Positions 1-64,000 of a stretch of 64,000 nucleotides of DNA are shown in pieces (position 1 is the stretch's first letter; the number at the start of each line of letters is the position of its first letter). The notes under the pieces are model-generated. The model saw only the letters and a list, made by a program, of their open reading frames with translations, searched no databases and had not been told where the DNA came from. Location of the stretch: contig OZ250165.1 of the NCBI GenBank assembly GCA_965238005.1, forward strand, positions 416,001 to 480,000, in the 5' to 3' direction. The position numbers and the translations under genes were made by a program. This DNA is from Longimicrobiales bacterium. GTDB taxonomy: Bacteria > Gemmatimonadota > Gemmatimonadetes > Longimicrobiales > Gaopeijiaceae.

Positions 1-210
1 TGACAGCCCGCATGACGACTCCCCCGTATGCTGACGGTACCACCTCTAGCGCCCTGCCGTCCACCCTCCTGACTGCCCAATCGCCCACCGAGTACTTCCT
101 CCGCAAGCAGCTTTAGCTCTCTCATTTCGCTACCTTTCCCGAGACGCTGGGGTAGCCCCGAAGGGAAACCGGGGCTTGACAGCAAGATCGGGCTGGGACC
201 TCTTTCTATG

Positions 211-244
211 AATTCTCTTGTCAATAGCTATTGACAAGAGAATT
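211..244. promoter_or_regulatory. Perfect 34-bp palindrome containing TTGACA on both strands; candidate operator/promoter
   Basis: AATTCTCTTGTCAATAG|CTATTGACAAGAGAATT, no spacer, about 40 bp upstream of the ATG at 287. Confidence 0.6.
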
Positions 245-286
245 TCGGGTGACCTCCGAGACGGTCCCCTCCCACAGGAGAAGCCC

Positions 287-592
287 ATGACGATTCAGGT
301 GGTTTTTTTCGAGAGAAGTCCCAGCGAATGGGTTGCTCAATGCCTCCAGTACGATATCGGAGCGCAAGCCGACAACCTGCTAGAATTGGTCTACGAACTG
401 CAACGCTCACTCGTGGGCCACGTCGTCATTTCCATCGAAAACGGGCTGCAGCCATTCGAGAGCCTGCCTCCAGCCCCGGCCGAGTATTGGGACAAGTGGA
501 GGCACGGCATGGGGATTGATCCAGACCCCCCTCTATTCCGTCTGCCTGAGTCCGCGCCAAGCTTTATTCCGAGTTTTCGAGTCACGGCGTAA
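287..592 (+). CDS. HicB-like antitoxin-fold protein
   Basis: AGGAG RBS at 276-280; 'VVFFERSPSEWVAQCLQYDIGAQADNLLEL' resembles the HicB N-terminal fold. Confidence 0.55.
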   Translation: MTIQVVFFERSPSEWVAQCLQYDIGAQADNLLELVYELQRSLVGHVVISIENGLQPFESLPPAPAEYWDKWRHGMGIDPDPPLFRLPESAPSFIPSFRVTA

Positions 593-601
593 AATAGGTA
601 G

Positions 602-883
602 ATGGCCTACCCCTTCGCGAGGGCGCCGACCACCGGCGATGTCATCGGTCGACTGATCGGACTGGGTGCCGAACTCCGAGAACTCGCTCCCGTCATGGGG
701 CCCAAGGGCTTGGTCGTCATCCGATACCTAGCACTGAGCACGGGCAATGGCACGATCCTCTTTTCTGAGCCCCTCGCGGAGAACGATGACGAGCGCGTGG
801 GGTGGGATAAGCTGCGTAGGATTTGCCAGCAGCTGAAGGTGGACCTAGTGGATCTGGAAATTCCTGGACTTCACCTGGGGTGA
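602..883 (+). CDS. Small protein, possibly a divergent HicA-like toxin
   Basis: 93 aa, 9 bp after the HicB-like gene; C-terminal 'KLRRICQQLKVD' helix as in HicA proteins. Confidence 0.4.
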   Translation: MAYPFARAPTTGDVIGRLIGLGAELRELAPVMGPKGLVVIRYLALSTGNGTILFSEPLAENDDERVGWDKLRRICQQLKVDLVDLEIPGLHLG

Positions 884-920
884 CGGGTAGGGGACAGAGC
901 CTCCGCCCCCCCCATGGAGG

Positions 921-1859
921 TTATTCGGCGATCAGGTCCCGGTACATGAGCCGACGCCCGACCATCCCGGCTGCGACGTGCTGCATCTGAGCCATCGTGT
1001 CCATCTCGCGGATGTTGTGACGGCCCGCGAACTCCGCCACGTAGCGTTGCAGGTGCTTGGGGCTCAGCTTGTGGTAGACGCCCTTGTGAGCCCGCTTGAG
1101 CATGCTCCAGAAGCTTTCCACGCCGTTGGTGTGCGCCATCCCCCGTACGTACTCCCCGACGCTGTGCTTGACCGTCTCGCGGTTCTCTAGGCCGTCGTAG
1201 GCCTTCGCCTCGTCCGTGTAGACCTTCACCCCGTCCGCCGTGTGCTCCTTGACGAATCCCTGTAGCGTCTCCTTGTCCGTCGCCTCGACCACGCGGGCCG
1301 CTACCCGCTTCGTCGTCCGGTCCTTCACGCCCACCACCGCCGTCTTGCCCACCGGACCCCGACCGGGAGCCCGCTTGTGCTTCGGCATGTTGCGCTGGCG
1401 ACCGCCTACGTAGGTCTCGTCTACTTCCACCGGACCCTCGAACGTCATCGCCACACCCGCGAACGCCTCCCGAATCCGGTGAAGCATGAACCATGCGGTG
1501 GGCTGGCTGACGCCCAGGTCCCGATGAATCTTCATGCTCGACACGCCCTTGAGGCTGGTCATCTCCAGATAGATCGCCCAACCCCAGACACGGAGCGGAA
1601 GCGGGCTGTCCTCCATCGCCGTCCCGGTCTTGAGGCTGAAGTACCGCTTGCAATCCCGGCAACGGTAGGGCTGAGGCTTTCCGCTCTTCACACGGTAGGC
1701 CCCGTCCGCGCTCCCGCACCGCAGACACGCCATCTCGCCGGTCGGCCAATGCAGGTTCTCGAACCACCGGATCGCCTTCTCGTCCGTGGCGAACATCTCC
1801 GCCATCTCCATGACAGTGATCCCCTCGCGGTAGCTCTTTCCGGGCGCCTTCCGAATCAT
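921..1859 (-). CDS. IS1595-family (ISXO2-like) DDE transposase
   Basis: Zn ribbon CLRC..CRDC, 'VEVDETYVGG', 'VYTDE', 'HTNGVESFW', 'KHLQRYVAEF'; AGGAGG RBS. Confidence 0.95.
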   Translation of the reverse strand: MIRKAPGKSYREGITVMEMAEMFATDEKAIRWFENLHWPTGEMACLRCGSADGAYRVKSGKPQPYRCRDCKRYFSLKTGTAMEDSPLPLRVWGWAIYLEMTSLKGVSSMKIHRDLGVSQPTAWFMLHRIREAFAGVAMTFEGPVEVDETYVGGRQRNMPKHKRAPGRGPVGKTAVVGVKDRTTKRVAARVVEATDKETLQGFVKEHTADGVKVYTDEAKAYDGLENRETVKHSVGEYVRGMAHTNGVESFWSMLKRAHKGVYHKLSPKHLQRYVAEFAGRHNIREMDTMAQMQHVAAGMVGRRLMYRDLIAE

Positions 1860-1895
1860 GTAACCTCCTATCGGGCCGTGTCTTATCGTACATTG

Positions 1896-1924
1896 AAGTT
1901 ACCATGATCTTGTGCGCCTGTCAA
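1896..1924 (-). promoter_or_regulatory. Sigma70-type promoter of the IS1595 transposase
   Basis: Minus strand TTGACA-17 bp-TAACTT with an extended -10 TG. Confidence 0.6.
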
Positions 1925-1943
1925 GTCAGCTTTATAATCCCCC

Positions 1944-2567
1944 ATGGAAGCCACCGAAGGTAAGGAAGAGGCGCACCCGAGCGCACTACCGCACCCGAGC
2001 GCACTACCGCACCCGAGCGCACTACCGGACCCGAGCGCACTGCCGGACCCGAGCGCACTGCCGGACCCGAGCGCACTACCGGACCCGAGCGCACTGCCGC
2101 ACCCGACCGCACGACCGCGCCCGGCCGAGGAGCCCGATCCCCTGGACGGATTCATACATCTCGACGAGAACCTCAGCTTCACGTACCTCAACCCCACGGT
2201 GCTGCAGTGGCTGCAGGAGCGCGGTCACGACGGTGGAGCGCTGGTAGGGAAAGGGCTCGTGGAGTCCCTGAAGAACGTGGACGACACCTCCATCGTGGCC
2301 GAGATCCGGAAGGCGGCCCGGGGTGGGGGGCCGGCACGCATCCGGCGTCAGATCGAACAAGACGGGCCCTGGCTCGACGTCTACATCAATCCCGTGGAGA
2401 ACGGCGTGTCGGTCACGGTGCAGCACAAGGCGCGCCACCACGAGCAGGAGGCCGAGCGCTCGCTCCTGGAGTCCGAGACCCGCTTCCGGTCCGTAGTGGA
2501 GTCGCTGGGGGAGGGGCTGATCATCACCGACCTCGAAGACCGCATCGTCTACGTGAATCCACGCATT
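1944..2567 (+). pseudogene. PAS-domain sensor protein, 3'-truncated
   Basis: Two PAS starts ('DGFIHLDENLSFTYLNP', 'ESETRFRSVVESLGEGLIITDLEDRIVYVNP'), then runs into IS481 DNA. Confidence 0.75.
1974..2106 (+). repeat. 18-bp tandem repeat x7, encoding (H/D)PSALP
   Basis: (C/G)ACCCGAGCGCACT(A/G)CCG units from 1974 to 2099 plus a partial unit. Confidence 0.95.
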
Positions 2568-2569
2568 GA

Positions 2570-2960
2570 TCACCGAGCTCACAGGGCATCGTTGACACAA
2601 TGGTGCCAGCTGATGGTTAACAGATTGGGTTACGTCCTGTGTTACCGTGGGTGTCGCAAATGACGAAGAGTTCTTCGTCAAACCACCCGAGGGTAGTGGG
2701 TCCGAAGTAGACCTGCCACAGAGCGGGACCGATGGGTTCGAGCCCGATGAAGTCGTTGCCCAGAGCTGAGCTGACGTTGATCCAACGGGAGTGCCAGCGG
2801 ATCCCTCCGTTCGTAGAAACCTTTCGGACCTCGAAGTGCTCGGGGTACTCGAGCGGAGGAAGGGTCTCAGGGTAGGCTTTAGAGGCAGATCGGTAGACGG
2901 AGTCGGGAGTCGCATCGTCGAGAGCCTCGTGCGGCCGGATGTGATTGAAGATGTGGAGGA
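2570..2960 (-). mobile_element. IS481-family remnant (transposase C-terminus and end)
   Basis: 'FNHIRPHEALDDATP..RKVSTNGGIRWHSRWINVSSAL..VYFGP'; cut by IS3 at 2961. Confidence 0.8.
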
Positions 2961-3018
2961 TGGAGTTGACCCGCTTTGGTGGACACCTCAGTAGTGAGGG
3001 AGACAGGAGGAGTCCACG

Positions 3019-3333
3019 ATGCCAAGAACACATGCGCCGTACCCGCCGGAGTTTCGGCGGCAGATGGTCGAGTTGGTCAGGTCGGGCCGCTCCGTGGAGG
3101 AGCTGGCCCGGGAGTTCGAGCCCTCAAACGGGGCGATACGGAACTGGGTCAAACAAGCTGACTTGGATGAAGGCCGTCGCAGTGACGGGCTGACGACGGA
3201 GGAGCGTGGGGAACTCAGGCAGCTTCGGCGTGACAACAAGCGTCTGCGCATGGAGCAGGAGATTCTAAAAAAAGCCGCCGCCTGGTTTGCTCGGGAGAGC
3301 AACTCGATCCCGGAACGGGGTTCGAGTTCATGA
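3019..3333 (+). CDS. IS3 transposase OrfA
   Basis: 'YPPEFRRQMVELV', HTH, 'EILKKAAAWFA'. Confidence 0.92.
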   Translation: MPRTHAPYPPEFRRQMVELVRSGRSVEELAREFEPSNGAIRNWVKQADLDEGRRSDGLTTEERGELRQLRRDNKRLRMEQEILKKAAAWFARESNSIPERGSSS

Positions 3334-4181
3334 AGACGAATCAGGCCGACTTCCCTGTGCGGGCGATGTGCCGTGTGCTGGATCTCTCCCCCAGCGGCTA
3401 CTACGCCTGGTTGGATCGCGAGCCTTCGGCTCGGGCGAAGCGAGATGAGGAGCTCACAGAGCGGATCGAGACGGTCTGGCGCGAGAACCGAAGGGTCTAT
3501 GGCCGGCCCCGCATCTACGCGGACCTCAAGGAAGCTGGCGAGCGGGTCGGTGAGAAGCGGGTGGGCCGGCTCATGAAGCAGGCCGAGATTGTGGGAGCTA
3601 GCCGGAGGCGGCGCGGCCCGAAGACGACCAGGCGCAACGAGGACGCCCGTCCCGCGCCGGATCTCATCGAGCGGGACTTCAGCGCAGACGGGCCAGACCA
3701 GTTGTGGGTGGCCGACATCACCTACATCCCGACCTGGGCGGGGTTCTTGTACCTCGCGGTTGTGCTCGACGTCTGGAGCAGGCGGGTGGTCGGGTGGTCG
3801 ATGGCTACGCACCTGCGCACCGAGCTCGTCCTGGACGCGCTGAACATGGCGACCTGGCAGCGCCGGCCCGAATGCGTCATCCATCACAGTGATCAGGGAA
3901 CCCAGTACACCTCGATCGCCTTCGGCCTACGCTGCAACGATGTCGGTGTGCGGCCCTCGATGGGCTCCGTGGGCGACGCCTACGACAACGCGATGTGCGA
4001 GAGCTTCTTCGCGACGCTCGAGTGCGAGCTACTCGACCGGCAGCGCTTCCGGACCCAGGCCGAGGCGAAGATGGCCGTGTTCGACTTCATCGAGGGCTTC
4101 TACAACCCCCGGAGGCGACACTCGGCACTGGGTCAGCTGTCGCCCATCAACTTCGAGCGTCGCCACGGAGCGGCAGCATGA
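3330..4181 (+). CDS. IS3 transposase OrfB (DDE)
   Basis: 'WVADITY', 'HHSDQGTQY', 'DNAMCESFF', 'YNPRRRHSALG'. Confidence 0.95.
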   Translation: MKTNQADFPVRAMCRVLDLSPSGYYAWLDREPSARAKRDEELTERIETVWRENRRVYGRPRIYADLKEAGERVGEKRVGRLMKQAEIVGASRRRRGPKTTRRNEDARPAPDLIERDFSADGPDQLWVADITYIPTWAGFLYLAVVLDVWSRRVVGWSMATHLRTELVLDALNMATWQRRPECVIHHSDQGTQYTSIAFGLRCNDVGVRPSMGSVGDAYDNAMCESFFATLECELLDRQRFRTQAEAKMAVFDFIEGFYNPRRRHSALGQLSPINFERRHGAAA

Positions 4182-4305
4182 GAAACCTGCGTGGCCAAGT
4201 TGCCCTTTACTCCCCCGCTGCGCGGGGGAAGCTTTCCTCTCCCCAGCGAGGGGGACAGACTATAAACCTCAGTGTTCACCCGTCCACTGAAACGGGACAG
4301 CTCCA

Positions 4306-5513
4306 CTCAACAGCTTCAGCGTCTACGGGATCCTCGGATTGGCTGTGTCGACCGTCACACGGTGACTCCGGCGACCTCCGAGTTAGACGTCGGAGCGTCC
4401 GTTCAGCTGAGCACCACGATCCAGTCCAGTTCCGGCACGACCCTCCAGAGGACCGCAACCTGGAGTAGCTCGGACGAAGGTGTCGCAACGGTGGATGCGA
4501 GCGGGAATGTCACCGGCGTGGGGGAGGGCCAAGCAACCATCACCGCAACCAGCGAGGGAGTCTCCGGCACGGCCACGGTTACGGTGACCGTTCCGGTAGC
4601 TTCGGTAGACGTCGATCCAGGAGAATCCACGCTGCTGACGGGTCAGTCGGTCCAACTCACGGCCACCCCCCGGGCATCCGATGGAACGGCTCTGGATCGG
4701 CCTGTCACTTGGGGCTCCTCGGACGAAGCAGTCGCGACGGTCGATTCGAACGGCCTCGTTACAGCACAAGGTGTCGGCACAGCCACCGTCACGGCCACGA
4801 GTGAGGGCACGTCCGGCACCGCCTCCGTTACCGTGACCACCGACCCGGTTGGCACTGTCGTGGTTACGGGCGGAGTGCTTGGGCTGATCGCGGGGAACAC
4901 CAATGCGCTCGGTGTCACGGCCACAACTGTCGGCGGATCCGTCGTTAACAACCCTACGGTGATCTGGTCCACCTCCGATGAAGCTATCGCAACGGTGGAC
5001 GGCAACGGCCTCGTAACCGGGGTCACGCCTGGGCAGGTAACCATCACCGCCACCGTTGACGGCGTGGCTGGCACCACAGACATCACCATCACGATTGATT
5101 GGACCCAGTTCGCCGGCACCTGGGTCGGCAGTTGGCTCAACACCACCTTCGGTTCCACTGACGCCATCAGTTGGGTGTTCACGGTGGACGTGGATAACCT
5201 GACCATGACCCTCGTGGTGGATATGGATGGACCGGTCTTCGGCCTAAGCAACCCTGTTGCCATCGCAGCTGAGGGCACGCTGGGAGCAACGACGTTCAGC
5301 GCCTCGGCCAACGCCCCCCTGCACGGGCCGGTGACCTTCAACGGCTCTCCGGACAACATCACGTTCCAGAGCACCAGCGTGCCTGCTGTCGGCATCGATG
5401 CCTGGACCTCATCGGGAGCCATCGCAAACGATCAGTACACCGGCACCTTCACCATCACTTTCACGGGCGGTGGAGGGGCCGCGGGTACGTCGCAACTCAC
5501 AAAACAGCCGTAG
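4306..5513 (+). pseudogene. Bacterial Ig-like (Big_2) repeat surface protein, 5'-truncated by IS3
   Basis: Three 'W.SSDE.VATVD.NG.VT....G.ATITAT' repeats; no native start. Confidence 0.8.
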
Positions 5514-5529
5514 CCACACTTCTCAGCCC

Positions 5530-5820
5530 GAGCGAAGTCCTGGGATGAAGTGGGGCAGGGCTGCCCCAGTGTTGGTGATGGTGGGGTTGGGAGTGAGGAA
5601 GGGACGGGACCGCGCAGGATGGGGAAGACGATAGATGATGCGCTGGCCTCCAGGGCGCACCGTACCCGGTGGCCTCGAGCCGTTCGAGGGCGAAGGGAGG
5701 ACGGGCGCAGTAACGCAAGAGTCGTTCGAGCCCAGCACGATCACGGGCCGGGATATGGAGGGTGTCACGAGCGGTGCGGATGCCGTAGCGGGGCGAGAGC
5801 CTGAAGCTCACCTCGGTAGG
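5530..5820 (-). mobile_element. IS91-family (Y2) transposase remnant
   Basis: 'RDRAGLERLLRYCARPPFALERL..IIYRLP'. Confidence 0.75.
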
Positions 5821-5923
5821 TGACATGAGCGTGTCGGCGTACTCACAGCGGACTGTCAGGCGCGGAGTGCGAGTCGCCTTCTCTGTTGAACCGAAGTTAC
5901 CCCACGTGCATATGCCCATGCGC

Positions 5924-6256
5924 TCAAACTATGGGTGATGCTGAGGTTGGGCGATGGCTGGATCGGACTGATGCGTGGCCCCCAGAAGATATGAACGGGC
6001 TGGCCCAGCCTGATCGGATTATCGTGGCTTTACCGTGATCCAATCGGGTAACGCGCCAGAGTTCATAGCCGAGCATCACCCAACCCACACCGAACAACGT
6101 CATGAGCAGCAATGGCATCCATCTGGGAGACTCGATCATCCATCCAGTTAGCAGCAGTACGATAATGAGGGGAATGCCATTCCAGTGGCGCAAAGCCCGG
6201 TCCTCGAAGCGGATCAGCTTGTTCGAGGACATCTCAAACTGAGGTCCTGACAGCAC
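5924..6256 (-). pseudogene. Membrane protein fragment, paralogous to 6306-6664
   Basis: 'ALRHWNGIPL..LFGVGWVMLGYELW'. Confidence 0.45.
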
Positions 6257-6305
6257 TCAGCAGTTCTGGACGACGATGTCCTGAACTTCGGCGACAATGG
6301 CGTGT

Positions 6306-6664
6306 TCAAGCCTGGGGCGTCTCCGTGGTCCCTCCGGCAGGGACACCTTCGGCGGACCAGACGGCGTAGCCCAGTAGGAGCCATGCCACGCCGAAGAGGC
6401 CGGCCCCGATGGCTAGAACCCAGTCGCTTAGGTAAATGAAAACCGCCCCCGCCACTGGGATCAGCCCGATCAACAGCGGCAATCGGTTCCAACGAGGAAG
6501 GGCCTGCGACCAGAGATTCGGAACAGCAAACGCGATCCACCCTGCGAACGCCATGATGTAGCCAATGGCCAGCAGTCTCCACGCCAATTGCCTTGGCCCG
6601 CTAGTGACGGTGCCGGAAATATGGCAGCGACCACAGCGCCGACTGCGAAAAGCTTTAGGCCCAT
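6306..6664 (-). pseudogene. Membrane protein, probably frameshifted near 6590
   Basis: Overlapping hydrophobic ORFs 6470-6664 and 6306-6587; 'ALPRWNRLPL..LFGVAWLLLGYAVW'. Confidence 0.45.
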
Positions 6665-6678
6665 GCGCGCACGCCGCC

Positions 6679-7068
6679 TTACCGGGTCAGGACCATGATG
6701 ATCCCGCCCGGGTGCCCCGACCCGTACCGCATCTCTGCCTCAGATCGATCGAGGAACTGCATCTGATGGACCGTGGTGGAGATGATCCTCCGCAGGTGTT
6801 CGAGCCCCAGTCCGAACCACAGTTCGTCCACGTAGACCCTGGGCAGGCTCGCGTTCGGATCTGTCGGCCTGACCGTTCCGCGGGCCCGGAGCCAGAGCGG
6901 CCGTAAAATCTGCACCATCTCGTACGCATCACGAAGATTGTCCACCCGCCTGATCTCCTCGGAGGTGATCAGGTTCCGCGCCCCGCCGCCTCCCCTACTC
7001 CCCGCACCGCCGCTGGCGCAGGCGGTGAGGCCGGTGTTCAGAGCCAGGGCCAGGATGAGATACCGCAT
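6679..7068 (-). CDS. Small lipoprotein, TonB-plug-like stand-alone domain
   Basis: Lipobox 'LTAC'; '[40 protein letters not shown]'. Confidence 0.75.
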
Positions 7069-7084
7069 GATGTTCCCCTCCGGT

Positions 7085-7544
7085 GTCGAGTGGCTCTCCC
7101 TGCTCGCTCAACAGGATGTTGCCCGGCTTGATGTCGCGGTGGACGACGCCGTGCCCGTACGCGTAGTCGAGCGCGTTGGCAACTTTCTGTGTGATCGCTA
7201 GAGTCTTGCACGGCAAGCTGCTTCTCGGGGTCGATGCGCTGCCTGAGCGACTCCCCCTCCACGTAGGGCATCACGTAGTAGAGGAAGCCGTCAGAATCCC
7301 CGGAATCGTGGAGCGGCAATATGTGCGGATGTTGCAGATTCGCGGTCGTCTTGATCTCGGCCACGAAGCGCTCGGCACCCACCACCGCAGCCAACTCGGG
7401 CTTGAGGACCTTCAGCGCGACCTTGCGCTCGTGCTTGAGGTCGTCGCCAAGGTAGACTGTCGCCATCCCGCCCTCGCCTAGCTCACGCTCGATAGCGTAG
7501 CGGCCCTCTAGGGCTGCGTTCAGGCGGACAACTGGATCGGACAT
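7085..7544 (-). pseudogene. Hanks-type Ser/Thr kinase, frameshifted and truncated
   Basis: 'ELGEGGMATVY', 'VALKVL'; '[11 protein letters not shown]' lies in another frame after about 7210; no DFG. Confidence 0.88.
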
Positions 7545-7864
7545 CTGGATGTCCTCGGCTACGGCAGATCAGACCTGAGCAAGATCCTATGGGGGGGCCG
7601 GTAGGCGCAAGCAGAACCGTGTCAGGCGCCTGTATTCGCGTTCTGGAGCGTCTTCGGGGTGTATTCGGTATTTGGGTCCGGCTGGAGCGTGCTCGTGGCT
7701 TAGAGGGCCGTTAACGGCTCGCTCGCCACGGAGGAGGGTCACGCTCCAAACTCAATCACCTAGTCCGTGTTGCACTTCAAAGTTGATGCTGAGCCGCTCA
7801 ACGCCCGGGCGTGCTTTGCCGTCCAACGACTCTGCCCATCAGCTGCGGCGTGATCACTTCCCAG

Positions 7865-9139
7865 CTACGAGATCGAGATCGTGAGGATGAGCTTGCCAGC
7901 TTCACAATACAATGGCTTTTGCAAGCCCTCTCGATTACGCATCTCGGCGGCCTTCTGACGGTAGTGATCGGCTCTGACGTGATTTAATTCGGTCGCTATC
8001 CTGGCAGCGTTACGGTAGGCCTCCTCTGCCGCTTCGTAGCGGCCGCCTCGCTCAAGCGCGTCCGCAAGCCGCTCGTACCCGAACACGCGTTCAGGATATA
8101 GCTCCGTGCTGATGCGGTGCAGTTCGGCCGCACCATCGAAGTCACCCTGATCAGCCAGCTCACTGCCCATCACGGCGAGATCGATCTCCGGAAGTTTCGC
8201 AGACGGACCGTACTTAGCCTGGATCCGCTCTAAGTGGGCTCTAATGGCCGTCGGATCCGGGGATTCCCGAAGAGCCTCCGTTAACGCGATGTCGCGGAAA
8301 AGCCAACGCAATCCCCGAAACCAGCTCAACAGAACCGTGGACTCATGTTCCTCACCAGGGCCGACGTCGTGCGTCCAGCGAAGGGTTGAAGGCGCCAGCG
8401 CTTCGAGTAAGTGAACGAACCTCTGCAGTTCCATACGCATCCCGTACCCGTCGTTGCCACCGATCGTGAGGTACAAGGAGCCGTTGAATGCTGTATCCGG
8501 CGAGAGCGCCTCTGTCGCCTTTCTAAGGGTAACCTCGTCGTCGTACCACAGCGCGGGGGCGATCGCCAGATAGTTGTCGAACGCGTCGGGTTGTTCCAGC
8601 ACAGCGTTGATGGTGAAGAGGCCGCCTAGAGAATGGCCCACCAACGTCCGATGATCGTGCACCCGGTGGCGAGCTGCCACGAACGGATGCACTTCGTTCA
8701 GAATGAATTCAAGGAGCCGAGGCGCCCCGCCACTCGTGGGATTCTCACTGACATGAGTCGGAGTCATGTCTCCCATTCGGTCTTCATTAACGATGCCCAC
8801 GAATATTGCGCCTGGCATATGTGCGGTGAACTGCTGGAAAGCGACGATCCCTGCCTTGGTAAGCGTGTGCCCTGAACCGTCTGTGGTGTAGACGATGGGG
8901 TACGCATAGTCCGTGTCAGCGTAGTCGGGAGGGGTCACAACGATGATCCGCCTCTCCGTGCCGAAGACACTCGAGGACAAGGTGAACTCTGTCCCTATCT
9001 CCACCGGCCGCGATGACTGGAGGGGGCTCTGAGCTCTAGCGTGGGAGGCCGGGATGACTGACGTCAGTAGAACCGCTGATAAGATGCTGGCAGTCCGATG
9101 GTGTGCTATCAAAATGTCCTCCTTACTGATGTATACCAC
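7865..9139 (-). CDS. Secreted alpha/beta hydrolase (IroE/Fes-like esterase) with C-terminal TPR
   Basis: Signal peptide, 'GHSLGGLF' nucleophile, 'EEHEST', TPR-like helices. Confidence 0.85.
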   Translation of the reverse strand: MVYISKEDILIAHHRTASILSAVLLTSVIPASHARAQSPLQSSRPVEIGTEFTLSSSVFGTERRIIVVTPPDYADTDYAYPIVYTTDGSGHTLTKAGIVAFQQFTAHMPGAIFVGIVNEDRMGDMTPTHVSENPTSGGAPRLLEFILNEVHPFVAARHRVHDHRTLVGHSLGGLFTINAVLEQPDAFDNYLAIAPALWYDDEVTLRKATEALSPDTAFNGSLYLTIGGNDGYGMRMELQRFVHLLEALAPSTLRWTHDVGPGEEHESTVLLSWFRGLRWLFRDIALTEALRESPDPTAIRAHLERIQAKYGPSAKLPEIDLAVMGSELADQGDFDGAAELHRISTELYPERVFGYERLADALERGGRYEAAEEAYRNAARIATELNHVRADHYRQKAAEMRNREGLQKPLYCEAGKLILTISIS

Positions 9140-9587
9140 TGAGACGCAATCTGAGGGAAGTCAGTTGCCCGACGACGTCAAGGCTCGACGAACGGCAGAG
9201 ATGGAACGGCAGATGACGCGGGTCGCTGCCGCCGCTCTCGGTCGCCAGAAGCTGCCCAGTCTTGCCCAGGCGGGAGGCCGCTGACTCCGACTCCTCGAAG
9301 CAGTTCCGAGAGGAGCCGCTGCCAGCGTCCTGGGTTCTCCTACTCATCCCTCTCCATCTCCTCTCTCCACGTTTATCTCACGGCGCGTTCACCAGGCAGG
9401 GGATTCGCTTGCTCCTAGTCCAGAGCCAGCAGTAGAATCAGCAGCAGGTGGAAGGTAGCAACTCACCAGCCGCCCCCCTCCCGGTGGCGGAAGTGTGACG
9501 CCTCGCCGGGCGCCCGGTCGCACGCTACTTGGAAGAAACGCGGCACCAGGATGGCTCAAGGCGGCTGTGTGCTGGGCGATGGAGGTC

Positions 9588-9810
9588 ATGTTGCCGGACC
9601 AAGAACGAACCGATGAGGAACTGACGCCGCCAGAGACCTCGGGTGGTGATCATGCACACGCGGTGACGCGTGCCGGGCTATCCAGCATTCCTCTTGTAGG
9701 TGGGGCGGCGGCAGAGCTCTTCTCAGCCCTCGTGACACCGCCTCTAGAGGCCCGTCTTGAGGGGTGGAGGGAGACGGTTGGCGAAGCGCTCCAGACCATC
9801 GATGAGCCGA
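9588..9810 (+). pseudogene. N-terminal fragment of a hypothetical protein
   Basis: GGAGG RBS; 'RAGLSSIPLVGGAAAELF'; ends abruptly. Confidence 0.4.
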
Positions 9811-9831
9811 GAGCCCCGGACCTCTGATGCG

Positions 9832-10938
9832 ATGAAGATCACCCGGCTCTCCGCCTATCGGGTCGACCTGCCCCTCCACGAGGGCAGCTACAACTGGTCC
9901 GGGGGCAAGTCCGTCTCCGTGTTCGACAGCACGATCGTCAGGCTGGAGACCGACGAGGGCCTGGTGGGGTGGGGCGAGGTGTGCCCTCTGGGCGCCTTCT
10001 ACCTCCCGGCCTACGCCGGCGGAGTGCGGGCCGGGCTGAAGGAGTTGGGGCCCCACCTCATGGGCATGGATCCCACGGAACTCGGGAAGCTGAATCACTC
10101 CATGGATGCGGCCCTGAAGGGCCATCCCTACGTGAAGTCACCCGTGGACATGGCGTGCTGGGACATCCTGGGGAAGGTCGCGGGACAGCCCGCGTGCGTG
10201 CTCCTGGGTGGCCGCTACGGAGAGGACTTCGTGCTCTACAGGGCCATCTCCCAGGAGAGCCCCGAGGCCATGGCGGGTCGCGTGGCCGGGTACCGGGACG
10301 AGGGGTACCGCAGATTCCAGCTGAAGGTCGGCGCGGACCCCGAGGAGGACATCGAGCGGATCCGGGCCGTCGCCGCAGTGCTCGAGCGGGGCGACGTCCT
10401 CATCGCCGACGCCAACACCGGCTGGCTGCCCCACGCCGCCGCCAGGGTGGTGCGGGGCGTCCGTGACGTGGATGTCTACATTGAGCAGCCCTGCCTGAGC
10501 TACGAGGAGTGTCTCTCCATCAGGCGGCGTACCGACCACCCCTTCGTGCTGGACGAGAGCATCGACGGGATGGAAGCCCTCCTGCGGGGTCATGCCGACC
10601 TGGCCATGGACGTGGTCAACATCAAGATCAGCAAGTTCGGTGGCCTCACGAAGGCCAGGCAGGCCAGGGACCTGTGCACGTCCATGGGGATCGCCATGAC
10701 CCTGGAGGACTCCTGGGGTGGCGACGTCACGACGGCCGCCATCGCCCATCTGGCCCACAGCACCTTACCGGAGTTCTTGTTCACCGCCACGGACTTCAAC
10801 AGCTACGTCACGGTGAGCACGGCAGACGGTGCGCCCCAGCGCCAGGACGGCCGCATGAGAGCGTCCGAGTCGCCGGGCCTCGGCGTGGAGCCCCGCCCCG
10901 ACGTCCTGGGCGAGGCGCTCGTGGACGTGAGCGCCTGA
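9832..10938 (+). CDS. Mandelate racemase/MLE family, cis-3-hydroxy-L-proline dehydratase-like
   Basis: '[16 protein letters not shown]', 'FQLKVG', 'DANTGW', 'EQP', 'DES', 'EDSWGGD'. Confidence 0.88.
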
Positions 10939-11050
10939 CGGTGCCCGTGACTATGGTGCCCCGGATGTCTGAAGCCGGCAACCGCGAGAAGGACAGGGGG
11001 TACTTCGCCGGCCGCATCTGGCACGGGCTCTTCACACGAAAGGACTCGAC

Positions 11051-11449
11051 GTGAACGTCGATAGCATTCTGATCGCGGAGTACGCCACTGTAGACCCGGG
11101 CGGACGCCTGACCGTCGTGAACGCGTTCAACCGCCTCTCGGGTCCAGGTCCCCAGTGGGGAATGCCAGTCCTTGCTATTCCACTCGTGATCCACGGCCAT
11201 TCCGAGGAAGCGGAAACCGAACATGAAGGCAAGATCAAGCTCATCGACGCAGAGCGCACAGTGAAGCAGGAGATCGACTTCTCCTTTCGCTTTCCTGAGG
11301 CCAGCGTACCCGGGCTCCCGGTCAAGCACATCGGGAACATCATGATCTTCGGAGCAACATTTGACGCGCCCGGGCTCTACGCGTTCGAGGTCTACATCGA
11401 CGATATCTACATGGCGGCGGCCTCTATGGTGATCCAGCAGACGGGCTAA
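11051..11449 (+). CDS. DUF6941-like beta-sandwich protein
   Basis: 'ILIAEYATVDPGGRLTVVNAF..FDAPGLYAFEVYID'; AAGGA RBS. Confidence 0.6.
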   Translation: MNVDSILIAEYATVDPGGRLTVVNAFNRLSGPGPQWGMPVLAIPLVIHGHSEEAETEHEGKIKLIDAERTVKQEIDFSFRFPEASVPGLPVKHIGNIMIFGATFDAPGLYAFEVYIDDIYMAAASMVIQQTG

Positions 11450-11454
11450 CGTCG

Positions 11455-11718
11455 ATGGCGTCTCCTGCCGATCTTTTGGAGACAGTCCGTGTCTCTCCCT
11501 ATGATCGAGAGCCAAGGGAGATCGAACGCATCTTGACGTTCTTCGGATTCGGGAAGAAGGAAGGCCGTTCTCACACGATCTACATACACGAACAATTCCC
11601 GGATATCCGCGTAACAGTACCCCGTCATCGCGTTCTCAGGGCGTATGTGGCGCGGAGGGTGGTTGCTGCCATAGATTTGGTAGAGGAGAGGAGCGCAGCG
11701 AATGCAGACGACAAGTAG
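11455..11718 (+). CDS. hicA: HicA-family toxin
   Basis: 'ILTFFGF..EGRSHTIYIH..VTVPRH..YV'. Confidence 0.75.
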   Translation: MASPADLLETVRVSPYDREPREIERILTFFGFGKKEGRSHTIYIHEQFPDIRVTVPRHRVLRAYVARRVVAAIDLVEERSAANADDK

Positions 11719-12130
11719 GGATCTCCGGTACTACCGTGGTCTTCCGTACACTCGCCGAGTCAGACTTGAACGGGATGACGGTGGTGACTATTTCGTCGCC
11801 TATGTGGTGGAGTTGAGTGGCCTTGAGTCCGATGGCCTCACTGAAGCCGAGGCGCGCTACAACCTCCAGGCTGCATTCGATGACTACATCGAGGCGTTGC
11901 TCGAGGAGGGCATCACGATATCTGAGCCGAAGCGATGGCCGGCCTCGGTGGCGAAAAAAGGAATGCGACGGGGGCAGATGGCATCGGCGATCCGGCGCTT
12001 TATCCGGCGGCGCACCGGGTCCTCCGACGAGACTGTTTCGTTTGATCAGCACCTGACAGGGATGCCGGCGGAGGACTGGCTCCAGGCGGAGCCCGATGCA
12101 GAGACCAGCGGAGAGATGGCGCACGCATAA
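11702..12130 (+). CDS. hicB: HicB-family antitoxin
   Basis: 'YFVAYVVELSGLESDGLTEAEA..YIEALLEEGITISEP'; overlaps hicA. Confidence 0.8.
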   Translation: MQTTSRDLRYYRGLPYTRRVRLERDDGGDYFVAYVVELSGLESDGLTEAEARYNLQAAFDDYIEALLEEGITISEPKRWPASVAKKGMRRGQMASAIRRFIRRRTGSSDETVSFDQHLTGMPAEDWLQAEPDAETSGEMAHA

Positions 12131-12147
12131 TCTGTGTCCCGATTGTG

Positions 12148-12166
12148 GGTAGTGGGTCAGTTTGAA
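12148..12166 (+). mobile_element. Orphan IS-like terminus
   Basis: GGTAGTGGGTCAGTTTGAA fits the GGnnnTG end of IS1-type elements; no partner or transposase seen. Confidence 0.4.
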
Positions 12167-12450
12167 TTAGACGTGCCCCCAAACCAAAAGAACCTGCCAG
12201 GATTCGTCTAGTCCCGGTCAGGTTCTCCGCAGCGCGTCTAAGCCACTTCCGAATTTCCAATTTGGTTTATTGGCCCGGCTCATGTCAAATACTTGGGACC
12301 AGGCCAGAAGGTTCCTAATCTGAACCCTGGTTGTCCGACCCACCCTCGCGTTTGGTGAGCCACATCCAGGTGGTGATCCCCGCTACCACTAACGCGAAGA
12401 GCCACCCCATGAGGGCGGCGAAAGGAGTGGAGGAGGCGTTGGAGGGATGC

Positions 12451-12969
12451 CTACTCGCCCTCGGGCCCTGAGGGAAAGGTGATCGAACCGTGCTCGTTCG
12501 CGTCCCTCATGAAGAGCCCGATGTCTTCGCCGAGAGCGCGGAGCTCGTCGCCGAGCGTGTTGAGCTCGCTTGCGTCCACCTCTTCTTGAGCCACCTGGAG
12601 CTTACCCTTCCGGACGGTGAACTTGATACGCATCGATGACGTCTCGTCCGGATGCGCTGGTGCAGTCCATGCCGAGTGGAACAGGGCGTTGCGCCGCTGC
12701 TCAGCTTTCTGAGCACGTTTGACGAGATCCCTGAGTCGGGCGCGTAGGTCGGAGTCGGTCTCGCGGATTTCAAAAAGAGCCAGGCAGACGCGGCACAACT
12801 TCCCGAAGGGGAGCTGGGAGGTGAGCACTGGTCCGACATCTTGGCCAGCACCGATCAGCTGCCACGTGAGAAATGCGATGTGTATCTCACATGCCTGAAA
12901 GTTGACGATGACCCGGCCGAGGGCTCTGAGCTGCTCGTCGTGCATGGCGCGAAAGATCGCCTGATGCAC
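12451..12969 (-). CDS. Hypothetical helical protein
   Basis: 172-aa ORF; 'RRNALFHSAW' is RxxxxH (HEPN-like). Confidence 0.6.
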   Translation of the reverse strand: MHQAIFRAMHDEQLRALGRVIVNFQACEIHIAFLTWQLIGAGQDVGPVLTSQLPFGKLCRVCLALFEIRETDSDLRARLRDLVKRAQKAEQRRNALFHSAWTAPAHPDETSSMRIKFTVRKGKLQVAQEEVDASELNTLGDELRALGEDIGLFMRDANEHGSITFPSGPEGE

Positions 12970-13648
12970 GAGGCCGGTCCAGCACGCTGCATGTGCGCCG
13001 TTTGTGCGCCGCGAGGTGGCGAAAGGCGGCGAAGACGAGAGGGGTGGGGGTGGGGCGTGGGAACAAACACAGGAGAGGGGGCCGCGAATGTGGTATTGTC
13101 TAAAGAGAGACGACTTGAGGGAGGCTGATCCGCCTTACGGAATGCAGTTGGGGCGGTGGTATGAGGACACCCGGGGGGCAGACATGGAGGGAGATGTGCC
13201 TACCGCATTTCTCAACATCGACGGGATCGAGACTTCCGTTCCGCGGCACGAGCTTATGTTCGCGGAGAAGAAGCCCGACTACTCATTCAACTACGTACCG
13301 GGGTTCGTACCCCCAGCCCCAGCAGGGCCCAGGAGATGGCATGGATGCCCATTTGCCCCGAAGGCCACCGAGGTGAGTCCAAGTCGCCGGAGCCGGCGGA
13401 GCACGCTTGTGGTGACTGTGGACGCACGTATCCAGTCCAGGGCGAGGATTCCGCCTTGGTGCAGCGGGGGTAGGAAAACATTCAGGGCAGTGAGCCGGCT
13501 CCCTCACCTCTTTGGCAACGGCTTTGGCAACGCACCCCTTGAAAAGCACGCAAACCAGCGCAACCACCTGAGAACGGCCCCCGCCGAAAGCCCGCGCCGC
13601 GCAACGCAATAGAGCCAGGCGCAACCAGACGCAAAACCCTGCGAGGAA

Positions 13649-13700
13649 CTCGAAAACCGGCGCCCGTGAGGGTGTGTGGGTTCGAATCCCACCGGCTCCG
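13649..13700 (+). tRNA. 3' half of tRNA-Ser(CGA), att-site copy 1 (not a functional tRNA)
   Basis: ctCGAaa loop, variable arm GCCC-GTGA-GGGT, T arm GTGGG-TTCGAAT-CCCAC, acceptor strand CGGCTCC-G; 5' half absent. Confidence 0.85.
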
Positions 13701-13822
13701 CTTTATAAGACAACGACTTACGGCGTTGGTGAGTCGGCGAGGGGTAGGGTGGAGGATGGGAAGTTACCCAACATCGAGACGAAGGGCGTTCCACAGCACT
13801 GGTCTCCCGGCGCGGGGAGCGA

Positions 13823-15163
13823 CTAGAACGCCCACCAAAGACGGAGTCCGACGAGTCGCTGGTCCCCGTCGTCCGCCTCGGCCTGAATTTGCTGGTAGGC
13901 AGACAGCAACAGCCCGGCGTTCCGCGCCACTCGATACCCCACGGACCCCTCGTAGCGGTACACGTCGTGGTCCCAATCAGCCGTGCCGTCCGGCAGGGGT
14001 GAGGCGCCACCCAACCCGTCATCGATGGCCCGGAAGTCGATCAGGCCACCGCGCACGGCAGCGAAGAAGCCGGCCGCCAGGTCCCGCTGCACCTCCAGGC
14101 TGATGCTGACGTCCATAGGCGTGCCAACGACATTCGGCACCCTCCAACGGTCAACGAGCGCCTCCACCCGTACCATCGTCGGCCCGCGCTCGAAGCTGAT
14201 ATCCGCGGAGAACAACTCCTGATCGAACTCGCGCCGTGCTGGTGCTTCGGTACCGGGGGGGGAACCTGGTGGCGGCTGGATCGTGCCGCCGATGATGTCC
14301 TCCATCCACGGACCTCGATTGTACGCGATGCCGATTTCCAGTGAAGCGGACGGTCTCTTGCGCGCGCCCACGACCCAAGAGGGGCGCTCGAACCGATTCC
14401 ATTCGAACCTCCAGGACTTGGGCCCACTCGATGGCGCACTGTTCATAGCGGCAGCACGGAGATCGACGGGGCCGAGCCTGCCGAACACCATCAGGCCCCA
14501 CTGATACGGCACGTCCCACACCGGAGGTGCCCCGGGCCGGTCGACATCCTCCGGTGCATCCTTCCAGTACAAGAAGTCCTGAGCGTCCATGGGCACGCGC
14601 TGACGATTCATCACGGTTCGGTATTCGTAGGCGAGCGGCGGCCCGAGGAAGTAATCGACCGTCGAGAGGTGCCAGGTCGGGTACGCACCAAACGGTGTTG
14701 CGAAGCGGCCGGCCTGAACGCCCGCGGCCCATGAGCCGCTCACGAGCCTCACATAAGCCTGCTTGACTTCAGACCGCGGCGAGCCGTCCACCGCATCCGA
14801 CCCACCGTCGCTTCGGAGCTCGAAATGGGAATAGAGGTGATCTCCGAGGAACAGGTCTGCGAAGACCCGAAGCCGGTGCGTACCAAGCGCGCCCTCGGCT
14901 CGTCGAAGCTGTCTCGCGACGTTGACATGACAGGTCTCACAATCCGAGCTGGAAGGCGTCGTTTCCCACGGACGAGTGACGTGCATTCCCTCTAGATCTA
15001 GCTGGCCCGACAGTGACACTTGAAAGCCGCCAGAGCTCGAGAGGTACTCGGCACCGAGGGTGGGGAACTCGGGGAGCTGCGCGGTGGCCGCCGAGGATAG
15101 CGCTGCTCCCGAGACCAGCCACACACAAAGTGCCGAGGGAATGCGGGTCAGCCGCCGCCTCAC
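13823..15163 (-). CDS. Outer-membrane beta-barrel-like protein with one CxxCH motif
   Basis: Signal peptide, 'QAYVRL..QAGRFATPFG', C-terminal 'LRLWWAF', and 'DCETCH' near the N-terminus. Confidence 0.7.
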   Translation of the reverse strand: MRRRLTRIPSALCVWLVSGAALSSAATAQLPEFPTLGAEYLSSSGGFQVSLSGQLDLEGMHVTRPWETTPSSSDCETCHVNVARQLRRAEGALGTHRLRVFADLFLGDHLYSHFELRSDGGSDAVDGSPRSEVKQAYVRLVSGSWAAGVQAGRFATPFGAYPTWHLSTVDYFLGPPLAYEYRTVMNRQRVPMDAQDFLYWKDAPEDVDRPGAPPVWDVPYQWGLMVFGRLGPVDLRAAAMNSAPSSGPKSWRFEWNRFERPSWVVGARKRPSASLEIGIAYNRGPWMEDIIGGTIQPPPGSPPGTEAPARREFDQELFSADISFERGPTMVRVEALVDRWRVPNVVGTPMDVSISLEVQRDLAAGFFAAVRGGLIDFRAIDDGLGGASPLPDGTADWDHDVYRYEGSVGYRVARNAGLLLSAYQQIQAEADDGDQRLVGLRLWWAF

Positions 15164-15507
15164 GGTAGGGTCGTCCCGGCCACTCCTAGGCAGGCTTTGT
15201 CGTCGTCCGTCGTGCGCGGCATCACCCGCCTTTCGAATGGGCCACTCCCCTCAAGCCACCGGGACGCTGCCTTCCCTTGTGGGTCTCGCTCCGTCAACAT
15301 GACGATATTACTGAGTCTCAGATGCGTTCGCATCTGTGAGTAGTTTTTGTTCACGAAACCGTTTTCTAACAGGCCTCGCCCGAGGTCTTTCGTCAGATTA
15401 CGCTAAATCCGATCCCGGCGGCCTACACCGGATGGGTCGAACGGTGCCGGGTCCGAACGACGCGGTAATCCTGGCACGGCCCCCGATCTGGTGGCATCTT
15501 GGCCCCA

Positions 15508-16211
15508 TGCATGCTGAGACTACCCGCCTCACGGCCGTCGCCTCCGGCGGCCGCCGAGGAGTGATCACCCTCCTTGGGTTGACTCTGGGGGTGTTGCCCG
15601 CTGCACCGTTGTCGGGCGCATGGCTGCAGGCTGGAGCGGGCGTGGTGTCTGGCACGGTCGAGTTGAACCTTCGTCCTCCGCGGCGGCAGGCCAACCGCTA
15701 CCCGAGCGGCAAGGTCGGGGCGGCCAAGCTAATCCAGCAGCTCCCCCCCGTCGTGTACCTGAGAGGTGACGGCCTGCCCGACGGCGCCGCCTCACTGGAG
15801 ACGATCGCACAACAAGACACGGCCTTCCTGCCCTCTGTTCTCGCGGTTCCCCTCGGATCGACGGTGGCCTTCGAGAATCGCGACGACTTTTTCCACAACG
15901 TCTTCTCCTACTCCACGTTCAAGAGATTCGACCTGGGGCGTTATCCCAAGGGCCAGTCCAAGTCCGTGACCTTCGACGAGCCTGGGATCGTCAAGATCTA
16001 CTGCGAGGTCCACGACTTCATGCGGGCCACGGTCTTGGTGCTCGACCACGCCTATCACTCCACGGTGGCCGAGGACGGATCGTTCTTGATCGCGGGTGTG
16101 CCTCCCGGTGAATACGAGCTGGTGGCGTGGCATGTCGATCTGAAAGAGCAGGTCGTCTCGGTCTCCGTGGCATCTGGCCAGACGTCGAAGGTAGAGCTGA
16201 CCCTGCGGTGA
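15508..16211 (+). CDS. Secreted cupredoxin-like / carboxypeptidase-regulatory-like domain protein
   Basis: 'FHNVFS..YCEVHDFM' type-1 Cu ligand pattern; 'GSFLIAGVPPGEYELVAWH'. Confidence 0.8.
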
Positions 16212-17953
16212 GTGACCCTGCCGCCGGGCCCCACGTTCGTTGGCGGGAGAGCTTCGGCGCGAAGGTCGCGGCGGCGGTCCTCGGGACGGTGGCGCTCGTC
16301 CTCGGCGGTACGCTGCTGGCGGTTCGGCTCGAAACGGAGCGTCAGGTCGTCGACGTCACCAGAGAAGCCACGGAACGTTCCCGAGCCGCCTTCGCCGAGA
16401 TCGTTCGGCTTCAGGAGGAACGGCTCAGCGACATCCTGGATCCGATCACGGGGTCGCGACGAACCCTGGCCGCTCTCGAGGCGGCTCTGGAGGCGAGCGA
16501 TCCGGACCTTCTCATGCAGGAGATCGGATATGACCTGGATCTGGCCGACGCGGGCGATCTCGCCCTTACGGCGTTCACGGACGGGTACGGAGATCCTGTC
16601 GTCACCGTTGTGGAAGGGGAGAGCCTCACCGGAGATGAACCCGCCGGCCTGTCGTCGCTCGTCGAGCGGATCATGGACGGTGAAGCCGAGACGATGGGCT
16701 TCCAACTGGTCGGTGATCGTCTGTACATGATCGAGGCTCGGGCGCTGGAGCTCGGCACTCGGTTCGTGGGGACGGCGGCGTTCGGCGTTCGCGTCGACGA
16801 CGACGTGGCCGTGCAGCTCGTCCGCATCGCGGGGGGTGAGGTCTGTTTCGTGGTTGAGGGACGATGCGTAGCGGGCACTCCGAATGCCCTCGATCGGTTG
16901 GGGCCCACTCTCGTGGCCGCGGCCGGAGTGGCGTCGATGGAGCAGGTCGACGCTCTCGGCGAGCCGTGGGGAGTGATCAGCGACCCCCTCAATGACGTCG
17001 TTCAGGAGTCGGGATGGCGAGTCATCGCCGTCCCCCTCGGCCCTGTTCTCGAGCCCTTCGATCGCATATCACGCGCGCTCACGCTGAGCGGCTTGCTTGC
17101 CCTGCTCTGCGCGTCCTTGGCGAGCCTGTTCCTGTCCAGGGGGTTGGCCGGTCCGGTACGCTCGCTGATGGAGGCCGCCGGTCGTGTGGCCCACGGCGAC
17201 TATCAAGCGAGCGTCGAGGTGCAGGGCCGCGACGAGCTGGGCCGGCTCGCCGCGTCGTTCAACGAGATGACGGCCGGGCTCCGCCTGAAGGAGCAGTACC
17301 GAGGTGTCCTGAACAAGGTCGTCTCCAAGGACGTAGCCGAGGAGCTCCTCCGGGGTGACATCGAGCTCGGCGGTGAGACGCGCGAGGTCTCCGTGCTCTT
17401 TGCCGACGTCCGTGGGTTCACGGCGCTGACCGAAGGGATGTCTCCGCAGGCCGTGATCGCCCTCATCAACTCGTGTATGGAGCGCATGAGCGAGGCCGTG
17501 GAGATCGAGGGAGGAGTCGTGGACAAATACGTGGGAGACGAGCTCATGGCTGTGTTCGGGGCTCCCATCTCACGTGGGGACGACGCGGGACGGGCGGTCC
17601 GGGCCGCCGTCCGGATCCAAGTCTCGTTGAAGGATCTCAACCGCATCCGAGCCTCACAGGGGCTGAAGCCGCTCGGCGTCGGGGTCGGCATCAGCACTGG
17701 AGAGGCGGTCGCCGGTAACATGGGATCGACGAACCGCCTCAACTACACCGTGCTCGGCGAGGCCGTCAACCTGGCCTCGCGTATCTGCTCGTCCACGCCC
17801 GCCGGAGAAGTCCGCGTATCGGGCGAGACCGTTGCTCGAATGGGCAACAGGGTGTCCGCCGAGTCCCTGGAGCCTCAGCGGTTCAAGGGATTCTCCAAGG
17901 ACGTCACGATCTACCGTATCGACGCCGAAGCAACCATGAGGGGGGTGGAGTGA
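16208..17953 (+). CDS. Membrane class III adenylate/guanylate cyclase with HAMP domain
   Basis: Two TM segments, 'DELGRLAASFNEM', 'LFADVRGFT', 'DKYVGD', 'YTVLGEAVNLASR'; GTGA overlap with the upstream gene. Confidence 0.92.
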   Translation: MSDPAAGPHVRWRESFGAKVAAAVLGTVALVLGGTLLAVRLETERQVVDVTREATERSRAAFAEIVRLQEERLSDILDPITGSRRTLAALEAALEASDPDLLMQEIGYDLDLADAGDLALTAFTDGYGDPVVTVVEGESLTGDEPAGLSSLVERIMDGEAETMGFQLVGDRLYMIEARALELGTRFVGTAAFGVRVDDDVAVQLVRIAGGEVCFVVEGRCVAGTPNALDRLGPTLVAAAGVASMEQVDALGEPWGVISDPLNDVVQESGWRVIAVPLGPVLEPFDRISRALTLSGLLALLCASLASLFLSRGLAGPVRSLMEAAGRVAHGDYQASVEVQGRDELGRLAASFNEMTAGLRLKEQYRGVLNKVVSKDVAEELLRGDIELGGETREVSVLFADVRGFTALTEGMSPQAVIALINSCMERMSEAVEIEGGVVDKYVGDELMAVFGAPISRGDDAGRAVRAAVRIQVSLKDLNRIRASQGLKPLGVGVGISTGEAVAGNMGSTNRLNYTVLGEAVNLASRICSSTPAGEVRVSGETVARMGNRVSAESLEPQRFKGFSKDVTIYRIDAEATMRGVE

Positions 17954-18172
17954 CAGCTCACACAAGTGATCGGGTACGCCGTTGTTTGCTAAGCGAGCTA
18001 TCTTCGACCGCTCGACCACCGCGTAACGCGTTACGGCCGGGTTACCCAATTCGTTACCCGCGTACCGGATCTTACACGGTCTTAGCGGTCCTTAGCCGGA
18101 AACGCGGCGAGGGAAGACCACTGTAAACCGGACCTCGACGGCCTTAGAGGGTCTTAGCCGGACACCCCCGTT

Positions 18173-18228
18173 CGGTCTCGAAAACCGGCGTCCTAACGGA
18201 CTTGTGGGTTCGAGTCCCACCGGCTCCG
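18173..18228 (+). tRNA. 3' half of tRNA-Ser(CGA), att-site copy 2
   Basis: CGGT-ctCGAaa-ACCG, variable arm GTCC-TAAC-GGAC, TTCGAGT T loop. Confidence 0.85.
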
Positions 18229-18328
18229 CTTGGCTTAGGTATGCGACAAAACCCCTCTTGACCCCTAATGGGGAAGGGGGCCTCTTCACGCCCGATTGTG
18301 CCGTTATTGTGCCGTTCCGAGGTGTTTC

Positions 18329-18634
18329 TCATGCTTCTTTCGCTACCTGGAGCGGTACGACTGTCCGGTTCCGGTCTTGGTGCAACTTGGCCAGCTTCGC
18401 AACACCTTCCTCGGAGGCGCTCTGATCGGCGATGGCGTAGCGCGTGTAGATGCTTTCGGTCTTGTGCCCTGTGAGCTTCATGGCCACCGAGCGGGGCACG
18501 CCGGCACGCTCGAGGTTCCGCACTGCCGACCGACGTAGATCATGGAACCACGCACCCTCCAGGCCGGCCCTCTTGGTAGCGAGGTCCCAGCCATTTCGGA
18601 TGGACTTTAGCTGGTGGCCGTTTGCTCGGGGGAC
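18329..18634 (-). pseudogene. Tyrosine integrase C-terminus, cut by IS3
   Basis: 'WFHDLRRSAVRNLERAGVPRSVAMKLTGHKTESIYTRY'. Confidence 0.88.
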
Positions 18635-20036
18635 TGGAGTACCCCCGATTTGGCGGACACCTGCGAGATTGAGGAAAAGGGGGTGTCACCATGGCAAGAG
18701 CACGAGGACCGTACCCGCCTGAGTTCAAGGCGAGGATGGTAGAGCTGGTCAGGGCCGGGCGCAGTCCGGAGCAGCTCGCGAAGGAGTTCGAGCCGTCGGC
18801 CAACGCGATCCGGAACTGGGCGCAGCAGGCTGATCGGGACGAGGGTCGTCGAACGACGGTCTAACGACGGCAGAGCGAGAAGAGCTACGCCGGCTACGTC
18901 GAGAGCTCCGGCAGGTGAAGCTGGAGCGGGAGATCCTGGCAAAAGCCACGGCCCGACCAACGCTTCGCGTCGGTGCCCCGCACGGGAGACCGGCTCGATC
19001 CCGTCCGGAGGTTCGAGTTCGTGAAGGCGCATCAGGCCGTCTATCCGATTGCCACGCAGTGTCGGGTGCTGGGCGTCTCCACCAGCGGATACTATGCGTG
19101 GCTCGAGCGTGAGCCTTCGGAGTGTGAGAAGGCGAATGCTGCGTTGCTTGAGGAGATCCATGAGATCCACGCCGAGAGCGACGGGACGTACGGAGCTCCG
19201 AGGATGACGGAGGAGCTGAAGGCGCGAGGCCCCGCGGCGAGCGAGAATCGGGTGGCTCGCGTGATGAGGGAGGCGGAGATTCAGGGCGTGAGTCGACGAC
19301 GTGGGGCGAAGACGACGGTACGAGGCAAGGATCGGCGACCGGCACCGGACCTGGTGGATCGAGACTTCACGGCGAGCGGTCCTGACCAGCTCTGGGTCGC
19401 GGACATCACGTACGTCGGGACGTGGGCGGGCTTCCTGTACCTGGCCGTGGTGTTGGACGTGTGGAGCCGGCGGATCGTGGGCTGGGCGATGGCGACGCAC
19501 CTGAGAACCGAGCTCGTGCTCGAGGCGCTCAACATGGCCCTGTGGCAGAGGAAGCCCGAGGCGGTCATCCACCACTCCGACCAGGGGAGCCAGTACACGT
19601 CGGTAGCCTTCGGACGTCGGTGCGATGAGGTGGGTGTCCGGCCCTCGATGGGCTCAGTCGGAGACGCCCTCGACAATGCGATGTGCGAATCGTTTTTCGC
19701 GAGCCTCGAATGTGAGCTCATCGACCGCCGTACGTTCCGGACTCCGGCCGAGGCGAGGATGGAGCTATTCCGCTACATCGAGGGCTGGTACAACCCGCAT
19801 CGGCGCCACTCAGCCCTCGGGTACGAGTCGCCCATCAACTTCGAAAACAACCGCGAGCGCGCGGCCGAGAACACCTGGGCTCCCCAGGACATCGGCCCTA
19901 CGACAACCTCCGCGGAGCCCGGCTTGCTTCTACTCCCCAGCGCCGCTGGCGCTGCGGAAGCCTCTGACTCCATCGGCCTTTGAAGAGAGAGAAAACACAC
20001 AAGCGTTCACCTGTCCACCGAACCGGGGTAGGCCCA
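18635..20036 (+). mobile_element. IS3-family element, degenerate OrfA
   Basis: IRs TGGAGTACCCCCGATTTGGCGGAC and revcomp TGGGCCTACCCCGGTTCGGTGGAC; OrfA from 18691 frameshifts near 18853 (stop 18862-18864). Confidence 0.88.
19021..19983 (+). CDS. IS3 transposase OrfB
   Basis: 'WVADITY', 'HHSDQGSQY', 'DNAMCESFF'. Confidence 0.9.
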   Translation: MKAHQAVYPIATQCRVLGVSTSGYYAWLEREPSECEKANAALLEEIHEIHAESDGTYGAPRMTEELKARGPAASENRVARVMREAEIQGVSRRRGAKTTVRGKDRRPAPDLVDRDFTASGPDQLWVADITYVGTWAGFLYLAVVLDVWSRRIVGWAMATHLRTELVLEALNMALWQRKPEAVIHHSDQGSQYTSVAFGRRCDEVGVRPSMGSVGDALDNAMCESFFASLECELIDRRTFRTPAEARMELFRYIEGWYNPHRRHSALGYESPINFENNRERAAENTWAPQDIGPTTTSAEPGLLLLPSAAGAAEASDSIGL

Positions 20037-20049
20037 CTAGCTCCACTCG

Positions 20050-20439
20050 TCAGGAGCAGATGACCTGTGCGATGTGAGTGTGGAAATTACCGGAGGCGGC
20101 GGTCCAGGTGGTGGTGCCGACCGATACGGACTGATTGGCCTGGAGCGAGGCGAAGTGGTCGGCCGTGAGCGTCACGCTGTGTAGGTGGTTGCTCGGGCTT
20201 TGGACTTCGTAGGTCTTGTCCACGCCTGCCCGCACGTCTTCTGGGGAGACCCTCAACGCGTGGCTCGTTGGTCCAAATCCCCCAATGTCCGCCGTAGCTC
20301 CGTTGGAAAGGCAGTCCACATCGGTCGGTGGGGTGAGGCCGTCGGAGCCCTCGTCGCCGCCGCCGCCGCCGCACGACAACGCGCTGGTGGCGAGAACGGT
20401 CAAGGTGGTCGCGAGAAACTTTCTTCGAGTGTGTCTCAT
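20050..20439 (-). CDS. Tat-exported His-rich lipoprotein
   Basis: 'TRRKFL' twin-Arg, 'ALSC' lipobox, 'SH..NHLH..HF..FHTH' and two further Cys. Confidence 0.75.
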   Translation of the reverse strand: MRHTRRKFLATTLTVLATSALSCGGGGGDEGSDGLTPPTDVDCLSNGATADIGGFGPTSHALRVSPEDVRAGVDKTYEVQSPSNHLHSVTLTADHFASLQANQSVSVGTTTWTAASGNFHTHIAQVICS

Positions 20440-20957
20440 TCTCGACTCCGTGCTCTTGCGGGTTGGGCGTTTCTTTATCCCTCCGTTGCGAAGTTCGTTC
20501 CCATCTCGAAACCGGTACCCTTCAGTTCCCTTGATTCTAAGTTTCCACGTAGATCGAGCCGGCTGAGGTTGTCAGGGTGGTAGCCGAATCCGAGCAGCAT
20601 CATACATGACGATGATGTTACGACCGATAGTGCGTTCCAAAGCACTTTCGACGCGCTGCGTGAGGCTCATCTAACTTGTCTTGAAACGCTTTAACCTTGG
20701 CTCGTTGGGTCAGGGCTTCCGCGCCGTCCCGGATGGCGAAGCGGAACCTCCGCAGCCGGTCGAGCGTCATGGCGTCCAAGTCGCTCATGCGACCTCCGTG
20801 GTGGGATGCCACTGTGCCGCGATTGTGTCGTGGTTGTGCCGGAACCCACAGGAACGCATGTCGCGGATGTCACTGGGGCGTAGGATGAAAACGCCGTAGT
20901 TATGCGGGTGTTGGGGGTTTGCGTGTACAGTGGTGTCTGTCAGTTCCTCCGCAGATA

Positions 20958-21013
20958 CGGTCTCGAAAACCGGCGCCCGTGAGGGTGTGTGGGGTCGAAT
21001 CCCACCGGCTCCG
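20958..21013 (+). tRNA. 3' half of tRNA-Ser(CGA), att-site copy 3
   Basis: Same as copy 1 except T loop GTCGAAT. Confidence 0.85.
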
Positions 21014-21140
21014 CTCAGGCTCTCAGATGTGTGAACATCTGGGAGCTTTTTTTTGATCTGGCGGCCTCACCCGACTTTGCCGTCCCTCCCCTCGACCCAT
21101 TCAGCCATTGCTGGGATCCGGCCAAGGGAGTGAGATTAGA

Positions 21141-21359
21141 TGCATGACGAAACAAGCTCTCCTGACTGAGATTCTCCGCCTCCCACCCGAGGAGCGGCTC
21201 GATCTGTTGGGCGAGGCTTGGGACGCCATCGCAGCTAGCCCAGAGAACGTGCCCGTTCCAGAATGGCACGTGCGGGAATTGGAGAGACGCCTGGCGGACC
21301 CGGAACCGAAGTATGTCCCCTGGGAAGACGTGCGGGACCGATTGAAGGGGTCGACTTAA
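21141..21359 (+). CDS. Addiction-module antitoxin (TIGR02574-like)
   Basis: 'LPPEERLDLLGEAWDAI..ELERRL..VPWEDVR'. Confidence 0.8.
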   Translation, partial: CMTKQALLTEILRLPPEERLDLLGEAWDAIAASPENVPVPEWHVRELERRLADPEPKYVPWEDVRDRLKGST

Positions 21360-21361
21360 GC

Positions 21362-21480
21362 ATGACGGTCCGCTTCCGTGAGGAGGCGGCCGCGGATGTG
21401 ACATCGGCCAGGGAATGGTACGATGAGCAGCGACCCGGATTGGGCGACGAGTTCCTAGGAGCGCTAGAGCGTCGCCGCAC
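21362..21480 (+). pseudogene. RelE/ParE toxin, truncated
   Basis: 'VRFREEAAADVTSAREWYDEQRPGLGDEF', then unrelated sequence. Confidence 0.8.
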
Positions 21481-21967
21481 CAACACCTTGGTGGAGGTCG
21501 CGTTACCCGATTCGTTACGCTGTCCCGGCGGCTTCGCAAACTCGGCGAGATCCAGTTCCGCCGGATCCCCACGGATCGACCGATCCACCTACTCATCGAC
21601 AGTACGGGACTCAGGATTCACGTCGGCCATACCTGGGATGGACAACGAATTGAGGTTCAACTGGCGAGCAAAATCCTCAACACGATGACCGTACTCGGGA
21701 GGCCTGACAGCTACAAAGTGGCGTGAATCCCGCTCGGGGGACGGGGGATCCGTCTTCAGTTTGGAGCCATGCACCAAAGCCCCTCCGAGGCTGAGCCCGT
21801 GCCCGACTTCGTCTCCACTGCCGTCCATTCCGTCCGATCACACTTCGATGTGCTCCTATCGAAGGCCCCCTGCTCCTAGCCCATCCATCGATGCACGCCC
21901 TACCTTGGCTTTTGGATCAAGAGGGCGGTTGTATTTCCTATCCCTCACCTCACACAGCGAGTAAGCC

Positions 21968-24841
21968 ATGCGTGCTTGGGTCAAGAAAATTCGGCCGCTT
22001 CTTTGCGAGGCCGCGCTGATTCTGATGCTGTGCCTCGCACATTCGGCCGCCGCGCAGCCGCCGGATATGGCCGCCGAAGAAGACGTCGATCACGCCGGGA
22101 TCATTCGTTCCTGGACCGACGCGAATCGTGCCCGTGGGCAGAGGATCTACGACACCCACTGCTATAGCTGTCACGGCTACGAGGGTGCCGCCAGGTTGCC
22201 GGATGCCCGGGCCTTCAATCGCGACGAGCTGCGCGCCGGAGGCGACCCGTACACGATGTGGCTGACGCTGACCGAAGGATTCGGTCAGATGGTGCCGCAG
22301 ACGCAGTACACACCCGAAGAGCGCTACGACGTCGTCCACTTCATTCGCGAGGTCCTCATTAGGCGGCCCAACCGAAATCAGTACTTCGAGGTCACCGAGG
22401 AATATCTGGACTCGTTGCCCAAAGGGACGCCTCGCGAAGATCTTGTACCGCCCGACGGGCATCCACGCGACTACGGCCCGGTACTTACCTCCCAGTTTCG
22501 GCGTGAGGTAAACCGGGCGATGACCTTCGACCTCGGCGAGGACGTGTTCGCCTCGTATGACCTGCACCGCATGAGGCAGCATCACGTCTGGGACGGCTTT
22601 CTGAACCTGTCCCAGACCCAGCACATGCGCTACCGAGGCGAACGTCAGCCTTTCCCCGACGGCGAGCCTCTAGCGGGTCTGCAGACCTACCACTGGGCGT
22701 ACGGCGCCGACTTCGACGCGGCGCCGGAGAACTCGCTCATGCAGGGGCTCGAGGACGGCAAGTCGATGGCCCCGACGGATCCCGAGCTGATGCGCTACAA
22801 CGGGCACTATCTAGACGGCCGCACGGCCACGCTTTCCTTTTCGGTGCTGGGCCGCGTGGTGCTGGAGCGTCCGCGGGTGCATCGAATGGAGGACTTCGTG
22901 GTGCTCGAGAACGTCCTCCGCGTTGCTCCGGGCGAGACCGCGCTCCAACTTGCCGCCGGGGCATTCGACGGCGATCCCGGTACCGAGGGTGTCCTCGGGC
23001 TCGCCGGCGAGCTGTCGTCGGCACTCGACAAGAGCGGGTCGGCGCACCGCACCATCGTCCTGGCTGCTGATGTGCCGGCACCAGGAGCATCCGGGATAGG
23101 CGAGTTCATCGCCGCCGCGGTGGCTGGCGATACCGACCAGCTACGTTGGGAAGTGACCTCGCAACATCGTCTCGGCCTGCACATCCCGGCGAGCCGCACG
23201 CCGCTGGTCATCCGAGTGCTGCGCTTCGCCGGTAGCGGCGCCGAGCAATGGACGCGCTTTCGCGACTACGCCGACCTGGTCCTCCAGAACGGGCTGATGA
23301 CCGCTCCCGATCTGTCGGCGGTAGAGTGGGGTGGGGCGCCGCGCTGGACGACGGTAATCGAGACGGCCGGGATCCTCGACGTCAAGAAGGCTCGTTACGA
23401 TCCGATCGACTACCGCCGCACCGAAGGCATCAGTCCGTTCAGGATCAAAGATCGGCCGCGGGTGTCATTGCCGACCGATCCCGCCTACGTCGTCGACGAC
23501 CTGACGCTTCCGGAGGACAACCCGTGGAACGCCTGGATGAGGATGGCGGCGCTCGATTTCTTCGACGACGGCCGCATCGCCGTCTCCACCCTGGGTGGCG
23601 ACGTGTGGGTCGTCTCGGGCGTGGACGAAACCCTCGAGCGGCTGCGCTGGCGCCGATTCGCGAGCGGCCTGTTCGAGCCGCTCGGTCTGCGGGTCATCGA
23701 CGGTCTCGTCTACGTGACCACACGCGACGGCATTCTCCGCCTCCACGATCTCAACGACGACGGTGAAGCCGACTACTACGAGGACTTCTACACCGACACC
23801 GACGTGTCCAACGGATTTCACGCCTTCAACTTCGATCTGCAGACCGATTCGGAGGGCAACCTCTACTTCACCAAGCCGGGTCGCTACACCGATTACTCGC
23901 TGCCCGGCGCGCTGCTGAAGATCTCTCCCGACGGTGAGGACATCGAGGTTATCGCCCGTGGCTTTCGGGTCCCCAACGGAATGGGTGTCGATCCGCAGGA
24001 CGATCACATATACGTGAGCGGCCAGGAGGGACAGTGGGTTACGGCGTCGAAGATCACCATCGTGCCCGTTGGTGAGGACGTTCAGCCGTGGCTCGGCGTC
24101 TCGCAGACCAGAGAGAAACCCTTCGACACATTCGTCCAGCCGGTCATCTGGATGCCGCGCGAGCTCGACAGTTCAACCGGCGGTCAGCTCGTCGTGCGCG
24201 ATGAGCGCTTCGGGCCCTTGAACGGCAAGCTCATGCACGTGAGCTTCGGCAAGGGGTGGATCTACTACCACATGCAGGAAGAAGTAGAAGGCGTTACCCA
24301 GGGCGCGGTGGTCGCGCTTCCTTTCCAGTTCGATGCAGGCGTGCAGAGGCTGCGAGTGAACCCGTTCGACGGGCAGGTCTACCTCGTCGGCCTCACCGGC
24401 TGGGACGCGGAAGCGACGGAACGCGACGGCAGCCTCAACCGCGTTCGCTACACCGGCGCGCCCGCCCATCTGCTCACCGAAACTCATATCCGCAATAACG
24501 GGATCGAGTTGGTGTTCAGCTTCGAGGTCGACGCCGAGAGCGCCGCGACGGTCGCTAACTACACGGTGGAGGGCTGGAATTATCGCTGGACGTCGAACTA
24601 CGGGTCGGACCACTGGTCGCTCGACGATCCCGGCGCCACCGGCAACGATTCGGTGCCGGTGCGCGGCGCCGTGATCGGCGAAGACGGCCGCTCGGTGCTC
24701 CTGATGATCAACGACCTGCGGCCGGTAGATCAGATGATGATTCGCATGGACTTTATGGCGAGCGACGGGGCGCCCTACAAAGAGGTGACGTACCTGACCG
24801 TTCACCGCGTGCCCGGATCGCAAGATATCTCTCAACTCTGA
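21968..24841 (+). CDS. Secreted cytochrome c plus DUF6797 / beta-propeller protein
   Basis: Signal peptide, 'CYSCH', 'GGDPYTMWLTL', 'RFASGLFEPLGL', 'GFRVPNG', 'WNYRWTSNYGS'. Confidence 0.8.
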   Translation: MRAWVKKIRPLLCEAALILMLCLAHSAAAQPPDMAAEEDVDHAGIIRSWTDANRARGQRIYDTHCYSCHGYEGAARLPDARAFNRDELRAGGDPYTMWLTLTEGFGQMVPQTQYTPEERYDVVHFIREVLIRRPNRNQYFEVTEEYLDSLPKGTPREDLVPPDGHPRDYGPVLTSQFRREVNRAMTFDLGEDVFASYDLHRMRQHHVWDGFLNLSQTQHMRYRGERQPFPDGEPLAGLQTYHWAYGADFDAAPENSLMQGLEDGKSMAPTDPELMRYNGHYLDGRTATLSFSVLGRVVLERPRVHRMEDFVVLENVLRVAPGETALQLAAGAFDGDPGTEGVLGLAGELSSALDKSGSAHRTIVLAADVPAPGASGIGEFIAAAVAGDTDQLRWEVTSQHRLGLHIPASRTPLVIRVLRFAGSGAEQWTRFRDYADLVLQNGLMTAPDLSAVEWGGAPRWTTVIETAGILDVKKARYDPIDYRRTEGISPFRIKDRPRVSLPTDPAYVVDDLTLPEDNPWNAWMRMAALDFFDDGRIAVSTLGGDVWVVSGVDETLERLRWRRFASGLFEPLGLRVIDGLVYVTTRDGILRLHDLNDDGEADYYEDFYTDTDVSNGFHAFNFDLQTDSEGNLYFTKPGRYTDYSLPGALLKISPDGEDIEVIARGFRVPNGMGVDPQDDHIYVSGQEGQWVTASKITIVPVGEDVQPWLGVSQTREKPFDTFVQPVIWMPRELDSSTGGQLVVRDERFGPLNGKLMHVSFGKGWIYYHMQEEVEGVTQGAVVALPFQFDAGVQRLRVNPFDGQVYLVGLTGWDAEATERDGSLNRVRYTGAPAHLLTETHIRNNGIELVFSFEVDAESAATVANYTVEGWNYRWTSNYGSDHWSLDDPGATGNDSVPVRGAVIGEDGRSVLLMINDLRPVDQMMIRMDFMASDGAPYKEVTYLTVHRVPGSQDISQL

Positions 24842-24864
24842 GCTGGCGGAAGGTCTCGATCGGG

Positions 24865-26313
24865 ATGGAACACAGAAAGCGGTTGTTCGCAGCCAGCTTC
24901 ACGACCCTTATCGTGGCCGGCGTTGGCTTTGCGATTCGCGGCGCGATTCTCGCCGATTGGGCGACCGAGTTCGGCTTCACCAAGACCCAACTGGGCACCA
25001 TTACCGGTGGCGGGCTGGTGGGCTTCGGCATAGTCATCCTGGCGGCGAGCGCGATCGCCGATCGAGTCGGGTACGGAAGGCTCCTCTGGGTGGCGTTCGT
25101 TCTCCACGCGACGTCCGCTGTGGTGACGATGGCCGCCTCGCCGATCTACGGCGACGGCAGCGCCGGCAACGCCTCCGCATATTGGCTCCTCTACGTCGGG
25201 ACCTTCTTGTTTGCCATCGCCAACGGTGTGTGCGAGGCGGTCATCAATCCGTTGGCGGCGACGCTGTATCCGAAGGACCGGACGCACTATCTGAACGTCC
25301 TTCATGCCGGTTGGCCGGCGGGGCTCATCATCGGCGGCCTGATCGCCTATGGGTTCGCCACCGCCGACGCGCGTATCAGCCACGTACCTTGGGAGGTCCT
25401 CGTCGGTCTCTTCCTTGTCCCCACCGCGCTTTACGGCTTGTTGATCTATCGGGTGGGGTTCCCGGTATCCGAGGCTCGTGCCGCCGGTATCTCGTTCGCG
25501 GGAATGCTGCGGGAGTTCGCGCCCCCCGTTTTGTTGCTGCTGTTGTTGTTGCACGCCATGGTCGGCTACGTCGAGCTCGGCACCGATAGCTGGATCGTCA
25601 ACATCATGCAGAACGTCATCGAGGGCCAAGCGTTCCTCTTGTTCATCTACACCTCCGCCTTGATGTTCGCACTGCGCTTTTTCGCCGGCCCGATCACCCA
25701 CCGCATCAACCCACTGGGTTTGCTGTTCGTCAGCTCGTTGCTCGCTTGTGCCGGCCTGATGATGCTGGGCTCGTCGAGCACCGGGTTCGCGATTCTCGCC
25801 GCGGCGACCGCATACGGTGTCGGCAAGGCATTCCTCTGGCCCACGATGCTCGGCGTCGTCTCCGAGCAGTATCCGCGCGGCGGAGCCTTGACCCTGGGAG
25901 CCGTCGGGGCCGCGGGGATGCTGTCGGCCGGGCTTCTCGGAGGCCCCGGGATCGGCTACAAGCAGGACTACTTCGCGTCACAGTACCTCGAAGAACGGCA
26001 CGCGTTCGTCTACGAGGAATTCCGCGCGCCGACCGAGCACGGATTCCTGATGTTTCCGAAGATCGCCGGGTTGGACGGGGCCGAGGTCGGCGCCATCCTG
26101 GAGGCTCCACCGGCCGAGTTGACCGCCGTCGAGAACGAGTACCGGGGGGCGCTGCTGCGTGCCTCCATCTACGGAGGACAAGCCGCATTGAGGTGGACGG
26201 CGCTGGTGCCGCTGATGATGGCGATCGGTTACCTGTCGTTGATGTTCTATTTTCGTTCGAGAGGCGGATACAAGGCGGTGCACTTGGAACAGGAGTCTGG
26301 CCCCTCCGGCTAG
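24865..26313 (+). CDS. MFS transporter
   Basis: About 12 hydrophobic segments; 'ADRVGYG', 'EAVINP', 'HAGWPAG', 'WPTMLGVVSE'. Confidence 0.9.
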   Translation: MEHRKRLFAASFTTLIVAGVGFAIRGAILADWATEFGFTKTQLGTITGGGLVGFGIVILAASAIADRVGYGRLLWVAFVLHATSAVVTMAASPIYGDGSAGNASAYWLLYVGTFLFAIANGVCEAVINPLAATLYPKDRTHYLNVLHAGWPAGLIIGGLIAYGFATADARISHVPWEVLVGLFLVPTALYGLLIYRVGFPVSEARAAGISFAGMLREFAPPVLLLLLLLHAMVGYVELGTDSWIVNIMQNVIEGQAFLLFIYTSALMFALRFFAGPITHRINPLGLLFVSSLLACAGLMMLGSSSTGFAILAAATAYGVGKAFLWPTMLGVVSEQYPRGGALTLGAVGAAGMLSAGLLGGPGIGYKQDYFASQYLEERHAFVYEEFRAPTEHGFLMFPKIAGLDGAEVGAILEAPPAELTAVENEYRGALLRASIYGGQAALRWTALVPLMMAIGYLSLMFYFRSRGGYKAVHLEQESGPSG

Positions 26314-26401
26314 GATCCGGGCTCTGGTGCCGGTCCGGGTTTTTTTCGCTCGGCCGGCCGGACATTGCGTCGCCGACGCAACAAAAACCGAAGGAGACCC
26401 T

Positions 26402-27286
26402 GTGTACTTGGCCATGCACACCTGGATGCGCGCCGAGCCCATCGAGGCGGCCATTCGTCGTATTGCGCCGCTCGGCTACAAGGCCCTGGAAATCGGCGGC
26501 GAGCCCGAGCGGCACGACATCGACGAAGTGCGCCGACTGCTGAGCGAGCACGGAATCCGTTGCTTCGGGGCGGTCACCCTCATGCAAGGCGAACGTAATC
26601 TTCTCGCCGCAAACGAGGGCGAGCGGGCCCGGACGATCGCCTACGTGAACGACTGCATCACGATGGTCAAGGAGCTCGGAGGCGAGGAGATGTCGATCGT
26701 TCCCGCCACGGTGGGCAAGATCACTCCCGACTCGAATCCGGAGAACGAATGGCAGTGGGCCGTCGACTCCCTCAAGGAGATCTACGACCACGGCATGGAA
26801 TCCGGGGTGCGCCTCGGCATCGAGCCGATCAACCGTTTCGAGACCTATTTCATCAACCGCGGCGACCAGGCGATGGCGCTCGCCGAAGCGGTCGGCCCGG
26901 AGTGCGGCGTCTGTCTCGATATCTTCCACATGAACATCGAGGAGACGAACGTTCTGACGGCCATTCGCCGGGCCGGGGATCGGCTGGTCGATTTCCACGT
27001 GGCGGACAACAACCGCATGGCTCCTGGGATGGGGACGTTCGACTGGCCGGCCATCGTCGAGACGCTCAAGGAGGTCGGCTACGACGGTCCGCTCTCCGTC
27101 GAGTTCTGCGCCCCCATCGATCGGACGCCGGCCGACCCGCATCCCGACGCGCTCGAAGGAGAGCCGATCGATATCAGCCCCGAGCAGAAGAAGTTTCTCG
27201 AGGAGCACGGTTCGGCCTCGATCAGTGAGGCTTTCTACTCGTCCCTTGTCGAGACCTCCGCCCAGACGCTGCTGCCGCTGACATGA
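26402..27286 (+). CDS. Sugar phosphate isomerase/epimerase (TIM barrel, ketose 3-epimerase-like)
   Basis: 'IEPINRFE', 'LDIFHMNIEE', 'HVADNNRMAPG', 'VEF'; AAGGAG RBS before GTG. Confidence 0.88.
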   Translation: MYLAMHTWMRAEPIEAAIRRIAPLGYKALEIGGEPERHDIDEVRRLLSEHGIRCFGAVTLMQGERNLLAANEGERARTIAYVNDCITMVKELGGEEMSIVPATVGKITPDSNPENEWQWAVDSLKEIYDHGMESGVRLGIEPINRFETYFINRGDQAMALAEAVGPECGVCLDIFHMNIEETNVLTAIRRAGDRLVDFHVADNNRMAPGMGTFDWPAIVETLKEVGYDGPLSVEFCAPIDRTPADPHPDALEGEPIDISPEQKKFLEEHGSASISEAFYSSLVETSAQTLLPLT

Positions 27287-28456
27287 CTCTGACCATCAGC
27301 GAGGTCGAGGCTCGTTGGATCCGCTGTCCGATTCCGGAGGAGCGACAGCACGTTTCCGACTTCGGGCGCCTCGAGACCTTCGACATGGCGCTGGTGCGGA
27401 TCCGCACCGAGGACGGGCTCGAGGGGTTCGGCGAGGCCAAGGGCGCGGTTGGCAGCGCCGGCGAGTGCGCTTCGCTGGTGACCTGCGTGGAGCGCGAGCT
27501 CGGACCGCGGCTGGTCGGACGCGACGGCCGCGAGATCACCCGAGCGTGGGAGACGCTCTACAACGGAACCCGAGACCACTATGCGCGCGCCCGTGGTCGC
27601 GGATTTCCCGCCCTCGGTCGCCGGGGGACCACCGTTGCCGCCCTGGGGGCGATCGACGTCGCGCTCCACGATCTGGTCGGCAAGGCGCTCGGCGTACCCG
27701 TGGTCCAGCTGCTCGGCGGCTCGTGTCGAGATCGCATGCCGGCCTACGCGAGCGGCGGCTGGGCCGACGCCGACGGCATCGGCCCGCAACTCGAGAGCTA
27801 CACCCAACAGGGATTTGCGGCGGTCAAAATGCGCGTGGGCGCGATGGACAACACCGTCGACGTCAGCGTCGAACGGGTGCGCGAGGCGCGTGCTCATCTC
27901 GGTCGCGACATCGACATCATGGTCGACAGCCACGGGACGTTCAGCGTCGCGGAAGCCAAACGGTTCGCCCGCGAAGTCGAAGACTGTGGGCTGCGGTGGT
28001 TCGAGGAACCGCTCAACGCCGACGACCGGGCCGGGCTCGCCGAATTGCGAGCCGCGACCTCGATCCCGATCGCAGCCGGAGAGAGCGAGTTCACCCGCTT
28101 CGATTTCCTCGAGCTCTTGCCGGGCGGGAGCAGTCGATGTGTTGCAGCCCGACACCGCGATCGTCGGCGGAATCACCGAGGCTCGGCGGATCGGGGAGCT
28201 TGCGAGCGCTTTTCAGCGGGAGCTTGCGCCGCACCTCTGGGGTTCGGCGCTGTCGTTCGCGGCGGGTCTGCACGTCGCTTTCGCCTGCCCCGCCGCCGTC
28301 ATCCTCGAGTACTCGCTCGGCGACAACCCCCTCCTCCACGACCTGGTGGAGGAGGATCTGCGCCCGACAGGTGGGACCTTCGAGGCTCCTAAAGCGCCTG
28401 GCCTCGGCGTGACCCCGAACGCCACGTTCATCGAAGAGCACACGGTGCGCGAATGA
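27283..28456 (+). pseudogene. Mandelate racemase/MLE family enzyme with a 1-nt frameshift near 28117
   Basis: 'KMRVG', 'MVDSH', 'FEEP', 'AGESE', then 'VDVLQPD..GGITE..APH..LEY..PGLG' in the next frame. Confidence 0.85.
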
Positions 28457-28487
28457 CGGCTCATTACGTTCCGCCCACCGGACCGGA

Positions 28488-29003
28488 GTGACACCCATGC
28501 CACGAATGCTCCGCATCAACCACGTGACCCTGGTGGTCGACGACCTCGCCGAGGCGTGTCGGTTCTACGAGGAGGAGTTCGGTCTCGAGGCGCTCCCGGC
28601 GTTCAAGTTCGACTATCCCGCCCAGTTCTACAGGATCAACGACGAGCAGCAGCTTCACCTCACTGAGTGGGAGGACCGGCCGTCGTTTCGCGGCCACGTC
28701 GCCATCCAGGTTGCCGATTTCACCGACTGTTTTCGACGCATGAAAGCCCGCGGCGCGATCGACACCGCCCCCTGGGGCAAGGTCCGGCGCCTCCCGGACG
28801 GAGTCATGCAGATGTTCATTCGCGATCCGTCGGGAAACCTGGTCGAGATCGTGTGCCCGGCGAGCGACCATGTCGACGAGAGCATTTTCGAAGAGGATCT
28901 CGTTGAGTCGGAGCCCGGCGCCTATGTCTCGGGCCGTGGCGACGCCCGCGGCCTGCAGAGCGATGACGCGACGCTCTACCACGACGACGAACCGAGCGAC
29001 TGA
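28488..29003 (+). CDS. VOC/glyoxalase family protein
   Basis: 'INHVTL', 'QLHL', 'GHVAI', 'RDPSGNLVEI'. Confidence 0.88.
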   Translation: MTPMPRMLRINHVTLVVDDLAEACRFYEEEFGLEALPAFKFDYPAQFYRINDEQQLHLTEWEDRPSFRGHVAIQVADFTDCFRRMKARGAIDTAPWGKVRRLPDGVMQMFIRDPSGNLVEIVCPASDHVDESIFEEDLVESEPGAYVSGRGDARGLQSDDATLYHDDEPSD

Positions 29004-29008
29004 CCACC

Positions 29009-29971
29009 TTGCGCGCGCTGCTCCTCGAGACGATCGATGAGGCCGCTCATGCAGAGCTCGCGGAGCAGTCGACGACGACCTTCCCCCCGACTCCGGACGC
29101 TGAGCTGGACGATCGCGACCTCACCGACGTCGACGCCATCATCACCTGCGGGCGCGGCCAGGTGACATCGGAGCTCATCGCCCGCTGCCCGAATCTGCGG
29201 GTCATCGGCCGCTGCGGCGTCGGCCTCGACAACGTCGATGTCGGCGCCGCCACCGCGGCCGGAGTAGCGGTGATCAACACCCCCGGCAGCCCCACCATCA
29301 CGACCGCCGAGCACACCATCATGTTGATCCTCGCCCTCACCCGGCAGCTCTACCCCCAGGTCGCGGCGGTCAAGAGCGACGACTGGGCGATCCGGAGGGG
29401 TGTGAGCGCAGAGTGCGCCGGCAAGAAGCTGGGCGTGGTCGGCCTCGGGGCGATCGGCTGCCGCGTGGCCGAGCTGTCAGCGGCGCTCGGGATGGAGGTC
29501 ATCGCCCACAATCGAACGAACCGGAATAGCACCGAGGGCCGGACATCGGTTCGCCGGCTTCCGTTCGCCGAGTTGCTCGCGGAGTCGGACATCGTCAGCC
29601 TTCACGTCGCGTTGACGCCGGAGACCCGAGGTCTCGTCGGACGAGCCGAGCTGGCGGCGATGAAACCGGGCGCCCTACTGGTGAACGCCGGGCGCGGCGC
29701 CCTGGTCGACGTCGATGCACTCCTCGAGGCGCTCGATTCCGACCGGCTCGCCGGATACGCGGCCGACGGCGTCGACCCGGAACCGCCCGCCGTCGGCGAT
29801 CGCCTCATCCATCACCCGCGCACGATCATCACCCCCCATTCCGCCGCCCTCACGGCATCCACCTACTGCCGGATGTGCCTGCGAACCGTTCGGAACGCCC
29901 TCGGCTACTTGACGGGTTCGCACTACGAGGCCGAGAGCGTTTTCAACGCCGCGCAGCTCTCGGGCGCCTAG
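29009..29971 (+). CDS. D-isomer-specific 2-hydroxyacid dehydrogenase
   Basis: 'GVGLDNVD', 'GLGAIG', 'VNAGRG', 'EPP', 'TPHSA'. Confidence 0.9.
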   Translation: MRALLLETIDEAAHAELAEQSTTTFPPTPDAELDDRDLTDVDAIITCGRGQVTSELIARCPNLRVIGRCGVGLDNVDVGAATAAGVAVINTPGSPTITTAEHTIMLILALTRQLYPQVAAVKSDDWAIRRGVSAECAGKKLGVVGLGAIGCRVAELSAALGMEVIAHNRTNRNSTEGRTSVRRLPFAELLAESDIVSLHVALTPETRGLVGRAELAAMKPGALLVNAGRGALVDVDALLEALDSDRLAGYAADGVDPEPPAVGDRLIHHPRTIITPHSAALTASTYCRMCLRTVRNALGYLTGSHYEAESVFNAAQLSGA

Positions 29972-30101
29972 CGGCGGGTCGACCGGATGAACGCCCGGCC
30001 CTGAGAGACCACCGTGCCGTAGCGTTGCCCGCGGCGCATCGACGGCCACGCCTTCCGGGTTCGAGCCGCCGGGGTACTGGAAACCGTCTCGTTGATCAAA
30101 C

Positions 30102-30330
30102 GGATAGGAAGTTCAAAGGGGCTGTCTAGGCGAGAGTTGAGGCGGGAAGGGAATGTGTGGGGAAAGTGTGCGGCGGACATCGGCGGACGCCATACGACTT
30201 GAGGTAGGAGGTGCGAGCGAAGGGGGTTCGTAGTGGCCGATCGTACGACCCAACCGGAGCAGACTGGCCGGCTGTCCAGATCGCGCTTTCTAGGCGCTCA
30301 AAGAGCACTCACCAGGGCCGGTCTGGTGAC
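30102..30330 (-). mobile_element. IS91/ISCR oriIS-type end without transposase
   Basis: Minus strand CCTTTGAACTTCCTATCC resembles the ISCR oriIS end; extent is approximate. Confidence 0.55.
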
Positions 30331-30589
30331 CCATCACCGCATGGCGGAGGTGAGTTGGTAGAAAATTAGTCGCCGTAGGCCCATGCAAGGACGAGCCGAT
30401 AACGCCCCTCTAAGCCACGAGGACGCTCCAGCCGAACCGGAACACCGAATACAACCCGAAGCTGCTCAGAACGTCTCTAAGGGCAACTCTCCGGCCTGCT
30501 CCTTGCGCCCACCGGCCCGCTCTCGGATGTTGACCTCGGTCTGATCTACCCCACGCTGAGGACTTCGTGAGATCAAGCTCGAACTAACC

Positions 30590-30690
30590 ATGGCCAGTCC
30601 TTCCGACGATCCCCTGAAGCGCCTCATCCGCGAGATCCACCGGAGGTCTCTGTGGCAGGCGTTGGGGATCTTCCTGCTCGGCGGCTGGCG
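30590..30690 (+). pseudogene. N-terminal fragment of a membrane-anchored TPR/cyclase-type protein
   Basis: 'MASPSDDPLKRLIREIHRRSLWQALGIFLLGGW'. Confidence 0.55.
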
Positions 30691-30965
30691 GCGCCCCGGC
30701 TCTCTCGGGGGCTGCAACTCCAGGAGCCCTTCAGGCTCCTTCCATTGCAGCCGGTCGTTGATTTAGGAACGCCCTATCTGTGATGTGAAGTCGTACTCAC
30801 AGGTAAGGAAAACATGAGGCAACGGGAATTCTAATTGTCGCTGATGAGAAAAAGTGGTTGACGCTGGACAATTCATAATAATCTGTTGAATCAGAGAAAA
30901 GACATGAGAAAAGACATGATAAGTATCGACAGAATCGCAATCATTTCTTTGAAGCGAGGTGTGTC

Positions 30966-32288
30966 ATGAGATCCGAAACATTCAGTCGGCGCGCGTTTCT
31001 GGGTAGCCCTGCTGCCCTAGGGATAACAGCGTATGCTGCGAAAGCCAGTAGCTTCAATAACTTGGATGATATCTTTAATAACTTGGATGATATTACGACG
31101 AAGATTACAGAGATTGAAACAATACCTTTGAGCCTCCCTGTGAAGCCGTTTGAGGATGGAGTCGACAAAACCGGCGCAAAAGCCGCACCAAGTAAATATT
31201 ATGAAGGGGAACCATTAAAGAGAAAGAGAAAACGAAACGAAGAAGGGCACCTCTTAATGGATTACGTATTTGTGAAAATCCATACAGATAAAGGCATCAT
31301 TGGAATGGGTGAAGCCCCAACTGATCGCGTTGAGACTCTTGAGACAGTGAAATTCACTATTGATCGATACATGACCCCTAATTTGATTGGTCTAAATCCA
31401 TTTGATATTGAGCGCAATAACGAGATAGTGTCTTTACAGAAAAATGGAAGAGTGATCACACGCCACGCTGCTTCAGCGATCAATTACGCCTTATATGACA
31501 TCCTAGGGAAAACATTAAACGTACCACTATACACCCTAGTGGGTGGATTATATCGAAACAAGGTGCTTGCTTCGGTTGAGGTCCCAGGAGGTCCTCCGGA
31601 GGAAATGGCCGCCCATAGTATGGAGTATTACAAACAGGGGATAAGAGGGATCAAGGCGAAAGTTGGATCGAACCCTGATAGAGATGCGAAATCTTTGAAA
31701 GCCATTAGAGAAGCCCTTGGAGACGAGATCAGTCTTAGAGCTGATGCAAATCAAAAATACACGATACATGAGGCGATTCGACTATGCAGGTTAGCCAAGG
31801 AATACGATGTAGGTCTTGAACTCCTTGAGCAACCCATAGCGAGTACTGATTTGGAGGGTGCGAGAAGAATTGCCAGAACCGTGAATATACCCGTAGAGGC
31901 AGATGAAGCTGCAGATAGCCTATACCAAGTTTATCAGCTTCTCAAGAACGATGCCTGCGATATCATTAACACAAAATGCTCCAAATCTGGAGGGATCTCA
32001 GGGGTCAAGAAATGGGCAGCGGTAGCTGAAGCAGCGAGAAAATCCATTGTTATAGGAACAGAATATGGACTTGGTAACATAGTTGCTTCAAAGGTGCACT
32101 TAGGATGCGCAATCAAAAACGCGGATCCAGTCTTGGAATTCACCGAAATAGTGCTACATGACCTCCTACTAAAGAAACCACTAGAATTGAGGGACGGCTA
32201 CATCGAAGTTCCAACCGGACCGGGTATAGGCTGGGAGTTCGATAACAAGAAGATAGAGCAATACACGGTTCATGATTTCCCTGAATAA
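30966..32288 (+). CDS. Mandelate racemase/MLE family enzyme with Tat-like leader, low GC
   Basis: 'FSRRAFL', 'KAKVG', 'DANQ', 'EQP', 'DEA', 'PTGPGIG'; AT-rich codon use. Confidence 0.88.
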   Translation: MRSETFSRRAFLGSPAALGITAYAAKASSFNNLDDIFNNLDDITTKITEIETIPLSLPVKPFEDGVDKTGAKAAPSKYYEGEPLKRKRKRNEEGHLLMDYVFVKIHTDKGIIGMGEAPTDRVETLETVKFTIDRYMTPNLIGLNPFDIERNNEIVSLQKNGRVITRHAASAINYALYDILGKTLNVPLYTLVGGLYRNKVLASVEVPGGPPEEMAAHSMEYYKQGIRGIKAKVGSNPDRDAKSLKAIREALGDEISLRADANQKYTIHEAIRLCRLAKEYDVGLELLEQPIASTDLEGARRIARTVNIPVEADEAADSLYQVYQLLKNDACDIINTKCSKSGGISGVKKWAAVAEAARKSIVIGTEYGLGNIVASKVHLGCAIKNADPVLEFTEIVLHDLLLKKPLELRDGYIEVPTGPGIGWEFDNKKIEQYTVHDFPE

Positions 32289-32365
32289 TCGGGTGTCGTG
32301 GTCCGCGAAAACCCATCACGTATTCCAGTCTCCACGAGCTGGGCGCTCGGAGCAACAACCTTTCC

Positions 32366-32455
32366 CTCGGCTCGCTGGTGAGCTTGGCCGCGCTGTTGGT
32401 GCCCGCGAAACCTGCAGCGCGGATCGCGCCGGTGATTGCGCTCAGGGAGGAGTAG
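32366..32455 (+). pseudogene. C-terminal fragment of an ADOP/MacB-like ABC permease
   Basis: 'LAALLVPAKPAARIAPVIALREE*'. Confidence 0.6.
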
Positions 32456-32539
32456 TCAGTTCGGGACCCTGAAGCAGACCCGGCGAGTGGCTCGGCTAGG
32501 TTCGCTCACTCGAGTCGAGCAGCATGACGAGCTCGTTCC

Positions 32540-35500
32540 TCAGCGACCGCCTGCGGGGCGAGTGCGCGGGTCCGTTCGCTCTTCCTCATCGTCCTTGTCG
32601 TCCTCATCGTCCTTGTCGTCCTTCTCAGGTGGTCTCGGTCGGATCATGCGGATGGACACGCCGCCGAAGAAGCCCGATCCCGATCGCTTCACGACATGTT
32701 CGCCATCGAATAGGTAGTCCGTGATCGCTTGATCCCAGGACAACCCGGCCTTGGCCATCAATTCCATCCAGGGTCCGTATACAGTCTCATCGGGAGCTTC
32801 CGTCATACCACTCCAGATGGTGACCCGCGGGTTGTAGCCTCCGTTTTCCTGGCCCGTGGAGCCCTTGAGCGGCATCCGGATCAGGACGCTGTCCGTCATG
32901 GGGAGGTTGAAGACGTCGGGGTCGAACTGTGCACCGTAGCGTTCGTATTTGGCGTACATGCGTTGGTTGAAGTCGAAGACGTCGCGGTTCGAATTGATGC
33001 TGCGTGTGATGTAGGCGCGGATCTCCATTACGGCGTCTTTGTGCCTCGGGTACTGCGGGCTATCCACGTAGCCGAAGCCGGGCATGAACCAACCCTTATT
33101 TAAGCCGAAATTACGTTCCGTGACGCGTCCGTGCCGAACGAGGCCAGTGTACTCGGAGAAGAGCTGCACGACCTGGTGGGACGGATATCCGTGGGGATTG
33201 AGAAAGATGTCCGGAAGCCACGTTTCCCAGAGTCGACGACGCACGGTCGATTCGGGATAGATAGGATGGTCGGCTCCCCCACCGGACGTCGGGTCCTGGC
33301 CCAGCGATCCGAGGTAGCCCGCGTGCAGGATGAAGTCGGGGGTGATCTTGTACAAATCATAGGCCGTCTGCGCGCCATCCGGATTGGTGAACGGATGGAT
33401 GATCACGTTGACCTTCTTGAGTTGTTCCTCCATCTCAGGATCAGTCAGCAACAACTCGGCGTGCCGCAGCACATGACTCGTCGAGGAGACTTCATTCGCG
33501 TGCTGGCGGGCTGAATAGATCACTGTGGGCTTGAATGTCGATGCCTTTACAGGGGACCAATGACTGGCGGCGATCGGAGTCATGAGGTCCATCGCCCAGA
33601 TGTCCTTACCCAGATAACTACGTCCGGCTCGGTACACCGTCGCCTCTTCGAACGCCGCACCCATCATCCCCAGCATCGCATGGCCCTCGGAGGGCGGAAT
33701 GGGCGTGTCCCACTGCACGATCCGGTCACCGCCGTAGGTCCATCCATCGGGGACCAGGGAGCGCCAGTCGGGGAGAGGAGTCGGTGTTCCGTTCGCTTCA
33801 AGCGTCCCAATGCGACGAGAATCCGGGTCCTGCTCGTGCGTCCACTCGGCCCAGACCTCCATGGAGCCGAGTCCGGCATACGAGAGTGCTGACGTGTAGA
33901 GGCCGGCCCGGCGGAGCGCTTCGATCTCACTCATGGTGGCCTCGACCTGTTCGGCCGAGACCATACGCTCATCGACCTGCCGCTCACGTGTCACGGTGAT
34001 CAGACTGTCCCTCATGTCCCGGTCGGTGTCCACGGCCACGCGCAGGCCGAGATGGGCCAGACCGGCCTGGCCTGCCACCACCTTGGCCAATCGGGCCGAC
34101 GGGCGCGCCAGGTTCGTTTTCGGGATATCCAAGCGGACCTCTCCGGATTCGCCGGCTTCTGTTTCGTAAGTCACGACCACGGCGGGTCTGGACGTTGCAA
34201 AGCCAGTTACGCGAATCTGAGCGATGGCGGCCGAGCCATCCGACTTCGGGTGCATGATGGGGAGGATCCGTCCTGGAAATTGGATTCCCTGCCCGCGGGA
34301 ATTTCGTCCGAGTACGTCGAAGAACTCTATGGTGCCGAAGTAGATCTCCTCGTGCAGCGCGTCCATCGGCGCGTGGATTTCATTGTCGATTTCCAGCCTG
34401 TAGTTCGGCTCACTCATCTCGAGATCCACCGTGAGTTCGCCGAAGAACGGAGAATCCGCGCTGCCGCCTCGGGGAAGTCCTTCGTGGGTCGCCATGACAT
34501 GGTCGTAAAGGCGCGGCAGCACGTTCGCCTGGAAGTGATCCCAGAACGCCTCCGGATCCGTGACGATCCTCTCGTCGGCGAGTAGCCGTGCACCGGACAT
34601 CGCGGTGAGCCATCCCGTGGTCACGCGCACATGTTCGTAGTCCTGGAAGCGGTCGAAGTATGGCCGCAACAGCCATTTGGGATCGAAGGTGTCCGTGAGG
34701 ATTTCCACGCCGTTGAGATCGGTGACCCGAACTCCATAAGTGGGTCCGTCGAGCACTTCTTCAAACCGAATCTGCTCGAGATCGAGATCGAGATCGCGGG
34801 CGAACACCTCGTCGATTGGGAAAATTTCGTGTAGCCAACGCACCGGCGTATGGATCGCCTGTTGAGGCCAGTCTAATGGGGGCTCGTTACGGCGGAATCG
34901 AATGACGATCTCACCGACATCTCGGCCCTCCAGTTGCGGACGCACGACATCGTGGAGCCAGGAGTAGCCCTGCTTGAAGGCAGAGAGAACGGTCACCTCA
35001 GTGCCCTGAGGATCCGCCCCGGCCTCCAGGAGCGCCGCCCGCGCTTCCTCCTCCAGGCGAGCGCGAAGTTCCGGCGGCTCGCTGATACGGGCCTCGACTC
35101 GAATCGGTGACCCCCCTCGGGCGGCAGGGATAACCTTTTCGCGGAAAAGCGCCCAGAAACGGTCGACTTCCGATGGGAGAGTGATCGACTCCTCGAAGAG
35201 CGTTGCAGCGTTCTGAACGTCCCTGTCGTCGATCGTGACCTCCACGCTTGTTAGTTCCAGAGCCGCTGCTGCACGGTTGGCGACCAGAGTCTCCAGGGCG
35301 GGGTCCGCCTTCGCGACAGACATGAGCACAGAGGCCGACGCGAGTTGTTCGTCCGCGAGGTCGGCGAGGATTCGATCGAGCTTGTACAGGCCGATCGCTG
35401 CCTGGCCGATGGGTGAGTTTCCAGACAGGACGTCCCATAACTCCTGCTCTACCTCATCGACGGTGGGGCGATCCTTGCCGCGGTCGGAGAGGTTGGGAAA

Positions 35501-36868
35501 GGTGAGGGCGACCTGCTCGAGCGCCCGCGCCGCACCGTCCTCGTCGGCGCCCGTGATGACGAGCGTGGACTTCGACCCGAACGCGTCGGGGACGAGCTGA
35601 ATGAGACCTTCGCCGGCGCTGAGACCGGCAACGTCGATCCGCGCGCTGTCGGCTAGTCGGTCGGTGAGCCGGTTGTCCGTCCCGACGAGTATCATCGTCG
35701 GCTTCGAGCCCGGACGTAGCAGGGACTCTGCCGGATGAACGAGAGGGACCACCAATCCGGTGGATTCGAGGCCCAGGCGGCCCGCCAGGTCAGGCAGTGC
35801 ATCGATGCTGCCATTGCCCGGCACCAGGATGGCGTCGACGCTGTTTGGAATCGGGCTTCCGCCGAGGAGACCGTCCGACGTGTAGAGGTTGGAGAGGTCC
35901 AGTTCGTTTTTCGCTCCGCTCCCCGGGCGCCCCGAGATCGGGCCGGGTGTGTCGGGCTCGGCGCGGCCGGGTAATCTCATGACCGATCCGCCGGCGATAC
36001 GCACCTCGACCGAGCCGAGGCCAGGGTAGGCGAGGGGATTGGATGGAGCGGCCGGCTCGGCGTCCTCGTCCGAACCCACAGGGGCTTCCGAGGTGTCGGC
36101 GGCCTCAGATGTTTGCGCCGTGTCCGCTTCCTCCGGCTCGGGCGGGACCCCATCGATCTCGGTCAGGAATTGGAGGGCATCCCGAGCATCAGGCGCGTTC
36201 ACGCCCTCGATGTCCGCTACCAGTCGAGCGATGCCGTCTTGCCCCGAACGGGCTCGTGCTTGCGTCAGCCGAATCGACGCCCCTTCGACCCCCGCCGCCT
36301 CCAACGTTGCTTGGAGGTCGCCCCGCACCTTTTCGAGCTTCGCCGTAGACAGTGTTCGTGTGTGCGGCAGTACGCCTGCGAAGAGCCGCGCCGCGGCGGC
36401 CAATCCTTCATCATCACCTCCCAGGACGAAAAGCCACGTCCGCCCCTCGATCTCTCGCATCACCACAGCACCTTCGCCGGAGTCGAGAGATGTCGGATCG
36501 ACGCCTGCGGACGTGATTCCCGAGACCGCCAGCCCACCCCGTCCGATCACGATTGGGATGGCTTCACCCACGCCTCTCGCGAGCGGAAGGTCGAGGGCCA
36601 TCGTCTCGAATCCGAGCCGCGCCGAGATCTCGGCTGCTGCTGCCGTTTCAGCGACCGTGGGCAGGGCACCGAGAACCAGGGAGGCGTTGACGAAGTCCGG
36701 CACACTGTCGTCGTTCGTGTCGGTGAGGAGCACGCCAAGATCGAAGAGTGTCGCGAGATCGGGCGCGCTCTGCTGCGCCGAGGCCTGCCTCGGAGCACCC
36801 ACAAGAGAAGCGACTGCGACCGCGCACATGCCTACGTGCACCGTGAAGAACCGGGTGAAGCCCGTCAT
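32540..36868 (-). CDS. Large secreted M14-family zinc carboxypeptidase
   Basis: Signal peptide; 'RQHANE', 'NPDG', 'NPHG' zinc motifs near the C-terminus. Confidence 0.88.
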   Translation of the reverse strand: MTGFTRFFTVHVGMCAVAVASLVGAPRQASAQQSAPDLATLFDLGVLLTDTNDDSVPDFVNASLVLGALPTVAETAAAAEISARLGFETMALDLPLARGVGEAIPIVIGRGGLAVSGITSAGVDPTSLDSGEGAVVMREIEGRTWLFVLGGDDEGLAAAARLFAGVLPHTRTLSTAKLEKVRGDLQATLEAAGVEGASIRLTQARARSGQDGIARLVADIEGVNAPDARDALQFLTEIDGVPPEPEEADTAQTSEAADTSEAPVGSDEDAEPAAPSNPLAYPGLGSVEVRIAGGSVMRLPGRAEPDTPGPISGRPGSGAKNELDLSNLYTSDGLLGGSPIPNSVDAILVPGNGSIDALPDLAGRLGLESTGLVVPLVHPAESLLRPGSKPTMILVGTDNRLTDRLADSARIDVAGLSAGEGLIQLVPDAFGSKSTLVITGADEDGAARALEQVALTFPNLSDRGKDRPTVDEVEQELWDVLSGNSPIGQAAIGLYKLDRILADLADEQLASASVLMSVAKADPALETLVANRAAAALELTSVEVTIDDRDVQNAATLFEESITLPSEVDRFWALFREKVIPAARGGSPIRVEARISEPPELRARLEEEARAALLEAGADPQGTEVTVLSAFKQGYSWLHDVVRPQLEGRDVGEIVIRFRRNEPPLDWPQQAIHTPVRWLHEIFPIDEVFARDLDLDLEQIRFEEVLDGPTYGVRVTDLNGVEILTDTFDPKWLLRPYFDRFQDYEHVRVTTGWLTAMSGARLLADERIVTDPEAFWDHFQANVLPRLYDHVMATHEGLPRGGSADSPFFGELTVDLEMSEPNYRLEIDNEIHAPMDALHEEIYFGTIEFFDVLGRNSRGQGIQFPGRILPIMHPKSDGSAAIAQIRVTGFATSRPAVVVTYETEAGESGEVRLDIPKTNLARPSARLAKVVAGQAGLAHLGLRVAVDTDRDMRDSLITVTRERQVDERMVSAEQVEATMSEIEALRRAGLYTSALSYAGLGSMEVWAEWTHEQDPDSRRIGTLEANGTPTPLPDWRSLVPDGWTYGGDRIVQWDTPIPPSEGHAMLGMMGAAFEEATVYRAGRSYLGKDIWAMDLMTPIAASHWSPVKASTFKPTVIYSARQHANEVSSTSHVLRHAELLLTDPEMEEQLKKVNVIIHPFTNPDGAQTAYDLYKITPDFILHAGYLGSLGQDPTSGGGADHPIYPESTVRRRLWETWLPDIFLNPHGYPSHQVVQLFSEYTGLVRHGRVTERNFGLNKGWFMPGFGYVDSPQYPRHKDAVMEIRAYITRSINSNRDVFDFNQRMYAKYERYGAQFDPDVFNLPMTDSVLIRMPLKGSTGQENGGYNPRVTIWSGMTEAPDETVYGPWMELMAKAGLSWDQAITDYLFDGEHVVKRSGSGFFGGVSIRMIRPRPPEKDDKDDEDDKDDEEERTDPRTRPAGGR

Positions 36869-37070
36869 GCTCGTCTCTCAAGTCCGGTTGGACAATAAGC
36901 GCCGGAAATCGGCGTCAGCGGTGCAACCTACGTGCCGGGGGAGGCTGCTACAACGCCGGCTAACGTGTGAGGTCTATCTCTGTTGTCGCCCTTGCCCTCT
37001 TGCCGTCGCCGCAGGCAACTTGGCTTCGCCGTGTCACAGCCACGTCCCGCCACGATTTGGAGCTCATCGA

Positions 37071-37859
37071 TTGATCTCGCTAGCCGGCAAGACCGCCATT
37101 GTTACGGGTGCGGCCCGTGGAATCGGAGTGGCGTGTTCCCGTGCCTTCGCCGAGCACGGCGCTCGGGTCGTGATGGCAGATCTCCTCGGGGAAACGTGTA
37201 TCGCGACCGCCGCGTCCATTTCCAGTGACACAGGTGTGGACACTCTTGCCGTCCAGATGGACGTCAGTCAGGAGGATGACTGCGAGTCTCTACTAGCGGA
37301 CTGCATCGCACGCTTCGGCCAGTGCGACATTCTCCTCAACAACGCCGGCATCATCGCCCGGGGCTCGATCCTGGATGCGTCCACCGAGGACTTCGACCGC
37401 GTCTTGGCGGTCAACCTTCGGGGGACATTTTTGCTCAGCCGCGCGGTGGCAAACCACATGGTGGATCTCGGCGTCCACGGCACCATCATCAACATGTCGT
37501 CCACCAACGCCGTGGTGACCATCCCCGATCAGCTTCCGTATGCGACCTCGAAAGGAGCCGTGGGGCAGCTCACGAAGGTCATGGCGATGGAGCTTGCCGC
37601 GCATGACATCCGGGTCAACGCCATCGGTCCGGGCTCTATCTCCACCGACATGCTGAACGTTGTCATGGAGGACGAGAGCGCTCGCAGGACGATGTTGTCA
37701 CGGACACCCATGGGGAGGGCCGGGAATCCGTCGGAGGTGGCTTCGGTGGCGGTGTTCCTGGCTAGCGATTACGCGTCCTACATGACGGGCCAAACCGTCT
37801 ATCCGGACGGAGGGCGGCTCTCGCTCAACTACACGGTGCCCCTGCGCGAGGATGGCTGA
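37071..37859 (+). CDS. SDR-family oxidoreductase
   Basis: TTG start with GGAG RBS; 'TGAARGIG', 'NNAG', 'YATSK', 'NAIGPG'. Confidence 0.92.
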   Translation: MISLAGKTAIVTGAARGIGVACSRAFAEHGARVVMADLLGETCIATAASISSDTGVDTLAVQMDVSQEDDCESLLADCIARFGQCDILLNNAGIIARGSILDASTEDFDRVLAVNLRGTFLLSRAVANHMVDLGVHGTIINMSSTNAVVTIPDQLPYATSKGAVGQLTKVMAMELAAHDIRVNAIGPGSISTDMLNVVMEDESARRTMLSRTPMGRAGNPSEVASVAVFLASDYASYMTGQTVYPDGGRLSLNYTVPLREDG

Positions 37860-37886
37860 GCCGCGCGGCTCTGCTCGAGTAGACTG

Positions 37887-39974
37887 ATGCCGGAAGCACG
37901 CCTCGCCGTCGACATCGGAGGCACGTTTACGGACGTGGTGCTGGAGATGGACGGCGGCCACATCACGACCAAGGTTCTCACTACGCCGCGGGCCCCCGAG
38001 CTCGGGGTGATGTCTGGCTTTGAGAAGGTCCGGGCGCTCTCTGGCGTCGATCCGGCGGAGATCTGTCTTGTGATCCACGGGACGACGCTGGCTACCAACG
38101 CCCTCATCGAGCGCCGCGGAGCAAAGACCGCTCTGGTGGTGACGTCGGGCCACCGCGACGCGTTGGAGATGGCCCACGAAAACCGCTTCGAGCAGTACGA
38201 TATCGGTGTCGATCGTCCGGCCCCGCTCGTGCCGCGCCACCTTCGCATTCCGGTGGAGGAGCGGTTAGATCGGAATGGCGACGTGCTCGTGCCCTTGGAC
38301 GAGGCCTCTGTGCGCGCCCTGCTGCCCGTGCTCGACGGCAAAGAGGTCGAGTCGGTGGCGGTGGGACTCCTCCATGCCTACGCGAACCCCAGTCACGAGC
38401 GTCGTATCAGGGAGCTACTGCTGGAGTCACGGCCGTCGCTGTCCATCACCCTGGCCTCTGAGGTCTGCCCGGAGGTGCGCGAGTTCGAGCGCCTGTCGAC
38501 GGCGTGCGCAAACGCCTACGTGCAGCCGCTCATGTCCCGCTACCTGCATTCCCTCGCCCAAGCGCTCCGAGACGCGGGCGTCCGGTGTCCCTTCCTTCTC
38601 ATGACTTCGGGGGGAGGCCTCACGACCCTCGAGACCGGGGCCTCATTTCCGATACGGCTCGTGGAGTCGGGGCCGGCGGGTGGGGCGATCCTGGCGAGTC
38701 ATGTCGCGCGCCAGTTCGGCCTCGATCGGGTCATCTCACTCGACATGGGCGGCACGACTGCAAAGCTGTGCCTCGTGGACGACGGACAGCCGCTGAGCTC
38801 TCGTCACTTCGAGGTCGCGCGCAGTTACCGGTTCCGCAGGGGGAGCGGTCTCCCTGTGCGAATCCCCGCGATCGAGATGGTGGAGATCGGTGCGGGCGGT
38901 GGCTCTATCGCGTCCGTGGATACCATGAGCCGGATCCTGGTCGGTCCGCTGAGCGCTGGCTCCGACCCGGGTCCGGCCTCATACGGGAGAGGAGGGGAGC
39001 GGCCTACGGTCACAGATGCCGACGTTGCGCTGGGGAGGCTCGACCCTGACCGCTTTGCCGGCGGCTCTATCCAGATCGATCCGGCCCTGGCGAGAAATGC
39101 TGTGGTGGCCCACGTGGGAGATCCCCTTGGTCTGAACGGCGCCATTGCAGCATACGGCATCAGCGAGATTGTGGACGAGAACATGGCGAACGCCGCCCGA
39201 ACTCACGCCATCGAAGGGGGAAAGAGCGTTGACGGCCGGGCCATGGTGGCGTTCGGCGGCTCGGCACCCATCCACGCGGCCCGTCTTGCCGAGAAGCTGA
39301 ACGTGGACAGTGTGGTGGTGCCCAACCACGCCGGAGTGGGGTCTGCGGTGGGCTTCCTGCTTGCGCCCATCTCATACGAGGTGGTGCGCAGTCGCTATAT
39401 GCGGCTTTCCGCATTCGACCCCCGCCTGGTGGAGGAGGTTCTTTCCGAGATGCTCGCCGAGGCGCGGGCGGTGGTGGCGCAAGGAGCGCCCGGAGCCGCC
39501 ACCTTCAGCACGGCGCAGGCGTTCATGCGGTACGTGGGCCAGGGGCACGAGATCGGGGTGACGGTGCGGGAAGGGCTCCTCGAGGATGGAGTTCGTGGCG
39601 GCGCGCACCTCCGCCGAGCCTTCGACGACGCCTATATAGCGCTATACGGTCGCACGATCCCGGGCCTCGATGTGGAGGTCCTGAGCTGGACGCTCGTGGT
39701 GTCCACGATATCGACGGCGGTCACCCGAGTGGACACACCGCCGCCTTCAGCCTCACCGCCGACCCCGTCGGGCACTGCGGCGCTCATCGAAGATGGCTCG
39801 GAGGGGAGTGTTCAGGCCGATGTTTACGTCCGCTCGGATCTGGAGCCAGGCGTGTCCCTCGAGGGCCCGGCGCTTGTTGCGGAAGATCAGACCACCACGG
39901 TGGTGCCCACCGGCTTCGTGGTCCACGTGGCCACGGGCGGTCACCTCGTGCTGACGAGGACCAACCATGAGTGA
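37887..39974 (+). CDS. Hydantoinase A / oxoprolinase subunit
   Basis: 'DIGGTFTD', 'HGTTLATN', 'ESGPAGG', 'DMGGTT', 'GAGGGS'. Confidence 0.93.
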   Translation: MPEARLAVDIGGTFTDVVLEMDGGHITTKVLTTPRAPELGVMSGFEKVRALSGVDPAEICLVIHGTTLATNALIERRGAKTALVVTSGHRDALEMAHENRFEQYDIGVDRPAPLVPRHLRIPVEERLDRNGDVLVPLDEASVRALLPVLDGKEVESVAVGLLHAYANPSHERRIRELLLESRPSLSITLASEVCPEVREFERLSTACANAYVQPLMSRYLHSLAQALRDAGVRCPFLLMTSGGGLTTLETGASFPIRLVESGPAGGAILASHVARQFGLDRVISLDMGGTTAKLCLVDDGQPLSSRHFEVARSYRFRRGSGLPVRIPAIEMVEIGAGGGSIASVDTMSRILVGPLSAGSDPGPASYGRGGERPTVTDADVALGRLDPDRFAGGSIQIDPALARNAVVAHVGDPLGLNGAIAAYGISEIVDENMANAARTHAIEGGKSVDGRAMVAFGGSAPIHAARLAEKLNVDSVVVPNHAGVGSAVGFLLAPISYEVVRSRYMRLSAFDPRLVEEVLSEMLAEARAVVAQGAPGAATFSTAQAFMRYVGQGHEIGVTVREGLLEDGVRGGAHLRRAFDDAYIALYGRTIPGLDVEVLSWTLVVSTISTAVTRVDTPPPSASPPTPSGTAALIEDGSEGSVQADVYVRSDLEPGVSLEGPALVAEDQTTTVVPTGFVVHVATGGHLVLTRTNHE

Positions 39975-41676
39975 ACATTCCATGAGTTCAGCGGACGGAC
40001 CGGCAAACAGGGACGGGCCCGCCGGCCTGGATCTTCTTCACGATCAGATCATGTGGAGTCGCCTTCTCTCAGTTGTCGAGGAGCAGGCCCAGACGCTCGT
40101 TCGCACGGCATTCTCCACGCCCGTGCGGGAAGCCGGCGATCTGTCCGCCGGGGTGTTCGACCTTTCCGGGCGCATGCTGGCCCAGGCCATCACCGGAACG
40201 CCCGGGCACGTGAACGCAATGGCGGAGTCGGTTGAGCACTTCCTGGAGCGCTTTCCGGTGGCGTCATTGAGGGATGGCGACGTGCTCATCACCAATGATC
40301 CCTGGAAAGGCACCGGGCACCTGAACGACTTCACCGTCGTGACGCCCACGTTCCGAAGTGGCGAAGCCGTGGCCCTGTTCGCGGCCACGAGTCACATCGC
40401 CGATGTGGGGGGACGGGGATTCGGTCCGGACGCCCACCAGGTCTTCGAGGAGGGGATCCGCATTCCTATCGGGTACCTGATGCGTGAGGGGCGGGTGGAC
40501 TCGACCCTCATGGACCTCCTGCGGGCCAACGTCCGTGATCCCGATGTGGCCGAGGGGGACCTGTACTCTCTGGTGGCCTGCAATCGCACAGGCTGTGAGC
40601 GTCTAGTTGCGATGATGGACGAATTCGGACTCGCCGAACTGGAGCGCCTTGCAGACTTCGTCATCGAACGGTCACGCCAGGCGATGCTGGAGCGGATCCG
40701 GGAGCTTCCGCCTGGGCGCTACGAAAACCGCATGCGCATAGATGGCTACGACCGTGGCATTGACCTAGTCTGTGCGTTGACAGTTTCTGCAGACGGAATC
40801 GAGGTCGACTTTGATGGCACGTCGGCGATCTCTAATCGAGGGATCAACGTCCCCCTCACCTACACGCGAGCCTACGCTTCCTTCGGAGTCCGGTGCGTCG
40901 TGGGCTCCGAAATCCCCAACAACGCGGGATCGCTCGGCACCATCCATGTCACCGCCCCGCGGGGTACGATCCTGAACGCGCCTCCGCCGTCCGCCGTGTC
41001 GGCGCGTCACGCCGTGGGACAGATGCTCCCCGATGTCGTCCTCGGGTGTCTTGGCCAGGCGCTGAAGACGCCGGTGCCCGCCGAAGGCGCGTCGTGCTTG
41101 TGGAATCCTGTGCTCATGGGCGGAGCGGGGCTCACTGGTGAGCACACCTACGGAGATGCCGAGGCGTTTGTGGTGAACCCCTTCCACACTGGTGGCACGG
41201 GTGCCAGGCCAGGAAAGGACGGCCTTTCAGCGACGGCGTTCCCTTCTGGGGTGAGGAGTACCCCCATAGAGATCACCGAGACGGTGGCCCCCCTGATTTT
41301 TTGGCGGAAGGAATACATCACCGACTCTGGGGGAGTGGGCCAGCATCGCGGAGGCCTGGGCCAGGTGATGGAGATCTCGCACGCGGACGGGGCACCTTTC
41401 ACCATTTCCAAAATGTTCGATCGTGTGAAGAATCCCGCCCGCGGTCGCGACGGAGGTGGTCCCGGCGTCACAGGACGAGTGTACGTTCGCGACGGTGAGG
41501 AGCTTCGGGGAATGGGCCGCGACGTCGTGCCTCCAGGAGGCAGGTTGGTGCTCGAGACTCCAGGGGGCGGGGGGCTTGGTGATCCGGCCGATCGGGATCC
41601 CGCTTCAGTGCGCGACGACGTGTTGAACGGGTATGTGTCGGCTGATGCAGCGAGGGACGTTTACGGGGTTAACTAA
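39967..41676 (+). CDS. Hydantoinase B / oxoprolinase subunit
   Basis: 'NDPWKGTGHLND', 'HIADVGG', 'EEGIRIP', 'TPGGGG'. Confidence 0.93.
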   Translation: MSEHSMSSADGPANRDGPAGLDLLHDQIMWSRLLSVVEEQAQTLVRTAFSTPVREAGDLSAGVFDLSGRMLAQAITGTPGHVNAMAESVEHFLERFPVASLRDGDVLITNDPWKGTGHLNDFTVVTPTFRSGEAVALFAATSHIADVGGRGFGPDAHQVFEEGIRIPIGYLMREGRVDSTLMDLLRANVRDPDVAEGDLYSLVACNRTGCERLVAMMDEFGLAELERLADFVIERSRQAMLERIRELPPGRYENRMRIDGYDRGIDLVCALTVSADGIEVDFDGTSAISNRGINVPLTYTRAYASFGVRCVVGSEIPNNAGSLGTIHVTAPRGTILNAPPPSAVSARHAVGQMLPDVVLGCLGQALKTPVPAEGASCLWNPVLMGGAGLTGEHTYGDAEAFVVNPFHTGGTGARPGKDGLSATAFPSGVRSTPIEITETVAPLIFWRKEYITDSGGVGQHRGGLGQVMEISHADGAPFTISKMFDRVKNPARGRDGGGPGVTGRVYVRDGEELRGMGRDVVPPGGRLVLETPGGGGLGDPADRDPASVRDDVLNGYVSADAARDVYGVN

Positions 41677-41725
41677 CCGGGGCGGCACATGCGCGACGAC
41701 ACACCTCCTACCTATCGAGAAATAG

Positions 41726-42049
41726 GGATAGGCTTTTTAAAGACCCTTTCCGAGTCCGGCACCCCGTTTGAGCGAGCCGAGTCCTTACCGTTGTGAGGCT
41801 GAGGTGCGGCTGAGGTGCGCGTTCGCCGTCCAGCCATGCACGGACGAGACGATCGGACGCTCACGCCCGAGCGCGATGACCTGATACCTGAGCCTGGGAT
41901 CCACCTTCGGTGGGTACCCCGGGAGCCAGCACCCCGTGATACCGGTGGCGATGGATGCGTGGCGGGTGAATGAGTAGGGCGAGTCGCTCGAGGTACTCCA
42001 GAGGAGTGAGCGAGAGAGCGACGGCGCACGGGCAGCGGCGGTAGGACAT
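41726..42049 (-). mobile_element. IS91-family remnant with oriIS-like end
   Basis: 'LTPLEYLERLALLIHPPRIHRHRYHGVLAP'; end GTCTTTAAAAAGCCTATCC. Confidence 0.75.
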
Positions 42050-42241
42050 GGTCGACGAGATGGGCGGCGGCTACCTTGGTCGACGAGCGAAAGCGCTCAG
42101 GGGTACGTTCCGCGACCCGGGAGGTTGATCATGTCGACACACCGCGATCACCTATGGGGGCGCTAGAGATCCCGAGGCCGGTTCAGTTCCGGGGTGAGCT
42201 TGGATTGGGCCCGAGAGGCCCTGAACCGATGGAGGAGACTC

Positions 42242-42907
42242 ATGCGGATCAATCAGGCAAGTCGTTGGCGCCGGGATGGGAGCTCTCTACCCGTGGTCGC
42301 GATTGCGGCTGTGGGGATCGTTCTGGGATTCGGTACGGGCCGGGAGGTAGCCGCCCAGGATCCCAATCCGCTGGGAACCGCTCTGCACGCCGTGTCTCGC
42401 CGGGTCGAGACTGTCTCTCCACGAAGCGGGCGAGCCGGAACGGTCGTCACCCTCCGGGCGACCGGCATGCCGGCGATCACCCCCGTACGGATCGGCCTTG
42501 GGGCCACCGAAGTGGGCTTCGAGGAGATCGGCCAGGCCATGACCACCGATAGCGGTGAGCTCTCTTTGACGGTGACGGTCCCGTCTTGGACGAAACCCGA
42601 CCTGACTCACGTCTTCATCGTCTTCGACTTCTACTTCGTCCCGATCGCCGTGTCGGAGGAGTTCTTCGTGCTCGCTCCGGATGGAACCGTGGTGAGGCAA
42701 GGTCGGATCACGAACGGAGTCGGGGACTGCTCGGCGCCCGGGTTGCTGACCGACCAGGGTGTGCTCTACACCCTGGCGGGGAACCTCTCGGGTTTCGGTG
42801 CCGGGGACCGCGTCATCGTCGAGGGGGGCATCGCCGAATCGGCACTTTGCCCGGGGGATGCCACGATCGAAGTCCTCCGGATACGGCCCGGTGAAGCGAA
42901 TCCATAG
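42242..42907 (+). CDS. Secreted protein, Ig-like domain plus DUF5818-like OB domain
   Basis: GGAGG RBS, signal peptide; 'GRIT..C..L.TDQG..YTL.G..G.RV.VEG..C'. Confidence 0.65.
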   Translation: MRINQASRWRRDGSSLPVVAIAAVGIVLGFGTGREVAAQDPNPLGTALHAVSRRVETVSPRSGRAGTVVTLRATGMPAITPVRIGLGATEVGFEEIGQAMTTDSGELSLTVTVPSWTKPDLTHVFIVFDFYFVPIAVSEEFFVLAPDGTVVRQGRITNGVGDCSAPGLLTDQGVLYTLAGNLSGFGAGDRVIVEGGIAESALCPGDATIEVLRIRPGEANP

Positions 42908-43021
42908 ACGGATCGGGTGCCTGCTCCTCGGCGTCGCGTTCCAGCGGGAAACGACATCGTCCTTGTTTCTGCAAGAACACATCCCGTAGACGATCCCAAG
43001 AGCGCTGGGAGGACTTCGGTC

Positions 43022-43555
43022 CTAGGTGGGTCGGATTCCCAGAACCTGAATCCCGACGCCTTCTGGACACGCGGGGTCTTCCATGTGGATCCCGGTCACC
43101 TGCACGGTCGTACCGGGCGGGTACTCTTGCGTCAACGCGGTGAGGGCGTAGAGGCGGTCTTCCGAACTGCGCATTGCCGTGCAGGCCGTTCCCTCGTCCG
43201 TGATTCGCCCCTCGATCGTGAAGATGCCGTCTTCGTCAGCCACGTGGAACTCGCCGGAGAACGCGAAGGGTTGCTGTCGCTCGTCGTCGTGCGCGAGGAA
43301 GAAGAAGTGCTTGAGATCTTGCGTGGCCCACGACGGGATTTGGACGGTTGTGATCAGATACCCATTCGGGTCGGTGACGACCCGACCGAGCAGCTCCTGG
43401 TTTCCGCGCAACGCTCCAAAGCCGATGTAGACTGAGGTCTCTGGAGGGAGCCGATTCATCTCGACCGTCACCAGCTGTCCAGGCGGACCCGCAGGAGGAG
43501 ATATGGAAGGTCCCATCTCCTGTACGCGGGGTCGGTCTGGTCTCGAGACAAGCAT
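43022..43555 (-). CDS. Paralog of 42242-42907
   Basis: 'ISPPAGPPG', 'TVQIPSW', 'EGRITDEGTAC..LYAL..C'. Confidence 0.65.
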   Translation of the reverse strand: MLVSRPDRPRVQEMGPSISPPAGPPGQLVTVEMNRLPPETSVYIGFGALRGNQELLGRVVTDPNGYLITTVQIPSWATQDLKHFFFLAHDDERQQPFAFSGEFHVADEDGIFTIEGRITDEGTACTAMRSSEDRLYALTALTQEYPPGTTVQVTGIHMEDPACPEGVGIQVLGIRPT

Positions 43556-43807
43556 GCGAGTTCCTTCGCGTGGGCGCACGGAGGACTATCGAGCCGGCCG
43601 CGAAGCGGTGGGGGCCAGCGGCGGGAAGATCGCATCACGGGGCAAACATATCAAGCGAAACGCGAGGCGACGACGCCTGCTCTCACTGAACCGTGAAAAG
43701 GCCAGTAATCTCGCAGCAGACGGGGTTTTCCCCACCCCCAGAGGTCTTGCCCCGTTTTGGCTGAGGTCCTAACCTGATAATGGATAAAACTCAGGAAGCG
43801 AGACACT

Positions 43808-46282
43808 ATGAAGGCACTCGTTTCGGCCCCCATCGTACTGGGCACGTTGCTACTGCTCGTTGGACAAACGGCTAGTACCGATCCCTCTGGAGGGGCCACG
43901 AGTAATGCCCTCGCGGGGCTTTCAGCCCTACCCGCCTCGGGCGCGGCACACGCAACTTTGGGCCTCGGCACCTACAGTGGTGAGGCCGCCGATCTGACCC
44001 CCGAAGAGCTGACTGCCGTCGTCCGGCAGTACTGCCAGGTCTGCCACAACAACGTGATGTTGACCGGCAACCTGTCGCTCGAGGAATTCGCCGTAGAGAC
44101 GGTAACGGAGTCGGTGGAGACGGGCGAGAAGATGATCCGCAAGCTGCGGGCAGGTATGATGCCGCCTCCGGGCATGCCTCGACCCGGAGCCGACACGTTG
44201 TTGGCTGTAGTCGAAACGCTGGAAAACGAGATCGACGCCGCGGCCGCTCTGAATCCGAACCCGGGCATCCGGACGTTCCCGAGGCTCAACCGCCCAGAGT
44301 ACGAGAGTATGATCTACGACCTCCTGGCACTCGAAGTGAATGCCGGAGATTGGCTGCCTCTCGACACCAAGAGTGAAAACTTCGACAACATCGCGGACGC
44401 CCAGGCGCTTTCGCCGACGCTGCTGGAGGCCTACCTGAACGCGGCGACTGAGATCAGCCTCTTAGGGGTCGGCGATGCCGACGCGCCGGCGGTCAACACG
44501 ACGTACAGCAACGCCGAATACATCTCGCAGCATCCGTGGGATCACGTCGAGGGAGCTCCGTTCGGGACGCGTGGCGGGATGGTTGTCGACCACATCTTCC
44601 CGGCTGACGCGGAGTACTTCCTCGAGATGACGTTCCGCGCGGGGAGTAACTCCCGCCTCCATGATATCGACGTTTCGATCGATGGTGAGAGCGTCGCGAC
44701 CCTGCACTACGAGGGGTTTGAGCGGGGCGTTGCATTGCGGACCGATCCGATCTTCCTGAGAGCTGGGCAACACAAGGTGTCCGTTGCCTTCATCAGGCAG
44801 GCTGAGGGCCCATACGAAGATTTGATCCGCCCACACGTCTGGGCTTTGGCCGGTGGCGGATCGGGGGGCGCGGGCGTCACGACCCTGCCTCACCTGAGGG
44901 ACCTGGTCGTCGGTGGGCCCTTTAACGCCACCGGGGTTTCGGAGACGCCCAGCCGCCGGAAGATCTTTGTCTGCCGCCCGACGGCGGCCAGTGAAGAAGA
45001 AAGGTGCGCCAGAGAGATCATCTCGAACCTCGTAACCAAGGCGTACCGTCGTCCGGCCACGACCGAGGACGTCGATGGCCTGATGATGTTCTACGATTCC
45101 GGCTCCGAGGACGGGACGTTCGAAGACGGAGTGAGGACCGCCCTGGAAGCGATCTTGGCGAGCCCCCACTTCGTGTTCAGGATCGAGCGCGAGATGGACG
45201 TCACGCCGGGAGAGAACTATCGGCTGAGCGATGTCGACCTCGCCAACAGACTATCGTTCTTCCTGTGGGGCAGCCCCCCGGACGAAGAGCTGCTCTCACT
45301 CGCTTCCCGCGGTGAGCTTCGGGAGGGTGGAGGGCTCGAGCGGAAGGCAAGGCGGATGCTCTCGGATCCACGCTCCGAGGCGCTTGGTTCTCGCTTCGTA
45401 GCGCAGTGGTTCCGGCTTCAGGATCTGTACAAGAACCACCCAGACCCGAACTTCTTCCCGAACTTCGACGAGAACCTCGCCGATGCGATGGCGAAGGAAA
45501 CGGAGATGTTCTTCGTCAATCTGGTCCGCGAGGACCGGAGTGTCTTCGAGCTTTACAACGCAGACTACACCTTCGTGAATGAGCGTCTGGCCCGGCACTA
45601 TGGGTATCCGGACGAGGCAGGTGACCACTTCCGCCGCGTACAGTCCGACCCGAACCGCAGGGGCATCTTCGGGCATGGCAGCATTCTCGTGCTGACGGCG
45701 TTCCCCAACCGGACCTCTCCGGTGTTGCGAGGGAAGTGGGTGATGGAAGTACTGCTCGGTACACCGCCGCCACCGCCTCCGCCGGGTGTGCCCGACCTGG
45801 AGGCAACCGAGGGCTCGGAGGGCGGGAGGATGCTTACGACCCGCGAGCGAATGGAGACGCACCGCGCGAATCCAGTGTGTCAGTCTTGCCACAAGTACAT
45901 GGACCCCATGGGCTTGGCCTTGGACAACTTCGACGTCACCGGGCAGTGGCGGGTTCGGGAGAACGGCCAACCGCTCGACACGCGGGGTGAGCTCTACGAC
46001 GGAACCCCGCTCTCGAATCCCGCCGATTTGGTTGAAGCCCTCCTGAACCGACCCATACCGCTGGTGAGGACCTTCACGCTGAACCTCATGGCGTATGCGA
46101 TGGGTCGGCGCATAGAGTACACGGACCAGCCGGCGCTCCGGAAGATCGTCAAAGAGGCCGAGGAGGACGGATACAGGATGTCGTCCTTCATTATGGCAGT
46201 AGTAAACAGTGAGCCCTTCCAGATGAAGCGGGCGGTAGCTGTGGCGGAAGATGCAGAAGTCAACGGAAACGATCGGCAGTAA
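43808..46282 (+). CDS. DUF1592/DUF1588/DUF1587-type (PSD/PSC) cytochrome c protein
   Basis: 'CQVCH', 'RLNRPEY', 'LANRLSFFLW', 'TSPVLRGKW', 'CQSCH'. Confidence 0.9.
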   Translation: MKALVSAPIVLGTLLLLVGQTASTDPSGGATSNALAGLSALPASGAAHATLGLGTYSGEAADLTPEELTAVVRQYCQVCHNNVMLTGNLSLEEFAVETVTESVETGEKMIRKLRAGMMPPPGMPRPGADTLLAVVETLENEIDAAAALNPNPGIRTFPRLNRPEYESMIYDLLALEVNAGDWLPLDTKSENFDNIADAQALSPTLLEAYLNAATEISLLGVGDADAPAVNTTYSNAEYISQHPWDHVEGAPFGTRGGMVVDHIFPADAEYFLEMTFRAGSNSRLHDIDVSIDGESVATLHYEGFERGVALRTDPIFLRAGQHKVSVAFIRQAEGPYEDLIRPHVWALAGGGSGGAGVTTLPHLRDLVVGGPFNATGVSETPSRRKIFVCRPTAASEEERCAREIISNLVTKAYRRPATTEDVDGLMMFYDSGSEDGTFEDGVRTALEAILASPHFVFRIEREMDVTPGENYRLSDVDLANRLSFFLWGSPPDEELLSLASRGELREGGGLERKARRMLSDPRSEALGSRFVAQWFRLQDLYKNHPDPNFFPNFDENLADAMAKETEMFFVNLVREDRSVFELYNADYTFVNERLARHYGYPDEAGDHFRRVQSDPNRRGIFGHGSILVLTAFPNRTSPVLRGKWVMEVLLGTPPPPPPPGVPDLEATEGSEGGRMLTTRERMETHRANPVCQSCHKYMDPMGLALDNFDVTGQWRVRENGQPLDTRGELYDGTPLSNPADLVEALLNRPIPLVRTFTLNLMAYAMGRRIEYTDQPALRKIVKEAEEDGYRMSSFIMAVVNSEPFQMKRAVAVAEDAEVNGNDRQ

Positions 46283-46308
46283 CGAACACGTACGAGGAGA
46301 CTGAAACG

Positions 46309-47760
46309 ATGCATTTCATCACTGGGAAACACCTGTCCCGCCGGACGTTCCTCCACGGGATGGGAGCGACAGTGGGGATGGGGTTGCCGTTCCTCGACGT
46401 GATGGTTCCTGCCGGACGTGCCGGACGTGTCTGGGGGAAAAAGGACCGTGCGTCGTCCGCAGCGGACGAGCGGACGCGTCTGGTCTGTATCGAGGAGGTG
46501 CACGGGCTTCCCGGCTGTAACGAGTGGGGTGCGACCCAAAGCCTCTTCGCCCCCGCGACCGCGGGGCGCGACTTCGAGTTGCTGCCCGAGAACGCATTGA
46601 GTCCCCTGCGGGACTTTCAGGATTACATGACTATTGTCAGCAACACTGACGTGCGTAACGCGGAGGCGTTGGCCACACCCGAGATCGGCGGTGACCACTT
46701 CCGCTCGAGCGCCGTGTTCCTGACGCAGTCCCACCCCAAGCAGACACAGGGCTCGGACCTGTGGGTAGGGACGTCGCTCGACCAGATGTATGCGCAGCGC
46801 TTCGGCCAGGACACACCGTTGCCCTCGATGCAGTTCTGCATCGAAAACCTCGATCAGGCTGGTGGCTGCACGTACAACTACTCGTGCGCGTACACGGACT
46901 CGATCAGCTGGGCGACGCCCAGCGAGCCGCTCCCCATGATCCGTGACCCGCGGGTCGCCTTCGACCTGCTGTTCGGTGCGGGCGGCACGGAGGAGGAGCG
47001 CACGGCACGACGGCAGAGTCGCCGCAGTATCCTCGACTGGATCAAGGACGAGATCGAGTCTCTGGAGAGGCAGTTGGGTGCGGTCGACCGTGCACGCATG
47101 GAACAGTATCTGAACAATGTGCGCGAGATCGAGCGCCGGATCGCCATGATCGAGGAGCGCAACAGCAGCGGCGAGGCCCGGGAGCTGCCCGAGGCCCCGG
47201 CGGGCGTGCCGGACTCGTTCGCGGAGCATACAAGGCTGATGTACGACCTCCAGGTGCTCGCGCTCGAGACGAACATGACCCGTATCACGAGCTTCAAGCT
47301 CGGACGCGACGCCAACAACCGTGCGCACCCCGAGAGCGGCTCGGCCAAGTCGTTCCATCCCGCGTCTCACCACGGTGGCAAGGAAGAGGCGATCTTGGAG
47401 TTCAACAAGATCTGCCAATACCGGATGGGGACGCTCCCGTACTTCCTGGAGAAGATGCAGAACACCATGGAAGGCGATCAGAGCTTGCTCGACAAAACGA
47501 TGATTATCTGGGGATCGCCGATGGCCGACGCCAACCTCCACAATCACCGGCGGTGCCCGCTCGTCCTGCTCGGCGGTGCCAACGGCGAGCTGGAGGGGAA
47601 CCTCCATCTCAAGGCGCCTGACGACATGCCAATGGCGAACGTGATGCTGACCCTGCTGCACAAGCTCGGGTTGGACGACTTGACGCAGTTCGGGGACTCT
47701 ACCGGCGAGTTCTCGCTGAGCTATAGCGGTGACGTCGCGGAAGCACAGAGAAACGGCTAG
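46309..47760 (+). CDS. DUF1552 (HXXSHH) protein with Tat signal
   Basis: 'LSRRTFL', 'YSCAYTDSISW', 'FHPASHH'. Confidence 0.9.
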   Translation: MHFITGKHLSRRTFLHGMGATVGMGLPFLDVMVPAGRAGRVWGKKDRASSAADERTRLVCIEEVHGLPGCNEWGATQSLFAPATAGRDFELLPENALSPLRDFQDYMTIVSNTDVRNAEALATPEIGGDHFRSSAVFLTQSHPKQTQGSDLWVGTSLDQMYAQRFGQDTPLPSMQFCIENLDQAGGCTYNYSCAYTDSISWATPSEPLPMIRDPRVAFDLLFGAGGTEEERTARRQSRRSILDWIKDEIESLERQLGAVDRARMEQYLNNVREIERRIAMIEERNSSGEARELPEAPAGVPDSFAEHTRLMYDLQVLALETNMTRITSFKLGRDANNRAHPESGSAKSFHPASHHGGKEEAILEFNKICQYRMGTLPYFLEKMQNTMEGDQSLLDKTMIIWGSPMADANLHNHRRCPLVLLGGANGELEGNLHLKAPDDMPMANVMLTLLHKLGLDDLTQFGDSTGEFSLSYSGDVAEAQRNG

Positions 47761-47764
47761 AGAC

Positions 47765-49735
47765 ATGGCAAAGACAGTAAAGAAACCTGGTGCCCGTGTA
47801 AGCTCCTTGGGTGCTCTGGGCCTGGCCGTGCTGCTCGTGTCTCTCGCGCCGGCCGAGTCACCGGTCGCGGATGCCGCGATGCGGGGGCAGACGGACGTGG
47901 TACGGTCGCTCCTCTCGGAGGGCGCCGACGTCAATGCCGCCCACGGCGATGGGATGACCGCGCTGCATTGGGCGGCCGAGCGTGGGGACGCCGAGATGGC
48001 GGAGATGCTGATCTACAGCGGCGGAAGCGTGTACGCTGTCACCCGCATCGGTCAGTACACTCCCCTGCACTTGGCCAGCAGGTCGGGTAGCGATCGAGTC
48101 GTAGGGATGCTGATCGACGCCGACGCCGACGTGGCCGCCACGACGACGAACAGCGGCGCGACACCATTGCACGTGGCGGCGGCCTCCGGCAATGCGAAGT
48201 CCGTGGCCATGCTTGTGGAAAACGGCGCGGATATGAACGCCCGGGAATCCGCATGGCAACAAACACCCCTGATCTTCGCCGCGTCGCTGAATCGGGTGGA
48301 GGTGATCAAAGAGCTGCTCGATCGGGGCGCCGACCCGGGGATCACGAGTGAGGTGATGGACCTCCAGCTGCAGGGCCGCCTGGATCGCGCGGCTTCTCAG
48401 CGCTACACCGAGGCCCTCTCCGGCTTCCAGCAAGGGGAGGAGACGACGCTCTCCTCCCAGACCGTCTCTTCGGCCCGGGTCGGTGTGCGAGCCCGCGTCC
48501 GCACGCCGGGTGAGATGGAGGCAGCGACGCTAGCGGCGAGGAAGGTATACGAATCCGGCGTGGTCCCGGAGGGCCAGGGTGACGATCCGAGAGGCAGTGG
48601 TGGAGAGTCGAACATCGAACACCAGGGGGGTCTCACTCCCCTTCTTCATGCGGTTCGGCAGGGGTACCTCGAAGCCACCGAAGCGCTGCTCGACGGAGGT
48701 GCCGACATCAATCAGGTGAGCGCGGGTGACGGTACCAGCCCACTGCTCATGGCGACGATCAATAGTCAGTACGACGCGGCGCTTCTCCTGATCGAGCGTG
48801 GTGCGGATCCGAACATCGCGTCGAGCTTGAACGGGATTGCCCCGCTTTGGGCGACCATCAATTCACGTTGGCAGCCCCGTACTCGGTTTCCACAACCGCA
48901 GCAGCAGGGACAACAGAATTCGGCGTATCTGGACGTGACGAAGGCGCTTCTCGAGGCTGGAGCCGATCCGGACGCACGGACCACGAAGCATCCCTGGTAT
49001 ATGGTCTACTCGGGATGTGGAAACAGAAACTGTGGCCTCGTCAACACCTGGGGTGCGACGGCGTTTTGGCGTGCCGCGTACGGAACGGACGTGCGGGCCA
49101 TGCGGCTACTCGTCGAATACGGCGCGGATCCGCATGTGGCGACGATCAAGCCGCCGCCGCGGCGACGCTTCAATCGTGACCAAGGGAACGCCAGGGGGAA
49201 TAATCCCGGTGAGGTGAGCGACTCCGCTCGTGTGGCCCGCCTCGCGGCACCGTGGTTCCTCCAGTCGGGGTTCAAGCCGGAAGAGGAGAAGAAGCCTGAC
49301 TCCGACGATGGCGGCGAAGGTCAGGGAGACCAGTCCGGCTTGCCGCCGGTGGAGGAAGGTGGACCGGGCGTGTGGCCCATGCACGCGGCGTCCGGCGTCG
49401 GATATGGTGAGGGCTATGCGGGTAACGCCCACCGGCATGCGCCCAACGGCTGGCTGTCCTCGGTGAGGTACCTCGTCGAGGAGTTGGGCGTCGACGTGAA
49501 CCAGAGGGATCACAGCGGTTACACCGCGATGCACCATGCGGCCGCCCGGGGGGATACCGAGTTGATCCTCTACCTCGTGGAAATGGGCGGAGACGTGATG
49601 GTGGTGAGTAGGGCCGGGCAGACGACGGTGGACATGGCGAACGGACCTGTGTCCCGCGTCTCACCGTACCCTGAGGCCATTGCCCTTTTGGAGAGCCTCG
49701 GCGCCGTCAACAACCACGATTGTAAGTCATGCTGA
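47765..49735 (+). CDS. Secreted ankyrin-repeat protein
   Basis: Multiple 'G.T(P/A)LH.AA' repeats; C-terminal 'NNHDCKSC'. Confidence 0.9.
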   Translation: MAKTVKKPGARVSSLGALGLAVLLVSLAPAESPVADAAMRGQTDVVRSLLSEGADVNAAHGDGMTALHWAAERGDAEMAEMLIYSGGSVYAVTRIGQYTPLHLASRSGSDRVVGMLIDADADVAATTTNSGATPLHVAAASGNAKSVAMLVENGADMNARESAWQQTPLIFAASLNRVEVIKELLDRGADPGITSEVMDLQLQGRLDRAASQRYTEALSGFQQGEETTLSSQTVSSARVGVRARVRTPGEMEAATLAARKVYESGVVPEGQGDDPRGSGGESNIEHQGGLTPLLHAVRQGYLEATEALLDGGADINQVSAGDGTSPLLMATINSQYDAALLLIERGADPNIASSLNGIAPLWATINSRWQPRTRFPQPQQQGQQNSAYLDVTKALLEAGADPDARTTKHPWYMVYSGCGNRNCGLVNTWGATAFWRAAYGTDVRAMRLLVEYGADPHVATIKPPPRRRFNRDQGNARGNNPGEVSDSARVARLAAPWFLQSGFKPEEEKKPDSDDGGEGQGDQSGLPPVEEGGPGVWPMHAASGVGYGEGYAGNAHRHAPNGWLSSVRYLVEELGVDVNQRDHSGYTAMHHAAARGDTELILYLVEMGGDVMVVSRAGQTTVDMANGPVSRVSPYPEAIALLESLGAVNNHDCKSC

Positions 49736-49741
49736 TGTAGC

Positions 49742-49768
49742 GACCCTCGCGGTCTCCACGAGGCGTCT
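49742..49768. terminator. Hairpin between convergent genes
   Basis: GAC-CCTCG..CGAGG-C-GTC. Confidence 0.35.
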
Positions 49769-49806
49769 GCAAAGTGACCGAGCCCACGCATCAAGTTCTC
49801 GTCCGC

Positions 49807-50289
49807 TCACTTAAGACACTCAAGATCCGGGCCATCGACGAAGGCTCTATGGCAGTTTCGGCAGGAACCATCCACCGCCGTCACGGCCTCCTCCACGGCG
49901 CCGATATCCCCCGCGTAGACGGCGTCCAGCAGACCACTCGCGGCGTCCTGGAGACCCTTCAAGACTTCCCGGAATTCATCCGCATCCTGCCAGATCTCGT
50001 CCTTGGCACGAGAATCGTCCCCACCGGAGCCCTCCGGAAAGATGTCGGTCGCCATGACCGCGAGCCGTTGGAGCGCCGTAGCGTGAGCCAGGATGTGGCT
50101 GCGATACCCGACTTCGTCATCCACGATCTGGGTGACCGCGCATTGGTGTGCGGCGAGTCCCTGCATCACCGACTGACGGTACTCCACTATCGGTGACGCG
50201 TCGTCCTGCGCCGTGGCGCTGGTCGGCGAAACGAGGGCGAGGGCGCCCAGAAGGGCTCCTGACACGAACCTCATCGATGTAAGCGTCAC
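49807..50289 (-). CDS. Cytochrome c' / c556 (class II)
   Basis: Signal peptide, 'YRQSVM', 'FPEGS..SRAKDEIW', C-terminal 'SCRNCH'. Confidence 0.88.
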   Translation of the reverse strand: MTLTSMRFVSGALLGALALVSPTSATAQDDASPIVEYRQSVMQGLAAHQCAVTQIVDDEVGYRSHILAHATALQRLAVMATDIFPEGSGGDDSRAKDEIWQDADEFREVLKGLQDAASGLLDAVYAGDIGAVEEAVTAVDGSCRNCHRAFVDGPDLECLK

Positions 50290-50450
50290 AGTCGTTCTCC
50301 CGCTGATTGTTTAGCGGCTCCAACTCGATGGCACGAGGACATCGACCGACGGCGGCCGTCCGGATCGACCGTAGTCTCTGGGACACTACTGCCCCGTCAT
50401 CACCATGCTCACCCAAGCAGTAACTGCGTTTGCTGATACCGCCTGTGCCC

Positions 50451-52238
50451 TCAGTGACCCTTGTTCCGGATCGCTTCCTTGATGATGGCAACCGTGCGCT
50501 TCGCACGCGCGTCGGATATCTCGCGGGCCCACTCGAGCGACTGAGATAGGTCGGCGATCGAAACACCATTGATCACCGCCTGGTGCGTCTTCACCCGCTC
50601 TTGCCACCGAACGGAGTTGATGTCCGTGAGCATCATGTTGAGCGTGATGCCCGGGCTGTCGTGCAGCCCGTCCCGGGGCATCTCGTCCGTCGTGACGCCC
50701 AGTTCGCGAAGCACGTTGCGAGAGGCCTCGGGCGCCCTGTAGTACTCGCCGATGTGCGCAACGACCGGACTGCCGTGCCACTGCGCGTTTAGCTTCTCCG
50801 AAACCGCAGCCTGGCCACTCTGATTCCCACCACTGTCACCGATGAAGATGATGTTCTCGAAGCCGTGCATCTTCAGGCTGTGGGCCACGTCGATGAGCAC
50901 CGCCTCGAAGGTTTCCTGCCGAAGGCTGAGCGTTCCCGGGCTTCTCATGTGCCCGCTCTGGGGCTCGATGGAGCCCTCGGGCACCAGCTCCATGATCGGA
51001 GCGCAGAGGGCGTTCCCGAGCTTGCGCGCGATCGCGTCACAGTTGGCGCGCAGCACGTAGTTGTGCTTGCCCGTTACGAGCCATGGGCCGTTCGGCTCGA
51101 TGCCCCCGGTCGAAATGATGGCCGTCGTCTTGCCCGCGGCGAGCGCATCGCGGACGTCCATCCACGTCATCTCCTCAATCCACACCGTGCTGGCGGTGGG
51201 CAGAGGATTCGGCGTGTCGGAACAGTTGTACGCGTTCTGACGGCAGTCACCGCCGCCCATGGTGCGCGGGTCGGGCGCCGGCCGCTCTCCGCGCCCCGCG
51301 AACTGCCGCTGTGCGCGCGGGTTAGCAGGCAGTGTTCCCTTGTTCGCGATCGCTTCCCTGATCGCGGCAGCGGTGCTCCACGCCCGGAAGTCGACAATCT
51401 GCCTCGCCCACTCGAGCGACTGCACGCGGTCGGCGATCGAGACGCCGTTGATGCTCGCCAAGCCCGCCGCGCTGCGCTCGTCGTACCGCACCGACGACGG
51501 ATCGGTGATCATCATGTTGAGCGTGATGACGGGGTCGTCGTGCAGGTTGTCCCTCTCCCCGCCCACCAAGCCCTGCCCTTCCATGTAACGTCCGACGCTC
51601 CCGTAGTCATAATACTCCTGGACATGCGCCACGACCGGGCTGGCCTCCCACTCACCGTTCAACTTCTCGGCCACGGCTCTCTGACCACTCTGGTTCCCGC
51701 CGCTGTCACCGATGAAGAGGATGTTCTGGAAGCCGTGCATCTTCAGGCTACGCGCCACGTCTGTGAGCACCGCCTCGAAGGTCTCCTGGCGAAGGCTCAG
51801 GGTGCCCGGGCTGGTCATGTGCCCGCTCTGCGGCTCGATGGAGCCCTCCGGCACCAGCTTGATGATCGGCGTGCAGATCGCGTTTCCGAGCTCCCGCGCG
51901 ATCGCCTCACAGTTGGCGCGCAACACGTAGTTGTGCTTGCCCGTGACAAGCCAAGGACCGTTCGGGTCCATGCCCCCGGTCGAAATGATGGCCGTCGTCT
52001 TGCCGGCGGCGAGCGCGTCCCGGACATCCATCCACGTCATCTCTTCCAGCCACACTGTGCTCGCCGTGGGCAGCGGATTCGGCGTATCCACGCAGTTGTA
52101 CACGTTGTCTCGGCAGTCCCCGCCACCCATCGTGCGCGGATCGGGAGCTCGTTGCTGTCGCTGCCCAGCGGCCTGCGAGATAGGCGCCACGAGTGCAGTG
52201 GCAACGAGCACTGCACTGACGGTCAAGACTTTCTTCAT
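50451..52238 (-). CDS. Secreted protein with two tandem creatininase-family domains
   Basis: Two copies of 'EEMTWMDVRDA..GG(M/I)(D/E)PNGPWLVTGKHN..PGTLSL..GDSGGNQ..LHD'. Confidence 0.88.
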   Translation of the reverse strand: MKKVLTVSAVLVATALVAPISQAAGQRQQRAPDPRTMGGGDCRDNVYNCVDTPNPLPTASTVWLEEMTWMDVRDALAAGKTTAIISTGGMDPNGPWLVTGKHNYVLRANCEAIARELGNAICTPIIKLVPEGSIEPQSGHMTSPGTLSLRQETFEAVLTDVARSLKMHGFQNILFIGDSGGNQSGQRAVAEKLNGEWEASPVVAHVQEYYDYGSVGRYMEGQGLVGGERDNLHDDPVITLNMMITDPSSVRYDERSAAGLASINGVSIADRVQSLEWARQIVDFRAWSTAAAIREAIANKGTLPANPRAQRQFAGRGERPAPDPRTMGGGDCRQNAYNCSDTPNPLPTASTVWIEEMTWMDVRDALAAGKTTAIISTGGIEPNGPWLVTGKHNYVLRANCDAIARKLGNALCAPIMELVPEGSIEPQSGHMRSPGTLSLRQETFEAVLIDVAHSLKMHGFENIIFIGDSGGNQSGQAAVSEKLNAQWHGSPVVAHIGEYYRAPEASRNVLRELGVTTDEMPRDGLHDSPGITLNMMLTDINSVRWQERVKTHQAVINGVSIADLSQSLEWAREISDARAKRTVAIIKEAIRNKGH

Positions 52239-52378
52239 AACGTCACCTCCGAAAGGTCGGGCCTCTCGTCCGAGCGGGTCCAGCGGAGAACTTCGGATCC
52301 ACCACGCCTCAACGACTCACTCCGGGATCAGACCGAGGTCAACATCCGAGAGCGGGCCGGGAGGCGCAAGCCGTCCCG

Positions 52379-53632
52379 CTACCTCATCCCCTCATCCAGC
52401 AGCCGCTCGAGCTCCGCGTCCGACCGATCCTCAAGCCCGAGGGTCGGCTCCCACTTCGGGTAGGTGCCCCACGTCGCGGCCCACAGACGGCCACGGGTGT
52501 CCACGCCGAGCTGTACGGGATTCACGAGCTCCGGAAACATCTCTTCGGAGGCGAAGACGTTAGCACTGAGTCCGGGCTCCAGGCGCATCTGGGCGATCCC
52601 CTGCTCGGCGGTCAGAAAGTCGAGCGTGCCGAGCTTGCTGAAGCCGCCCTGTTCCTGCGGCTCGTCGAGGTTCGAGACAACCTCGACCGGTGCGGGGACG
52701 TTGGAGTCGTCCGGTTGAATCGATTCTCCGTTGGCCGCCGCCCAGATGACGCGGTCCCGGTTCGCCGTCAAGCGATCGAACTGGACTAGCTCCTGTTGCA
52801 GGACGTCGTAGTTCGTCTGGCCGTCAGTGAATGCGAGCGTAGACCGGGTGCCCCAGATGTCGTTGCCGTCCGTGGCCCGATAGCGGTTGAACCAGTGGCG
52901 GTTCTTGTCGAGCACGGCGGTTCGGATCGCGTCGATCGTACCCGGGTCGGTGGGGGGGGTGCGGCCCGTCACTTCGCGTACGATGACTTCGGCGATCTGC
53001 CTGTTGCCGACTTCGCCGAGATGTACGCCGTCGATGGTCAACGGCTCCTTGGCGGCCTCGAATAACCGCTGGGACGCGGTGTACAGGTCGACGTAACCGA
53101 CGCCCAGTTCGCCGGCGACCGATTCGGTGGCGTCGGCGTAGCGAGCGAGGCGCGCGTTGTTCTCGCTTCCGTCCGGGAAGTTGGGGTCGTTCAGGTTCTC
53201 GTGCGCGATGGGTGAGAAGAGCACGACGTCGGGCGGCCCGTGGCCCGAGTAGTCCTGGGCCCGCGTGTGGGTGATCCACTTCGTCAGCGCGACACCGTAG
53301 GCGGCCGGGTCCTCATCGTAGGACTCGTTGTAGCCGAACATCGCGAAGATCACGGTGGCCTGTGAGAGCCCGAGGTAGTCGTCCGGAGAAGGGAAGCCCT
53401 CACTTCGTGGACGATGATCGACGCGGTCGCCCGTGAAGCCATGATTGCGAATCACCAGCTCATGCTCCGGCAAGGCCGCGTGCATATACGCTTCCAGCCA
53501 GCCGTGGTGCTGCATGCGGTCGGCGAGCGCGTTGCCGACGAGGACGATGTGCGCTCCAGGCTCCAGCTCGACGGCCGGTGGCGTGCAAGCGTTTACGAGG
53601 AGTGGCAGGGTCAACAGAATCGGTCTCTTCAT
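52379..53632 (-). pseudogene. SGNH/GDSL plus PVC-type dehydrogenase-domain protein, 3'-truncated
   Basis: 'GNALADRMQHHGW', 'FGYNES', 'DGVHL', 'FASEEMFPELVNP..TYPKWEP', then unrelated tail. Confidence 0.75.
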
Positions 53633-54708
53633 CGATCGAGTGCTCCATCCAGACCCGCGGAGCCCGTTGAGGTCGGTCTGTCGGGTGACATGATGGGAGA
53701 GTCGAAACTCGCGAGGTCGGCCGGGCGGACGCCGCGTCGGTATCCGTCGAAGCTGAACCCAACTGGGTGGTACGGGCCGACCAGCGAGACGTCGTCGTCA
53801 CGCCGGATTTCGTCCTCCAGGCCCATGGTCCACAGGACGGCGTTGATCAGCATCCGTCGGAAGCCGTCGTTCAGGAAATCCTCCGAGGCGCCGTGGGTGG
53901 ACGTGAACACCCGCGCCGGGTTTCCGCTCGCGCCGGTATAGATGCGGGTCCAGGCCACCGGGAGCGTCTCTTTGTCCGGGTCTGGCGGTGCACCGAACTC
54001 CATTCCGTTCAGAACCAGACCAGCAGCGAGGACATCCGCGTCGTCCGGGGGATACGCCTGGTAACCGCCGGACTGCACGTGCATGTCGTCGACGCCCCGC
54101 AGGATCGGATGGTCGAGCCGTGCCTCGACCGGTATCACGCGTGAGCTCTGCTCGTGGTTCGTCCCGTAGTGTCCGACCCAGGTCTCGCCCAGGACCTGTT
54201 CCCCGAATCCCTGCAAATACTCCTCTCCGTCGTAGTTCCATGAGTACTTCACGAAGGGGCCGTCGTCGATCTGGAACGCATGGGTCGCGGTGCGCAGACC
54301 CATGACAGGACCACCCCGATCGAGGTAGTCGACGATGTGCTGCATCTCCGCGGCGGGGAAGTCCTGGAACCGAAGCGCCACCACCATGAGATCCGCCGTT
54401 TCCAGCGCCTCCAGTCCGGCGATGTTCGAGCTGCCCGGTTCGATGAATCCTTCGTCGTCCAGGGTGAAGAACACACTGGCCTTGAAACCGTATCGTTGCG
54501 CGAGAATCCGACCCATGGCCGGCAGGAGCTCTTCCGATCGGTATTCGTGGTCGCCGGAGATCAGTACCACGTGCTTGCCCGCTCCCGGGCCGGACGTGCC
54601 GTCGAACGTCACGCGGTAGGGATTGTCATCTGGGGGTCCAGGGATGCCCCCGGGGGCGCAGGCCAAGGCGGCCACGGCGCAAGCCGCGACCCAGAGTCGG
54701 ACGTCCAT
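53629..54708 (-). CDS. ThuA-like (class I GATase-like) lipoprotein
   Basis: 'ALAC' lipobox, 'SGDHEYRSEE', 'GLRTATHAF', 'RVFTSTHGA'. Confidence 0.82.
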   Translation of the reverse strand: MDVRLWVAACAVAALACAPGGIPGPPDDNPYRVTFDGTSGPGAGKHVVLISGDHEYRSEELLPAMGRILAQRYGFKASVFFTLDDEGFIEPGSSNIAGLEALETADLMVVALRFQDFPAAEMQHIVDYLDRGGPVMGLRTATHAFQIDDGPFVKYSWNYDGEEYLQGFGEQVLGETWVGHYGTNHEQSSRVIPVEARLDHPILRGVDDMHVQSGGYQAYPPDDADVLAAGLVLNGMEFGAPPDPDKETLPVAWTRIYTGASGNPARVFTSTHGASEDFLNDGFRRMLINAVLWTMGLEDEIRRDDDVSLVGPYHPVGFSFDGYRRGVRPADLASFDSPIMSPDRPTSTGSAGLDGALDR

Positions 54709-54883
54709 GGAGCCTCCGTTCCCGTGGTGGTCGAGGGTGTCGCGCCAGGGCGCCCCACCATTATGCCCGCCGGGAGGGATTTGTACCAGTTGCGGGGGTG
54801 ATACCTGTCGGAGCCGTGACGGAGCACGGTGCCGTCATCCCCGTGCGCTCGTTCTCGCCCGTGCGCTCGTTCTCGAAAAGGGC

Positions 54884-54955
54884 GTCTGACCGAGACCGGA
54901 CTCGGCGTCGGTACACCACGCTACATGAGTCCCGAGCAGGCGACGGGTGATCAGC
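54884..54955 (+). pseudogene. Ser/Thr kinase activation-loop fragment
   Basis: 'RLTETGLGVGTPRYMSPEQATGD'. Confidence 0.75.
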
Positions 54956-55193
54956 ACGTCTTCTGGTTCACCGATGATCGGTTTTTGGACACCAACCTGA
55001 GGTCAGTGACTCGTGGTCCCCGAGGTGGCGTCCTCCACGTGTAGGGCGACGACGGCGAGCACGACGTCGTCCCTCCGCGTCATTCCGAACTGGTTTGTAT
55101 CGAAGCGAAAAAACAACTCAAAAAACAACGACCCCGTAGCCCGCATAGGCCCCGTGGTCGTCCAAGTGCTTGCAGCACAGCGTACTACGACAG

Positions 55194-55239
55194 TGAGCCG
55201 GGTGGGTCTCGAACCCACGACCTACGAATTAAAAGTTCG
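55194..55239 (-). tRNA. 3' half of tRNA-Lys(TTT), att-site remnant
   Basis: Minus strand CGAA-ctTTTaa-TTCG, AGGTC, GTGGG-TTCGAGA-CCCAC, CCGGCTC-A; flanked by AAAAAACAAC x2 (55108-55129). Confidence 0.8.
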
Positions 55240-55443
55240 ATCGCAGTATATACCCAGAATGCTCGCGAGGTAGTCTAAGTTGCTGTGAGTTCGGCGCTCA
55301 AGTAGGGGTCGGAATCACGGCAGCGTGACCGAACAACCTAGATGGATCGCGCGATTTGCCGCCTTCGCGATTCGGGGATGTCGTGATCTGCCGGGGTCAA
55401 TCGACAGGAGAACCGCCAGGTGCCGTTGCGGCAGGGTGTAAGA

Positions 55444-55486
55444 ATATCTAACATTGTTGTCGGGCATCTGCCGCTATGTTAGATAT
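55444..55486. promoter_or_regulatory. 11-bp perfect inverted repeat, candidate XRE operator
   Basis: ATATCTAACAT-N21-ATGTTAGATAT, 32 bp upstream of the XRE ATG. Confidence 0.65.
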
Positions 55487-55518
55487 CGCCCCCCCCGAGA
55501 AGGACGGGTTGACCAGGT

Positions 55519-56829
55519 ATGGCTGAGAAACTGAAGGATATCAGTAGCATTCTCCGGCAAGCGCGGACGTCACGTGGTCTCACCCAGGCTGACATCGCAC
55601 CTCAGCTTGGTGTATCGCGAGCCACCATCGCCCATATCGAGACAGGACGGCGATCCGTGAAGGCTGAAGATCTGCGCCGGCTAGCTGCCTTCTATGGCTG
55701 TAGCCTCAGCGAGCTCCTTCCCCCGGCTACCGACGACCAGGAAGTGGATGGCCTTGGCGAGCTGTTCCGCGCCCATCCTGACCTCTCGGAAGATCAGGGT
55801 CCGAGTTCCTTCGCCGGTGTGTGCGCGACCGCGAGAGCACTCACCGATCTGGAAGCAAGACTTGAGATCGACGCCACTGTACACTCGCTTCCTTCCTACC
55901 GGGTTGAGCACGGAAATATGCCGTGGCAAGCGGCACGGGAAGGATATCGCATTGCGGAGGATGAGCGGCGGCGCCTAGCACTTGGAGAGGGGCCCATCCG
56001 TTTCGTTGACGAACTGCTCATGACGTCGGGCGTTCGTTCGGCCAACGCGACTCTGCCGACAGGAATCCTCTCGATTTCGATCGGTGAACCGGACCACGGC
56101 CTTCTTGTTGTGGTCGAGAAGAACCTTGGTCTCGAACACCGCCGCTTCAGATACGCACACGGACTTGCCCACTTCCTGTTCGATACCGAAGCCCCGTGGC
56201 GCGTGTGCAAATCTGGCGGAGCGCCTGAGTTTCCGGAGGTGAGGGCCGACGCTTTCGCCAGCGCCCTTCTGATTCCCCAGTATGGTTTGCGTCGATACGT
56301 CGAGACCCTCGGCAAAGAGACACTGGGACGCGCTGGGCCCACAGTGCTGTCCGTGTTTTCAGAGGGCGACGGTCGCGACAAGACGGGCGAGAGCCGTCGC
56401 GTGGATGGTCGCCAGCGCAGGGGTCGTCATCCGATCACGTTGTCGGACGTCCTACGGACGGCTCACTACTACGGCACGAGCCCCAGCGTGGCTGCGCATC
56501 GTTTGAGAAACCTCCGACTTTTGACAGACCGTGAACTCGATCAACTAAAAACGATGTTGCGCAGTGAAAAGCATACGCCGATCGAAGGGGAACTTGCGCT
56601 GCAGGCCCATGATATGGACTCCCTCTGTTCTCGTCTGGCGGCGCTCGCGGCCAGTGCACTCCATCGGGGGAATATCGATACCCCCAGATTCAACGAACTA
56701 GCGGATCTCGCGGGAGTTCGCGTGGCAGACCGAAAGGGTCTCTTAGCCACTGCGGCCACGCCTCCACAACAAGAGCATGGGAGTTCTAGCCAAACTCCGC
56801 GCCGCGCTACGTCGGCGACTTCCCCATGA
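55519..56829 (+). CDS. XRE HTH fused to ImmA/IrrE (M78)-like domain
   Basis: 'LTQADIA..VSRATIAHIETG'; 'RRFRYAHGLAH' (HExxH with E->G); 'EVRADAFASALLIP'. Confidence 0.88.
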   Translation: MAEKLKDISSILRQARTSRGLTQADIAPQLGVSRATIAHIETGRRSVKAEDLRRLAAFYGCSLSELLPPATDDQEVDGLGELFRAHPDLSEDQGPSSFAGVCATARALTDLEARLEIDATVHSLPSYRVEHGNMPWQAAREGYRIAEDERRRLALGEGPIRFVDELLMTSGVRSANATLPTGILSISIGEPDHGLLVVVEKNLGLEHRRFRYAHGLAHFLFDTEAPWRVCKSGGAPEFPEVRADAFASALLIPQYGLRRYVETLGKETLGRAGPTVLSVFSEGDGRDKTGESRRVDGRQRRGRHPITLSDVLRTAHYYGTSPSVAAHRLRNLRLLTDRELDQLKTMLRSEKHTPIEGELALQAHDMDSLCSRLAALAASALHRGNIDTPRFNELADLAGVRVADRKGLLATAATPPQQEHGSSSQTPRRATSATSP

Positions 56830-57707
56830 ACCTCGACGCGCGGCTTTCCGTCATGACCAGCGCTCCGCTCCACGACACATCGACGGACTCTCAGGAGATG
56901 CTGGCGTTGCTCGGACAGCTTCATATGGATTCGCTACCGCTTCTCGACCAAGTAAGACCTGGGTTGGACCACAGCCAGGCCGTCGGTGTGAATGCCAAGG
57001 GCGACGAGCAGAAGCCCTTTGACATCGCTGCTGACGAATGGATTCGACAGTGGCTTTCAGAACACTTCGAAAGCGGTGTCGTGGAGTCTGAGGAGCAGAC
57101 GGGTGCGTTCGAGTTCGGGCGCGGCGAACAAGGCTACCGATTCATCGTCGACCCGGTCGATGGTTCCGACAACTTCGCGCGTGGCCTGCCGCTGTCCGCC
57201 ATCTCGCTGGCCATGCTTCCACGACAGACATCGCTCTCCGCGGACGGAGTCATCTTCGCGTCGGTTGGTGCCACATCGGGCCCTGGAGCCGTCGTCGCGG
57301 CGCGCGGAAACGGAGCTTACTCATCAGACGGCCGACGCTTGCACACGTCGGAGACGCGCCGTCTTCGCGACGCGTTTATCTCCTGCGAACTGAACCATTG
57401 GGCGCCGGACGCCTCTCTCGCCGACCTGATGCGGACCTGCGCCGGCATACGCGTCTACGGCTGTGCTTCACGTGCTCTGTGCCTGGTGGCAGACGGAGCT
57501 CTGGATGCCCATATCGACGTCAGGAGCCGATTGACGCCGGAGAGTTTTCTCGCGGCCTCGTTAATCGTCACCGAGGCCGATGGCCACATCTGTCGTCTCG
57601 ACGGCGGGGCGCTCGGTCCATTTGAATCGCTGCAGGATCGCACGACCCTCGTCGCCGCATCGACCAAAGAGCTTACGGAGGAGATCATCAATGCCCTCGC
57701 TAGATAG
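56826..57707 (+). CDS. Inositol monophosphatase / FIG-family phosphatase
   Basis: 'ESEE', 'IVDPVDGSDNF', 'GCAS..LCLVADG'; ATGA overlap with the XRE gene. Confidence 0.88.
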   Translation: MNLDARLSVMTSAPLHDTSTDSQEMLALLGQLHMDSLPLLDQVRPGLDHSQAVGVNAKGDEQKPFDIAADEWIRQWLSEHFESGVVESEEQTGAFEFGRGEQGYRFIVDPVDGSDNFARGLPLSAISLAMLPRQTSLSADGVIFASVGATSGPGAVVAARGNGAYSSDGRRLHTSETRRLRDAFISCELNHWAPDASLADLMRTCAGIRVYGCASRALCLVADGALDAHIDVRSRLTPESFLAASLIVTEADGHICRLDGGALGPFESLQDRTTLVAASTKELTEEIINALAR

Positions 57708-59226
57708 AGTTCCACGCCGGGAAACGGTCGCTCCGCTGGCCGTGATTCTCGCGGCCGGCAATGGGAGCCGCTTGCGGAGCGATCGTTCGGCCGTGCCCAA
57801 ACCGCTCGTCCACTTGCGAGGTCTGTCGATGGCCGAGAGATCGATAGTACAACTGCTCACGGCGGGTGTGGAGCGATTTGTCGTCGTTCTCGGGTATGAC
57901 GCAGCGCTTGTCCAGCACGAATTCGAGCGGGTTGCAAGACGACGTCGCTGCCATATCACTTTTGTTGAGGCTGAGAACTGGGAAAGAGGCAACGGCTGTT
58001 CCGCGGTCGCCGCCGCTCCGTTGGTCGGCGACAGCCCGTTTCTCTTGGCCATGGTCGATCACCTGCTACCCCCGGAAATGATCCGGGATGTGCTGGCTAA
58101 TCCACCGGCACAGGACGAAATCGCGCTCGCCGTCGATCATGATACAGAAAACGTGTTCGACCTTCCCGATCTCACCAAGGTCGAGGTGTCGGGAGGGTGC
58201 ATCGCAGCGATTGGAAAAGACCTCGCGATTTGGAATGCGGGCGACACGGGCCTGTTTTACTGTTCGTCAAGGCTGTTCGAGGGGCTGGCGAGAGCGCACG
58301 AGCAGGGCAAGTTTTCGTTGACGGACGGGATCCGAGAATGCGTTGCACAGGGTGGGGTTCGAGCGATCGATGTGACCCGAGCGCGTTGGCTCGATGTGGA
58401 TACGCCGGAAGCATCTCAGGAGGCGGTGCACCGGATCGACGCGGCCATGGGGAAAGGTGGAGAAGATGGCTTCATCTCCCAATACATAAACCGTCCGCTC
58501 TCCCGTCGCCTTTCGGTGGCTCTATCGAGAACGCCCCTGACACCCAATCACATCACACTCCTATCCTTCTTCATAGGGCTGCTTGGCGCCGTCGGTTTGG
58601 CCACCACGGACCCGTGGTTCTGGATCGCCGGAGGGATACTCATTCAGATCGCCTCTATCGTGGATGGGTGCGACGGTGAGATCGCACGCATCAAGTTGCT
58701 TCAAAGTCCACAAGGTGCCTGGCTTGATACGGTGTTGGATCGGTATTCTGACCTGGCAGTCGGGCTCGCCGTGACATTCGCCGCGTCACAGCTGTACGAC
58801 GCGGCCTGGGTTTGGCCAGCCGGCTTCGCTGCAACGGCCAGCTTCCTCATGGCGAGCTATGTCACCAAGGAATTCCAGATTCGGTTTCAACGTCCGTATC
58901 CCAATAATCTCGTAAACAAGCTCAAGCGTCGTGATCTTCGAATTCTTGCCATCGCGGTCGGGGCTGCGCTGGGACACCCGCTTGTGGCGCTGCTGGCCAT
59001 CGGGTCACTCACTCACCTTGCCGTGTTCCAAATACTGGTGTCTGGCTGGCATACCACTCTCGCGCTCCATCCATCACACGCGCCGATAGCACTCACGAGC
59101 CGAGGACGATCGTCTGAACGCATGCCGCTGGGCATCAGCGTTGGCGCTACGGCTGGCCATACGAGCGGAGCTGCAGCCGTGGACGGAGTACTTCGAGGGA
59201 AGCTTCAGCATCAAGTACGCTCTTGA
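57691..59226 (+). CDS. Bifunctional NTP-transferase / CDP-alcohol phosphotransferase (IPCT/DIPPS-like)
   Basis: 'ILAAGNGSRL..PKPL', 'GNGCS', 'MVDH', 'DTGLF', 'WLDVDTPE', then 'TPNHIT', 'DGCDGEIAR..GAWLDTVLDRYSD'; GGAGG RBS. Confidence 0.9.
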   Translation: MPSLDRVPRRETVAPLAVILAAGNGSRLRSDRSAVPKPLVHLRGLSMAERSIVQLLTAGVERFVVVLGYDAALVQHEFERVARRRRCHITFVEAENWERGNGCSAVAAAPLVGDSPFLLAMVDHLLPPEMIRDVLANPPAQDEIALAVDHDTENVFDLPDLTKVEVSGGCIAAIGKDLAIWNAGDTGLFYCSSRLFEGLARAHEQGKFSLTDGIRECVAQGGVRAIDVTRARWLDVDTPEASQEAVHRIDAAMGKGGEDGFISQYINRPLSRRLSVALSRTPLTPNHITLLSFFIGLLGAVGLATTDPWFWIAGGILIQIASIVDGCDGEIARIKLLQSPQGAWLDTVLDRYSDLAVGLAVTFAASQLYDAAWVWPAGFAATASFLMASYVTKEFQIRFQRPYPNNLVNKLKRRDLRILAIAVGAALGHPLVALLAIGSLTHLAVFQILVSGWHTTLALHPSHAPIALTSRGRSSERMPLGISVGATAGHTSGAAAVDGVLRGKLQHQVRS

Positions 59227-59285
59227 GCCGCTCGTCCCGGAGCTGACCTACAACGATCTGGTCATTGTGGACGGGCTCGTAGCGA
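59185..59285 (+). pseudogene. DUF2779-like protein fragment
   Basis: 'YFEGSFSIKYALEPLVPELTYNDLVIVDGLVA'. Confidence 0.5.
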
Positions 59286-59384
59286 CCCGCCCCGCTGATC
59301 ACGGTGGAGAGCGGCCAGCCAGGATCGACGGCACCGGCGACCTCCTGCTCATGCAGCGTGAGGTCATGCGGTGCTCAAGACCGA

Positions 59385-59640
59385 TTAGCCTCTCAGCAGC
59401 GGGTCCAGCCTCGCAGCCGACTCTTCCTGCATGCCGGGCAGGACGTGCGAATACGTGTCCATCGTAAGCGTGATCGGCGCGTGCCCGAGCATCTCTTGTA
59501 CGACCTTCGGGTGCTCGCCGTTAACGAGACGGAGCGTCGCGGCCGTGTGTCGAAGATCGTAAAGCCTCATGTCCGGCAGCCCGGCGGCCTCAAGGATCGG
59601 CTTGAAGTACCGCTTCTTTAGATTGTTGGACTCGAGCGGT
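59385..59640 (-). pseudogene. Tyrosine integrase C-terminus
   Basis: 'YDLRHTAATL..PKVVQEMLGH..TMDTYSHV'. Confidence 0.88.
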
Positions 59641-59694
59641 TCCACGCGATGCAGCACCCACTGCGCCGAGCGATGTTCTCCTCCGGGGGCCCGA

Positions 59695-59961
59695 AGACGC
59701 AACTACGAACTCCTGCTCGAGGCGGGGTTCAGCGCTCCGGAGGTCGTCCAGATCATGAGCGCCAACGGCGCCAAGGTGCTTGGGATCGACGGCGATGTGG
59801 GCACGGTCGAGGCCGGCAAGGTCGCCGACCTGGTCGTGATCGAGGGAGACCTCGAGGCGGTCCAGAACCTGCACGGGACGAAGATCGTCTTCCGGCATGG
59901 CACCGGCTGGGACTCGGCCAAGCTGATCGAATCGATCAGGGGGATCGTCGGCATCCGCTGA
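59695..59961 (+). pseudogene. Amidohydrolase C-terminal fragment
   Basis: 'NYELLLEAGF..NGAKVLG..GTVEAGKVADLVVIEGD'. Confidence 0.75.
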
Positions 59962-60566
59962 GGCGTCTGCATCGTCCTGTTTTCGGGTCGTAAATCCGCA
60001 TTCGTTCTTCGTAGGATGCAGTTCGATACCCGCAGAGCGGAAAAAGTCCACGTTACCCGCCTACCCGATGTCGTCCACCGCACACGACTCGTCCGGCGGA
60101 TGCGCCTCTCCGAGCGGGCCGGACCATAAGCGACGCACTGCTCCACGCCCGCGATCCGCGCCACGTGCTTCTGGTCGTAAGTGCCTGGGCTCGCGACGAG
60201 CTTGGCGGGGGTCCGACCACCCGCTCGATCGCCCGTTGCAGGGCGGCCACCAGAGGAGAGCCGTCAGGCGCCTGGGTCGGGAGCACGGTCATGCGGACCG
60301 TAACGGTGTATCGCCGCCCGGGGTCGGCTGCTTCGGCGGTGGAGGCCGAAAAAGCCGTTCCAATCCATACCGGCTGCGGTTCTGAGGAGAGGCCGGCTTC
60401 ACCGAAGCGCTCTTCGACCCCGATCAGTGCGACGCTTCAGCGCCGCCTCGTACTCCAACACCAGCGGCACCGAGACGACTATTTAGAACGGTGCGTCCGG
60501 TCCGACCATCCTGATAACTCGGTAGGATGCACCCCGCCTGGAGCTTGATGGTCGCGGTGCTACTGC

Positions 60567-61046
60567 TCAGGCCGGAGGTGGCTGATCGCTGCTGACGGCG
60601 AGAGCAGCGACGAACCACTCGCCGTCGATCTTCCTCCAAACCGCCAGGTACTTCCCCATGTCCTCCAGGGGACCGTCCGGTGTCTCGAAGACCAATCGAT
60701 TGATCCCGTACTCGTACGCCATGTCCCCGCTTGCGGCGAGCACGAGGTCGGTTCTCGTGCTCTCGAATTCGAGCGCGGGCGCCATGACGGTTTCGTACAT
60801 CTCCATGAGACCATCCCGCTCTTGGATCTGCGGAGCATTCGCCATCTGAAGGATGGGATCGGGCACGAAAAAGGTGATGGCTGCCTCGTAGTCTTCTGAC
60901 ATCTCCGCCGCGGCGATCGCATCGCTTCGAGCTAATACTTCGGCTTCGAGTTCTTGGCGGGTGGGCCCGGGTTCAGCGGCAGGCGCGCAAGCCTGGATAA
61001 CGAGAAGAGATGGAAGAAGAACGGTGAAGGAGCGGATGACTCGCAT
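60567..61046 (-). CDS. SnoaL-like / DUF4440 lipoprotein
   Basis: 'IQAC' lipobox; 'SGDMAYEYG', 'GKYLAVWRKIDGEW'. Confidence 0.85.
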   Translation of the reverse strand: MRVIRSFTVLLPSLLVIQACAPAAEPGPTRQELEAEVLARSDAIAAAEMSEDYEAAITFFVPDPILQMANAPQIQERDGLMEMYETVMAPALEFESTRTDLVLAASGDMAYEYGINRLVFETPDGPLEDMGKYLAVWRKIDGEWFVAALAVSSDQPPPA

Positions 61047-61165
61047 GGCGGACTCCTTGGAGGGTAGCGGAGTTGTGGAAGCTGCGGGAAACTACGGCAG
61101 ATTCAGGGAGACGATAGGCGATGAGGTGCGGCTGAGTCAATAACTTATCTCACTCCACCGCCTCG

Positions 61166-61640
61166 CTACGCCTTCGTCGCCTCGAACAACTTCACCATAT
61201 CGAGGTAGACGTTGAACTCTCCGGTCAGCCGGAATCCCGCCGCCCGGACGTTGTCGGCGGTTCGACGGTTGATGTCGGGTCCCAGCATCCTGGCCACCGG
61301 GTTCATTACGTCCATCACAAAGCCGAGGTAGAAGTTGGAGGGCCGCACATGCTCGAACATGAGCAGGTCTCCATCATCCTTCAGGACGCGGCGCACCTCC
61401 CTTAATCCCTTGATCGGATCGGGGACGGAGCAGAAGGTGCAGGAGGTGACGACGGTATCGAAATGAGCGTCGGGAAAATCCAGGCTGGTGACGTCCGCTT
61501 CCAGCAACATGATCGGGGCGGGGGACTCGCCTACCTTCTTCTCGGCGTGCTCGAGCATCACCGGAGAGAAGTCGATGGCGGTCACTTCGACCTCGGCGGG
61601 AAAGAACTTGAAGTCCGCACCGGTTCCGGCGGCCACCAGC
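61166..61640 (-). pseudogene. Class I SAM methyltransferase, 5'-truncated
   Basis: 'AAGTG', 'IDFSPVML', 'FDTVV..TFCSVPDP', 'FEHV'. Confidence 0.8.
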
Positions 61641-62042
61641 AATGGCACCGGCGCCGCCCGGATAGGCGGCCGCTGGAATCCGCTGGGCGTTCCTATGGTC
61701 TACGCGTCACTCGCGTATGAGGGGGCCTTGCTGGAGCAGCTCGTCCACGCCGGCATTGGCCGACCTCCCACCGAGCGCGTGGCGTCGCGAATCGTCCTTC
61801 CTGACGACTGCGAGGTGCCCACCCTGGACGTCGACGAGATTCCGGACTGGAGGGACGAGATGCGATCCCGGGAGATTGGGGAGGCATGGGTAGAGTCTGA
61901 GCGATCGCTCGCACTCATCGTGCCTTCCTTCGTGGCCCGGCCCTGGGGCTGGAATGTGGTCATAAACCCGAGGCATGCGGAGCTCGGCCGCGTTGTCTTG
62001 GCGGAGGTGGTCGACGTCCTCTGGGATCCTAGCGTGGTCTGA
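61641..62042 (+). pseudogene. RES-domain protein, 5'-truncated
   Basis: 'GTGAARIGGRWN..YAS..ALLE', 'VPS', 'NVVINPRH'. Confidence 0.8.
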
Positions 62043-62049
62043 GGGCTAG

Positions 62050-63651
62050 GAGTCTGCGCCGCAGAAGCACAGCTGACTGAGCCGAATGGTCATCGAGCCG
62101 TCCGCGGCGAGGCGGATCCGGGTGATTGGGAGGTTGAGGACTTGTGTCTGCGACGGATCGGGAGAGCGGAATGGATGCGTTGGGGGGGGCAAGAGAGCTA
62201 CGAGAGCCCTCGCGCCGGCAGATGCGGGTGAACCCTCGTGCAGTCATGCCGCCTGAAGGGTGTGCAGCCGCTTCACATTGAGTGCCAGGCACACGAGGGT
62301 CCACTCGGCCCGGACCTTCTCGAGGCCCCGGAAGCTGAATCGTCGAAAGCCCATCACTTCCTTGATCCAGCCGATGGGCGCCTCGGCCTGCGACTTTCGC
62401 CGTGCGTAGCGTCTGCGGCCATCTTCGCTCGCCAGCTTCTCCGCCATGCGGACTTTCGCCGGATATTCCTCCTTGTCAACCGTGGGGGCGGCCTTGCCCT
62501 CCCGGGCCAGCGCCACATACCCGTCGATGTCTCGCTCTTCCAGTTCCTCGAGATCCCGCTCGTTGCAATAGCCCGTGTCCGCCAGCACCTGCGCCGGCGT
62601 CTCGCCGTACGCTTGCGCCACCGCGTCGACCATGGGCACCAGCTGGCCCTGGTCGCTCGCGTTGTCCGTCACCTCGGCCCCGACCACCAGCTGGTTCTCC
62701 CCCTCCACGACCGTCTGTGCGTTGTAGCACTGCTGGAACCCCTCCGAACTCGTCTTCATGATCCGGCTCTCAGGGTCCGTGAAGTTGCTCTGCGCCGCCT
62801 CGTCCGGCTCTCCGTACTCCCGCTTGTAGGGCCTGCCGCCCTTCGGGTTGCGCGTCTGCCCCGGCTTGCGGCCCCGTGCGTCGTCCGCCGCTCTCTGCTC
62901 GGCTTCCAGGCGCGCCTTCGCCTCCCGGATCGCCGCCAGCCGGTCCTCGCGCCGCTTGAGCTCCTCCGGCACCTCGTCTCCGCATGCTTCCTCGCCGTAG
63001 CGCTCGTCTTCCGCTTCGTCCACCGCCTCGGCCCTCTCCAACAGCCCCCGGATCTCCGCCTCCAGCCGAGGCTCCCCGGTCACCATCCGGCCGTAGCTCA
63101 TCGCCTTGCGCTTGTTCGCGTTCGCCCGAACCTTCGTCCCGTCCACCGACACCCTGCCAAGCCCCGCCAGCCCCAAGGCCCGCGCGAGCATCACCACCTC
63201 CACAAACACCGCCCGGAAATCCCCGAGATGGCGCTTGCGGAACTCGCACAGCGTCCGGTGCTTCGGGAAGTTCTCCGCCGCCAGCATCCGAAACGCGACA
63301 TCCTCCTCCAGCTTCCTCGCCATCTTCCGCGACGAGAAGGTGCCCGTCGCATACGCGTAGATCAGCACCTTGACCATCATCCGAGGGTCGTACGGCGAGT
63401 TGCGCCGCCCGTCCCCCCGGTACCGCCCGTAGAACGCGCTCAGCTCCACCGCGTCCACCAGGTCGCTCACATGGTGCGCCAAATGACCCTCCGACACCCA
63501 CTCCCGAAGATCCGGAGGCAGCAACAACATCTGCTCCGGATCGTACGGTCGAAATGTCGTTCCCATTCACCCCCCTCGGTGATCCGCAAGCCTTCCCAAT
63601 GCCTTCGCTACCACCAAAGATAGCCGCCGCAGGGTTCTGCGGCGCAGACTC
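62050..63651 (-). mobile_element. IS1182-family insertion sequence
   Basis: 17-bp perfect IR GAGTCTGCGCCGCAGAA; CTAG at both flanks (62046-62049, 63652-63655). Confidence 0.92.
62244..63566 (-). CDS. IS1182 transposase
   Basis: 'YDPRMMVKVLIYAY..SSRK', 'VDGTKVRAN', 'NFTDPESRIM', 'ADTGY'. Confidence 0.93.
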   Translation of the reverse strand: MGTTFRPYDPEQMLLLPPDLREWVSEGHLAHHVSDLVDAVELSAFYGRYRGDGRRNSPYDPRMMVKVLIYAYATGTFSSRKMARKLEEDVAFRMLAAENFPKHRTLCEFRKRHLGDFRAVFVEVVMLARALGLAGLGRVSVDGTKVRANANKRKAMSYGRMVTGEPRLEAEIRGLLERAEAVDEAEDERYGEEACGDEVPEELKRREDRLAAIREAKARLEAEQRAADDARGRKPGQTRNPKGGRPYKREYGEPDEAAQSNFTDPESRIMKTSSEGFQQCYNAQTVVEGENQLVVGAEVTDNASDQGQLVPMVDAVAQAYGETPAQVLADTGYCNERDLEELEERDIDGYVALAREGKAAPTVDKEEYPAKVRMAEKLASEDGRRRYARRKSQAEAPIGWIKEVMGFRRFSFRGLEKVRAEWTLVCLALNVKRLHTLQAA

Positions 63652-64000
63652 CTAGCGGGCCGTGTGACCGCATGCCCCTCTTGAGCCCGAGCGCCCGGCC
63701 GCTCCTTCCGTCGGCTCGGTTCCCGCATCCAGGATCTCGAGCTGTGCCTCGTAGGTGTAGAGCCGGTCACGGGCTCGGCCTGTCACCTCCCGGGCGATGC
63801 CCAGGGACTCCAAGCGTTCGATGGCACTGTTCACCGTAGGCCAAGTGAGCCCTAGTGCCTCCGCAGCGTGGGGAATGGAGATCACTACGAACCGGCGCAA
63901 TAGGTCGTAGACCCGCAACGCAGAGCCTGCGGCGCGACCGAGCCGTGCCACATGCTCCTGGTCCTCCTCGAACAGCCTCCGGAGGCTCAGGGTGGTCTCG
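63652..64000 (-). CDS. Fic-family protein C-terminus (runs off the window)
   Basis: 'LGLTWPTVNSAIERLESLGIAREVTGRARDRLY.Y' wHTH tail typical of Fic proteins; Fic motif not in the window. Confidence 0.7.
   Translation of the reverse strand, partial: ETTLSLRRLFEEDQEHVARLGRAAGSALRVYDLLRRFVVISIPHAAEALGLTWPTVNSAIERLESLGIAREVTGRARDRLYTYEAQLEILDAGTEPTEGAAGRSGSRGACGHTAR

Follow-up and report, generated by a model that had tools for sequence, protein, structure and literature searches.

What does the three-gene locus in this Longimicrobiales bacterium make, and what controls it? The locus lies in a window of 64,000 nucleotides, the whole stretch of DNA analysed, and comprises an XRE-M78 regulator, an IMPase-family phosphatase and a fused IPCT/DIPPS enzyme (Table 1). 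The original prediction was of a mobile, phage- or stress-responsive module making di-myo-inositol phosphate (DIP) or a related product. We consider it probable, at roughly 65%, that the locus is a plug-in, autoregulated, horizontally spreading cassette that would make DIP.

Table 1. The cassette and its surroundings (positions within the window).
Feature	Position	Strand	Evidence or description
Segmental duplicate, 2803 bp	52442..55244		99.93% identical to G000:C1:3669988-3672789
att-like remnant	55194..55294	-	tRNA-Lys(UUU) 3' 46 nt (55194-55239) + ~55 nt genome-repeated flank
Putative operator	55444..55486	+	perfect 11-bp inverted repeat ATATCTAACAT-N21-ATGTTAGATAT
XRE-M78 regulator	55519..56829	+	HTH_3/HTH_31 + Peptidase_M78 (Pfam)
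IMPase-family phosphatase, archaeal FBPase/IMPase type	56826..57707	+	Inositol_P PF00459, 89.4 bits
Fused IPCT/DIPPS	57691..59226	+	NTP_transf_3 + CDP-OH_P_transf (Pfam)
Tyrosine recombinase C-terminal fragment, 105 aa	59385..59702	-	Phage_integrase PF00589 positions 94-169 of 172 only
Amidohydrolase C-terminal fragment	ORF 59569-59961	+	Amidohydro_1 positions 278-322 of 345; abuts integrase fragment

Three intact overlapping genes lie among island remnants

All three predicted genes were present and overlapping, the first two encoding 436 and 293 aa. Regulator and IMPase genes meet in an ATGA (4-bp overlap). The third frame offers starts at 57580 and 57691; from the latter, which has GGAGGAG 7 nt upstream, it overlaps the IMPase gene by 17 bp. 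Independent public assembly records bridge both gene junctions (56697-56889, 56738-57079, 57581-57855 and 57532-57855), whereas none of the independent contigs listed bridges 55220 to 55425, where the duplicate block meets the cassette. Independent assemblies thus verify the junctions inside the cassette only. Evidence for transcription comes from RNA-library contigs of a single study, whose libraries may contain DNA.

The tRNA-Lys remnant and integrase C-terminus said to flank the cassette were both found. The 46-nt tRNA-Lys(UUU) 3' fragment is 95.7% identical over its length to positions 3680702-3680747 of the genome's own gene (C1:3680702-3680774), and more copies of the att-like remnant, at 80-100%, lie at 3672727, 3662363, 4280781, 4319377 and 4332372. 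The fragment is real but needs reinterpreting: it forms the right end of the 2803-bp duplicate block. This block duplicates chromosomal sequence that flanks the tRNA-Lys island array, next to the genuine tRNA-Lys gene. Besides the terminal tRNA-Lys fragment, it contains a truncated GDSL/DUF7133 gene (417 aa in the window and 835 aa in the other copy), a ThuA-like gene and a scrap of a kinase gene. On the other side, the integrase fragment is a leftover of the integrating vehicle. The integrase/amidohydrolase stretch is absent from other cassette copies, and DNA homology to two of these (L021 and L022) stops at 59363. An IS with 45 copies genome-wide lies near the cassette. ARAGORN found no intact tRNA gene in the window, and the locus has neither an intact integrase nor flanking att repeats. 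The locus in the window is a remnant of a tRNA-targeting island.

The gene order is conserved and the cassette moves laterally

Searches anchored on the fused enzyme found 20 genome loci, and the full order was present in 15 of the 16 that were informative. With the regulator as anchor, 65 metagenome loci were found, 56 of them at at least 47% identity. Order was kept, with IMPase or MIPS adjacent, in 48 of the 49 informative loci among these, giving the genomic association with MIPS and an IMPase-type phosphatase expected for an IPCT/DIPPS. Dozens of independent contigs show the same order with the same overlaps, so the arrangement is not due to chance, and the neighbourhood search confirmed that the three genes behave as one unit. 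All three genes had dN/dS values of 0.17-0.43 in five pairwise comparisons. In the loci examined, no glycerol-phosphate or lipid-handling genes travelled with the cassette. Its carriers are marine and sediment MAGs labelled Gemmatimonadota, Acidobacteriota, Deltaproteobacteria, Bacteroidetes and UBP10.

The cassette was not found in the two same-genus genomes searched. Its DNA matched that of genome G011 at 98% over 3.8 kb, with other matching stretches at 64-72%. Flanks vary among copies and include IS elements, integrase, TraG, relaxase and tRNA-Lys island arrays; the G011 copy sits in an array of tRNA-Lys fragments, ~13 kb from an intact tRNA-Lys gene. Compared with G011, G416 and G409, the cassette proteins show 95-99% identity whilst the MIPS of these genomes are only 90, 73 and 76% identical, respectively, and the flanks differ. 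The cassette thus moves laterally, in agreement with its predicted nature as a mobile, island-associated unit. A phage or plasmid link was not borne out: the patterns used retrieved no relative from IMG/VR viral contigs, and PLSDB plasmids gave none above 60% identity.

The enzymes resemble those of DIP synthesis

The assignment of both enzymes to the IPCT/DIPPS and IMPase kinds held. The fused enzyme matched A. fulgidus IPCT/DIPPS (PDB 4mnd) at 1.5e-45 over residues 17-424, with ~30% identity as a rough estimate from the alignment. NF041135 (IPCT/DIPPS) was its best NCBIfam model, at 247.5 bits over positions 3-414 of 419, under an equivalog cut-off of 580 bits in a model built for Thermococcales. 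The N-terminal nucleotidyltransferase has the glycine-rich loop LAAGNGSRL at residues 19-27 (NTP_transf_3, 57.8 bits) and matched the IPCT structure 2xme at 6.9e-17. The CDP-alcohol signature is complete (DGCDGEIAR-(8)-GAWLDTVLD; PF01066, 43.5 bits). Reading the sequence gave six hydrophobic, putatively transmembrane segments with no further helices towards the C-terminus. An RDLR (RxxR) stretch falls opposite KRDER in the alignment to 4mnd. Clarke et al. (PMC4634129) link a six-TM core and RxxR to soluble inositol-phosphate acceptors. The tail past about residue 480 is not conserved; homologs align only to ~460-482.

The membrane domain also matched AF2299 (120.8 bits over 189 residues), at least as well as it did the DIPP synthase domain. 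As the crystal structure of AF2299 has CDP-glycerol bound (PMC4634129), donor or acceptor specificity could differ. Related genomes hold fused paralogs (~40% identity) beside MMPL and polysaccharide-flippase genes; thus, the fused architecture alone does not specify DIP.

The closest relatives of the phosphatase are archaeal FBPase/IMPases (PDB match 1vdw, 1.6e-15); against NF009321 it scored 123.7 bits, under the cut-off of 264. It has DPVDGSDNF. The metal motif, usually D-x-x-A-(A/G)-G, reads PESFLAAS and is invariant in a nine-sequence alignment. It takes the place of the metal-binding Asp motif of relatives and may change what the enzyme does chemically. We presume that the enzyme acts as the DIPP phosphatase.

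The four-enzyme DIP pathway consists of MIPS, IPCT/DIPPS and an IMPase-type phosphatase. The original prediction was that, with no inositol-1-phosphate synthase in the window, the substrate must come from the host or differ. The host does supply the enzyme: the genome encodes a MIPS at G000:C1:178588-179808, 237 kb from the cassette and beside a small CDP-alcohol transferase. Other cassette copies carry their own. A MIPS gene or remnant lies between regulator and IMPase in 16 of the 48 linked metagenome loci, and is decayed in L100, L101 and L107; the gene also occupies this place in L032 and L037. Cassette-borne MIPS would complete the four-enzyme pathway. Kerou et al. annotate the DIP set as IPS, ipct/dipps and 'IMP DIPP phosphatase' (PMC8397731).

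The regulator has lost a catalytic residue

The regulator carries an XRE helix-turn-helix at residues 12-66 and a Peptidase_M78 domain at residues 196-265 (32.5 bits, above the gathering cut-off of 22), followed by a conserved C-terminal region. In place of HExxH, the M78 motif reads HGLAH (H214, G215, H218), with E240 kept; the third metal ligand and a ...RA(D/N)AFA..LL.P motif are retained. All 18 orthologs compared (52-100% identity) share HGLAH without variation, and HGxxH occurs in 7 further cassette-regulator loci, whereas all 10 aligned paralogs have HEYxH (HEYAH) in the same columns. The ImmA/IrrE arrangement with a separate XRE target is also lacking: a single chain carries both the XRE and the M78 domain, and the cassette has no second XRE gene. 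In an AlphaFold2 model of the regulator (mean pLDDT 65.8), the best Foldseek match was CapP (7t5t, E 2.6e-4), with IrrE (3dti) also matched.

With HGLAH replacing HExxH, proteolytic anti-repression is unlikely, and the M78 domain is probably not an active ImmA-type protease. The regulator is most likely a repressor that evolved from a protease of mobile elements. Given the motif found in all orthologs, the original idea of a phage-responsive ImmA-type regulator is not supported. A generic mobile-element regulator also fits poorly. In the copies examined, every inositol- or NTP-transferase-linked regulator has HGxxH and this clade has no other partners, whilst the paralogs in defence-like settings keep HExxH. 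Two remote HGxxH regulators (L128 and L129) precede NTP-transferase and methyltransferase genes, not IMPase/DIPPS.

A perfect palindrome starts 75 nt and ends 32 nt upstream of the regulator ATG. Its 11/11 match was reached in 0 of 300 shuffles, and a site with a match of at least 9/11 was present in 11 of 16 cassette copies. In L036, both arms had changed in compensation (C>G / G>C). The palindrome appears to overlap -35-like and -10-like hexamers, which we take as the candidate promoter; a scan with the sigma-70 consensus returned 0 sites.

A model of the cassette and its alternatives

Homology and gene linkage suggest the following scheme. L-myo-inositol-1-phosphate would be supplied by MIPS, encoded by the host or, in other copies, by the cassette. 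Using CTP, the fused enzyme's N-terminal domain would turn it into CDP-inositol, from which the six-helix membrane domain would move phospho-inositol onto a second inositol-1-phosphate, giving DIP-phosphate. The IMPase-family enzyme would then take off the terminal phosphate. The first gene would encode the cassette's own repressor, which probably sits as a dimer on the palindrome that covers its promoter, making the whole unit autoregulated and functional wherever it lands. Lacking the catalytic Glu and keeping three metal ligands, the M78 domain is most likely a sensor of a stress signal or pathway metabolite and not a protease.

The competing reading to be taken most seriously, though still unlikely, is that the pathway makes another CDP-inositol- or CDP-alcohol-derived product: glycero-phospho-inositol, some other mixed phosphodiester, or an inositol lipid (phospholipid or sphingolipid) like that of the putative alternative pathway of Bacteroides/Prevotella. 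The similarity to AF2299, the envelope contexts of the fused paralogs and the remote regulators heading other NTP-transferase operons would all suit it, and Heaver et al. (PMC9246714) propose an NTP-transferase and a CDP-alcohol transferase for inositol lipids. The cassette, however, pairs its enzyme with an IMPase, where the lipid cluster has a HAD hydrolase, and has no linked lipid-handling or glycerol-phosphate gene. The six-TM count would fit a soluble acceptor in the terms of Clarke et al., and MIPS, IMPase and IPCT/DIPPS together correspond to the DIP enzyme set annotated by Kerou et al. DIP thus remains the favoured product. That the copy in this genome is a silent or decaying passenger without a present role seems improbable. 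It does sit amongst the truncated integrase and amidohydrolase, the duplicate with its truncated gene and the 45-copy IS, and cassettes have decayed in other genomes (L031/L046, L035, L040 and L012). Its three frames are intact, however, its coupling overlaps and putative operator are perfect, it is 96-98% identical to other copies with dN/dS of 0.2-0.3, and the host has the substrate-supplying MIPS.

There is very little room for a phage- or DNA-damage-responsive defence or stress unit, in which the XRE protein would be inactivated proteolytically as in ImmR/ImmA, DdrO/IrrE and CapH/CapP. The predicted M78 fold, closest to CapP and IrrE, points that way, as do the neighbours of the nearest paralogs: nucleases, a Cas3-like helicase, AbiJ, SMODS and type ISP restriction genes. 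Yet the catalytic Glu is Gly in all cassette regulators examined, the viral-contig search was negative with the patterns used, and the cargo is a predicted solute biosynthesis pathway.

Relation to known systems and significance

The DIP genes of (hyper)thermophiles (MIPS, A. fulgidus AF0263 IPCT/DIPPS and an IMPase-type DIPP phosphatase) share the enzyme set and the two-domain fusion. The cassette differs in its divergent, sub-cut-off enzyme, in its dedicated XRE/pseudo-M78 regulator and mobile packaging, and in its hosts, which are not known thermophiles; by a proteome index of growth temperature, this host could be thermophilic or not. Hadal and deep-sediment Thaumarchaeota from the cold deep sea have a small island, gained by horizontal transfer, that likewise joins a fused IPCT/DIPPS to an additional IMPase and regulator genes (PMC7265257; PMC8397731). 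Those hosts are archaeal. The putative inositol-lipid cluster of Bacteroides vulgatus and Prevotella (PMC9246714) also has an NTP transferase, whose presumed product is CDP-inositol, and a CDP-alcohol phosphatidyltransferase. There, however, these are separate proteins accompanied by a HAD hydrolase, usually near MIPS, and a lipid product is proposed. ImmR/ImmA, DdrO/IrrE and CapH/CapP resemble the cassette regulator in combining XRE and M78, but as pairs and with HExxH. They control a mobile element, DNA repair or immunity, whereas the cassette regulator would control a metabolic operon.

DIP has long been held a marker of hot marine life. According to Kerou et al. (PMC8397731), DIP genes were so far known only in organisms growing above 55 C, and the first non-thermophiles to have them were Thaumarchaeota of sediments. 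One preprint refers to DIP potential in JS1 MAGs, and no prior description of the bacterial cassette or its regulator was found in the literature searched. The cassette is most likely a known pathway in a new, mobile and self-regulated form. Its near-identical occurrence in marine and sediment MAGs labelled as several bacterial phyla would widen the picture of DIP outside thermophiles, and suggests that in these habitats the ability to make DIP can be transferred. With three or four genes, the unit is small enough for direct test in a laboratory host.

More tentatively, HGxxH XRE-M78 proteins may form an unrecognised class of one-component regulators, descended from mobile or defence repressor-proteases. 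Their dead, metal-ligand-keeping site would sense a phosphorylated pathway metabolite or physical stress and allow solute operons (for DIP or, in remote members, other NTP-transferase operons) to move and regulate themselves. If so, gene transfer could carry DIP, as protection against pressure or stress, between bacteria of several phyla in sediments and the deep sea. The regulator amounts to a clean experiment run by nature: in every copy examined, the Glu-to-Gly change follows without exception the switch from defence-type partners to inositol/NTP-transferase operons.

A conserved operon of overlapping genes

The three-gene cassette is a real, conserved and mobile operon. It lies on a single-contig genome of 4.84 Mb, of which the window covers C1:416001-480000 and where the original prediction had placed three overlapping genes between a tRNA-Lys remnant and the C-terminus of an integrase. 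The coordinates, gene overlaps, Pfam families, 46-nt tRNA match and recombinase fragment agree with that description, which is therefore correct. A GGAGGAG motif lies 7 nt 5' of the ATG of the fused enzyme, and an amidohydrolase C-terminal fragment (Pfam) comes next after the recombinase fragment. ARAGORN found no tRNA gene in the window, and the direct repeats (23 families) and inverted pairs (42) included no convincing terminal repeats around the cassette.

Features of the cassette and its immediate flanks (window positions)
Feature	Position	Strand	Description
Duplicate block	52442-55244		2803 bp; right end is the tRNA fragment; 99.93% identity to DNA 3.2 Mb distant that flanks the real tRNA-Lys island array
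tRNA-Lys(UUU) 3' fragment	55194-55239		Left of cassette; 46 nt, 95.7% identity to the genome's own gene (C1:3680702-3680774)
Putative operator	55444-55486		Perfect palindrome ATATCTAACAT-N21-ATGTTAGATAT; starts 75 nt 5' of regulator ATG
Regulator gene	55519-56829	+	436 aa; Pfam XRE helix-turn-helix and Peptidase_M78
IMPase gene	56826-57707	+	293 aa; Pfam Inositol_P; ATGA overlap with regulator gene
Fused enzyme gene	57691-59226	+	511 aa; Pfam NTP_transf_3 and CDP-OH_P_transf; 17-bp overlap with IMPase gene
Tyrosine recombinase fragment	59385-59702	-	Right of cassette; C-terminal part only (Pfam)

Neighbourhoods were checked from both the enzyme and the regulator, and the proposed linkage of the XRE gene to IMPase and IPCT genes was found again elsewhere. 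The enzyme-anchored search of genome contigs gave 20 loci, 15 with the order regulator, IMPase, enzyme (the IMPase being a 26-aa remnant in L031). Loci L028 and L034 have no upstream sequence, L035 and L040 are enzyme fragments only, and L033 carries IMPase and enzyme with the regulator absent. The regulator-anchored metagenome search gave 65 loci, 56 at at least 47% identity to the window regulator; seven of the 56 had less than 300 bp downstream and were set aside. IMPase or inositol-1-phosphate synthase (MIPS) lay directly 3' of the regulator in 48 of the remaining 49 informative loci, the sole exception (L119) having a divergent NTP-transferase gene upstream of the regulator. The two locus sets are not independent because in some cases a metagenome contig and a MAG contig are one and the same record (e.g. 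L076 and L023). Close regulator homologs occurred in 6/401 genomes of the phylum sample, with the enzymes adjacent in all six, decayed in L046. A search of 5.8 billion proteins matched the regulator only 135 times; several of these matches lie on contigs equal in length to those of enzyme matches, a hint that the contigs are shared. For all three genes, dN/dS was 0.17-0.43 in five pairwise comparisons.

MIPS stands between regulator and IMPase in 16 of the 48 linked metagenome loci, reduced to fragments in three (L100, L101 and L107). The same arrangement occurs in L032, a 1.6-Mb contig labelled Acidobacteriota, and in L037 (UBP10). We infer that the three-gene cassette derived from this four-gene form through loss of MIPS.

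The putative operator recurs at 9/11 matches or better in 11 of 16 cassette copies, and in locus L036 compensating C>G and G>C changes occupy the two arms. Among 300 shuffles, none matched at 11/11 and three at 10/11. Judging from the bases alone, promoter hexamers would lie inside the palindrome; a promoter consensus scan returned no promoter-like sites. The terminator scan returned one terminator-like site, inside the enzyme gene and no more than in shuffles. Contigs from RNA libraries (two runs of one study) span 55425/55490 to ~59363; their sources are relatives in which the cassette is flanked differently, and the libraries may contain DNA.

Mobility of the cassette

Searches of two genomes of the same genus, 95% and 90% complete, did not recover the cassette enzyme. 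Genome G011, from another genus, has 98% DNA identity to window positions 55348-59182, against 64-72% wherever else it matches in the 20 kb compared. Cassette proteins of G011 and two further genomes, G416 and G409, are 95-99% identical; their host MIPS proteins are 90, 73 and 76% identical, respectively. In a fourth genome, G034, vertical descent is possible because the cassette (83-89%) and MIPS (83%) identities are alike.

Common DNA among copies begins at 55293-55425 and stops at 59182-59363, varying by copy, and loose ends of public contigs coincide with these homology limits. One low-depth public contig links 55409 directly with 59337, one side of the joint being 29 nt long; this joint is below the reliability guide and was left out of account. 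Flanks are unrelated between copies and hold many mobile genes, including IS481-type and Mutator transposases, a full integrase, TraG/TraD-like proteins and a relaxase. In L032, identical DDE transposase genes lie on either side of the cassette.

In G011 the cassette sits inside an array of tRNA-Lys fragments, ~13 kb from the intact tRNA-Lys gene and oriented as it is in the window. The window's duplicate block truncates a gene that is intact in the other copy. Since this block ends in the tRNA fragment and duplicates the flank of a real tRNA-Lys array, the cassette probably entered at tRNA-Lys and was relocated or copied afterwards. A tblastn search of PLSDB for plasmid carriage gave 33 records, all below 60% identity and none covering 80% of the query.

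Several other elements were noted in the window. A 54-nt element at 52318-52371, left-adjacent to the duplicate block, resembles REP or MITE repeats, with many copies (83-100% identity) in the relatives G001, G002 and G011. A 1.61-kb IS at 62046-63656 encodes a 440-aa DDE_Tnp_1/DUF772 transposase on the - strand; its 45 near-identical copies (99.7-100%) across the genome indicate recent expansion. An enolase-superfamily (MR/MLE) gene at 30966-32288, in a 1-kb stretch of 44% G+C against ~63% for the genome, is probably another foreign gene. The 595-aa protein encoded at 50451-52238 consists of two tandem creatininase-family halves, with DNA 85% identical between 50755-51275 and 51625-52145.

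The regulator belongs to a putative pseudo-peptidase clade

The ImmA/IrrE-like M78 domain reads HExxH in its active form. All 18 cassette orthologs (52-100% identity) instead carry H-G-x-A-H, with E240 and RA(D/N)AFA..L.P kept, whilst all ten paralogs from other Gemmatimonadota (26-34% identity) have H-E-Y-x-H in the same columns. An active ImmA was rejected on this contrast. The reading as a phage-responsive protease is likewise unsupported, given the invariant HGxAH and the absence of any confirmed relative in IMG/VR, where six peptide patterns, reaching close relatives only, gave 11 pattern matches.

Among more remote metagenome regulators, those at 30-37% identity read AHGLAH upstream of MIPS (L130, L132) and AHGYAH or AHGYGH upstream of NTP-transferase and methyltransferase genes (L128, L129). 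AHEYAH was found in L135 and L137, with small partners of no assigned function and, close by, a type ISP restriction gene. From these motifs and neighbourhoods we conclude that the HGxxH regulators form a putative pseudo-peptidase clade that specifically serves inositol or CDP-alcohol operons. The AlphaFold2 model has confident stretches only at residues 1-250 and 368-412 (HTH, M78 core and last helices). Its best PDB matches by Foldseek, CapP and IrrE, were used only as agreement with Pfam because TM-scores were 0.2-0.3. For residues 250-430, the ESM Atlas held nothing besides M78-containing clusters.

In the L128 (112-3316) and L129 (4501-7789) operons the remote regulator, apparently split over two ORFs in L128, precedes genes for a stand-alone NTP transferase plus a SAM-dependent methyltransferase; this type of regulator may there control another pathway, leading to a different solute or head group.

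All ten HExxH paralogs have an unannotated 163-187-aa ORF downstream; one paralog, L050, is from a genome flagged unpublished, and no result depends on it alone. This two-gene module, its small ORF outside any Pfam family, recurs in Gemmatimonadota (L048, L050-L052, L054, L057-L059, L065, L066, L068 and L070), often with defence-type genes around it; the pair may be toxin-antitoxin-like or may regulate defence. Neighbours across about two dozen paralog loci (L047-L070) include Cas3-like helicase, SNase, PD-(D/E)XK nuclease, AbiJ, SMODS, ThiF and Zeta-toxin-like genes. In the window itself, a RES-domain toxin gene (79.5 bits; 61488-62042, +) overlaps a class I methyltransferase gene, truncated and on the opposite strand (61166-61648, -), in the 5' part of the latter; no cognate Xre-type antitoxin ORF was noted adjoining the toxin gene.

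The probable product

The cassette's enzymes correspond to the hyperthermophile pathway to di-myo-inositol phosphate (DIP), and we put the probability that the operon is a self-regulated DIP cassette at about 0.65. The fused enzyme aligns over residues 17-424 with the A. fulgidus IPCT/DIPPS structure 4mnd (E 1.5e-45). Among NCBIfam models it best matches the one for IPCT/DIPPS, over the full length at 247.5 bits, below the cut-off of 580 set for this Thermococcales-specific model. The CDP-alcohol signature DxxDGxxAR...GxxxDxxxD is complete. For the IMPase, the nearest matches are archaeal FBPase/IMPases (PH1897, 1.6e-15; NF009321, 123.7 bits), with an invariant PESFLAAS at the position of its relatives' metal-binding Asp motif. 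By the Zeldovich formula, which relates IVYWREL fraction to growth temperature, the host proteome value of 0.413 would correspond to ~52 C, but high G+C inflates this index and no growth temperature was drawn from it; CvP bias is 7.6. Kerou et al. (PMC8397731) annotate these same enzymes (IPS, ipct/dipps and 'IMP DIPP phosphatase') and describe DIP genes as previously known only above 55 C. Hadal Thaumarchaeota offer a published parallel to the island-like packaging (PMC7265257), and a preprint mentions DIP potential for trench JS1 MAGs (PMC13648724).

The main rival, a different inositol phosphodiester or a lipid as product, appears unlikely. A count by eye puts six apparent hydrophobic segments in the fused enzyme, together with an RxxR motif; Clarke et al. 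(PMC4634129) tie a six-helix core and paired arginines to soluble inositol-phosphate acceptors and report that neither AF2299 nor DIPP synthase processes lipids. The lipid alternative of Heaver et al. (PMC9246714) relies on a HAD hydrolase and on unfused proteins, whereas the cassette has an IMPase and a fused enzyme. 

The original prediction noted the lack of MIPS in the window; the host can supply the substrate, as a MIPS gene was found at C1:178588-179808. It directly adjoins a gene for a 210-aa CDP-alcohol phosphatidyltransferase (L071:8534-10511, equal to C1:178534-180511 of this genome), which suggests that the two form a native inositol-lipid pair and that this Gemmatimonadota genome encodes its own synthesis of phosphatidylinositol-phosphate.

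Longimicrobiales relatives (L006-L009, L016, L018 and L020) also carry fused NTP-transferase/CDP-alcohol-transferase paralogs, at 36-43% identity to the enzyme of the cassette. Flanked by MMPL transporter and polysaccharide flippase genes, and with a second CDP-alcohol transferase nearby in genomes G010 and G016, these paralogs probably belong to an envelope pathway.
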